From Scenedesmus sp. PABB004 (Eukaryota): a DNA stretch of 64,000 bases. Positions 1 through 64,000 of the stretch are shown here, one piece after another (positions within the stretch are counted from its first letter, which is position 1; each line of letters begins with the position of its first letter). The DNA is taken from NCBI GenBank assembly GCA_014905635.1, contig JABVCE010000011.1:744001-808000 (forward strand), given 5' to 3'. Made by a program: the position numbers and the translations under genes. The notes under the pieces are model-generated. The model saw only the letters and a list, made by a program, of their open reading frames with translations. It did no database searches and was not told the DNA's origin.

Positions 1-965
1 CTGCTCGGCGGTTGCGCCGCTGGCAGCTGCCGCGTCGCCCACCGCCACGGCCTCCTCAAAGCGGCGCGCCTCCCTCCTGCAGGCACCGCGGCTCAGGCTG
101 CGCCGTTGTTGCGTGGCTGCGGTGGGGGGCCGGCCTCTCGGCAGATGCTGCCCCGACACTGCTGAAGCGAGCCGATCGGCGCCTCCGGCGGCCTGATCGC
201 GCGCAGTGCGAGGAGCTCAGCCACTTGGGGGGGCGCGGGGCCTGCCGGGCTGGGCGCGGCGGCGGCGATCGTGCGGCGGCGTGCAGCAGGCTTCACGGCG
301 GCACGTCCAATGCAGGCGTGGCTAGGGCAGAGGCTGCCTCTCAGGGATCAGGCTGCGCGTGCGACTGGAGCCGCGGCGTGGTCGGCGAGCTGCGGTCCGC
401 TACGCAGGCCGAGGCAGTGCGCGCCCAAACCGCGGCGACGCCGGCGCGGCAGTCTCGACCACCGGTGCCGTCAGCGACCATCACCTTCTAAACCGGCGCA
501 CCAGGCATGCCGCTCCCCGCACACGCGCGGTGAGGCAGCGGGGCGCGCTGCTCCCGCCGCCGAGTGCGCCCGCCGGCGCGCAGCGAGGCGGCGCCCGGGC
601 GCGTGCCAAGTCGCGCTCCGCCCACCATCACGACGCGCGGGCGTGCCGACAGGCAGCAGCATGGTGCGCGGCGCCGGGCGCGGCGGGCCTCGAGGAGAGC
701 AGCAGCAGCGGCGGGCGCGCGCGGCCCGCGGCGCCGCGCTCAGGCGAGGCCCGCGGCCGGCAGCGCCCGTGGTCGCTGTGCCGCGCTGCCTGCCAGCGCA
801 TGGCCAGGCGACGACGGCAGCGGCGTGGCGACCAGCGCGGCGCGGCGGCGCGCCCGCTGCTGCTGTCGCCCGCGCCAGCTTGCCGCTGTGCGCGCGTGCC
901 CCACTCCGTGACCTGACGCACCCCCTCCCGTCACACCTCATACGCTGCTGCGTCGGCCTCCGCAG

Positions 966-3109
966 GAGGGCGCGGCGGGAGCGGCGGCTGCCGGTGGCGG
1001 CAGCACCTCCGGCCCGGGCAGCGCGGACGGCGGCGCCGCATCGGACAGGGGCGCCGCATCGGACGGCGAGCGGAGCGGCTGCGAGGCGCAGGGCGAGGAG
1101 GAGGGCGGTGAGGAGGAGCTGCTGGCGAGCGCGTCGCTGAGCAGCGGCGCAGAGAGCAACAGCGCCGGCGACAGCAGCGACAGCGCCGACAGCGCTGACG
1201 CGGGCCGCCAGCGCAAGCGGGCGAGGGCCGGAAGCGCTGACGCGGGCCGCCAGCGCAAGCGGGCGAGGGCCGGCAGCGCCGGCGGCGGCCGGGAGCCCAA
1301 GCGGCCGCGCAGCGTCAACGCACACGAGGTTCTTGTGCAGCATGATGGCAGCCGGCAGGTGGAGACGGTGAGCGGCGGGGTGCGTGCGGCGGCGGCAGCT
1401 TTTGTGCGCGACGGCGGCGCGGCCTCACTGCTGCGCGGGCGCCCCGCGCTGCAATGCGGGTGCAGGGCCAGGTGCTCAAGACCAACAACGGCGGCATTTG
1501 TGTGCACCTCCCATCAGCCTTTGCGGCCGCCGCGTTCCCCGACCAGCCCTGCGACGTGCTCGTGGACGTGACGGTGGACGGCGCGGCGCCAGGTGCGGCA
1601 GGGGGGGGGGGGGGGGCACGCGCAGCCAGCCGCAGAGCTGGTGCGCGCCACTTCTGCATGCACGCTGACGGTGCACGTCGCCCACCGCTCGCCGCCACTG
1701 GCCACGCGTGCAGAGGGCGATGCCTCGCTGGCCATGGGCCGGCTGGCAACGTACATATTCAAAGCTGGCGATGCCAAGTGCACCCTGACCGGCGTCACCC
1801 CCCTGCTGTCGCCCTTTGCCGGCCACGTGCTGACGCGCCTCGTCGCCGCTGCCGGCGGCTGCCAGATCACGCTACACCTGGCGTCGCCGGCCGCTCACCA
1901 CCAGGCCGCGCAGGCGGCGGCAGCGGCGGCGGTCGCGCACAGCGAATGGCAAACGCGCGAGTGCAAGGTGCGCGCGGGCCAGTGCCGCAGCTGGCTGCAG
2001 TTGGTCAGGCGCTGCTGCTCACTGTTGGCAGCTGGCCGATCGCTGCTCGCGCGCCTGCCACCCCTTGCCGCCGCAGCGCCAGGACAAGAAGGTGGTGGAC
2101 GCGTCAACAGTGGGCAGGCAGCTCTACCTGCCGGTGAAGCTCTTCAAAGCGGCCTTCCCTGGCCAGGCGCTGCCGCTGCAGGGCGTGCAGCTGGAGGTGC
2201 ACAAGGACGGCGTGGCGCTGGCAGGTGCGTGGCGCTCAGGCTGGCCACCACCCTGCAGGCTGTTGCCCCCTCTGCTCCTGCGCCGTGCCGGCGCTCACCA
2301 CCACGCCGTGCCCTGGCTCCGCAGGCGACCCCGGCGAGCGTAACGCCGTCAACGTGTGCAAGAGCAATCGCGGTTTCAGCATCCCGCCCTCCCTGGGCCG
2401 CGCCGCAGCAGGCTGCGAGGTGGTGCAGCTCAAGGCGGCGGCGGCGCCCAACCGCCTGCAGGTGCACGTGCGCAGCCGCGCAGCCGGCCAGGCGGAGGGC
2501 GCTGGTGGCGAGGCCGGCCGGTCAGTGCAGCGGCAGGGCGCAGCACCGGGGCACAGGCGCGCGCAGCCTGCGGCGCGCCAGGCGGCCAGCGGCGGTGCAG
2601 CGCTGGGCGCCAGCCGGCTGGTGCCCACAACGCCGGCCCAGCTGCAGATCGCAGCGGCTGCTGCGGCGGCCTTCGGCCAGCACGGCGGCAGCGGCGGGGC
2701 AGAGTCGGCAGTCACCGCCGCCGCTGGCGGCAGCGCACAGCGGCAGGAGCAGGGCGCGCCCGCTGGCCAGCTGCAGCTGGCAGTCGGGCCAGCGGGCGCG
2801 AGCCACCAGCTGGATGCTGGCGGCGGCGCGGGCGGCCTGCCGCTGGCACTGGCGCCCTTTGCGAGCACGCAGCAGGCGTGGGCGCAGCTGATTGAGCTGC
2901 TGGACGCCCTGCCGCCGCCCGGCGCGCTAGACCTGCTGCTGCGCGTGCAGGCGGGCATGGACGCGCTGTGCGGGCTGCAGCCGAGCGACGCGCGCGTGGC
3001 GGGGCTGCGGAGCCGCTACGCGCTGCTGGCCGCGCTCGTGCGCGCGGGTGGCGACGCGGGCGTGCTGAGCCGCGCGCTGGACGGGCTGCTGCGCGAGGTG
3101 GGCGTGTGA
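966..3109 (+). CDS. Multi-exon hypothetical nuclear protein with duplicated basic NLS-like motif and two copies of an LxLP-x-F-xxAFP domain; 5' end unresolved
   Basis: CAG acceptor ends 965; acidic/Ser-rich exon with SADAGRQRKRARAG x2; later exons flanked by GT/AG encode VHLPSAFAAAAFPDQPCDVLVDVTVDG and LYLPVKLFKAAFPGQALPLQGVQLEVHKDG; last exon ends TGA 3109. Start codon not determined. Confidence 0.5.
1191..1274 (+). repeat. 42-bp in-frame tandem duplication (SADAGRQRKRARAG x2)
   Basis: agcgctgacgcgggccgccagcgcaagcgggcgagggccgg begins at 1191 and again at 1233. Confidence 0.9.
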
Positions 3110-3886
3110 CGGGGGGAGCGGCGGCAGCAGCCTGGGGCTGCATGCGGGCGGGCGCGAGTCCGGGGTCAGTGGGTGTCGGGCTCAGCGCCTGACGCCGAGT
3201 TGGCGGGAGTTGCAGGCAACACACGTGTGCGCGCGCGCGCACCCGCCCACCCCGTGGGCTGAGCGCCGCCTCGAATTGGAGGCAGCACACGCAGGCGGCG
3301 CCGCGTGCCAGCACGCCAGCAACGGCAGCGCCCGCCACGCCCCACAGCGCGCATGCGTGAGGGCATGCCCGGCGGTCGCCCGCGGCCGGGCCGCCAGTGC
3401 GCAGCCGCCGCGGGCGCAGCGCAGTGCGCGCTCCCGACCGCCTCGCCGCGCACAGGCGCGCGCGCCACCTGCTGCGGCTCGCGCGCCGTGCCGAGCGCCC
3501 CTCGCGTCGCCGCTCAGCCGGGGGACGTGAACAGCGCGGCGCAGTCTGCCTCAAACCACGCCCCCGCGCGGCACACCCAGCCGAGTTGCTGGCACGCGGC
3601 GCGGCGCGCCCCGCGCACCAGCCACGCGGCCGCCGCGCCCAAAATCGCGCCGCCGCCGCCGCCGCCGCCGCGCGGCGCGCCGGCCGCCGCGCACGCGCCG
3701 CGCCCGAGCAGCGCCGCCGCCGGCGCCGGCGCGGGCGACGACAGCTCCCGCGCCAGCGGGGCGGCGGCGACGACGGCGGCGTAGCACAGCGCCAGCGCGG
3801 CGTACCGCCGCAGCAGCCGCCGCCCCGCGCCGCCCGCGTGCGCGAGCAGCGCCGCCAGCGTCACGCCCTCGCCGCCGCCGGCGCCG

Positions 3887-7469
<3,583 letters not shown>

Positions 7470-8071
7470 CCCGCGGGCGCGCCGCGGCGCCTGCGGCGCG
7501 CGCGCCGGGCGCTACGCCTTGGGCCGGACCACGCTCGGACGCCGATCGATCAGGTGGGAACGCGCGACGAGCCCAAGGGCCGCTGCTGCGGGCGTGGCCG
7601 CGCGGGCTGCTGCTGCGCGGGCTGCTGCTGCGCGGCAGGCGCGGTCGTGGGGGCCGGCGAGTCTGGCGCGCTGGGCGTGGGAGAGGCCGGATTGTGGGGG
7701 CCGGCGCGCCGGAGCGACAGGCCGGTTGACGCCGCCGCGCCTGCTCGGCGCCCGGGGCGCAGCAGGTCCGACAACCGCCGCGCGGGCGGGGGCGCACCAG
7801 CGCTCGGCCGGCTCCAGCTCCAGCCGGGGCCATCCACGGCAGCTGGTGTCACAGCGCAGGTGGCAGGGGCCTGCCGCCGTGGCGGCGGCCAGCGTGCGGC
7901 GTCGCGGCCAGCGCAGCAGGGCTCGCCGGCGCAGAGCCCCGCGGACTGGCAAGCGCCGCCGCCGCGGCCGCCGTCATCACCACGCACGCGCCGCCTCACA
8001 CAGCAGCTGCCTGGCAGCTCCCACTGGCAGCTCGCGCCACACGTGCGCCGCGGCGGCCGCCGCCGGCAGCC

Positions 8072-11000
8072 ATGCACGCCCTGCTGCTCCACCGCGGCGC
8101 CAGCGCCCTGGCGGCGCGGCCGACCGGGATCAGGCGCGCCGTAGACGTCTGCAGGGTGCGCCAGGCCGGCGTTCCGCGCGTCAGCAGCAGCGCTGACGCG
8201 GTGAGCGAGGAGGAGGCCGAGCGCTTCGAGCGCATTGCCGCCGCGCTGGTGGAGAAGCTCAAGGACCTGCCCGACGGAGAGCTGGAGCCGGAAGGTGGGG
8301 AGCTCTCGGGCGCAGCCGCTTGCCGCGGCGCGGCCCGGCAGCCGCCGCGCGGGCCACGCACGCGCCGCCGCTGCTGCCGCCTGTCGTCGGCGGCGGCGGC
8401 GGCTCTGGCAATGCATGCAGCTGGCCAGGAGCGCTCAGCAGGCCGCCGGGACGCAGGGCAGCTGCGCGGCGCCGCCGCTGCTGCCCCGGGTGCCGCAACC
8501 GCCGGGCGCCGGCCGCGTGGTGCACGCCCGCTCGCCGCCCGCAGACGCCTTTGCTGACGAGGACCTGCTGCTGGAGTTTGGCTCCGTCGCCACGCCGCAG
8601 CAGGCCGCCGACGTGCAGCAGCGCCTCGACGAGCGCCGCGCGGCCGCGGCGGCCGCCGCGACGTCGTCGGCCGGCGCCGCCGCGCCCGCGTTTGTGCCGC
8701 GCCGCCTGCGCCGCACGGCGCTGCCGCTCGAGGCGCTGCCCAAGGTCGCGATCGTGGGCCGGCCCAACGTCGGCAAGAGCGCGATGTTCAACCGCCTCGC
8801 CGGCGCGGCGCTGGCGGTCGTCTATGACTACCCAGGTGCCCGCACCGCCCGCCGCTGCCCGCTGCCCGCTGCATGCTGCCCGCTGCCCGCTGCCCACTGC
8901 CCGCTGCCCGCGCTGCCCGCTGGGCGCTTGCCGACGCCGCCCGGCTGCCGGCGTGCGTGCACCGCTGCGCAGGCGTCACGCGCGACCGGCTCTACACGCG
9001 GGCCTTCTGGGGCGACAAGGAGTTTGTGCTCATTGACACCGGTGCGCGGCAGGCTGGGCCGGGCCGGGCTGGGCTGGCGCGGCAGGCGGCGCAAGCGGGG
9101 GCGCGCGCGGGAACGAGCGCGCTGCTGCGGCGCGCCGCCGGCGCAGGCGGCCTCATGAGCGACGCGGCGAAGCTGCCAGCGGAGCAGCAGGCGGCGGCGA
9201 TGGCCTCGATCTCGGCGGAGGGCCTCCCCGCGGCGATCGAGCGCCAGGCGGCGGCGGGTGCGCGGCGCGGCGCGCGAGAGGGCGCGCGCGGCGTCCCGGC
9301 GCGGGCGGCGGTGCCGCCTGCCGCCCGCCCGCCGGCAGGTGCCCGCCCTCGCGTCACTGCCGACGCCGCCGCCCTCCCCGGCCGCGTGGCCGCGCTCGCA
9401 GGCGTGGCCGAGGCGGACAGCATCGTCCTGGTCGTGGACGGGCAGGCGGGGCTGCATCCGAGCGACGAGGAGGTGCTCGCCTGGCTGCGCAGCAACCACC
9501 CGGGCAAGCCGGTGGTGCTGGCGGTGAACAAGTGCGAGAGCTCCACGCGCGGCCCCACACAGGTGCGGCGGCGGGGTCTGGCGGGCGCTGCGCCGCGTGG
9601 TTTGGCGGGCGCTGCGTCGCGCGCGCGCGCGCCGGCCCCGCCGACGCGCGGCTGCCCCCGCCGGCGCCGCCGCCCGCGGCGCGCTGCCGCCGCGGCGCAG
9701 GCCGCGGAGTTCTGGTCGCTCGGCCTCGAGCCGCACCCGGTCAGCGCGATCAGCGGCACCGGCACCGGCGAGATGCTGGAGCGCCTCGTCGCGGGCCTGC
9801 CGCCGCCGCGCGACATGGCGGCGGTCGACGAGCGCGACAAGCCGCTGGCGGTGGCGATCGTGGGCCGGCCCAACGTCGGTGCGGCGGCGCGGGGCTCGCT
9901 GCTTGGCCTGGGGCTGTGTGTTTTTGGTTGCTTGGGCCTGCCCGAGGGTGCTCTCCGGACAGCCCGCGCGCGCGGCCAAAGCCCTGCCGGCAGCTCGAGC
10001 AGCACGACGGAGCAGCGACGGCGGCGGGCGGCGGCGGGCACGGCGCGCCGCGCTTGCCCCGCACTGCTGCCAGCCCTAGCCCGAGTCCCGAGTCGTCCAC
10101 CTCCGTAGACGAGGCGCTCGCTCGCCCACTCGCAGCCGCGCCAGGGCCCCGCATTGCACGCGCCCCCGCTCCCCGCGCGCCCGCGGCGCCAGCGCCGCCC
10201 GGGCCGGGCGCCATGCTTCAGCAGCGACCGGGACCGCCGCTGGTGCAGCAGCCGGGCCCCCGCCTCACGCAGCTGCGCGGCGCGGGGCCGGCCCGGCGCG
10301 GCGGGCGGCAGGCGCGGCATGCGGGGGCCGCCTGGCGCCTGCGCAGCGTGGAGCTGGACCTGGAGGCCGCCAGCGCGCCCGGGAGCAGCGCCGCGCTCGC
10401 CGGCAGCCCGCGCGCCGCGCCCGGCGGCAGCAGCAGCAGCGGCGGCGCCGCCGCCGACGACGACGTGCTGATCGAGTTCCGGGACGTGCACAAGTCCTTT
10501 GGCAGCAAGCGCATCCTGCAGGGCGCGAGCTTCAAGATCCGGCGCGGCGAGGCGGTCGGCATCATCGGCGCGAGCGGGACGGGCAAGTCCACGACGCTGC
10601 GCCTCGCCGCGGGGCTGCTCGCGCCCGACCGCGGCGAGATCCTCATCTGCGGCCGCCCCCGCGTGGGCCTGCTCAGCGACCAGACGGGCGAGGAGCCGCT
10701 GCGCGTGGGCATGGTCTTCCAGAACGCCGCGCTCTTTGACTCGCTGACCGTCGGCGAGAACGTCGGGTTCCTGCTGTACGAGCACTCGAGCCTCCCCGCG
10801 GCCGAGATCCGCGCGCTCGTCGCCGACTCGCTCGGCAATGTCGGGCTCAGCGGCGTGGAGGCGCTCTTCCCGAGCGAGCTGAGCGGGGGCATGAAGAAGC
10901 GCGTTGCGCTCGCGCGCGCGGTCGTGACGGACGTGCGCGACACGGCAGAGCAGGTGCTCATGTATGACGAGCCGACCGCGGGGCTCGACCCCGTCGCGTC

Positions 11001-13187
11001 GACCGTCGTGGAGGACCTCATCCGCAGCCTGCAGCAAAAGGCGCCGCCGCCGGCGCTGCAGCCGGGCGGCAACGGCGCCGCCGGCGCTGCCGCCAACGGC
11101 GCCGCCAACGGCGCCGCCGCCGCGGTCGCGAGCAGCGACGGCGGCGGCGGGGCCCCGCGGCGGGGCGGCATCAGCAGCTACATCGTGGTCACGCACCAGC
11201 ACAGCACGATCCGGCGCGCGGTCGACCGCATCATCTTCCTCCACCAGGGCCAGGTCGTGTGGGAGGGCAGCACCGCCGAGTTTGACACGACCGACGAGCC
11301 GATCGTGCGCCAGTTTGCCGAGGGCAGCCTGGAGGGGCCGATCGCGTACGTGTGACGGCCCGCGGCGCGGCGGCGGCGGCCGCCGCCGCTGCTGCCACCT
11401 GCCTCGCTCCTCCCTTCTGTGCGGCCGCGCGTGCGGCCGGGCCTGCCGTGCGCGCCGCTGCTGCGATCGCAGCGGCGCGGGGCGCGGGCGCCGCCCTTGT
11501 AATTGCGCCTCGCGGTCACGGCCGGGCGCGCGTCTGGCAGCTGCTCCCCGCCGCACCTGCCTTGTCCTCCTGCCCTCGTTCGTGGCTGGCGCGATCTGCC
11601 TGCCCCCTACCCCTGGCTCCCGGCGGCGTCGCGTCGCACGCCCCCCGCGCGCCCGCCCGCCCACTCACTCACTCACGCGCTCGCGCGCGCCGCCGCGGCC
11701 CCCCGCGCGCCGCCGCCGCCGCCGCCCGCCCGCGCCGCAGGCAAGAGCAGCCTGCTCAACGCGGTCGTCGGCGAGGAGCGCGCGATCGTGTGCGACATGA
11801 GCGGCACCACGCGCGACGCGGTCGACACGACGGTCACGCTGCCGGGCGGGCGGCAGCTGACGCTCATCGATACCGCGGGCATTCGCAAGCGCGCGCGCGT
11901 CGCCGACAGCAAGTGCGGCGCGCGCCCGCGCGGGGGCGGGCCGCGGCGGCGCCGCTGCGCGCGGGGCGGGGTGCGCGGGCGGCGGAGCGCGGAGCGCGGG
12001 CGGCGTGCCGAGCGCAGGCGGCGCCGCGCCGCGCCGCGCCGTGCCGCGCCGCGCAGGGACGGCGCGGAGCAGCTGTCGGTGGACCGCGCGATGCGCGCGG
12101 CGGGGCGGGCGGAGATTGTTGTCATGGTCGTTGACGGCAGCGAGGGCGTCACGCAGCAGGCGCGGCGCGGCGCGGCGGGGACGCAGGGGACCCGCGGCGC
12201 GGCAAGGGCGCGGCGCGGGCGGCGCCCGCGGGGGTGGCGCCCGCGGGCGGCGCGCGCGTGGGCGCGGGCTCCCATCTCACCCGCCGGCGGCGCCGCCGGG
12301 GCGCGTGTGTTCGCAGGACTTCCGGCTCTCCGAGCTGGTCGCGCGCGACGGCTGCGCGGCGGTGGTGGTCGTGAACAAGTGGGACTGCGTGCCGCCCAAG
12401 GCGGCGGAGGACATGGCGGCGTACAAGGCCGACGTGCAGGCGCAGCTGCGCCCTGTCGGCTGGGCGCCCGTGGTCTGCACCACCGCGAGGTGCGCCGCGC
12501 GCCGCACGCTGCGCGCCGTGTGCGCTGCGCGCTGTGTGCTGCGCCGCCCGCGCCCACACGCCCACGAGCCCCCGCCGCCGCGCGCGCGCGCCCCGCAGCA
12601 AGGGGCGCCGCGTGGACGAGGTCGTGGCCGCGGTGCTCGCCGTCGGCGAGCAGCACCGCCGCCGCGTGAGCACGGCGACGCTCAACCTCGTGCTGCGCGA
12701 GGCGGTCGCCTGGAAGGCGCCGCCGAGCCAGCGCGGCAGCGGCAAGCAGGGCAAGCTGTACTATGCGACGCAGGCGGCCGCGGGGCCGCCCACGTTTGTA
12801 CTGTTTGTCAACGACCCCCGCCTCTTCCCGGACGACTACCGCCGGTGCGGCGCGCGGCGCGGCCGCGCGGCGCGGCGCGGCGCGGCCGCGCTCGTGTGGC
12901 GACGGGGAGGGAGGGGGAGGGGCGTGCGCGCGCTGGCGCGGGCGTGCGGGCGGCGCGTGCGGGCGCGCGCCGAGCGGTGCCGCGCGGCCGCCGCGCGGCC
13001 CGCAGGTACATCGAGCGCAACGTGCGGCAGAACATGGGCTTTGAGGGCACGCCCATCCGATTCTGGTACCGCGCGCGCCGCACGGCCGAGAAGGCGCCGG
13101 GCGACGACAGGCCGGCCGGCGGCGCGGCGGCGGCGGGCGGCGGCCGCGGCGGCGGTGGTGGCCGCGGCGGCGGCGGCCGCGGCGGGC

Positions 13188-13218
<31 letters not shown>

Positions 13219-13276
13219 CGGCTGGCGCGGCGCGCGGTCGGGCGGCCGCGGCGGCGGCGGCGGGCGCGGGCGCTGA
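8072..13276 (+). CDS. engA: Plastid ribosome-biogenesis double GTPase EngA/Der, about 11 exons
   Basis: ATG 8072 with transit-peptide-like N-terminus; GD1 [24 protein letters not shown]2 [10 protein letters not shown] (split by intron 9879-11740), GTTRD, DTAG, NKWD; KH-like C-terminus [10 protein letters not shown] and FEGTPIR; RGG-rich tail; TGA 13276. Confidence 0.95.
10213..11355 (+). CDS. TGD3: Intronless TGD3/MlaF-type ABC ATPase (plastid lipid import), nested in an EngA intron
   Basis: Single ORF of 380 aa from gccATG 10213; transit-peptide-like N-terminus; [11 protein letters not shown], Walker [26 protein letters not shown], signature [32 protein letters not shown]-terminal [15 protein letters not shown] typical of TGD3. 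Confidence 0.93.
   Translation: MLQQRPGPPLVQQPGPRLTQLRGAGPARRGGRQARHAGAAWRLRSVELDLEAASAPGSSAALAGSPRAAPGGSSSSGGAAADDDVLIEFRDVHKSFGSKRILQGASFKIRRGEAVGIIGASGTGKSTTLRLAAGLLAPDRGEILICGRPRVGLLSDQTGEEPLRVGMVFQNAALFDSLTVGENVGFLLYEHSSLPAAEIRALVADSLGNVGLSGVEALFPSELSGGMKKRVALARAVVTDVRDTAEQVLMYDEPTAGLDPVASTVVEDLIRSLQQKAPPPALQPGGNGAAGAAANGAANGAAAAVASSDGGGGAPRRGGISSYIVVTHQHSTIRRAVDRIIFLHQGQVVWEGSTAEFDTTDEPIVRQFAEGSLEGPIAYV
11498..11502 (+). promoter_or_regulatory. TGTAA chlorophyte poly(A) signal of TGD3, inside the EngA intron
   Basis: cttgtaatt about 140 nt after the TGD3 stop; UGUAA is the established chlorophyte poly(A) signal. Confidence 0.7.
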
Positions 13277-13303
13277 CCCGTCGTCGCCTGTGAACCGCGG
13301 CCC

Positions 13304-13308
13304 TGTAA
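13304..13308 (+). promoter_or_regulatory. TGTAA poly(A) signal of EngA
   Basis: cctgtaacc 27 nt after the EngA stop. Confidence 0.65.
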
Positions 13309-13479
13309 CCAGCCGCGCGGCCGAGGCCAATGCAGAGCCCCCGGCCGCCGCACCGCCAGCAGCGGCGCGCCCTCGCGTCCGGCCGCGCGGGCGAGCCGGC
13401 GCTGCGCCGCCGCGGCGTGCACGAGCAGCGCTGCTCGCGCGGCGCCGGCTAGCGCCGGGCGCCTGTGCCGCCAGCAGCC

Positions 13480-16400
13480 ATGGCGCCTGAGCCGCCGCAC
13501 GTGCTGGCGGCCAAGCTGGCCGACCCGGTGCTGCAGTTTGCGGAGCGGCCGAACGTGCAGCGCCCGCCCGCTGGCAAGTTCGCCCGCAAAAGCCGCGTTC
13601 GCGTGTCCCCGGAGGTGCGAAGGCGCTGCTGGGGCGAGCGCGGTGCTTGCAAGCTGCGCCCCAGGCCGCTGCTCTCCGCGCGCCGGCGAGCAGGTGCTTG
13701 GGATGCTGAGGCAGGTGAGCGCCGACCTGGACGCTGCACAGCGGCAGTTCATCGCCTGGCAGACGTGGGGCGAGGCGGGCGAGAGGTGTGGAGGCCGCCG
13801 CGCGCGGCGGCAGCGCTGCGCGCCGCGCGCTGCCGCCCACGCGCGCGCCGCCGCCGCCGCAGCCTGCTGAAGCTGGCGCCAGACCTCGTGGTGCTGCCCC
13901 CCGGTGGCGGTGCCGCTGAGGCCGGCGACGACGCGGGCGAGCGGAGCGGCTCGGGCAGCGGCGGCGACTGGCCGGCCGGCGGTGAGCGGCGGCGGCCGGC
14001 GGCGGCGGACGGCGGCAGCCAGTTGCACCCAGCGCGCCGCCCCGCCGCGCCGACCGCAGGCGCTGGGGGCACATGCCGATGCTGGCGCGGCTGCGTGCGG
14101 CCTCGATGAAGCAGCGCCGGCCGGCGCCGCAGCCTCGGGGCCAGGCGGCGGCGGGGGCGCCCACGGCGGCCGCGCCGGCCAAGCCGCCGGCCGAGGAGGG
14201 CTGGGACGGACTGCCGGACAGCCCCAAGGCCACGTGGGAGCAGGTGCGGATGCGACGCGTTGCGCCGCGCCGCCCGCCCCGGCCGCGCTCGCACCTGACT
14301 GGTGCCGACCTGTGCAGGTGATGCGCGCAAAGAAGCAGGCCCGTGAAGACGGCAGGGCCGCCGCGCTGCGCGTCAAGCACGCCACGCTGGTCATCCAGGC
14401 ACGCCGCGCGCGGCGCAGGGCGCCCAGGGGCGCCGGCTGCCGAGACAAGCAGCGCGCCGCACCGCCGCTGAGCGCCGCGCCGCCGGCCGCGCGGTGTGGT
14501 TGCAGCACGCGTGGCGCTCGCACCTGCAGCGGCGCGCCAGCCGCGCACTGGCGATGATGACGCTGCGCGCCAAGGTGTGAGCGCCGCTGCGCAGCAGGAG
14601 TGCGGGGGCGGCGCCGCGCCCGGCTGCGCCGCGGCCGGCCAGCGACGATGTGTTGCGCCGGCGCAGGTGCGCCGCGTGCAGCGGGCAGTGTATGTGAGCA
14701 ACCTGCTGCGCAAGGGCCCCGGGGCGAAGCCCGCCGGCGCCGTGTCGGGTGAGGCGCGAGCGTTTCACGCAGGCACGCGCGCCGCCCGTTTGCGCCGCGG
14801 CGGCGGCTGCCGCGGCCGCCGATGACGCAGCCGGCGCGGCGCGGCGCCGCCGCGACGCAGCCGACGGCGCAGGCGCGCGCGCCGCGGAGGGCGGCGAGCC
14901 CGCCAGCGAGGACGGCGCGGCGGAGGCGGCCGAGCTGCAGCTGGCGCTGCAGCGCGCGCTCGCTGAGGGCCACCTCAGCATGCTGGACGTTGCACAGCTC
15001 GGCCTGAGCCACCTGGTGGCGGCGACGGCGCCGCGCGCTGCGGCGGCACATGCAGCCGCCAGCCCCCGCGCCGTGGTGAGCGGCGCCGTCGGCGGGATCG
15101 CGCTTGCCCCTGACGGCGCTCACGCCAGCGGCGCCAGCGAGGCGGAGGCCGTGCCCGAGGCCGTCGCCACACCTGACGCCGAGGCAGAGGGTGGCGACAG
15201 CACGGCGGTGCAGGGGGAGGGCTTCAGCTCGGCGCCACTTGCCAGGTCGAAGACCGGGCCCGTGGTCAGGGTGAGCGAGGCTGATTCGCGCCGCGCTGCA
15301 CGGCGCAGGCTGGCGCGGCGCGTCTGACGGGGACCCATCCCCCGCCCACCCACTTCCCGTGCCTGCCCGCGCAGCGCCCGCTGCGCCTGCTGCGCGTCGA
15401 TACCGATGCGCCTGCCGGCAGCAGCTGGCAGGGGACGCTGCGCACGCCCGGCGGCCTCTCCTCGCCGGGCGGGCGGCGCCTGGCCAGGAGCGGCTTCGGC
15501 AGCCCCGCCGGCCGGGGCCCCAGCAGCCCTGGCTGGCCTGGCTCACCGGGAAGCGCGCGCAGCGTTGGCAGCCCTGGCAGCCTCGGCAGCGCCGGCTCGC
15601 CCAGTAGCCGCGGCGCGCCGGGCTCGCCCAAGCGCGCCAGCGGCAGCCGTGCGGCGGCACGCTCTGCCGGCGTGCGCGTGGGGCGCGGCGTGAGCGTCGT
15701 GCTGGCCGCCGCGGACAATGCGGTGCCCATTGCGCACGGCCACGGCGGCGTGTCCGTGCGCGCCAGGAGCGCCGTGCGCCAGGCGCTGCACTCGCACGTC
15801 AGCCGCTTCAGCGCCGCCGCGGCGGCAGCGGCGGCAGCGGCGGCTGCCGACGTGGACGCCGCAGCGACCGGTGAAGCAGGCGGAGCGGGTGGCGTGCTGG
15901 CGGGCGCGTGCGGCGACTGCAGCGTCACAGCTGGAGGGCGTGAGCCGGGCAGCGCTGGCGGCCACAGGCACAGCCGGCCCGGCACGCCCGAGGCAGGCAA
16001 TGGCGTGGCGGCTGGCAGCCATGACGGGCGTGCCAGGGTCAGTGGTCGGAGCAGCAGGGTTGCCTTTGCTTCCAACGCCGGGGCGCCGGCTGAGGCTTGC
16101 CACGCTGGTGCGCCGCCCAGCTGCGCACTGGGTGCGCGCAGCAGCCTGGACGGTAGCAGCACCGCACGCTCAGCGTGCCAGGCGCAGGAGCAGGAGGGCG
16201 CGTGCCTGGCGCCCTCCCAGGAGGCGTGGCTGTGTGGTGCCGGCGACGGCCCGCCAGTCGGCGCGCAGCCTGCGGACGTTGGCGGTGGGCACAGCAGCAG
16301 CGACGTGCCGCTTGGTCACGCCGAGGGGGCCAGCCGCCGCGGCTGCGCTGGCCGCGCGCCCAGGGTCAGCGGCAGTGGGCGCGCCTCAGCCTGCAGCGAC

Positions 16401-16981
16401 AGCGGCGGCGGGGCAGCGGTGGCTGCAGCAGGCAGCGGCGACGGCGACGGCGACGGCGGGGACAGCTGGTCGCGGCGCCCTACGCGGGACGGCGCCTGGC
16501 CCCGGACCAGCAGCCGCGGCGCCACGCCGCCACAGCAGGGAGAGCAGGGCGTCCCTCAGGCCTGCGAGCGGTGCCCCTCGCCTCCGCCTGATGACTGGCG
16601 GCACGAGCCGCGCCAGGGTGGCGGCGCAGGCGGCGGCAGCATTGTGAGCACCGGCGAGGGAGGAGCAGCAGGCGAGCAGGGCAGCAGCGGCCCTGGTGCC
16701 AATGTCAGCCGCAGCAACGCGCAGACCCTGCCAGGACTGTCGCAGAGGTGCGCGGTGGCGGCGGCGGTGGCGCCGGGAGAACAGGCAGCGCAGGCAGGCG
16801 CCGGCCAGCCGCAGCAGGCGTCAGCGCCAGCTTGCGCGTTGGCGGAGCCAGCAGCAGTCGCGCAGCAGTGGTGCGTGGCCACTGTGCCCGACGGCCATCC
16901 TGCGACAGAGGCGCTGCAGCAGCGCCTCCAGCAAGAGCAGAAGCAGGAGTGGCAGCCGCAGCAGGTTGGGCAGCAAGAGCA

Positions 16982-17014
<33 letters not shown>

Positions 17015-18542
17015 ATGGCAGCAGCAGGTGACGCTGCCGCCGGGCGGCGGCAAGCGGCGGGCGCGGGAGGTGCAGCTGGCGGTGGCGGCGCTGGAGCAGC
17101 GCCGGCGCGGCGGCGCAGCGGCGACGGCGGCGGCGGCGGCCTCCGGCCTGCTGCCGGGTGCGATGCGGGGCCTCGCCCTGGGCCAGGCGGGCTGGACGCA
17201 GCTGCAGCCCGGCGTTGCGCGCGCGGACCGCTGGTACGAGCTGGTCAGGCAGCGAGCAGCCGGCCATCGCCCTCCGGCCGCCGGCACCGCGGGGGTCGCA
17301 GGCACGGACTGCGCCGCCGCGCAGGGCCCCGACGGCGCGCCGCGCGGCCCCGCGGGGCTTTGGGGCCGGCGGGGCACAGTGCACGACGCCTGGCTGTTCG
17401 TGGACTGCCGCGCCGCAGCGGCGCTGCCGTGGCAGGCGCTCGCGGCCGCGGCGAGCGCCGGCAGCGCCGCGGCGGGCAACGGTGCGTCTGCGTGCGACGC
17501 CGCGCTGGCGGCAGCGGCTGGGCTCATGGAGCAGCCCGGCAGCCTGACGCAGCTGTCCCTGCAGGGCCGGCGGCTTGCGACGCGGGTGCTGTGGCTGAAG
17601 TCGGCGGCTGGCGTGCTGCGCGGTTTGGGGCGCGGCGCAAACGGCCTTGCCCTCGAGCGCCGGCTGCTGCGGCTGGTGCGGCAGACGGGGGGCCCTGCCG
17701 GCGCGCAGCTGCTGCTGTGGTCGCTGCAGCAGCCTAAAGGGGGTGTGCAGGAGCTGGCGCAGCAGCAGCAGGAGCAGCAGCTTGAGCTGGGCGTGCGGCA
17801 CGGAGCGCCGCCGGGGAGCGGCGAGGCGGCGGCCAGCGAGCCCTGGCCGCAGGGCGAGCTGCTCGGGGGCCACCTGCCCCTGATGCCGCGCGCGCGCCCG
17901 CGGGCGCTGCAGAGCAAGGTGCAGCCGGCGCCGTCGCTCGTGCAGCAGCTGCGCGAGTGGGCGGAGCTGGGTGCGCCGCCCCGCCAGCCCGAGGCGGCAG
18001 CGACGGCGGCGGGCGCGCCGCCCATGTGCAGCAGGCTGGCGCTGGCACCGCGGCGGCGCACGACGGCCGTCGACGGCGCCGGCCCGCCGACAACCATGGC
18101 CGGCGGCGCGGACGGTCTGCCGCAGCTGGCGCTGCGCGGGCCGCACGCGGGGGCCCTCTGGCAGCCACCGCGGCCAGGCTGCCTGGCTGTGCACCCGGCA
18201 GCGCGCCCGCAGCAGCCTGTCGGGACCAGCACGGCAGCAAGCGGGGGACCGGCAAGCTGGAGCGGCGGCGGCTGGGACCACCACGCTGGCGGTGCACCGC
18301 AGCGGCGGCAGACCGACGGCGGCGGCTGGATCGCCCAGTCGCGCGCGCCGACTGCCGGCGCGGGCTGGCTGGGCGCAGAGCGTGGCGCCGCGCCCGCCGC
18401 ACGGCCGCAGCTGCCCCGGCTCGCCGCCCTGTGCGCCGCCCCGGCCGCGATCGGCGCCGTGCAGCAGGCGCCGCCAGGCGCGCAGCTGCCAGCGCTGATT
18501 GCGCGCGCGGCTGGCAGGCCCGGGCGCGGGCGCGCGCCATGA
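13480..18542 (+). CDS. Uncharacterised large IQ-motif protein (paralogue A) with long low-complexity C-terminus
   Basis: ATG 13480; exons ...KFARKSRVRVSPE | VLGMLRQVSADLDAAQRQF...ER | RWGHMPMLARLRAA...WEQ | VMRAKKQ...LVIQ | HAWRSH (IQxxWR). The join to ORF 15672-18542 is not fully resolved. Confidence 0.55.
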
Positions 18543-18793
18543 TGCCAAGCAGCTGGCGTGTTTGTTGCACTGCAAAATGGGCTGCAGCCGCGGCGCAGCT
18601 CAGTAACCAACCGTCCAACGTTTTCCCCAGTGCTGGCCAGTTTGTCGTCGGCCAGCCCGGAGCTGATGGAACAAACACAATGGCACCCAGCGCACATCGT
18701 TCCGCGCGCGCCGCCACAGCAGGCGTGTCTCGACCGCCCCTCGCCCCTCCCCGCATGCAACGCACACACAGACGCCCGCCCTGCGCGCCGCGA

Positions 18794-21553
18794 TCACAGC
18801 GCGTCGGGCGGGCGTGCGCCGACCAGCGCGGGCAGCAGCGCTTGCGCACCGGACCTGGCGCCGCCCTGCGCCGCGCCGGGCGGCGGCTGCTTCCCCGGCG
18901 CCCCTCGCGCGCTGGCCGCGACCGCCGCGCCTTGGCCTGCTGTGAAGGAGGAGGCCCGCAGGCAGGAGCGCCCCGCCCCACACGCGGCGTCGGGCCCGCT
19001 GAGCTGCGCGCTGGTGCTGCGGCCGGCGCCGGCGAGCGGGGCGGTGCCGCCGCCCGCAGCAGCCGCCGCGCTGCCGTCGACCTGGTGTGCCACGCAGCCC
19101 CTGCAGGCGCCGTCGTCCACGCTCTGCGACAGGCGCGCGGCGCGCCGCGCGAGCGCAAGCCGCTGCTCCAGGCTGGACAGCCGCGCCGGCGAGGCCGCGC
19201 CCGGCTGAGCAGCGGGCGCGTGCCGCTCCTCTGCTGGCCGCTCGGCGGCCTCTGTGGCAGCCGGCTGGAGGCCCCCGCCCGCCTGCGGGCTCAGCGCCAT
19301 CGCCGCCAAGACCGCCAGCCCCGCGCCTCGGATGCCCCTGACAGGGCCGCTGCCGGCGGGTCCGTCGCCGCTGGCCGCTGCCGACGGCGGCGCAATCGCG
19401 CGCAGGCCGGGCGACTTGCCGCTGCACCGGGGCGTCGCATGCAGCGAGCGCGGCCTGCCCGGCGAGCGCTCGCCAAGGTGCGGGCTGGCAGGCGGCGTCG
19501 GCACCTTAGCGGGGGCGGCCATGGCGCCGTCCTGCCCCGCAGCCGGCCCTCGCACGACCAGCGACGCCGGCGGCTGCCCGCTGGTCGGCGTCGCGCCGCG
19601 TGGCTGCCGCGTCTGCCGCTGCTGCTCCTGCTGCCCCTGCAGCTCCAGCTGTCCCTGCAGCTCCTGCGCCTGCTCCGGCTGATGCTGCAGCTGCCCCTGG
19701 ATCCGAGCCGCACTCACTGCGGCATCTGGAGCAGCGACACCCGCGAGCAGACCGCCGGCAAAGCTCAGCTCAGCGGCTCCGCGGCGCGGCGGCTCAGCGC
19801 CGGCGGCGGCCCTCGGCTTCGTGGCCAGCACCACTACTGGCACGCCGCCGGCCAACGACAGCGGCGGGTCTTCTGCGGACGTGCTCTGCTCATTGGCAGG
19901 CTCCGCCTCGGCGCCGTTTGAGCTGGCCGTCGCGCACTGGTCACTGGCGGGCCAGCTCTCCGCACCGCCGAGCAGCCAGCCGTCCCCGGGCTGCTCGGCG
20001 GCACCGCCGTGCCCGGCATGCGCCGCGCCGCCCGCGAGGCTGCCGCCGCGGCTGCCCGAGAGCGAGCCGCGCAGGTGCGCGGCAGCCTCGTGCATGAAGC
20101 CGCTGATGCTGCTGAGCACGCGGTGCCCCAGCCCCGCCAGCGCGCCCGCGGCAGACGAGGCGCGGCTGCGACCCGGCACCGCGGCGCGCTGCGCGCCCTG
20201 CGAGTCCCGCTCCGCCGCCTCGCCCCCGCGCGGGCTGCTCGGCGCGGCCGCCGCCGCTGGCCGCTCGCCCGGCGCCGCGGCGCTGCCGCACGTCGAGTGC
20301 CAGGGCGCGGCGGCAGGTGGCGGGCCGCCGCGCGGCGTGCGGCCGGTGGGCGGGCCGCCGTCGCCCGCCACGGCGGTGGCCTTGGCCCTGGCGGCGTCGC
20401 GCGCGATGCTCTTGCGGCCCACCATGCGGCTGAAGGGCTGCGGCTTTGCGCGGCGTGGCAGCTCCACCGGTGCCGCCTCGGCGGCGGGCGCAGCTGCCTC
20501 GCCGTGCGCCGCCGACGCCGCTGTGGAGCGACGCGAGCCTGCCTCGTGCGCCAGCGCGGCTGCCAGCTTGTCCGAGTCCACTCTGGCGGGCTCGCCGGGC
20601 TGCTGGCGTGGCGTGACGGGCAGAGACGCCATCAGCGCGTCGAGCTGCAGCCGCGCCGCCGCCTCCATGCGGCGGCGGTGCAGCCGCCAGGCCGCCTGGA
20701 TCGCCCTCGCTGCTGCGTCGCGCGGGTCGTCGGCCGGGCGTGTCGCGCGGCGCTGCGCGCGCTTCTCCTGCAGCACCTCGCGCCACCCGGCGCCGCCGCC
20801 CTCGTCGGCGAGCTCCCAGGCGTTGTGCGCGGCGCGCGTGGCCGCGTCCAGGCTCAGCCCCGGCTGCGCCGGCCGCGGCGACGCCTGGGGACTGAGCCGC
20901 ACGGCCGCCGCCGGCGGCGCGGCGCGCAGCCGGGCCAGCAGCTGAAACCTGCCCCAGTCCTCCAGCGCCGTCGGCACCAGCGCCGGGGCCCGCCGGCCTG
21001 AGCCACCGAGGCCGCCGAGCGCAGCACCGCTGTCGGGCGGCGCGAGAGCGCTCGGCGCGGCGGGCGGCGGCCCTTGGCTGCGGCGGCGGCGGCGGCAGCA
21101 GCAGCATCGGTGACAGTGGGACCGGCCGGGCAGGGCAGCGCTGCAGCCACTGCGACGCCAAGCGGCAGCGCAGACGCGCCGCGCCGCGCGCCTCGCCGCA
21201 CCTCGGCAGCAGAGTGCCCTCGCGGAAGCTCGCCTGGGCCGCGCGGAGCTTGGACGAGGCGCCGTGCAGCATGTCGAGCACCTGGGGCGCAGGGGCAGCA
21301 GCGCAAGCGCCGGCGCTGTGCGCGGCGAGCAGCGGCGGGCCGGCGGCAGCGCCGGCGGCCCCGCTTTCCCCCTGGCGCCGCCACGCCAACGGTCGTGAAA
21401 AGGGCGGCCCACCTCCCGCGTGACGGCGATGCGCGGCGCGGCGGTCTCGCTGAACTTTGCGCAAGCGCCGTCCGCCGCACCCAACTCAACGCTCGCGCGC
21501 AGCACGCGCCCCTCCAGCTGCGCGTGCAGCGTCCGCCTGGCGTCGGGCTGCAT
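18794..21553 (-). CDS. Uncharacterised IQ-motif protein (paralogue B)
   Basis: ATG 21553; exons ...KFSETAAPRIAVTRE | VLDMLHGASSKLRAAQASF...LP | ...DWGRFQLLARLRAA...WREVLQEKRAQ...AIQAAWRLH; long open frame to TGA 18794. Confidence 0.6.
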   Translation of the reverse strand: MQPDARRTLHAQLEGRVLRASVELGAADGACAKFSETAAPRIAVTREVGRPFHDRWRGGARGKAGPPALPPARRCSPRTAPALALLPLRPRCSTCCTAPRPSSARPRRASARALCCRGAARRAARRVCAAAWRRSGCSAALPGRSHCHRCCCCRRRRRSQGPPPAAPSALAPPDSGAALGGLGGSGRRAPALVPTALEDWGRFQLLARLRAAPPAAAVRLSPQASPRPAQPGLSLDAATRAAHNAWELADEGGGAGWREVLQEKRAQRRATRPADDPRDAAARAIQAAWRLHRRRMEAAARLQLDALMASLPVTPRQQPGEPARVDSDKLAAALAHEAGSRRSTAASAAHGEAAAPAAEAAPVELPRRAKPQPFSRMVGRKSIARDAARAKATAVAGDGGPPTGRTPRGGPPPAAAPWHSTCGSAAAPGERPAAAAAPSSPRGGEAAERDSQGAQRAAVPGRSRASSAAGALAGLGHRVLSSISGFMHEAAAHLRGSLSGSRGGSLAGGAAHAGHGGAAEQPGDGWLLGGAESWPASDQCATASSNGAEAEPANEQSTSAEDPPLSLAGGVPVVVLATKPRAAAGAEPPRRGAAELSFAGGLLAGVAAPDAAVSAARIQGQLQHQPEQAQELQGQLELQGQQEQQRQTRQPRGATPTSGQPPASLVVRGPAAGQDGAMAAPAKVPTPPASPHLGERSPGRPRSLHATPRCSGKSPGLRAIAPPSAAASGDGPAGSGPVRGIRGAGLAVLAAMALSPQAGGGLQPAATEAAERPAEERHAPAAQPGAASPARLSSLEQRLALARRAARLSQSVDDGACRGCVAHQVDGSAAAAAGGGTAPLAGAGRSTSAQLSGPDAACGAGRSCLRASSFTAGQGAAVAASARGAPGKQPPPGAAQGGARSGAQALLPALVGARPPDAL

Positions 21554-21975
21554 GGCCGCCGCAGCCCGCGCAGACGCGGCGGGCAGCGCGGCGCGCGGCG
21601 GCCTCCGCTTGACCGGCCTGGGTCGCGCGGATTGCGGCGCAGGCGGGGGCTAGGCGCGCCTGGCTGGACTGGCACGGGGCGCAGCGTTGCGCGTGGGCGA
21701 AGCGGAGGGACGCCGTTACAGGCCCGCCGCAAACGCGGCGCCCACGCGCACCTGGGAGGCCTGGCCAACGCTCGCGCACACGCCACCGCGGTGCGCCCGC
21801 CCCTGCCGCTGCAGGGCCGCGCCACCACCGCCACCGGCTCGCTGCGCTGCCCCACCGAGCCAGCTCTGCGCGCACGCACCTCGGCTGCTGCCCGCGCCCG
21901 CCGGCCGCCGCCGGCAGCCGCTGCTGCCGCGGGCGCCCCGCGAGCACTGACGCCGCCGCTGCTGCCGCTGCCGCG

Positions 21976-24656
21976 TCAGTAGTCTCGGTCGTGCCGCCGC
22001 CGGTCGTCGTCCGTGCGGCCGCGCTTGTAGTCCCTGCCGGGCGGCGGCGGCGGCGCGTGCGTCGGACCGCGCCGCGCGGGAGACTCTGGCTGGGCTGTGT
22101 GCGCCGCGAGCGCCGGCGCGCACCTGCCCGGCGACGCGTCGCGCGGCCGCTTCTCCCGATCGTACCTGTCCCGGTCCCTGCGGCGCAGCGGCAGCAGCGG
22201 CAGCGGCGCGGGCGTCCCGGGCGTCCCAAGCTGCGCAACAAGCGCTCGCAACGCGCGCGCCCCCGCCGCGCCGCCGCACGCACCTGCTGCTGCCGCGGTC
22301 GCGGTCGCGGTCCCTGCTGTCGTAGCCGCCGCTGCGGCTGGCGCTGTAGTCGCGCGGCGGCGGGCGGTCGTAGTCGCGCGGCGGCGGCCGGTCGTAGCCG
22401 CCGCTGCCGCGCGGCGGGCCGCGGTCGAAGTCGCGCGGCGGCGGCCGGTCGTAGCCGCCGCCGCCGCCGCGCCCGCCGCCGTAGCCGCCGCCGCCGCCGC
22501 CACCGTAGCCGCCGCCGCCGCCGCCCATCGGCGGGCCGCGGTCGAAGGTGCTCACCGGACGCCTGGCGCAGGCGGCGATGGCAGGATGACGATCCGCGGG
22601 ACATGCCAGACGGGCAGCAGCACACAGGCGGGCGGCCGTGAGCGTGCGCGAGCGAGCACGGGCCAGCGAGCACGGCCCTCCCCCGGTGGCGGCTGCCGCT
22701 GCCCACTGCGCGCAGCCATGCGGGCGGGGGAGCCGCGCGCGCCGCGAGCGGCATGCGCGCGCCGCCCCCGCCGCCCGCCGCTGGAGGGGGCGGTGCTCAC
22801 GCTCGGCTGTGGTCGGGGCCGCCGCCAACTCACAACACGCACTCACCCATGCACTTACCCAACCCCCAGGTGAGGTGGGGTGCGTGGGTGGGGTGCGTGG
22901 GTTGGCGGACGCCGCGTGCGGCGTGCAGCATGCAGGCACGTGTGCTGCGCCCTGCCACCGCTGGCTTACCCGGCCAGCACTGCCGCTCGCTGACGCGTCT
23001 GCCCGCTGCCGATTGTGGCGTGCCCGGCGCAGCGCGCAGCGCGCAGCGCGCGGGCGCAGCCGCCACCCCGCCCCGCCCGGCCTGTGCACACGCGCGGCGC
23101 CCGCAGCAGCAGCCCAGCCTCGCCGCGCACCTCGCTGCCGCGCCGCCGACGTCCAGACGAACGCCCCGCGCCGCCGCGTCCGCCAGCAGCACCTTGCGCT
23201 TCTCCTTGGCCGCGCGGCTGTCGCCGCCGAGGCCGCCGCCCAGCCGCATCGGCCGCCTGCGCGCGCGGGGCCGCGCGCACGTGAGGCGTGCCGCGCGCGG
23301 TGGGCGCCCCCGCGGGCCGCGCTGGGCAGCGCCGCCGCCGCGGTCCGCGCCGGGGCCGCGCGCCGGGGCAGCGCGCCGGCGCGCACCAGTTTTCGACGGT
23401 GCGCCCGCGCTCGACGTCGACGAGGATGCGGCGGCCCTCGATCTTGCGGCCGTCGCTGTTCTTGTAGGCCTCCTTCATGTCCTTCTTGTGCTCGTACTCA
23501 ATGAACGCGTAGCCGCGCGGCTTGTCTGGCGGTGTGTCGCGCCAGAGGCGGCACGCGGCGGCGCGGCAGGGCGGCGCGGCGGCGCGGCGCGCGCGGCAGG
23601 GCGGCGCGGCAGGGCGGCACGTGGGCGCGCGCGGGCCGGGAGGGCGGCGGGCGGGCGCGGCCGCACAACCGGCGCGCGCGGCCGCGGCGGCGGCGGCGCA
23701 CCCGTGTTGCGGTCGTGCACGAGGCGGATGCGGGCGATGGGGCCGTACTCCTCAAACTCGTGCCGCAGCTTGCGCTCTGTGACCTCGTAGCTCAGGCGCG
23801 CGACAAAGAGCGTCTTGTAGGGGTCACCCTGCAGGCAGCGGTCCCCGGAAGAGGGGGGTGACACAGCGCCGGCACGGGGCGGGCGGCGCGGGGTGACGCC
23901 CCCCCGCCGCTCCCGCTCGCCGCTGCCGCTCCTGCCCGCCGCTGCCGTCGCCGCTCCTGCTCGCCGCTGCTGGCGCCGCCGCTGCTGCTTTGCCGCCGCT
24001 GCCGCTCCAGCTTGCCGCCGCTGCCGCCGCCGCCGCTGCTGCTGGCGCCCCGGTGCGCCGTGCGCGGCGCACCTCGATCATGGGGTCGTCGTCGTTGGGG
24101 TTGAACGTGGCCGCCTTGTCCTCGTTCTCCGCCTTGGCCTTGTCCACGCGCCACTTGCGCAGCCGCTCCTCCCTGCGCGGCACACCCGGCGCGGCGTCGG
24201 CGCGGCGCTGCTGCGCTGCTGCCGCTGCCGCCGCTGCCGCTGCGGCGCCGGCGCGCGCCCGCCCGCGGCGCGGCCGCGCCCGACGCCTGCCCAGCGCGGC
24301 GGCACGCACTTCTCGAGGCGCGTCTCGGCGTCGAGGCGCACTTGCAGCGCGTACTCCTTGTTCTTGAACAGCCGCTGCTCCGGCAGCCCCGCCGCCGGCG
24401 CCGGCTCGTACTCGGCGTCGCCCGGCGACGCAAAGTCCTTGACGAAGGCCGCGATGCCGGTGTAGGGGAGCTTGTAGGGCTTGCGGGGCTTGCAGTTCTC
24501 CGCGATGTGGTCGAGCGGCGGCCCCGGCGCGAAGAGGCGCACCAGGCGGTCCGGCAGGCCCGTCGGGTGGCCCGTGCGCACGCTCTCCTTCATCATCTTG
24601 GTCATCACCGACCGCGAGGGCCGGCGCCAGTCCGCCATGGGCGGGGGCGCGGCCAT
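21976..24656 (-). CDS. SNRNP70: U1 snRNP 70 kDa protein
   Basis: [21 protein letters not shown]-terminus; [18 protein letters not shown]1 [41 protein letters not shown]-rich tail; stop 21976. Confidence 0.95.
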
Positions 24657-25071
24657 CCTGCCGGCGCGGGGCCTCCAGGCCCCGGGCGGGGCTGGGAGGG
24701 CCGCAGGGAGGGCGCCCTGGCGTTCACTGCCCGGACGGCGGCGGCGCGGGGCGCGGCGGCCCCGGTGCTGGCCGGGCGAGGAAGGATCGGCCTGGGCAGC
24801 AGCAGCAGGCCGGGGGGCTGGTCCTGTCTGGCGGGGGGCGCGGGCGGGGCCGTGAGGCGGTGCGGCAGTCCGGCGGGGAGCGTCGCGAGCAGGGCGCATC
24901 ATGGCGGGGCGGCGCGCCGGCGCGGCGCGGTGTTCAGGGCGCTGCCGTCACGCGCGGGAGCGGGGGGCGCGCGCCGGCGGCTCCGGGACCGGGTTGCACC
25001 GGCCGCCGGCGCCGTGGTTGGCGCCGCCGCCGTGGTCGGCGGTGAACGGCGGCCGGGCGACTGGGCAGCGC

Positions 25072-26563
25072 CGGCGCCGCAGCGCGCGACCGGCCGCGTG
25101 AGCGCGCGCGCGCGCGGAGTCCTGGCGGCGCGGTCTAGGCCACCGGTGCTGCTCGTGGCGAGCTCAGGGCCCTGCGGCCGCCGCCGTCCGCACACGCGGT
25201 GGCGAGAGCTCGCGAAAGCGCCGCGTGCGCTGTGCGCTGTGCGCGGCTGCAGGGGGCCAGCCCACAGCGGCCGAGGGATCCGCAGCCGAGCTGCGGCGTG
25301 TGGTGACGTGTGCAGGCATCAGCCGCTGCGGCGGCACCCCGACAGCGCGCAGGCAGCGCTGGCGGCGCGCTGTGCGGCACGCTGGCGGCCGCGCTCTGCG
25401 CGGGCGGTGACGCGCGCGCGGCGCCTCCGTGCGGCTGCGGCGGCCCCCCGGGCGGCCCCAGCCGCTCCTCAGGGTTGCGTGGCTGTTGTGGGCGAGCCGG
25501 GGCGGCGGTCAGAGCGTCAAAAACAGCTTGTTGGAGCCCTCAAAAGTGCTCTCATCCAGGTTCGAACTGGAGACCTTTCGCGTGTGAGGCGAACGTGATA
25601 ACCAACTACACCATGAGAGCATGCACGTTCAACTGAGTCGTAGTAAATATAATCAAGTTACCTCAAACTTGCAAAATCGCAGGCCCCAAAAATTCACCCA
25701 AAAAGACCCCCGGAATCAGCAGGAAAAATTGTGGCGAGGTCCGCCGAAAGACGGGGGCCTCGTGGGGCGAGCAGCGGCTGCAGCAGGCCCAGCAAGCGGC
25801 GGTGGCGTCGTTCTGGGCCTGGCTGGCAGACTTAGTTGCGTGCCGCGCGGCCCCGCGACAGTGGTCTGCGCAGGTCCCTGCGCAGCACCCCTTCCTCTGC
25901 ACCGTGCCGGACGACGCCGACCCACGGGCGGCGCCGCGCATCTGGCTGCGGGCCGGTGCATGAGGCTCTTTGTGTGTGTGCGGGCGTGTGTGTTTGGTGC
26001 TGCCCCGCTGACAGTTCTGTAGGCCGGTGTGTGTGGAGTCCCGGGGCACCGCCGGGATGGGCGTGCGTGCGACCGGGGTGGGGGGAGAAGGCGGCGTCGG
26101 TCGCGGGGGCAGCGGCGGGGCGGGGGGCGCGCGGGGGTTGGTCCTCGCCGCGGTTCTCCTGCCTTGTGCCACGGTCCGGCGCGCGATCGAGACCAGCGGG
26201 CGGCTTGCAGGTGGGTTTGCTGGTGAGTTGCGCGCGTCTGGGCCGCGCCATGCTCGCTACACGCCCTGCGCCGGCTTGCCAGCATGCGATCCCGTTTGCG
26301 GGCTGCTCGGTTGGTCGCACTTGGAGGACACTGACACGTGCGGTGGCGGGGAGGGAGTTGGTCAGGCCCGCCAGGCGTTCCGAAGTGGGACGCTCAACCG
26401 CCCAGAGCGTACCGGGCCCCGCCGTGTAACCAACAACACACCGGGCGATTCTCGGGAGATCTCGACGTCCTAACAAACGAAACACACAAACGGGCGTCGG
26501 CGGGACGCGGCCGCGCGCCCACCGGGCACGCGCACGCCGGCGCACCGGGCTGCGGCGCGGGGC
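25072..26563. repeat. 1.49-kb direct repeat, copy A (contains tRNA-Val)
   Basis: Near-identical to 29935-31427 (offset 4863, then 4864 after a 1-bp G indel near 26105). Confidence 0.95.
25547..25620 (-). tRNA. trnV-CAC: tRNA-Val (anticodon CAC), copy 1
   Basis: GCTCTCA acceptor stem pairs with TGAGAGC; D-arm TGGTGTAGTTGGTTATCAC; anticodon arm TTCGC-CTCACAC-GCGAA; T-arm CCAGTTCGAACCTGG; followed by a TTTT Pol III terminator. Confidence 0.95.
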
Positions 26564-26873
26564 CCTGAGAGCACGCCCACAGGCAGCACTCCGGCGGCGC
26601 TGCGAGGCGCGGCCAACCGCTCGGCCGCCGCCGCCCGCGCCCCCCATGGCACGAGCGCGCCGCCGGCGCGCAACACCGGCCGCGGCGCGCCGCGATCAGC
26701 GTGGCCAGCCCAGGCTGGGCAAGCGGCGGAGGCCGCCGCGCGCCACCGTGTTGCCTGCGGGCAGCAGCGCCCACACGCCGGTGTCCAGCGTCGCGGGCGC
26801 GCGCCGCCGGCCCCGGGTTCAAGCCCCGCAGCGGGCGGGCACCTGGCAGGCTGCCGGCCGACGCCACTGGCTC

Positions 26874-27166
26874 TGTGGGGCCCCTGAGCAGCTGTAGCCT
26901 TGGCGGCGGTCGCTGGTGGCTGGTGCGCAGCACGGCGCGCGGGCTGGGCTCGCTCGCAGCGCGCGCGCCTGGCCGCGGTCGGCACGGCAGCTCGCCACGC
27001 GCTGGGGGACGCAGCAGCAACACCATTGCAACGTCAACTGCGGCACCGGCCTGTGGGCACGCGCGCCAGGCTGCCACGCGCGGCACGGGCGGCCGCAGCA
27101 CGGGAGCAAAGAGCACGCAGGCGGGCACCGCACAGCCTCGACGCGCCGCCGCCGACCGGCCCCGCT
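26874..27166. repeat. About 290-bp direct repeat, copy B (3' flank of the LRR gene)
   Basis: Matches 29353-29647; the core ctggtgcgcagcacgg...gcgggcaccg is identical. Confidence 0.9.
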
Positions 27167-27198
27167 CGACCCACCAGCGCACGCAAGAGAGACTGAGG

Positions 27199-29171
27199 CT
27201 AGTCGCCGCCCCAGCCCAAGTCGTCGTCCGAATCTTCCCACCCGTCCTCGTCCTCGCTCCCCGACCAGACGCCGTCGCCCGGTGGCGCGGGCTCCTGCAC
27301 CGGCTGCACCACATCCACGTCACACCAGTCTGGCGGCGGCGCGTCAGGCGTGCACGCCGCCGCCGCTGCGCCCGCCCACACCGCGCGCTGGCCCTCGTCC
27401 GTCACCGACACATGCACATCCCGCAAAAACCCCAGCGCGCGCAGCCACGCACGCGCGTCCTCCCCGTTCAGCTCGAGCCCAAACAGCTCCAGCCAGACAG
27501 TGCGCAACCAGGTCATGTGCGCCAGGCCCATCAGCCCGGCAGCCGTGCACGCGCTGCCGGCCGGCACGCGCACCAGCAGACCGGTGACCTGCGTCACAGC
27601 GGCCAGCGCCGCCACCTCCGCGTCGTCACTGGCTGCAAACTGCAGTTTGCGCAGCCCCGTGAGGCCGGCCAGGGCGCGCACCGCCGCCACGCGCTCCGCC
27701 TGTGTGCCGGCGCCGACCTCAAAGCTGGGCCCGGCCCATTCATGACAATGGCACAGATCAAGCACCATCAGCCCGCTGCAGTGCGCGGCCAGGCGCTGCA
27801 GCGCGGCAGGCGGCCACGAACCAGTCTGCAAGACACTCTGCGAGTGGGGGAATGCCTCAAACGGCACCAGGCCGCTGCCCCACAGCTCCACCACCGACGG
27901 GCAGGCTGCGCTGACCTCGTCGGCCCGGTCGCCGCTGCCCTCCACCCACCTGCTCTCCAGTCGGGTGAGCCGGCTCAAGCTGGCCAGGCACGGCAGCGAG
28001 GCGCGCGACAGCGGGTTGATGTAGAGCCGCTGCAGGCCTGTCAGCGCCGCCAGCGCCGCCAGGAGGTGCGGGTCAGAGCCTTGCTCCAGCACTTGCAGGT
28101 GGGTGAGCTGCGTGCACCGCGCGAGCGCCGCGCACTCCGCCTCGCCCAGCGTTGGCCAGAAAAGGGTGCCGCTGTCATCATCATCATCAATGCGTGGTTG
28201 ATTATCAAACGCGAGGCGCCCCAAGCCGGTGCAGGCGCCGATGGCGGGCAGGCCCTGGTGGTCGCACACCAGGGGCAGGACGAGCTCCGTGAGCGCCGCT
28301 GGGAGGGCGGCCAGGAAGCCGTAGTGCTGCACGCCGTCCACGTAAGACATATCAAAATCGAGGCTCGCCAGGCCGCTGATGGCGGCCAGCGCCGACAGGT
28401 GGCTCAGCGTGACGGTTGAGTACAAAGCTGTGTCCTCTGGAATGTCGAAGCGCGCCGCGAAGCGCGTGAGCTGCGTCGCCAGGCCCACCGCCCGCCACCC
28501 GGCGTCGCTGCCCGCCCAGCTGCTGCTCAGGGTCAGACCCAGCGACCGCAGGCCTGGCAGCTGCGCTGCCACTGCCGAGATCGCCGGCGCCACAACTGCT
28601 GGCACGCCGGCGGCTATGCTGGCTGCCGCGTCCAGGCGCAGCGAGGTGAGCCGCGGCAGCCTGCAGGTGCAGGGGCGGGCAGGTCCGGCGGGCGGCGCGG
28701 TGGGTGAGCCGCCCTCCGTGTGGAGTCGTCTGGATAGCTGCTTGCCGCACGCATGTGCGCCATCCACAAGACACCAACACGCCCCGGCCGACCACGCGCG
28801 CCCGCCGCCGCTGCTCACCTCGCCAGCGCGGGCAGCAGCGTCGCCAGCGGCGCGCCGGCGTCGCCGGGACTGGTCAGGACGAGGGCCACCTCGCGGCAGC
28901 CGGTGAAGCGCTGCCCCAGGCGCGCCAGCGGGGCCGCGTGCGTGCAGTCGGCGGCGCGCAGCGACAGCGCCGCCGCGCTGCTCTGCACGAGCCGCCGCGC
29001 CTCCCTGCAGGCCAGCGCGAACGCGGGCGCGCTGCCGGCGTCCGCCCGCAGCTTGGGCAGCAGCGCCTCCGCCCACACGCCGTCGTCCAGCGCCGCGAGC
29101 CCCCGCAGCAGCGGGCTCGACGCGTCGCCGTCGGTCGGCGGCGCCGCGCCGCACAAGGCGCGGGTCATCAT
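27199..29171 (-). CDS. RNI-like leucine-rich-repeat protein with F-box-like N-terminal segment, 2 exons
   Basis: ATG 29171; LDDGVWAEALLPKL...FALACREARRLV; intron 28818-28661 (phase 2); repeated LxxLxL units (LTSLRL, LRSLGL, LTELVL, LTHLQV, LQRLYI, LRKLQF); acidic tail; TAG 27199. Confidence 0.75.
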
Positions 29172-29352
29172 GGCGCCTCCTGGAAGAGCGCTGCAGGGCG
29201 TCGGAGCGCTGCCGGGGCGCGGGGAGCGGAGTGGGGTGCGTGTGGCGCGCGCGGGCGCTGCGTCGCGTGGCGCGGGGCGGCGCAGGGGAAGCCGCGGCGG
29301 GGCGGGCGCCTGCCGTGGCCGGCCGACGCCGCTTTGTGTGGGGGCCCGTCTG

Positions 29353-29647
29353 TGTGGGGCCCCTGAGCTGCATCTTTAGCCTGACAGCGGTCGCTGGCGG
29401 CTGGTGCGCAGCACGGCGCGCGGGCTGGGCTCGCTCGCAGCGCGCGCGCCTGGCCGCGGTCGGCACGGCAGCTCGCCACGCGCTGGGGGACGCAGCAGCA
29501 ACACCATTGCAACGTCAACTGCGGCACCGGCCTGTGGGCACGCGCGCCAGGCTGCCACGCGCGGCACGGGCGGCCGCAGCACGGGAGCAAAGAGCACGCA
29601 GGCGGGCACCGAACAGCCTCGACGTGCCACCACCGACCGGCCCCGCT
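29353..29647. repeat. About 290-bp direct repeat, copy B' (5' flank of the LRR gene)
   Basis: Matches 26874-27166. Confidence 0.9.
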
Positions 29648-29692
29648 GCCCGAGCACGGGAGCAGAGAGAGAGCACGCAGGCGGGCGCCGCG

Positions 29693-29860
29693 CAGGCCGG
29701 CGGACCCCGGCGCAGGTGCCGACGGTGCTGGAGGACTGGGGCAAGTGTGAGCTGCTGGCCCGGCTGCGCGCCGCACCGCCGGCGGCGGCCGTGCGGCTCA
29801 GCCCCCGCGCGTCGCCGCGGCCGGCGCAGCCGGGGCTGAGCCTGGACGCGGCCACGCGCG
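29693..29860 (+). pseudogene. Inverted 168-bp copy of coding sequence from IQ paralogue B (20833-21000)
   Basis: Translates VPTVLEDWGKCELLARLRAAPPAAAVRLSPRASPRPAQPGLSLDAATR versus VPTALEDWGRFQLLARLRAAPPAAAVRLSPQASPRPAQPGLSLDAATR in the donor gene; no start codon or continuation. Confidence 0.85.
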
Positions 29861-29934
29861 ACCGCCGTGGTCAGCGGTGGGCGGCGGCGACTGGGCGACC
29901 AGGCAGCGCCGGCGCCGGCGCCGGTCGCGCGCTG

Positions 29935-31427
29935 CGGCGCCGCAGCGCGCGACCGGCCGCGTGAGCGCGCGCGCGCGCGGAGTCCTGGCGGCGCGGTCTA
30001 GGCCACCGGTGCTGCTCGTGGCGAGCTCAGGGCCCTGCGGCCGCCGCCGTCCGCACACGCGGTGGCGAGAGCTCGCGAAAGCGCCGCGTGCGCTGTGCGC
30101 TGTGCGCGGCTGCAGGGGGCCAGCCCACAGCGGCCGAGGGATCCGCAGCCGAGCTGCGGCGTGTGGTGACGTGTGCAGGCATCAGCCGCTGCGGCGGCAC
30201 CCCGACAGCGCGCAGGCAGCGCTGGCGGCGCGCTGTGCGGCACGCTGGCGGCCGCGCTCTGCGCGGGCGGTGACGCGCGCGCGGCGCCTCCGTGCGGCTG
30301 CGGCGGCCCCCCGGGCGGCCCCAGCCGCTCCTCAGGGTTGCGTGGCTGTTGTGGGCGAGCCGGGGCGGCGGTCAGAGCGTCAAAAACAGCTTGTTGGAGC
30401 CCTCAAAAGTGCTCTCATCCAGGTTCGAACTGGAGACCTTTCGCGTGTGAGGCGAACGTGATAACCAACTACACCATGAGAGCATGCACGTTCAACTGAG
30501 TCGTAGTAAATATAATCAAGTTACCTCAAACTTGCAAAATCGCAGGCCCCAAAAATTCACCCAAAAAGACCCCCGGAATCAGCAGGAAAAATTGTGGCGA
30601 GGTCCGCCGAAAGACGGGGGCCTCGTGGGGCGAGCAGCGGCTGCAGCAGGCCCAGCAAGCGGCGGTGGCGTCGTTCTGGGCCTGGCTGGCAGACTTAGTT
30701 GCGTGCCGCGCGGCCCCGCGACAGTGGTCTGCGCAGGTCCCTGCGCAGCACCCCTTCCTCTGCACCGTGCCGGACGACGCCGACCCACGGGCGGCGCCGC
30801 GCATCTGGCTGCGGGCCGGTGCATGAGGCTCTTTGTGTGTGTGCGGGCGTGTGTGTTTGGTGCTGCCCCGCTGACAGTTCTGTAGGCCGGTGTGTGTGGA
30901 GTCCCGGGGCACCGCCGGGATGGGCGTGCGTGCGACCGGGGTGGGGGGAGAAGGCGGCGTCGGTCGCGGGGGGCAGCGGCGGGGCGGGGGGCGCGCGGGG
31001 GTTGGTCCTCGCCGCGGTTCTCCTGCCTTGTGCCACGGTCCGGCGCGCGATCGAGACCAGCGGGCGGCTTGCAGGTGGGTTTGCTGGTGAGTTGCGCGCG
31101 TCTGGGCCGCGCCATGCTCGCTACACGCCCTGCGCCGGCTTGCCAGCATGCGATCCCGTTTGCGGGCTGCTCGGTTGGTCGCACTTGGAGGACACTGACA
31201 CGTGCGGTGGCGGGGAGGGAGTTGGTCAGGCCCGCCAGGCGTTCCGAAGTGGGACGCTCAACCGCCCAGAGCGTACCGGGCCCCGCCGTGTAACCAACAA
31301 CACACCGGGCGATTCTCGGGAGATCTCGACGTCCTAACAAACGAAACACACAAACGGGCGTCGGCGGGACGCGGCCGCGCGCCCACCGGGCACGCGCACG
31401 CCGGCGCGCCGGGCTGCGGCGCGGGGC
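29935..31427. repeat. 1.49-kb direct repeat, copy A' (contains tRNA-Val)
   Basis: Near-identical to 25072-26563. Confidence 0.95.
30410..30483 (-). tRNA. trnV-CAC: tRNA-Val (anticodon CAC), copy 2
   Basis: Identical to 25547-25620. Confidence 0.95.
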
Positions 31428-31560
31428 TTCAGACACGCAGGGCGCCGTGGGGCAGCCGGGGCGCCGGCGTGCGGATGAGCGGCTCCGCCGTCGCTGACGC
31501 TGACGCGCGTGGGCGGGCCTCGCGCCCACTGCTGCGTGCCTTTACAGTGCCTGCAGCGGC

Positions 31561-33925
31561 TCACTTGCCGGGCGTGGGCCGGAACACCAGCGGCGAGTCG
31601 TCCGCCGCCGCCTGCGCCGCGCCGCCCGCCAGCGGCAGCCCCGGCGTGCCGCTCAGCCCCGGCGTTCCGCTCAGCCGCTGCCGCTTTGCCGTCGAGCCCT
31701 CCGGCAAGCCCAGCAGCGCGGCGTCGTCCAGCCAGCCGGGCGCGTCGCCGCCGCCGCCGCCCCCCGCGCTGCCCCACACCAGCGCCTGCTCCGCCGCCGC
31801 CGCCGCCGCCGCCGCGGGGTGGCGGTTGATCGGCAGCAGCAGGGGCGTGCCGCTGCTGCCCGGCGTGCCCAGCGACGGCCGCTGCGCGGCTGCCGCGCCC
31901 GCCGCCGCCGGCGTCGGCGCGGGCGCGGGCTCCTGCGCCGGCAGCTCCCGCTCCCGCTCCCGCTCCCGCTCTGGCTCGTGCTGCGGCGCCTCTGCCATCA
32001 CCGCTTCCCCGCCCGCCCGCTCCTGCTGCTCTGCCGGCCCCGCCGCGCCGGCCGCGGCGGGGCGGTGCTCAAACCTGAACACAAAGCCCCCGCCGACCGC
32101 GACGAGCAGGTGCCGGCAGTCCTCCGACAGCCCGCACGCACGCACGGAGCCGCTCACGCGGATCGCCTCCACGCGCGCCGCCTGCGCGCCGGTGGCCGTC
32201 TCAAACACGTACGCGGCGGTGCTGTGGTTGCCTGGCCGGCGGCGGGCGGCGCGTGGCGTCAGGCGGCGGGCGGCGCGTGGCGGCGCGTGAGCGCGCGCAG
32301 CGCCCGGCTGCCAGCGAACCGCCGCGGCGGGCAGCGACGCACCCACGCAGACGTACGCGCCGTCCTGCGTGTGGCTGAAGCTGCACCGGCTCGCATGGCT
32401 GGCCGCCGCGCCGCCGCAGCCGGGCACGCGCCACGTCGACAGCGCGGCGCCCGACGGCAGGTGCAGCAGCGCCATGCGCCCGTCGGCGGTCTTGGTGCAG
32501 AGGCGGTCGGCTGCGCGCGGCGCGGGCGGGCGGGGGCGGTCGGCGCGCCGCGCCACGCCCGCCGCGGGCGCCGCGCGGCTCGCAGCGCGGGGCCCACCTG
32601 CCAGGAAGCGGATGCAGTCCACCACGCCGCCCTCGGGCACGCCCGACACCAGCAGCGGCTCCTTGGCCACGGCCGCTGCCGCCGCCGTCAGCGCCGCGGC
32701 CGGCACGGCCGCGCCCGGGCCGCCCGCCGCCGCCGCCGCGGCCAGCAGCGGCGCGAGGCCCCAGCTGCTGAGCTTGCCGCTGCGGCTGGACGCAACGATG
32801 CTCTCGCCCGCGGGGTGCAGCGCCTGCGCACGGCGGCGCAGCGTGGCGCGGGCGCCGCTGGCTGGGCAGCCGAGCCCTCGCCCGCTGGCCCGCCGGCCCG
32901 CCGGGCACCTCGGCTCACCCCCCCCCCCTCACCGCCGCGAACGCGTCCGTTTTCAGGCTCAGCCAGCACTGCCCGCTGGCGACCTGCCACAGCAGCAGGC
33001 TGCCGTCGCGGCAGAGCGCCAGCAGCAGGCCCGGCGTCGCGGCGGCCGCGCTCAGCTCGGCCACGGCGGCGCCGGGCGGCAGCGGCAGCTGCGCGACGAC
33101 CGCCGCCTCCGCCGCGCTGACCACTTGCACGCACGGCTCGCTGCCCGCCACCGCCTGCGGCGGCCGCGGCGCGGCTTTCGGCGCGAGCCGGCCAGCGCCG
33201 CGCCCGCCCCGCGCAGGCTGCGCGGCCGCCGCCCCCGCCGGGTGCCCGCGCGCACCAGCAGCGCGTCGCCGTAGGGGTGCCGCGACAGCCCCGTGGCGTT
33301 GATCCAGCAGCACGCGTGCAGCGCGTCCTGCGGGGCCACGGCGGGCGCGTGGGCGCCGCCGCACAGCGCGGCCCGCCGGCGGGGCGCCGCGCCGGCCGTC
33401 CCGCCGCACCTTGGCGCCCTCCGCGCTGCCAGAGAGCGAGAGGTTGGCCGCCACCGCGATATGGTCCGCCATGTGCGCGTCATCGTAGACCGTCGCCTGC
33501 GCGGGCCGGCGGCGCGCGGTCGGCGGGCGGGCCGGCGGGGCCGACGCGCGGCCGGCTGTCCCGCCGCCGCCGACGCGCGGCCCGCCGTCCGCCCGCCGCC
33601 GCCGCGCGCGCGCTCGCCTGGTCTCTGCCGACGGTGGCAAACAGGTTGCGCGCGTCGGCGCCCGTCAGGTTGAAGGCCAGCGCCTGCACCGGCGAGCAGT
33701 GGCTCTCCTGCGGCGCGCGGGGCACGCACGCAGGCGGCTGTGGGTGCGGGGGGGAGGGGGGGGGTAGCTGGGGGCATGTGCGCGCGGCGCGCGGCGCGCC
33801 GCCAGCACCTTGATCACGGTCTTGAGCTTGAGGCTCCTGAGCGCGTTCCTGCGGAACTCCTGCAGCCCCTGGGCGCGCAGGCCGTCGCGGATGCGGCCGT
33901 CCAGCGCGTCCTGCTCCGTGTTCAT
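31561..33925 (-). CDS. WD40-repeat protein, EED/FIE- or LRWD1-like
   Basis: ATG 33925; IK|ESHCSPVQALAFN...NLFATVGRDQ|ATVYD; LHACCW; AVAG...VQVVS; DGSLLLW; VDCIRF; CSFSHTQDGAYVCVG|NH; TGA 31561; TGTAA on the minus strand about 15 nt past the stop. Confidence 0.75.
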
Positions 33926-34228
33926 CGCTGCTGCTGCGCAGTGATGCCGGCCGCCGCCGCCGCGCGCCGCAGGCGGGGGCGAGGAGGGCGGGGCGCTGAG
34001 CGAGGGGCGAGTGCTCGACCAAGCTTCGCGCGGAGGGTGGCACCCTCGCTCTACGCGGTCCTGTGGACGGCGGCGGCCGATTCAAACGGCGGGCGATCGA
34101 AGCAGCGGCGACAGCTGGCTGCGTCGGCGGTCCCTCCGATCGGGCAGCACCTGCACGTCGAGAGGGGGCGCACGCCCAGCATAGCGAGCGTCACGGCGGC
34201 ACGCCGCGCGTTACAACGCCGCTGCGCC

Positions 34229-35545
34229 CTACCGCGCGCGGTCGGCGGAGCGGCTGCGGCTGCGCGCCTCGCGCCGGTCGCGCCCCCCGCCGCCGCCGCG
34301 CTCCTCGCGCCCGCCGCCGCCGCCGCGGTCGTCGCGCCCCCGCTCGCGCTCGCGGCGGTCGCGGTCGCGGTCGCGGCTGCGGCTGCGGCTGCGGTCGCGG
34401 CTGCTCTTGTGCCGCCGCGCCTTGTCGCGCTTGGCCTCCTTCTTGGCCCGCTCCTTCTCCTTCTTGGCCCTCTTCTCCTCCTTCCTGCTCGCCTTGCTCG
34501 CGCGCTTGCGCTTGCGCCGCTGCGGGCGCGGCGGCGGCGATGCGGTGCCGCGGCAGCATCGGCGGCGGCGGCGCGCGTCGAGCGACCGTGGCGGCGGCGC
34601 GGCGCGCCTGCCCGCAGCCGCCGTGGGGCCGTCGGCGCGCCGGGCGCGCGCGCGGCCCGCTGCTGCGCCGCCCACCTGCTCGCTGCCGCTGTCCGAGTCG
34701 GACCCGAGCTCGCTGCTGCCCATGCTGTCGCTGTCGAGCAGCAGCGCGGCGTCGTCATCCTGCGCGCTCAGCAGCCCGCGCTCGCCCGCGCCGGCGCCGC
34801 CGCCCTCGGCGCCCGCGCCGCCGGCGGCGCCGCCGCTGGGCTTGTCGCCGGCGCCGGCGTCCAGGAAGTTGCGGCACTGCTTCGTGAGGTGCCCCAGCCC
34901 GCCGCAGAGCCGGCACGCGCCGCGGTTGTTCGACGCGTCGTTGCCCTGGCTGCGCGCGAGCGCCCGGAGCGAGTCAAAGTCGCGCACCGCGGGCTGGTAG
35001 CCGGCTGCGCGGCGCGCGGCGGGCGGGCGGCGCATGGGCGGCGGGCGGCGGGCGGCGCTGGGCGGGCGCCGGGGGCCGCGCGGCCGCGCGGGCAGCCCGC
35101 TGCAATCCCCCCATCAGCCCCGCCGCCGCGGCGGTGAACGCACTCGCTTGGATGAGCTCCTGCGCGCGCTGGCGCTTCTCCTCGCGCCAGCGGCCGCCGC
35201 CGCCGCCGGGCGCGTAGATGGCCTGCTCGATGACCTCATTCGCGCCGCGCTCGCTCTGCACGCCGATCGTGTTCTCCCATATGCTCGTCGTGTGCAGCGC
35301 GTTGCTGCGCGTTGTTGTTGGGCGGCCGGGGAGAGGGGGGGGGGGGGGGGGCGTTGGGCGGCGGCGCGCGCACGCATGCGTGCACGTCGTGCATGCGCGG
35401 CGAGCAGCGGAGCAGCGGCGGCGCCGCCGACGGCGCGGCGGGGCCGCCGGTGGGCCCGCCCGGCCGCCGCCGCCGCCCCGGTCCGCGTCTGACCGCACCT
35501 TGTGCGCACGCGGTTGCGCTCGGGCTTGAGCTTGCCCGTCGACAT
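34229..35545 (-). CDS. CXIP4: CXIP4/SREK1IP1-like zinc-knuckle protein with K/RS-rich tail
   Basis: MSTGKLKPERNRV, SNALHTTSIWENTIG, CCHC knuckle RGACRLCGGLGHLTKQCRNFL, Lys-rich then RS/RD-rich C-terminus; TAG 34229; minus-strand TGTAA at 34211-34215. Confidence 0.8.
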
Positions 35546-35646
35546 CGCGGGGAGGGATCTTTTGCCAGCAGCGGCGCAACTTCAACAGGCACGCGGCGGC
35601 TGGGCGCGAGGTGCGCACGAGGGGAGGCGAGTCAGGGGGATGCAGT

Positions 35647-36130
35647 CAGCGCGGCGGGGCGCGATGGGATCGCTCTCGTGGCGCCGGGCGCGCCCTTGGC
35701 GGCGGAGCGCCGGCGGCGCGAGGTGTGAGCGCTCCTGCGGCGACTGGTGGTGCCCCTGGTTCTGGGCGGGACTGTCAACCCTCCCAAGCTGGTGAGCCCG
35801 CTGTCGTCGCACCAGCGGGCCGGCAGTCGAACGAGCGGCGGCACGCGACCGGCCAGCTCCCGCGCGGCGGCGCATGACAGGCCGCTCGCTGCCAGCTGCC
35901 CGCCACTGCGATCCACGCGCGAGCTGGCACGGGACCCGCGCCAGCGCTCCACGGCGGGCGCCGCAGTGGCGGCAGCAGCAGATGGCGGCAGCGGTGGCGG
36001 CCCCCGCCGATCAGCCGGCGGCCGCACACGCCGACCGGCCGGCCCAGGACGCCTTTCGGGCGGCAGAGAAGCGCTACCAGCTTCACCTGAGCCAGAAAGT
36101 CAAGGGCATGCGGTGCGGCGCTGCCGCCGC
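35647..36130 (+). repeat. Duplicate of the AlkB upstream region plus complete exon 1 (ATG 35982, donor 36113); alternative first exon or pseudo-exon
   Basis: Aligns with 40228-40705; exon 35982-36112 encodes the same 43 aa as 40558-40688 except one T/M change. Confidence 0.9.
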
Positions 36131-36982
36131 CACTGCTGCTTCTGCCGCTGCTGCCGCGGCGCCCGGCCCGCTGCTGGACGTGTCCTCGCCGTTACCCCCG
36201 AGGGCCCGCCCAGTTCATCACTGCTGTCCATGCCAGCGGCGACGAGGCAGGTGCAGCAGCGCGGCCCCGCCCCCGCAGCGCGCCGCGCTGCTGCTGCCGC
36301 GCACGGACCGGGGGAGCGCTGCCTGCACATCACGTGGGCGCCCCGGCGTTGCGCACGTGTGTGGCCTTGAAGTGGCGGGCGATCTTGGCAAAGATGCCCG
36401 CGACCCACCTGTCTCGAGGACATCTTCACCAAGATCGCCCGCCACTCCATCGTCATGCCCTGCACCGCCGGGGGCGTGGAGGCAGCTGGAGCTCAGCCCC
36501 CGCCCTGGTGCGCAGCTGTCAGCAGCTCCTCGTCTAGCAGCTGGTGCCCGCGGCCACAGCTGCGGCGGTGCAACCGCCACGGCGCTCGCGAGCGGCGGCG
36601 GCCGCGCGCGCCGTGCGCGCACGCTGATCGCGCTGAGCCCGCCGACGCACGCTGCCCAGTGTGTGCGCAGCACCCCGGGGCGCGCTCGCAGGGGCACGCC
36701 GAGCTGCGCCGCCGCGGCGCCCGGGGGCCCCGCGCTGCGCTGAGCTGCGCGGCGCTCGCCGCCGCGCGCGGCCGAGCGGCTGGCCTTGCCCGCGTGCCTG
36801 CGCACTGCAGGGGCGTCTGCATTCGCGGTCACGCCGCGATGCACGGCTGAACCGCTCGCACCAAGCGAATATGTTGTTGTTGCAAAATCGATCGACCAAA
36901 ACTGCCCACACTCCGCGCCCGCGCGCCCCCCACTCCGCCCGCGCCGATCCCCACGCCTCTCCCCATCCCAAATCTCGCCGCC

Positions 36983-42046
<5,064 letters not shown>

Positions 42047-42260
42047 CCGGCGAACGGGCGGGCGGGTGCGGCGGTTGAAGTGCGGCGCCGCGCGGGGCTT
42101 GCAACCGCGCGGCGTCGAGACGGCTCGCCACTTGCTCCAGCGCCGATCACAGAGCCGTGCCCGCGCGCCGCCCGCCCCGATCCCGCTCTGCACGCTCCGC
42201 CGCTCCCCTCAAGCAGTGGCGGCAGCAATGCCCTGGCGCGCCGGGCGCCCCGGCTGAGCC

Positions 42261-44950
42261 ATGCCCGGGCGCCCCGGCTCGCGTGCGGCGCTGCTGCTTC
42301 TGGTTCTGCTCAGCGCCGTGCAGCGAGCGGCGCCCGCGGAGTGGGAGGCCAGGCCGTGAGCAGCGCTCGCCGGCAGCAGCGCGCCCCGGCGCCGGCGCCG
42401 CCGCGGCCGTGTGGGCTCAGGCGCGCCTCCCGCGGGCCCGCAGGTACGCTCTGGTCAACCCGGTGCCGGGCACGAGCCACCTCAAGGTCGCGGAGGAGGG
42501 GCTCGCGCTGCTCAACAGCATCTCGAGCGCCGTCGCGCCGGTCGTCGTGATCGGGCCCTACCGCAGCGGCAAGAGCTTCCTGCTCAACCAGCTGCTCGGC
42601 GTGCCATGCAGTGAGCGCGCGGGGCCGCGCCGGCGGCGCGCGCGCGGCGGCCAGCCCCGCCCAGCGGGCGGTCGGGCGTCGCGCGCCGACGCGGCGGCCG
42701 CCGCCGCGCGCAGATGCCGGCTTTGGCGTGGGGCACACGCGCGAGACGGAGACCAAGGGCATCTGGGTGTGGGGGCGGCCGCAGCCGGTCGGGGAGGGCG
42801 CCGGCGCGCGCACGGTGAGGCGGCGGCAGCATGGCGTGGTCGCGTCGCCAGGGCGGGCCGCGAGCCCCCCCCCCCACGCACATGCACACACACGCACGCA
42901 TACGCACGCACACGCACACACGCGCTCTCTCTCCCTCGCCGCGCCCGCGCGCAGCTGCTGTTCATCGACACCGAGGGCTTTGAGTCGACCGGCCGCTCCA
43001 ACAGCTACGACGACCGCGTGTTTGCTGTCGCGACCGTGCTGAGCAGCCTCCTCATCTACAACCTGCCCGAGACCATCCGCGGCAGCGACGTCAGCAAGCT
43101 CAGCTTCGTCGTCGAGCTCGCCGCGGGCTTCTACGACGCCGCCAACAAGGCGCGCCGACGCCCGCGCCTGCGCGCGCTCCCACCCCGCCCCCTGGGCGCG
43201 CGCCCACCCCGCCGCGCCGCGCCGCGCCGGGCCGCGCGCACGCAGAGCGCGGCGGCGGTGCCCGTCGAGCCGGGCGCGATGCTGTGGGTCATTCAGCGCG
43301 ACTTCCTGCGCGGCAAGTCGGTGCAGGCGCTCGTGGACGAGGCGCTGGCGCCCGTCCCCAACCCGGGGCGCGACAAGGCGATCGGGGAGACCAACGCCAT
43401 CCGTGCCGGCCTCGCGAGCATCGCGCGCAACAGCACTGGCTTCAGCCTCCCGCAGCCCCACCTCGACCGCACGCGGCTTTGCGAGCTGCGCGACGACGAG
43501 GCGCGGCGCGCGCCGCCCGGGCTGCCTGCCCTCTGGCCGCTGCGCCCGCGCCGCGCGTCGTGCGCTGGCCGCGCCGCCGCGCTGACGCGCCGCGCCGCCG
43601 CGCCGCCGCGCCGCAGCTCGCGCCGGCGTACGTGGCGCAGCGCGACGCGCTGCGCGCGCTCGTGCGCGGCGCGGCGGGGCCCAAGGTCGTCGGCGGCGCG
43701 CCGCTCGACGGCCCGCGGCTCGGGCGGCTGCTGGGCAGCCTGGTGTCGGCGCTGAACGCCAAGGAGATCCCCACGGGCGCGGGGCTGATCGAGTCTTTCA
43801 ACCGCGAGGCGGTGGCCAAGGCGCTCGCACGCTACGCGGACGCGCTCGACCGCGCCGTGTCGCTGCCCGTCGACGCGGCCGCGCTGGAGGAGGTGCGGCC
43901 GGGGGCGCAGGCGGCGCGCGGGCGCGCGGGCGCTGGGCGGCGCACGCGCGCGCGCGAGCACTTTGGACACCGCCCCGCCCGCCCGTGTTGCGCGCCGCGC
44001 GCGCGCAGGCGGACGCCGCCGCGCGCGCCGCCGCGCTCGTGGTGTTCCGGGAGCAGCTGCTGGGCCGGCGGCAGGCGGACGCGCTGCAGGCGCAGCTCGA
44101 GGCGGCCATGGCCAAGGAGGGCAAGGCCAAGGCGACCGCCAACGTGGCAGAGTCGAACGAGCTCTGCCAGGTGGGTGTGGGGGGGGGGGGACACCCGGTC
44201 GGGGCGCGGCGGCGGCGGCGGCCCCCTCGGGGGTGCTGCCGCCGCTGCCCACAGCGCCGCCCGCGCCCGCGCCCGCGCGCGCCGCCCGCGGCAGGGGCTC
44301 GAGCTGGCGTGCATGCGGCTGCTGGACGGCGCGGGGAGCGCGCTGCAGGTGCCGTCGATGTACCAGTTTGAGGGGCGCTATCACACCTGCGAGCGGGCCT
44401 TCAACGTGAGGCGGGCGCGAGGGAGGGGGAGCCCCGCGCCGCGCTGACCGCTCACCACCACCCGCCCGCGCCGCGCCGCGCCGCGCCGCGCCGCGCGCAG
44501 GCCAAGTGCGTCGGCCCCGCGCGCAACGCGAGCGCGGAGCGCCTCGCGCTCAGCTGGCGGCGCGCGCGGGGGCAGTTTGCGGCCGACTACAACGACCGCC
44601 TGTTTGGCGGGCTCGTGCTGTGCGGCGTGGCGGCGATCGTGGTGTTCCGCTTCGTCGTGCGCGTCGCGGTGCTCGAGGCGGCCGGCTGGGGCGCCGTCAT
44701 CTTCCTCGAGGTCTACCCCCAGCTCTTCGGCCGCGCCGGCGGCATGTACGCGACGGCCTGGTGGCACGCGACGACGCGCGTGTGGGAGGGCGTGATGCTG
44801 CTGCTCTTCGGCGCGCACGGCGCCGCGCTGTGGGGCGGCACCGCGCTGTGCGCCGCGCTCGCGTGGCGGCGGCTGCGCGCGCGGCGCGCGGCGCGCAAGA
44901 AGACGGTGCTGACGTCGCGCGCGGGCGACGTGCGCGACCTGGACGTGTAA
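42261..44950 (+). CDS. Guanylate-binding protein (GBP/atlastin-family GTPase) with signal peptide and C-terminal TM helices
   Basis: MPGRPGSRAALLLLVLLSA; P-loop GPYRSGKS; GVGHTRETETKGIWVW; DTEG; WVIQRDF; hydrophobic C-terminal segments; TAA 44950. Confidence 0.88.
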
Positions 44951-45885
44951 CGCGCGGCACCGTGCGAATCCAACACGCGGCAGTGGCTGGGGCCGCGCGC
45001 GCCAGGCCACGCGGCGGACCGTCGTCGGGCAGGAGCGCCGCCGCACTCGGCGGCGTCCTTGCTCGCCCCTGCGGCGGGAGGCCACTGAGCTGCGCGCCGA
45101 ACTCCCGGCTGCGCCGCCTGGGTGGCCGACGGCCCTGACCGGCGGGAGGCGATGCTGCCATGCTGGCCAGGGCCCGCGGTGCGCGCACCACGCGCAGCCA
45201 CGCCTGGCCGGCCACGGCACGGCACCACCTCCAGACGCATTTGCGCGCCCGGCGGGGCCGCGCGGCGCGCGCAGCGCCGGCGGATAGTCACCAGCGCTGA
45301 ACCCTTGAGCCCTTCCTCGAATAGGATTGCGCCCAGCGGCGCCGCGCGGCGGCGGCAAGGGGCGCGCGAGCGGCGGCCGGCCAGGACAGGGCGCTGAGCG
45401 CGCGCGACAGCACCGCGCGGCCGCGTAGGCGCGAGGCCGAGGGCGCGTTCAAAGGCCAAAGTCCTCCCACCGACGCAGCGCGCGCCCCCGACCGCCAAGG
45501 CAGCGCCAAGTCGATCGTCATGGCTCCCCGCGCGGCCGGACGCGCCGTCTGGGCGCGCCCGGCAGATACCTAGCACCCGCAGCACAGGCACGCGCAGCGT
45601 CCGCCGGGCGTCTAAGAGGTGAGCGCCGGGAGTTTACAGAAGGGGGGGCCCGCGCGCCGCGTCGTCGGCATTGGCGCGCGCCCGGGGCGGCCACCTCCAA
45701 CCACGGATGCCGCCGCGCCGCGCTGGCCGCGCCGCAGGGCGCCCGGCCGGTCGCTCCACCCTGCCTGCAGCGCCCCGCGCCCGAAGCGCCGCCGCGCGGC
45801 GCGCGCCGGCGGCAGGGCGGACCGGGCGGGTAGGGAATCACTGGGCCTAGGAGCGCCGCCGGCGACGGCAGGCCCTGCGCGGCGC

Positions 45886-48800
45886 ATGGAGGCCCTCGGC
45901 GACGTGATGCACCCCCACGACATGGCCCTGCCCGCCGGCGCGCCGCTGGGCCACCACGGCGGCGGCGGGCCCGCCGGCGCGGCGGGGGCGGGCGCGCACG
46001 ACGGCCCGGGCGGCGGCGCCGCCGACGTGCAGCTGCTCCTCGACCGCGTGAGCCAGCTGGAGAGCTACAAGGCGCACCTGGAGCACGAGAACAAGGCGAT
46101 GCACCAGCAGCTGCAGGTGCTGTCGGGCTTCCTCAACGTCGTGAGCACGAGCGTGCGCGCGACCGAGGACATGCTGTTCACGCCGCCCCCCGGCGCGGAG
46201 CCGCAAGCCCTGCCCGGCCACACCGGCGGCGGCGACGCGAGCGCGGTGCCCAGCAACAGCGCCGCGACGGCGACGGCGCACCACCACGGCGGCGGCAGCA
46301 GCGGCCAGCCGGCGGCCGCGGCCGCGGCGCAGCAGCAGCCGCAGCCGCAGCCGCAGCAGCAGCAGCACCACCACCAGCAGTCGTCGCCGCAGCAGCAGCA
46401 GCACCACCACCACCAGCACCAGCCGCACCAGCAGCACCAGCTGCGACAGCAAGAGGCGCCCGCGTCGCAGCAGCGGCCGGCGGCGCCGGACGCCTCGCAG
46501 CAGCAGCCGCAGGCGCAGTGGCAGGCCCCTGAGCAGCCCCAGCAGCAGCAGCCCGGCGCACACGCCGCGGGCATCGCCACTGGCGCGAGCTACGGGGCCG
46601 AGGGCGCCGCGGTGGCGGCGCAGCAGCAGTCGCAACAGCCCGAGCAGCAGCAGCCGGAGCAGCAGCCCCCCGAGCCGGCGCCCAAGCAGCAGCAGCAGCA
46701 GACCGCGCAGCAGCCCGGCCCGCACCCTGCTGCAGCGCCGGCCACGGCGGCGGGCGGCGGCAGCGTCCGCCGCCGCTCCTCTGCGTCGGAGCTGGCAGCC
46801 GCAGACGGCGGCGGCGGCGGCCGCGCCAGCAAGCGCGCGCGCAGCGACCCGCCGCAGGCTGCGGCGGCGGCCGCGGCGGCGGCGGCTGCCGCGGCCGCGG
46901 CGGCGGCGGCGGCGGCGCAGCAGCAGCAGCTCGGGGCGCAGGCGGGCGCGTACGTGCCGCAGGCGCACGCCGCCGCGGTCGCGGCGGCCGCGGCGCAGCA
47001 GCAGCAGCAGCACGCCGCCGCGCTCGCGGCGATGCAGCAGCAGCAGCAGCTCGGCGCGTGGGGCGGCGTCGGCGGGCCGGAGCTGTGCCTGCGCCTGACC
47101 AAGATCCGCGGTGCGACGGTGCTGCACGGCGACGAGGTGTCGCTGTACCGCATCGAGGTGCTGCGCCACGGTGCGTTTGAAAAGTTCCTCTTCCTGCCCA
47201 GCGACGCCGTGCCGCTCTACGGCGTGCGCGCGTGGACGCACCGCGACGCCATCCCGCAGGAGCTGCTCAAGATGGTGCGCGCCGCGCCGCCGCGCGCCGC
47301 CGCGCGCCGCCGCGTGTGGCAGCCGCGCCGCGCCGCGCCCCGCTGCGCGCGGCAGCCGCGGCCGCCTCGCCGCCGGCCCGCCCACGCTGCTGCGCTGCCC
47401 GCGCGCGCGCGCGCAGGTTGAGAACTGCCTGACCACCAAGGCGGTCAGCAGCGAGCAGTACATGGATGAGGTGAAGGCGATGAAGGCCGTGCTGCTGCCC
47501 CACTGCCCCCACCTCACGCGCTGGGGCCTGGGGAGCAACAAGGTGCGCGCGGCGCGGCCGTGGGCGCCTGCGCGGCGGCGGCGGCGGCGGCGCGCGCGGC
47601 GGCGGCGGCGGCGCGCAGCAGCTGCGGCGGCGGCGCGCAGCAGCTGCGGGCCGCCGTCCGACCCGCCCCGCCCGCGCCGCGGCGGCCGCGCAGGTGCGGC
47701 TGGTGACCGAGTCGGGCATGCGCGACCTGGTGGCGCGGCTGCACCGCACGATGCAGAAGCAGGGCACCATGCTGCTGCCTGTGACGTGAGCGCAGCGGCG
47801 CGCCGGGCCCCCGCGCCCGCGCCCCCGCGCCCCCGCGCCCCCGCCCGCTGGCAGCGGCCGACGCGGCCCCGCGCGCGCTGCCGCCGCCGGCCGCCGCGCA
47901 GGCTGGACGTGGACGTGTCGTGGCTGTCGGCGCTGGACGCGCCGCAGGTGCCCGTGCAGCTCTGGTCCGCGCCGGTGTACAGCCGGCGGCTGAGCCAGGT
48001 GGCAGACATGCCCTACGCCGCGGCGGCCGCCGCGGCGGCGGCGATGCACCACCACAGCGTCGCGGCGGCCATGGCCGCGGCGGCGGCCGCCGGCAGCAGC
48101 GGCCTGCCCGCCGCGAGCCACGACAGCAGCCCCAGCCAGAGCGGCACGGTCACGGCGTCGGGCGGCATGGTCGGCGGCGCAGAGGCGATGTACCACCACG
48201 CCGCGCACCACCACCTGCTGCCGGGCGTGCCGGGCGTGCCGGACGGCCTGCTGCAGATGACCCTGCTGCACGGCGGCGGCGGCAGCGGCGCCTACTACGG
48301 CGGCCCCCACGACCTCGGCGCACACCACCACCCCGGCATGCTGCCGCACGCGCACGGCGGCGGCCTCGGCGGCCTGCCGCCGCTGCAGCAGGTGCACGGC
48401 GGCCACGTCGCGCGGCAGGGCAGCGCCGACCCCAGCCTCGGCAACAGCAGCGGCGGCTACGCGCCGCCGCCGTACGCGCCGTACTCGGCCGCGCTCGGCG
48501 CGCCGGGCCTGGGCGGCATGGCCACGCAGGGCAGCCGCACCGACCTGGGCGCGCCGCCGCCGGGCGACGCGGCGGCGCTCGCGGCGCAGGCCGCCGCGCT
48601 CGCGCCGCACGGCACCGCCGCGCACGCGGCCGCACACGCGGGCGCGCAGCAGCCGGCGCAGCCGCCGTCGCCGCTGGCCGCGGCCGCGCCGCGCGGCGGC
48701 CCGCAGCAGCCGGCGGGCGGCGGTCAGGCGAGGCAGCCGGCCAACCCGTCGCCGCCGGGCGAGGCCGGCAGCAACGGCAGCAGCGACTCGACGATGGCCG

Positions 48801-49066
48801 ACGCCGTCGCGGGGCTGCAGGCGCTGAGCCGTCAGGACGCGGCCAAGGCCGCAGCGAGCGCCGCGGCGGCCAAGGCCGCGGCGGCGGCGGCGGCGCCCGA
48901 CGCCGACGCGCGGCAGCGCGACCAGCAGCAGCAGCCCGGCGGCGGGGAGGCCAGCGGCGAGGGCGGCGCGCCCGACGCCGCCGGCGCGCGGCCGGACGCC
49001 GCGCTGGACGCCGCCGCGATGTGCAGCGCGGCCGCCGCGGCGGCCGCCATCACCGTGCAGCAGTGA
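45886..49066 (+). CDS. Uncharacterised Gln/His/Ala-rich protein with N-terminal coiled coil and a central globular domain, 4 exons
   Basis: ATG 45886; heptads LLDRVSQLESYKAHLEHENKAMHQQL; complex central segment (ELCLRLTKIRG...ELLKM|VENCL...SNK|VRLV...PVT|LDVDVSW) with clean GT-AG introns; TGA 49066. Confidence 0.7.
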
Positions 49067-50644
49067 GCCGGCGCGGGGCGGTGCCAACCCAGGCGTGGCG
49101 AGGAACTGGGCGGCCTGCAGGGGGCGCGGCGCTTGCCCCTGCCCCTGCCGCGCTGCAGGCGCGCGCCGGCGCATGCTGGCGGCGCCGCGCACCACCGCAG
49201 CGGCATCTACTAGCGGGGCCACTTCAACCCCGCCGAACAAACTCACGCAGCGCGCGCGCCCGCATCCGCGACCAGGGCGGCATGCGGGCGCGCCGCGCGC
49301 GCGGCGCTCTCGTGCCGCGCGCATTACCTCACCCCCCAACAACAACGAGCTTTTGGCCGCGCGGGGCGGCCAACGCGCCGCCCCCGCGGCCCTGCCAGCA
49401 CTTGGCGGCCGGCCCGCCGCGCGAGCGCGAGTGCGCCGGCGCTGGCGGCCGCGCGGGCAGCAGCCTCTGCCCGCCGCCGCCGACATGTCGCGTCGTCGGT
49501 TTTGAGAAGAGTGTGCGTGTTTGGTCGTGCGTCGGGGTCGTCGGGCGGCGCCGCCGACGGCGCCGCGGCGAGGAAGAGAGCGGCAGCGGCCGCGCGGCGC
49601 TCGCGGTTCCGCGCGCATTCGCTTGCGCGAAGCGCGCGCTCGTTTTGGGGTGCTCGCGGCGCAGCAATTGTTGTCGGCGCGAGAGGGCCGAGCGAGCGAG
49701 GGGCGCGTCTCTGCCGCCGCGGGCGGCGCGCGCGCAGCGGGCGCTGCCAATCTACTACGGGCGGAGCACTGGGGGCTCGCGCCGCCGCATGGCGCGCGCG
49801 GGCGGCTGCGTGGAGGTCTGCGAGCGAGCGAGCGCCGGCGTTAACGTTGTGCAACCGCGAGCGTTGCGTTGAGACCGGCGCCCACCGATACGTTACACCA
49901 GGCGGCGGCTCAGACCGCGCACACGCGAGCGGGTCGGCGCGGAGCTGGTGCCCCGCGCGCGCGTCCAACAGTCGGGTTGAGCAGGCGAGGCCGGCGGCAG
50001 TGGCGCCGCGGCCAGCCGCGCGCAGCGTGGGCGTTCGCGTCAAGCAATCAACAGGGGTGGAGGCCACTGGTGGTACACGGAGGGTCATCTAGTACAGTGC
50101 CAAAGTCGTGGCGCGCCGCCGCGATCAAACGCGCGCGCGCGCCAGTCAGGCCGTGGGCGGCGCCGCGCGCCCACGTGGGCCTCAGCCAACACAAAGAGAA
50201 CGCCGACGAAACGCGTCGGGCGGTCCGCGCGCGCGGCGCCCGGTCGGTCGGTGCCCAAACCCTCCCTCCCTCCCTCCCTCCCTCCGCCGCGCGGGCGGCA
50301 GCGGCGGCAGCGGCCCGCCGCCACAGGCCCACCGCGCGCTCAACGCGCAGAGCGTGTCACGGCGGATCACACGCGCACACACACACTCGCCGGCGCCGGC
50401 GGCGCCGGCGGCGCCGCGCGCGCGGCCTGTGCACACGCTCCACACGCCTCGTCTCGCGGGCGCGGGGGCGGCCGAGCGCGCCCCGCCGGCCCCGAGTGCA
50501 GTGCACCGTTGACTCTGCCGCGCCGCGCCTGCCGCGCCGCCGGCGCCGCCGCGCCCGCAAACCCCTCCCGCCCAGTGTACACGCGCCGGGCCGCGCCCGG
50601 CGCACCCCGCCCCCCGTCGCCCGCACCGCACGCGCTCCGCGCGC

Positions 50645-54288
<3,644 letters not shown>

Positions 54289-54596
54289 GCTGCTCTCGCT
54301 GCTGCTGCTGCTGCGAGGAGCCGAGACGGCGCTGCGGCAGCGCCCGGGCGGGTGGCACGCGAAAGTAGCAACCGAGCGGCGCGGGACTGGGCACGGGCCG
54401 GGCAGCGGCCGAGGAGCTCGACGGCGTCATTTTTGGGGCTTGCGAGCCCCGACACCTGCTCAAGCTCCCCGCGAGCTGGCGACGCGCACTCTGCTGCGCA
54501 CAGCGACGAGGCGAGCGCCGCGCAGCCGACGGAGCAGGCGCAGCAGCCGCCGACGCGGCGGTCGATTGTGGCCGGCAGGCCCGCCGCCCGAGCGCC

Positions 54597-56306
54597 ATGA
54601 TGGCGCTGCAGCAGCGCCGCGCGGTCGCGGGCGGCGTCGCGACCGGCGCGCCCGCCCGGCCGGCGCGCGGCAGCCTGCAGGTGCGCCCGGGCGGCGGCCC
54701 GTCTGTGGCCGGGCGCCCGCCCGCCGCCCCGCGCGGCGCGGGCCTCATCCCGCGCGGCGCGCCGCAGGTGCACGCTGCTCTCACGCGGCAGAAGAAGGAG
54801 GAGGTGGTGAAGGAGCTGACGGGCCGGCTGGAGAAGAGCGTCATCGTGTTTGGCATGCGGCACAAGGGCCTCGACGTGAGCGCGCACGCGCGCCCATTGG
54901 GCGCCAGCAATGGCGCGGCGCACGGAGGGCGGCCCACCCCGCCTCCTGGCGCGGCGCGGGGGCGGGGCGGCGGGCCTGGCGCCCGGCGCGGCGGCCGGCG
55001 CGGCGGCGCTGCTACCGGCGGCCGGCCGCCGCGCCGGCCGCCGCGCGAGCCGCCGCCGCCCCCGCGGCGGCCGGGCAGCTGGGGCGGGGTCGGGGGCACG
55101 CAATTGGGCTGCCCGCGGCAGGCGGCGGGCGAGCCGCGCCGCGCGGCAGCAGCAGCAGCGGCGGGCGGCAGCGCCGGCGGCGGCCGCGCCCGGCACAAGC
55201 CCGGCAGCGTCCGCAGCATCAGCGGCATCAGCGGCGCGAGCTCGGGGGAGGCGCCGCCGCCGGCAGGCGCCCGCCCGACCCGTCGTGCCGCGCCGCCCGC
55301 GCCCGCGCCCTCGCCTCAGGTCGCGACGATGCAGAAGTTCCGGCGGGGCATCCCCGAGAAGTCGAGCGTCTTTGTCTGCAAGAACAGCCTCATGAAGGAG
55401 GCCGTCAAGGTCGTGCCCGGCTGGGAGACGCTCGCGGACAAGGGCTGCACGGTGCGCGCGGCGCGGGCGCGGCGCGGCGCGGGCGCGGGCGGCGGGCTGC
55501 GCCTGCCCGCGGCCGGCGCCCACCCCCCGCGCCGCGCCCCGCCTCACCGCGCCGCCGCCGCGCCGCCGGCCGCAGGGCGAGAACGCGTGGGTGTTTGTGC
55601 ACGAGGACGACATCCCCGACGCGGTCAAGCACTGGCACGCGTTCAGCGGCGAGCTGGAGAAGGAGGCCAAGGCGACCGCGCCCAAGGGCACCGAGCCGCC
55701 CGTGCCGACCAGCCTGTCGTGCGTGATCATGGACAACAAGTACCTCAGCCCCGCGGAGGTGCGGCGCCGGCGGCAGAGACAGGGGGGGGGGGCGTTGGAC
55801 GCGCGGGGAGGCAGGGCGGGCCCAGCCCGGGGCGCGTGCCTGCATGTGCGCGCGTGTCCCTGCATGTGCGCGCGTGTTGTGCGCGCACCACCACGGCGCG
55901 GCGGTGTCTGGCTGATGACAAGCAGATAGGGCAAAATCTGAATCCTCCGTGTCGCACCACTATCTAATGTATTCGTACTGCCTGACAGACGCCACGCGAC
56001 GCGCGTGCCTGCGCGCCGCGCGGGCCGCCGCCGCCGCCGCCGCCGCCGCGCGCGCGCTCACCCCGCCCGCCGCCGCCCGCCCGCGCGCGCGCGCGCGCGC
56101 CGCAGTTCAAGCGCTGCGAGAACCTGCCGACCAAGAAGCAGCTGCAGGCGACCATCGCGCGCCTGCTCAACCAGCCCGCGACCAAGATCGCGGCGGGCGT
56201 GAAGGCCGTGCCGCGCAAGCTCGCGTACGGCATCAAGGCGCTGAGCGAGCTGGACGACGACAAGTCCAAGCTCGTGGGCGACGTCGCCAAGCCCAAGACG
56301 GCCTAG
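54597..56306 (+). CDS. PRPL10: Plastid ribosomal protein L10 (uL10c), 5 exons
   Basis: Transit peptide, then [69 protein letters not shown] 56306; TGTAA 56457-56461. Confidence 0.93.
55906..55990 (+). ncRNA. Intronic box C/D snoRNA, U41 (SNORD41)/snR51-like
   Basis: Terminal stem gtctg (55906-55910)/cagac (55986-55990); box C CTGATGA 55912-55918; D' CTGA 55938-55941; box D CTGA 55982-55985; guide GTATTCGTACTG (55969-55980) complementary to LSU rRNA CAGUACGAAUAC (rRNA sequence recalled, not searched); low-GC island within a GC-rich intron. Confidence 0.85.
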
Positions 56307-57036
56307 GCGGCGCGGGCGGGGGCGCCAGCGCTGGCGCGGGCTGGTCGGGCGGGCGGGGCGCCGCTGGCGGCCGCGCTGCAGCAGCAGCGCGGCCGCCGCG
56401 GCGCGCGGGCGGGCTGGGCGGGCGGGGCGGGGCGGGGCGCAGGATGATCGCGGGATTGTAAGCGGCCGTGCTTGCGGAGCGCGTGTGCGTCATCGCCGCT
56501 TCCGGCCGCCGCCGGAACGCCGCTGCGGCACGGCCCTCGCTCGTGCGCCTGGCAGCGACGACCACGCGCCCGCAGCTGAAGCGCGGAGCTCGCCCAGCAC
56601 CTCGGCAAGTCGCCCTGGCAGGGCTGCGAGCTCAGGGCTCGAGCGCGCCTCGACGACTACTCGCGCTGCGCCATCGCCGTGCAGCGCCGCTCGGCTCGGC
56701 AGCGACAGTCTCGACCGGCCTCCTCGCCCCTGCGAGCAGCGCCGGCAGGGCGCCGCACGCCGCTCACCTCGGTGCCCCCGGGTCGCCCTTGAGCCTGCGG
56801 CGGCACAGCAGCCGGCCGGGGTGTCCCCGCGCCGCGACCGGCGCGCCACGCCCGGCGCCGCGCCCGCAGCGGCCGCCAGAGGGCGGCGATCCGCCTCGCA
56901 TCCTCGGGAGCAGCAGGCCCCGAGCACCGCTCCGGGGGCGCGGCACAGCGCCCGCCAGCCGCGCTCGGGGCACCTCCCACCGCGATGAGCTTGGAGGGGT
57001 GGCCATAAGCAGCAGCAGCCCGCCGGCGGCACCGCC

Positions 57037-58097
57037 ATGGGCAACAGCAGCAGCAGCCCGCGCGGCGGCGACCGCGACGGCGACCAGGGCGCCGTCGGCG
57101 TCACAGGCCGCGCGGTCGGTATCACCGGCGGCGGCGCGCTCAAGCGCCTCGCCGCGCCCAAGCTCCCGCAGGGCGCGGTCAAGAGCCGGCCAGAGGACTT
57201 CGCGTTTATCGAGGTGCGCAGACGCGGCGGCGGCGCTCGCACGACGCGGCGCGCCGCGCCGCCCGCGCCGCGCCGGCGGCAGCGCCCGCGGCGCCGCCGC
57301 CGCCGCCGTCCTCGCGTCCGCGCCGCGCGCTCGCGGGGCGCGAGCAGCGCCCACCGCCGCCCCGCGCGCGCCGCGCCGCCCCTCACCGCCGCGCGCGCGC
57401 ACCACACCTTGACCCCTGCAGGAGAACCTGAACAAGGTGCTCGTGTTCAACAAGCTCGAGCGCCACCTGCAGCGCAAGGTGGTGAGCGAGATGTACGAGC
57501 GCGTCGTGGGCGCGGGCGAGATCCTCATCAAGGAGGGCGACACCGGGCTCGCCGCGAGCGAGCTCTACGTCGTCAAGAGCGGCAAGTTCGAGGTGCGAGG
57601 GCCCGCGGCCCCGCCGCGGCCCGCCGCCGCGGCACGCGCCCGCGCCCGCCCGCGCGGGGGCGCTCGCCGGGGGCGCAGCGCCTGGGGTGGCCTCTGGCGC
57701 ACGAGCCCGACGCCGCCCGCCCGCCGGCGCCCGCGCCGCGCCCGCACGCGCCGCGCGCGCAGGTCCTGCAGCGCCGGCAGGGCGTGAACTTCCGCGTGAA
57801 CCTGAAGGAGCGGGGCGACGTGTTTGGGGAGCTCGCGCTGATGTACAACTGCCCCCGCACCGCGACCGTCGCATCCACGACCGACGCGGTGGTCTGGGTG
57901 CTCGAGCGCGACGTCTTCAGGCGCGCGGCGCGGCGCGGCAGGGAGGGAGGGAGGGGCGCGCAGGGAGGGAGGGGGCTGCGCGCGGCTGCCGCCAGGGATG
58001 CAATGGGCTGGCGGCAGCGGCAGCAGCAGCGGCAGCAGCGGCGGCAGCGGCAGCAGTCGCAGCAGCGGCGGCGGCAGCAGTCGCAGCAGCGGCGGTG

Positions 58098-58160
<63 letters not shown>

Positions 58161-61100
58161 GCCGCCGCTGCCGACGCTCACCGCCTCACTGCCCGTGCCC
58201 CCCCCCTAACCCCCCCCCCCCCCACACACACACACACACGCACACGCACACGCCCACACACCACCACCCCCAGGTACTTCCTGCGCAACGCGGCCGAGGC
58301 GCAGGCGAGCGAGGTGGAGCTCTTCCTCAACAGCGTGCCCATCCTCAACCCGCTCAGCCAGGACGAGAAGCTGCAGCTCGTCGACGCGTTCGAGGAGAAG
58401 ACCTACGCGCCCGGCGAGCAGGTGCGCGCCGCCGCCGCCGCACGCGCCCACGCCGCCGCGCCGCCGCGCCGCCGCGCCTGCAACCACGCTGATGCGCCCG
58501 CGTGAACCACCGCGCCCGCGCGCGCCCACGCGCGACCGACGCGTCAACCACCGCGCCGCGCTCCACAGGTCGTGGTTGAGGGCGACCCCGGCGACTACTT
58601 TTACATCATCAAGGAGGGCGAGGCCGTGGTGCACCAGGGCGGCGGCCCCGCGGGCGTGCGGCACAAGGTCAACCACCTCTTCCGCTCCGACTTTTTCGGC
58701 GAGCGCGCGCTGCTGGTGCAGGAGCCGCGCATCGCGACGGTGCGGCGCGGGCGCGGGGCGCGCGGCGGCGCGCGGCGCAGGGCGCGCGGCGGCATGCGGC
58801 GCGGGGCGCGGCGCGGTGGGGCTGACGCCGGCGCGCGCCTCCCGCGGCGCGGCGCGGCGCAGGTCGAGGCGGTGACGCCGCTCAAGGTGCTGGCGCTGGC
58901 GCGCAAAGCTTTCATGCGCGTGCTGGGGCCGCTGGAGGAGCTGCTCACGCGGGAGAAGAGCCCGCAGGTGCGCATCCGCGGCTGTGCGCCGCGCCGCGCG
59001 CGCGCAAGCAGGCCCCGGCCCCGGCCCTGCGCCGCGCGCCGCCGCGGGGGCCCATGGCCGCCGGGCCCGCCCGCGGTCGCGCGCGCGCGCGCAGGTCATC
59101 GCGCAGCGCCTGAGCAAGCTGGGCACCTTCAAAAAGGCGGGCGCGCCGGGGCGGCTGCCGGCCGAGGTGCTCATCAAGCGCCGCAAGCGCGGCCACGGCG
59201 GCGAGGTCAGCTGGGAGGTCGTGCGCGCGCGGGGCCACCTCGACGAGGTGCTCGAGATGCGCAAGGGCGGCAGCAAGATCGGTGCGGCGCCGCGGCGCGC
59301 GCTGCTGCTGCGCGGCGCGCGACAGCCGCGGCGCGTCCGGAGGGGGGCCTCCCTGCCCACGCGCCCACGCGCCCGCGCGCCCGCGCGCCCACGCGCCCGC
59401 CCGCCCACGCGCCCGCCCGCCCGCGCGCACGCAGAGGAGCTGGACCTGGGGCGCGAGGCGCCGACGCTCATCCTCACCGAGGGCGCGATCCTCGGCGGCG
59501 GCGCGTTCAGCCGCGTGTCGGAGGTGACCGAGGAGTCGACGGGCAACACGTACGCGATGAAGCGCATGCGCAAGAGCGCGGTCGTGCAGTGCCCCGAGCA
59601 CGTCTACTTTGAGCAGGCGATCACCAAGAACACGGCGCACCCCTTCTGCATCCGCCAGTACGCCACGTTCCAGGCGCGCGCCCGCGCGCCGCCGCGCCGC
59701 GCCCGCGCCGCCGGCGCTGCGCCGCTCCTCCCCTCCCCGGCCACGCGCCCCGCTCCTCACCTCGTCCCCACGCGCTGCCTCACCACGCTCGCTCACCCGC
59801 TCACTCGCTCACTCGCTCACTCGCTCGCCCACCCACGCACTCACTCCTCTCACTCGTCTCACTCCACTTCACTTCATGTCACTCCACTCGCAGGACAAGT
59901 ACCACCTGTACTTCCTGTTTGACCTCATGCCCGGCGGCGACCTCATGGACGTGCTCGTCGCGGAGGCCAAGGTCATCCGCCAGCGCGTGCCCAGCGCGGC
60001 GTGGCAGGTCGCGTGCCTCGCGCCAAAGGTGCGCCGCCGCGCCGCCGCCGCCGCCGCCCGCGCGCCGCCGCCGCCGCCGCCGCCGCCGCCCTGCCGGCCC
60101 ACCGCGCGCACGGCCTCACGCCCCGCATGCCCCGCGCGCCCCGCGCACCGCGCCCGCGCAGGTCAAGATGCTGCAGGGCATGCCCGAGGAGCTCGCGCGC
60201 TTCTACGTCGCGTCGATCGTGCTCTCGCTCGAGTACCTCCATGGCAGCCACACCGTCTACCGCGACCTCAAGCCGGAGAACGTCTTCATCGACGCCCAGG
60301 TGCGGCGCTGCGCCGCCACCGCCACCACCTAGGCCCTAGGGCCTGAACCCTCAAGCCCCGCACCGCGCGCGCGACCCGGCGCCGCCGCCGCACGCGTTCG
60401 CCGCCGGCCGCCGGCCACCGGCACGCGCTGGGCGAACGCCGCGCCGCTGAACACGCCGCCGCGCCGCCGGGCGCCTGCTGCCCGCCGCCAGGGCTTTGTG
60501 AAGATCGGCGACTTTGGGTTTGCCAAGGTGCTGGAGAGCAACAACCGCACCTACACCTTCTGCGGCACGCCCGGCTACGTCGCGCCCGAGAACGGTGCGG
60601 CGCGGCGCCGGGGGCCGGCGGGGGCCGCCGCGCGCGCGCGCGCACCCCGCCCCGCCCCGCCGGCGGGCGCCGCTCTCTCCCTCCCCCTCTCCCTCCCCCT
60701 CTCCCTCCCCCTCTCCCTCTCGCTCTCCCTCGCTCGCGCACGCCCTCACACGCCCGCGCCGCGCGGCGCGCGCGCGCGCCGCGCAGTGCTGGCGCACGGC
60801 TACAACTACAGCGTCGACTGGTGGGGCCTCGGCGTGCTCACGTACGTGCTGCTCACGGGGCGGCAGCCGTTCAGCAGCCCCAAGACCGACGACCCCATGG
60901 TCGTCATGCGGCGCATCGTGGACGAGAACTACGTCATCAAGTACCCGCCCTTCCTCTCGCCCGCAGCAAAGGCGCGCGCGCGCGGCTGATTGGCCGTCGC
61001 GCCCGCGGGCGCTGCCGCCGCGTGACGCGCGCGTGCGGCGCGCGTGTGACGCGCCGCGCGTGGGGCTCGTGTGACGCGGCGCGCGTGGGGCGTGCGTGGC

Positions 61101-61550
61101 GCGGCCCGCCGACGGGGGCCCCCCGCCGCCGCTGTGCGCCGCAGGACCTCATCCAGCGGCTGCTCGAGCGCAAGCCCGCCAAGCGCCTCGGCATGCTGAG
61201 CGGCAAGGCGGGCGACGTCAAGCGGCACCGCTGGTTCGAGGGCATCGACTGGGAGGCGCTCGAGGCCCGCCGCACGCAGCCGCCGCGCAAGCCCAAGGCG
61301 CGCCCGGGCGCGGGAGGGAGGGGCGCGCGGGCGGGCGCGCGCCGCCGGCGCCGCCGCGCCGGGGCGCCGCGCCCGACCCCGCGCCGCGGCCGACCCCGCG
61401 CCGCGCGCCCCGCCGCCGCCGCCTGAACAGGACACCGACTCTGCCAAGCGCCTGAAGGACCTGATTGAGAACGAGCGCAAGGGCCAGCGCACGACCAAGG
61501 AGACCAACGAGGAGATGGCCGAGTGCGAGGGCGTCTTCAGGGACTTCTGA
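57037..61550 (+). CDS. Cyclic-nucleotide-dependent protein kinase (PKG-like: two cNMP domains + AGC kinase), N-myristoylation motif
   Basis: MGNSSS; phosphate-binding cassettes [16 protein letters not shown] and [64 protein letters not shown]-terminal FRDF; TGA 61550. Confidence 0.93.
58012..58160. repeat. (CAG/CGG)n trinucleotide repeat in a kinase intron
   Basis: Visible run within intron 57921-58273, followed by poly-C and (CA)n. Confidence 0.9.
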
Positions 61551-62382
61551 GCCCCGCGCCGCCACCAGGACCCACTCTCCCCGCCCCGCCACGGGCGCGC
61601 GGCGCGCGCGGGGGCGCGCCTGCGCGCCCGGCGGGGCCGCCCGCGGGGGTTTCGCGCGCGCTGGCTGCGCGCGCCGCCGGCTGCGGCGCCGGGCCTGCGG
61701 CGGCCCGGCGCGCGCGGGGGGCCTGCAGCGCCGGGTGTTGCCGGCTGTGTGCTGCCGCCGCCACGAGATCACGACACGACCCGCCGGGCGCGCAGCAGTG
61801 GCTGCATAGCTCACTGTCCCTGTTCCTGCGTCTGCCCGGCCGCCCACGGCGCGGCGGCGGTGGCGCGCGCGCGCGATCGGACCGGAGCCGCGCGCCGCCG
61901 GCGGCGCGCGGCGGCCCGTTCAAGAAACGAACTGCCGCCTGCACTCGCACGCAACGCATGCCCACGCCAACACGGTGTTCGTTTGCAACACGCACGCTTG
62001 CCGCCGACGTCGGTGGGACTGCGCGCGACGCCGATGCCGCCGAGCGCAGACAGCGCGCGCCGGGTGACTGCGGCGCGCAGGCCGCGCAGCCGCGCGGCGA
62101 ACGCGATCACAGATCCCGAGCTCGGATCGGGAGCTCGCGAGCGCTCGCTGGCCCCCCAGAGTTAAGTTCCGCATCGGAGTTTGTGGGTGTGGGCGCAGCG
62201 CGCCAAGACGCACCGCTTGGCCGCCGCCCCCGCAGTCTTGCCCGACTCACGCCCGAACGCCGAGGCCTAGAGCGCGCCCGGACCCGGTCAGCGCCGCGCG
62301 TCGGCTCCCACGCCCGGGCGCGGACCGCTCCACGACCGCGGCCCGCGCAGAGAGGCACCGAGAGAGCGTGGCGCCGCGCGCT

Positions 62383-63130
62383 ATGCGGCCAGCCGTGCTC
62401 AGCACGCTGCTGGTCGTGCTTGCTTGCCACGCGGCGGGCGCGACAGGTGGGGCGCGGGCGGATGCACACGCCAGCCTGGCGCCGGTGCCATCGCCGCGCG
62501 CCGCCCGCTCGGCCGGGCGCGCGACCGGGCGCCTCTCGAGAGAACAAGGGGTCGTCGCTGCGTCGCCGCCGGCGTCGACTCACCCGCCGCGCCGCCGCTG
62601 CCTGCCGCTGTGCCCTCGCAGGCGCCGCGGCGCGCCCTGCGCTCCCCCACCGCCGCGCGCTGCGCGTAGCGGGCGATCCTGCGGGCCACGGCATCACGCC
62701 CCCCGGCGGCGAGCCTGCGGCTGCGGCCGGCTCCGCGCCGGGCAACGGGGGCGGCGCCGAGCCGTGCCAGCACCTCACGCGGCGCCGCGACGCCGGGCTG
62801 CGCCGCGCCTTGGGCGGCGCGCGCAGCCCCGACCTGCACACCAAGGCTGTGCCCGACGTCCGCGCGCGCGGCGAGTCCGCGGGCCAGCCGGCGGGCGCGG
62901 CGGCGGCCGCCGGCGCGGCGGCGCATCGCGTGGCCGCCGCCGCGCTCTCGGCGGATGCGCAGCAGCAGCGGGACGTGCGCACGCAGCACCTGGTCGCGAG
63001 CTTCATGGAGGCCGGGCGGGCCCAACTGAACGGCATGCTGCTGGAGGAGTTCAAGGCCGAGGGCGCCGCGACGCCGCCGGGGCATGGCCACGGCGCCGAG
63101 CCGCCCCGCGGTGACGCGGACGGGCATTGA
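62383..63130 (+). CDS. Small putative secreted protein, 2 exons
   Basis: ATG 62383 MRPAVLSTLLVVLACHAAGAT (signal-peptide-like); phase-1 intron about 62447-62621; exon 2 open to TGA 63130. Confidence 0.5.
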
Positions 63131-64000
63131 GGCGGCGCGCGGCGCGGGGCCACCGCCTTGGGGGGTGCCACGCACGGCACGCGGGGGCGCCGGGCGGGCA
63201 TCCGTCGGCGGCTGAGCTGGGGGAGGGGGAGTGCCTGCTGACCCGGCGCCCCGGCTGGCAGAGCGCGCGCGCGTCGTCCGACGCGCGACGGACGGCCAGA
63301 TTTTGACCGGGGCGCTCGGCGACGCAGGGGGCGGCGAGGGGGCATTGCTTGGGCACGAACCTGCATGCTTGGCGAGTATGGGAGAGGCGCAACGCCTGCA
63401 GCACTGGCCGTACGATGCACATACTAAATTCCCGCCCGCTTGCAGACGGGTGGACGCACGCACCGGCGCGTGCCGCGCGGGGCCTCCTGCTGGCCCTGCT
63501 GCGCCGCGCGCGGGCACGCGGCGCACAGGCACCACACGCACCACACACATGCACTGGGCGAACCAGCGCGTGCGCCCTCCCGCGCAGTCAGCGCTGCTTA
63601 CTAACTAACAAAAGGGAGCGCAACGCTGACAGAGAACGCTGCAACGCGGACGGCGGCGCCGCGGCGGCGCGCGCAGTTGCGCACGAGAGGAGCGGAGGGG
63701 TGTTGTCGCAATCACAGTTTTGGCCGCGCCGCGTGCGCTCTCAAAACGGCCCCGCCGACGAAGCGCTGGCTCTTCTTTTCACACCCCTAGGCGGCGCGCG
63801 TGCGCTGGCTGCCCAAGCTGACCTGTCGAGGGGGGGAGGGGGCCCTCCGCTGAGCGCGCCTGCCGCCTGGCACGCGCCCGCCTGCGGCAGCGTCGAGGTA
63901 TGTACTGATGATCGACGCCATGTTGAGGCCGTGTGTCACGTGTGCGTGTTGTGTGTGTACTAGTGTTGTGCGACGGTGTATGTGCGCGGATGTGCGACCT

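Follow-up and report, generated by a model that had tools for sequence, protein, structure and literature searches.

In the 64-kb window analyzed here, the whole stretch of contig presented above, a gene for the ABC ATPase TGD3 lies wholly within intron 6 of the gene for the GTPase EngA/Der, on the same strand (Table 1). From sequence comparison we consider it probable (roughly 0.7) that the two are an ancient pair of host and nested gene in the chlorophycean green algae, in which TGD3 forms its own cistron. Both would be nuclear genes, the host encoding EngA/Der, a GTPase of plastid ribosome assembly, and the guest encoding TGD3, which serves as stromal ATPase of the Mla-like lipid importer of chloroplasts, TGD1-2-3. 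A preliminary description of the window had placed TGD3 inside the EngA intron interrupting the P-loop of the second G domain (GD2), with both genes on one strand. This nesting is borne out by the coordinates and by relatives of the two genes, and all of the positions given there were confirmed (donor 9879, acceptor 11740, TGD3 ORF 10213-11355, TGTAA 11498).

Table 1. Features of the EngA/TGD3 locus, in window coordinates; a slash marks an exon-intron boundary.
Feature	Position	Strand	Remarks
EngA/Der host gene	8072..13276	+	plastid-type GTPase, 11 exons, 665 aa, frame intact
EngA exons 1-5	8072-8294, 8545-8835, 8973-9041, 9147-9257, 9402-9562	+	
EngA exons 6-11	9701-9878, 11741-11912, 12057-12159, 12317-12489, 12599-12844, 13006-13276	+	
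EngA exon 6	9701..9878	+	3' end ...AIVGRPNV plus first base of GD2 Walker A Gly codon
EngA intron 6	9879..11740	+	1862 bp, phase 1, donor G/GTGCGGCG, acceptor CGCCGCAG/GC
T/G-rich patch (GGCTGTGTGTTTTTGGTTGCTTGG)	9905..9930	+	27-52 nt into intron 6
TAG ending EngA frame if intron 6 is retained	10106..10108	+	product 420 codons, first G domain (GD1) only
Candidate alternative acceptor CGCAG/	10131..10135	+	exon start 10136, 77 nt before TGD3 ATG
TGD3 CDS (MlaF-type ABC ATPase)	10213..11355	+	380 codons plus TGA 11353-11355, without intron
Ala/Gly/Asn-rich low-complexity linker in TGD3	11041..11166	+	residues 277-318, 12-nt repeats
TGTAA, presumed TGD3 poly(A) signal	11498..11502	+	143 nt 3' of TGD3 stop codon
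C-rich pyrimidine tract	11503..11740	+	TGD3 poly(A) signal to EngA acceptor; pyrimidines 66%, GC skew -0.28
EngA exon 7	11741..11912	+	begins GC-AAG-AGC; completes GD2 P-loop
TGTAA, presumed EngA poly(A) signal	13304..13308	+	28 nt 3' of EngA stop codon

The EngA pieces hit TIGR03594 collinearly, at model positions 1-33, up to 187, 186-241, 271-332 and 331-410. Unspliced, they score 43, 105.5, 88.8, 44.5 and 58.4 bits; the curated cut-off of 306.7 is for the whole protein. Exons 2-6 match MMR_HSR1 in addition to TIGR03594, and GD1 is complete in the spliced model (G1 GRPNVGKS, G3 DTGG, G4 NKCE). The P-loop of GD2 is intact only once the predicted splice joins 9878 to 11741 (GRPNVG/KS), and the TIGR03594 matches ending at model position 187 and covering 186-241 abut across this join. 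The C-terminal KH-like domain (PF14714) is found at 1.1e-18 on exon 10 and 3.6e-4 on exon 11. Aligned with EngA of Scenedesmus sp. NREL 46B-D3, the spliced model is 85% identical and gapless at all ten junctions; the sole gap is a 14-residue stretch absent from the NREL 46B-D3 model. This identity to the EngA of a Scenedesmus fits the earlier assignment of the window to Sphaeropleales.

Intron 6 splits the Gly codon of the second P-loop. The tail of exon 6 (...AAC GTC G) ends at 9878, the intron opens with GT at 9879 (TCG/GTGCGGCG) and it closes with AG at 11739-11740 (CGCCGCAG/GC). The nine other EngA introns are 105-250 bp long (median 144) versus 1862 bp for intron 6. Intron 6 is long solely because of its guest. 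From the EngA donor to the TGD3 ATG is 334 nt.

TGD3 matches Pfam ABC_tran (PF00005) at 3.9e-27 and has the full set of motifs (Walker A, Q-loop, LSGG signature, Walker B, H-loop); in our alignment A1 no residue of Walker A, the signature, Walker B or the H-loop varies. The top NCBIfam match is MlaF, at 153.8 bits versus a bacterial equivalog cut-off of 441. The top PDB matches are MlaF chains (7d06, 6z5u, 6xbd), and the best named protein matches carry the label 'TRIGALACTOSYLDIACYLGLYCEROL 3'. Among ABC ATPases, the nested ORF appears closest to the Mla/TGD subfamily. In excerpts of PMC5948301, TGD3 is described as the ATPase of the TGD1-2-3 chloroplast lipid importer. Its Ala/Gly/Asn-rich linker is 42 aa in the window versus about 10 aa in the relatives of alignment A1.

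The start Met of TGD3 aligns with the start Met of two related proteins (P0003, P0018) and an internal Met of a third (P0002), and an N-terminal presequence of about 84 residues is conserved with the same three. P0006 and P0018, from transcriptome assemblies, are labelled complete TGD3 ORFs. The presumed TGD3 poly(A) signal lies 238 nt upstream of the EngA acceptor. TGTAA occurs 13 times on both strands of the window versus 3.6 expected, and 0 of 100 shuffles reached 13. With a conserved start Met, a conserved presequence and a presumed poly(A) signal of its own, TGD3 is likely to be its own cistron. GC3 is 0.96 in TGD3 and 0.95 in EngA, values that suggest TGD3 is native and a long resident.

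To see how far the layout extends, we compared relatives. Seven of 80 metagenome loci were examined (L001-L006 and L010), all at 55% identity or above. Five of the seven, from four organisms (L001, L002, L003, L005, L006), have EngA up to the GD2 P-loop and then TGD3. In each of the five a GT donor comes directly after GRPNV-G, as in the window, and the TGD3 ATG follows on the same strand 136-417 nt past the donor. Six named Chlamydomonadales have chimeric EngA-N::TGD3 protein models that switch exactly after GRPNV: C. schloesseri (P0070), Gonium (P0076), Tetrabaena (P0052), Edaphochlamys (P0125), Sanguina (P0174) and Haematococcus (P0147). The Haematococcus model runs from EngA-N to TGD3 (..HQHSTIR) and then to EngA exon 7 (KSSLLNAMCGEE..), and a second model at this locus (P0133) is a full-length EngA spliced across the site. 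Only the window shows the complete EngA-TGD3-EngA sandwich directly; the chimeric model of Haematococcus, from a second order, shows it indirectly, and the metagenome loci end before exon 7. Among the nine longer TGD3-containing proteins listed, two contain EngA domains (P0125 and P0147). Full-length spliced EngA ORFs of relatives are found on mRNA-sized contigs (P0124, 690 aa on 2298 nt; P0132, an MMETSP transcript). The nest is common to Sphaeropleales-type and Chlamydomonadales lineages.

Some elements of the intron recur as well. The T/G-rich patch past the donor is possibly a TGD3 promoter element or a splicing element. Of the 50-nt windows profiled over 9800-10300, the one from 9900 has the lowest GC (62%), and TTTTT occurs only 14 times on both strands of the 64-kb window. 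T-rich tracts 3' of the donor are also present in L001, L005 and L003; none was found after the donor of the nine other EngA introns of the window. L001 and L002 have a pyrimidine tract 3' of TGD3 (66-71% pyrimidines) comparable to that of the window, and both loci end in a C/T-rich tract. An Rfam scan of 7400-13600 gave zero matches at E up to 0.1. Minus-strand ORFs over the intron (890 and 319 aa) are without a Pfam family and were rejected as artefacts of GC content.

Not every member of the class has the nest: in a Monoraphidium minutum MAG and in Chlamydomonas sp. UWO241, EngA and TGD3 appear unlinked, as judged solely from EngA and TGD3 contigs listed with differing sizes. By this measure the two genes appear unlinked in seven named species in all, the other five being trebouxiophytes. 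Metagenome locus L004, which groups with Chlamydomonas sp. UWO241 in the tree, has no EngA within 3.7 kb upstream of TGD3. The two genes are annotated separately in Pleodorina. Identifiers of C. reinhardtii TGD3 and EngA were not found in the literature searched. A contig scan of genomes had prokaryotes only among its matches, cyanobacteria being best with a TGD3 identity of 48-49%. The DNA fetched around the two closest cyanobacterial TGD3 relatives (L081, L082) contains no der, so the nest does not appear to be a relic of prokaryotic linkage.

The preliminary description also suggested a retrocopy origin from the lack of introns in TGD3. The gene is without introns in the window and, over the aligned core, in L001 and L003. 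This origin is not supported: in L006 at least two introns interrupt the nested ortholog, and the nest is shared by Sphaeropleales-type and Chlamydomonadales lineages. In the window there is no A-run 3' of the TGD3 TGTAA that could be a poly(A) remnant, and a search for flanking direct repeats as a target-site duplication gave only GC-rich low-complexity matches. The L006 introns and the missing A-run and direct repeat speak against a processed retrocopy.

As its own cistron, TGD3 would be a separate transcription unit, with its promoter and 5' UTR in the 334 nt past the EngA donor. It would be translated from its own conserved AUG with a putative transit peptide of its own, and its mRNA would end at its own TGTAA. 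Full EngA mRNA would then require that RNA polymerase II pass the poly(A) signal of TGD3 without termination and that 9878 be spliced to 11741. Some interference between host and guest is expected given this geometry, and would show as premature 3' ends and GD1-only EngA transcripts. The nest probably persists through lock-in, since losing the intron would take an essential gene with it, although in sequence conservation by function would look alike. The lineage of L001 and L005 fits lock-in: its EngA has lost the four upstream introns and kept the intron 6 donor.

The nest could be a regulatory module under selection since the common ancestor of Chlamydomonadales and Sphaeropleales, which we regard as unlikely. 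Two events, cleavage at the poly(A) signal of TGD3 and initiation from its promoter past the donor, would then compete with removal of intron 6. The output of full EngA would be tied, inversely or in proportion, to TGD3 expression, and isoforms such as GD1-only EngA or an EngA-TGD3 fusion would arise as by-products or act as effectors.

The preliminary description proposed a switch between two fates of the pre-mRNA: splicing of intron 6, which yields full EngA, and cleavage at the TGTAA of TGD3, which yields a bicistronic mRNA. The latter would encode GD1-only EngA and TGD3, and plastid ribosome assembly would be coupled to lipid import. The geometry allows this, with TGD3 on the same strand and its TGTAA ahead of the acceptor. 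The TAG that ends the retained-intron frame sits 104 nt 5' of the TGD3 ATG, an inter-ORF gap smaller than the median gaps of algal bicistrons (260 and 212 nt; excerpts of PMC7896298), and zero ATG occur between the donor and the TGD3 ATG. Mammalian nested genes are reported to cause host intron retention and cryptic polyadenylation (excerpts of PMC3192792). A Volvox reticuliferus model (P0123) is a GD1-only EngA reading 18 codons into the intron, but it may equally be a gene-prediction artefact of the nest. The upstream ORF speaks against the switch. According to the parts of PMC7896298 and PMC11291117 consulted, documented algal bicistrons avoid AUGs ahead of ORF2, and restoring one AUG in ORF1 reduces ORF2 output to background. 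Here ORF1 would have 420 codons (1263 nt, versus reported medians of 600 and 444 nt in excerpts of PMC7896298), contain six internal ATGs and start in the context GCC ATG, with a purine at -3. The window locus lacks the short, AUG-poor upstream ORF with a weak start context expected of such bicistrons. A keyword search of the supplementary polycistronic-locus tables of C. reinhardtii and C. zofingiensis returned neither TGD3 nor EngA, the only ABC entry being ABCI11-type. On this analysis the switch seems to fit known algal bicistrons poorly, and we think it quite unlikely.

Very unlikely, in our estimate, is an isoform in which an alternative 3' splice site joins EngA exon 6 to a point just 5' of TGD3 or inside it, giving an in-frame EngA(GD1)-TGD3 fusion. 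Such fusions are predicted in six public annotations. These models are not independent, as gene finders that forbid overlap must chain same-strand nested exons in frame, and their junctions vary by species (PSTSAP, EGQS, elsewhere). The window has a single CGCAG/ between the exon 6 donor and the TGD3 ATG, and this motif is invariant in 10 of 10 real EngA acceptors. Spliced to the exon 6 donor, an exon starting at 10136 would read in the TGD3 frame, but an in-frame match is a one-in-three chance, and use of the site as an alternative acceptor is speculative. Upstream of the TGD3 ATG, coding potential was not significant in five lineages compared with shuffles: the TGD3 frame has 0 stops in three of them (shuffle P of 0 stops 0.35, 0.11 and 0.12) and 2-3 stops in the remaining two. 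The conserved TGD3 Met and presequence are as expected of a free-standing protein.

An assembly artefact or a disrupted EngA pseudogene, with TGD3 inserted or mis-joined and a working EngA elsewhere, would draw on the fact that evidence on EngA and TGD3 copies of this genome is confined to the window, but is almost certainly wrong, as the donor and acceptor match the consensus perfectly, all EngA exons are intact with a GC3 of 0.95, and the layout is repeated in four metagenome organisms and six named species. Misassembly had been named at the outset as a finding that would refute the nesting; to judge from this repetition the nest is neither a misassembly nor recent.

Read as a host/nested pair, the locus is a same-strand nest of essential plastid-function genes that appears stable across two green-algal orders. 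It is a natural setting in which to ask how a host gene copes with having a promoter and a poly(A) signal inside a short intron, and it offers an example of an intron made indispensable by the gene within it. The nest also explains a recurring annotation error, namely EngA::TGD3 chimeras in at least six public chlorophycean proteomes and some truncated EngA models, both of which can mislead domain-architecture and orthology analyses. Interference between host and guest, if real, would tie the translation capacity of the chloroplast to the supply of membrane lipids. We found no description of the EngA/TGD3 nest in the literature on Chlamydomonas nested genes or on TGD3 together with EngA.

Both proteins resemble their known counterparts. 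EngA has two G domains and a KH-like domain, like bacterial EngA and plant DER (described for chloroplast DER in excerpts of PMC3883289), and TGD3 is an ABC ATPase with all motifs, like Arabidopsis TGD3 and bacterial MlaF. Host/nested protein-coding pairs are described for Drosophila, mouse and human in excerpts of PMC11694760, PMC3192792, PMC3814207 and PMC5174743. As in those pairs, a complete gene lies inside a long intron of another, and transcriptional crosstalk such as host intron retention and premature polyadenylation is expected. Unlike them, the window pair sits in a compact green-algal genome of 78% GC with other introns of about 0.15 kb, shares one strand, has two plastid-acting products and is conserved across two algal orders. 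The seven named species in which EngA and TGD3 are apparently unlinked differ from the window in this respect. Green-algal bicistronic loci, as far as excerpts of Gallaher et al. (2021; PMC7896298) and PMC11291117 describe them, likewise have two close same-strand ORFs with a short gap; they are served by a single promoter and a single poly(A) site, and their upstream ORFs are short and poor in AUGs. In contrast, the upstream ORF of the window is long, contains six ATGs and needs intron retention, and the host EngA continues downstream of its guest.

The chloroplast lipid-import gene TGD3 lies on the same strand inside an intron of EngA (also Der/DER), the one that splits the P-loop of the second G domain (GD2). 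The preliminary description proposed this arrangement; its coordinates match ours, and the layout recurs in five metagenome loci. The nesting is real and old. Features are collected in the table below.

Features of the EngA host gene, the TGD3 guest gene and their metagenome relatives (slash, splice site)
Feature	Position	Strand	Description
EngA exons 1–6	8072–8294, 8545–8835, 8973–9041, 9147–9257, 9402–9562, 9701–9878	+	reading frames and splice consensus
EngA exons 7–11	11741–11912, 12057–12159, 12317–12489, 12599–12844, 13006–13276	+	reading frames and splice consensus
EngA intron 6	9879–11740	+	1862 bp, against 105–250 bp for the nine remaining EngA introns
EngA intron 8	12160–12316	+	GC donor CAG/GCGCGG, ordinary CGCAG/ acceptor
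TGD3 CDS	ATG 10213 to TGA 11353–11355	+	380 codons, unbroken, wholly within EngA intron 6
Intronless EngA stretch, L001	8569–9255		sequence of metagenome relative
Intronless EngA stretch, L005	770–1459		sequence of metagenome relative

The EngA model was assembled from reading frames and splice consensus in a window of 77.8% G+C with no N. Its 11 exons join to 1998 nt (665 codons) with the frame intact. Donors are GT at nine of the ten introns, mostly G/GTGCGG, and GC at the remaining one (12160); all ten acceptors read CGCAG/. The exon junction across the GC-donor intron is confirmed by orthologs, and there is no GT near that donor. Unspliced pieces match TIGR03594, the EngA/Der equivalog, in order (model 1–33, up to 187, 186–241, 271–332, 331–410), and the KH-like domain PF14714 is found at 1.1e-18. 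The spliced product is 85% identical to EngA of Scenedesmus sp. NREL 46B-D3 (Scenedesmaceae, Sphaeropleales) and gap-free at the junctions; the sole gap is 14 residues absent from the latter's model. Intron 6 interrupts the Walker A motif of GD2 after base 1 of a Gly codon (GRPNVG/KS). DER function is assigned following PMC3883289.

Some features of the host gene were noted in passing. The C-terminus of EngA is a long Arg/Gly-rich tail of RGG type (13120–13273), similar in Scenedesmus (P0129) and Monoraphidium (P0146) and absent from the Chlamydomonadales sequences read. Upstream, a PP5-type Ser/Thr phosphatase (TPR and PPP5 domains; 5696–7470, minus strand) is transcribed divergently, the two start codons being about 600 bp apart. 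A stop-free ORF (8828–10108) runs in frame through EngA introns 2–5 and 230 nt into intron 6. Such open introns are a side effect of 78% GC, so long ORFs in the window are not evidence of coding.

The guest is a MlaF-type ABC ATPase. It has an ABC_tran domain (3.9e-27), MlaF as its top NCBIfam match and MlaF chains 7d06, 6z5u and 6xbd as nearest solved structures. It also matches green-algal proteins annotated TRIGALACTOSYLDIACYLGLYCEROL 3 (best database E values down to 6.6e-153), and its function is assigned following PMC5948301. Its start Met aligns with the starts of two public models (P0003, P0018) and with an internal Met of an over-extended ORF (P0002). In alignment A1, of TGD3 proteins from the window and relatives, presequence motifs including QQPG..L.QL..G are kept. 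Two relatives, P0006 and P0018, are transcriptome shotgun assembly entries labelled complete ORFs. GC3 is 0.96 for TGD3 and 0.95 for EngA; TGD3 equals its host in this respect and is thus native and long resident. The window protein has a 42-residue Ala/Gly/Asn linker, encoded by 12-nt repeats (11041–11166), that separates the D-loop region from the H-loop and is far shorter in the A1 relatives (about 10 residues).

Of 80 loci retained from a metagenome scan using the TGD3 protein, the seven at ≥55% identity were examined; the remaining 73, at ≤45% identity, look bacterial and were left out. In five of the seven (L001, L002, L003, L005 and L006), TGD3 is preceded on its own strand by sequence encoding EngA residues ~125–346. 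These five represent four organisms, since a single difference in 3200 positions separates L001 from L002. All five have a GT donor splitting the codon after GRPNV at the identical place and phase, with the TGD3 ATG 136–417 nt further on. EngA is absent from the 3.7 kb of DNA upstream of TGD3 in L004, and L010 has just 4 nt of upstream DNA, too little to be informative. Downstream of TGD3, the DNA of every examined locus ends before EngA exon 7.

Public proteins extend the pattern. Chimeric models that follow EngA to ...AIVGRPNV and then enter TGD3 occur in six named Chlamydomonadales: Chlamydomonas schloesseri (P0070), Gonium pectorale (P0076), Tetrabaena socialis (P0052), Edaphochlamys debaryana (P0125), Sanguina aurantia (P0174) and Haematococcus lacustris (P0147). 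We read these as gene order and not as fusion proteins, because they are expected from overlap-forbidding gene finders at a same-strand nest. The 909-aa P0147 runs from the EngA N-terminal part through TGD3 to HQHSTIR, then KSSLLNAMCGEE, then the remaining EngA, which means that in Haematococcus the same pair of EngA exons physically flanks TGD3. Haematococcus also has a conventional full-length EngA model (P0133), in which splicing crosses the site, and in Volvox reticuliferus an EngA model (P0123) ends 18 codons past GRPNVG.

Seven named species have EngA and TGD3 on contigs of unequal length, the basis for calling them unlinked. Five are trebouxiophytes (Chlorella sorokiniana, two Micractinium species, Coccomyxa subellipsoidea and [Myrmecia] bisecta); the others are a Monoraphidium minutum MAG and Chlamydomonas sp. 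UWO241. The literature searched does not describe this locus in C. reinhardtii. A quick TGD3 tree (30 rows, L002 and L006 omitted) has SH-aLRT support only and an unresolved backbone. It places all trebouxiophyte-type rows in one clade with no nested members, joins UWO241, L004 and C. eustigma (support 99) and scatters the ten nested rows over several chlorophycean groups. Because intron position and phase are identical, the simplest history would be one origin before the Chlamydomonadales/Sphaeropleales split, then a few relocations. The fetched DNA of the two closest prokaryotic TGD3 relatives (cyanobacterial, 48–49% identity) does not contain der.

A retrocopy origin had been suggested by the lack of introns in TGD3. 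No intron interrupts the gene in the window, nor its aligned core in L001 and L003. The proposal fares poorly: the nested ortholog in L006 is interrupted by two or more introns (one following ...SLGKV, another following ...GAEQ), and the window sequence shows neither an A-run after the TGD3 TGTAA nor a flanking duplication. In the Volvocales chimeras the joins fall at residue 6 (PSTSAP) or ~48 (EGQS) of Pleodorina TGD3, which suggests 5' introns there. Retrocopying is no more likely than secondary intron loss in a lineage that also lost EngA introns.

Intron 6 carries candidate signals of its own. The distances reported earlier are correct: the EngA donor lies 334 nt before the TGD3 ATG, and the frame of a retained intron stops at TAG 10106–10108, 104 nt before that ATG. 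A TGTAA also stands where described, at 11498, 143 nt past the TGD3 stop codon, and a second follows the EngA stop codon by 28 nt. The motif is strongly enriched in the GC-rich window (3.6 sites expected, 13 present, a count that none of 100 shuffles attained). Being over-represented and placed after both stops, the two are credible poly(A) signals. A T/G-rich patch 27–52 nt past the intron 6 donor includes a TTTTT, a pentamer that occurs just 14 times in the whole window; tracts rich in T also follow the donor in L001, L005 and L003, and in none of the nine other window EngA introns. The 238 nt from TGTAA to the acceptor are filled by a C-rich pyrimidine tract (66% pyrimidines, GC skew -0.28), with a comparable tract downstream of TGD3 in L001 and L002. 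Patch and tract may aid the nested arrangement. Elsewhere in the window, a direct duplication (~25047–26404 and 29910–31268, spacing 4863–4864 bp; sampled 300-nt blocks 96–100% identical) has TGTAA and T-runs in each copy.

TGD3 looks like its own cistron, because its start Met and presequence are conserved, the transcriptome ORFs are labelled complete and it has its own TGTAA. From these features we infer that a promoter and 5' UTR would lie within 9879–10212 and that TGD3 would have a separate mRNA. The EngA pre-mRNA would then have to read past the poly(A) signal of TGD3, and only afterwards could intron 6 be spliced out.

The preliminary description instead envisaged a switch, in which a transcript from the EngA promoter to the TGD3 TGTAA yields TGD3 protein from a bicistronic mRNA. 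Such a transcript is geometrically possible, and mammalian nested genes are reported to provoke host intron retention and cryptic polyadenylation (PMC3192792). Algal bicistronic loci, as PMC7896298 describes them, have one promoter and one poly(A) site each, with upstream ORFs of median 600 and 444 nt. Start codons are reported to be disfavoured ahead of ORF2, and an AUG restored in ORF1 to abolish ORF2 output (PMC11291117). For producing TGD3 protein, the window locus matches these systems poorly: ORF1 would span 1263 nt (420 codons), its start would have a GCC ATG context, and six more ATGs would precede that of TGD3. In a keyword search of seven supplementary files of PMC7896298, there was no TGD3, MlaF, EngA or Der locus, and the lone ABC entry was an ABCI11-type gene. 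We consider the switch unlikely. An in-frame EngA(GD1)–TGD3 protein, made through a candidate acceptor at 10131–10135, is very improbable: this is the only CGCAG/ between donor and ATG and it is in frame, but a frame match has one-in-three odds by chance and, across lineages, the TGD3 frame ahead of its ATG shows no significant lack of stops.

Persistence of the nest has a possible explanation: an intron in which an essential gene resides would be impossible to lose. Conservation alone is then no proof of functional coupling. The L001/L005 lineage fits the idea: EngA residues ~125–346 (134–346) are intronless there, whereas the window has four introns in this stretch, and the donor of the TGD3-bearing intron is kept.

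The literature searched, on TGD3 with EngA and on same-strand nested genes in Chlamydomonas, contained no description of this pair. Host/nested gene pairs are common in animals (PMC11694760), and EngA/TGD3 is the same kind of arrangement. What is new is which genes are paired, both of them with plastid functions and bacterial ancestry; a same-strand guest in an intron that is long only because of the guest; and the conservation of the nest across two algal orders.
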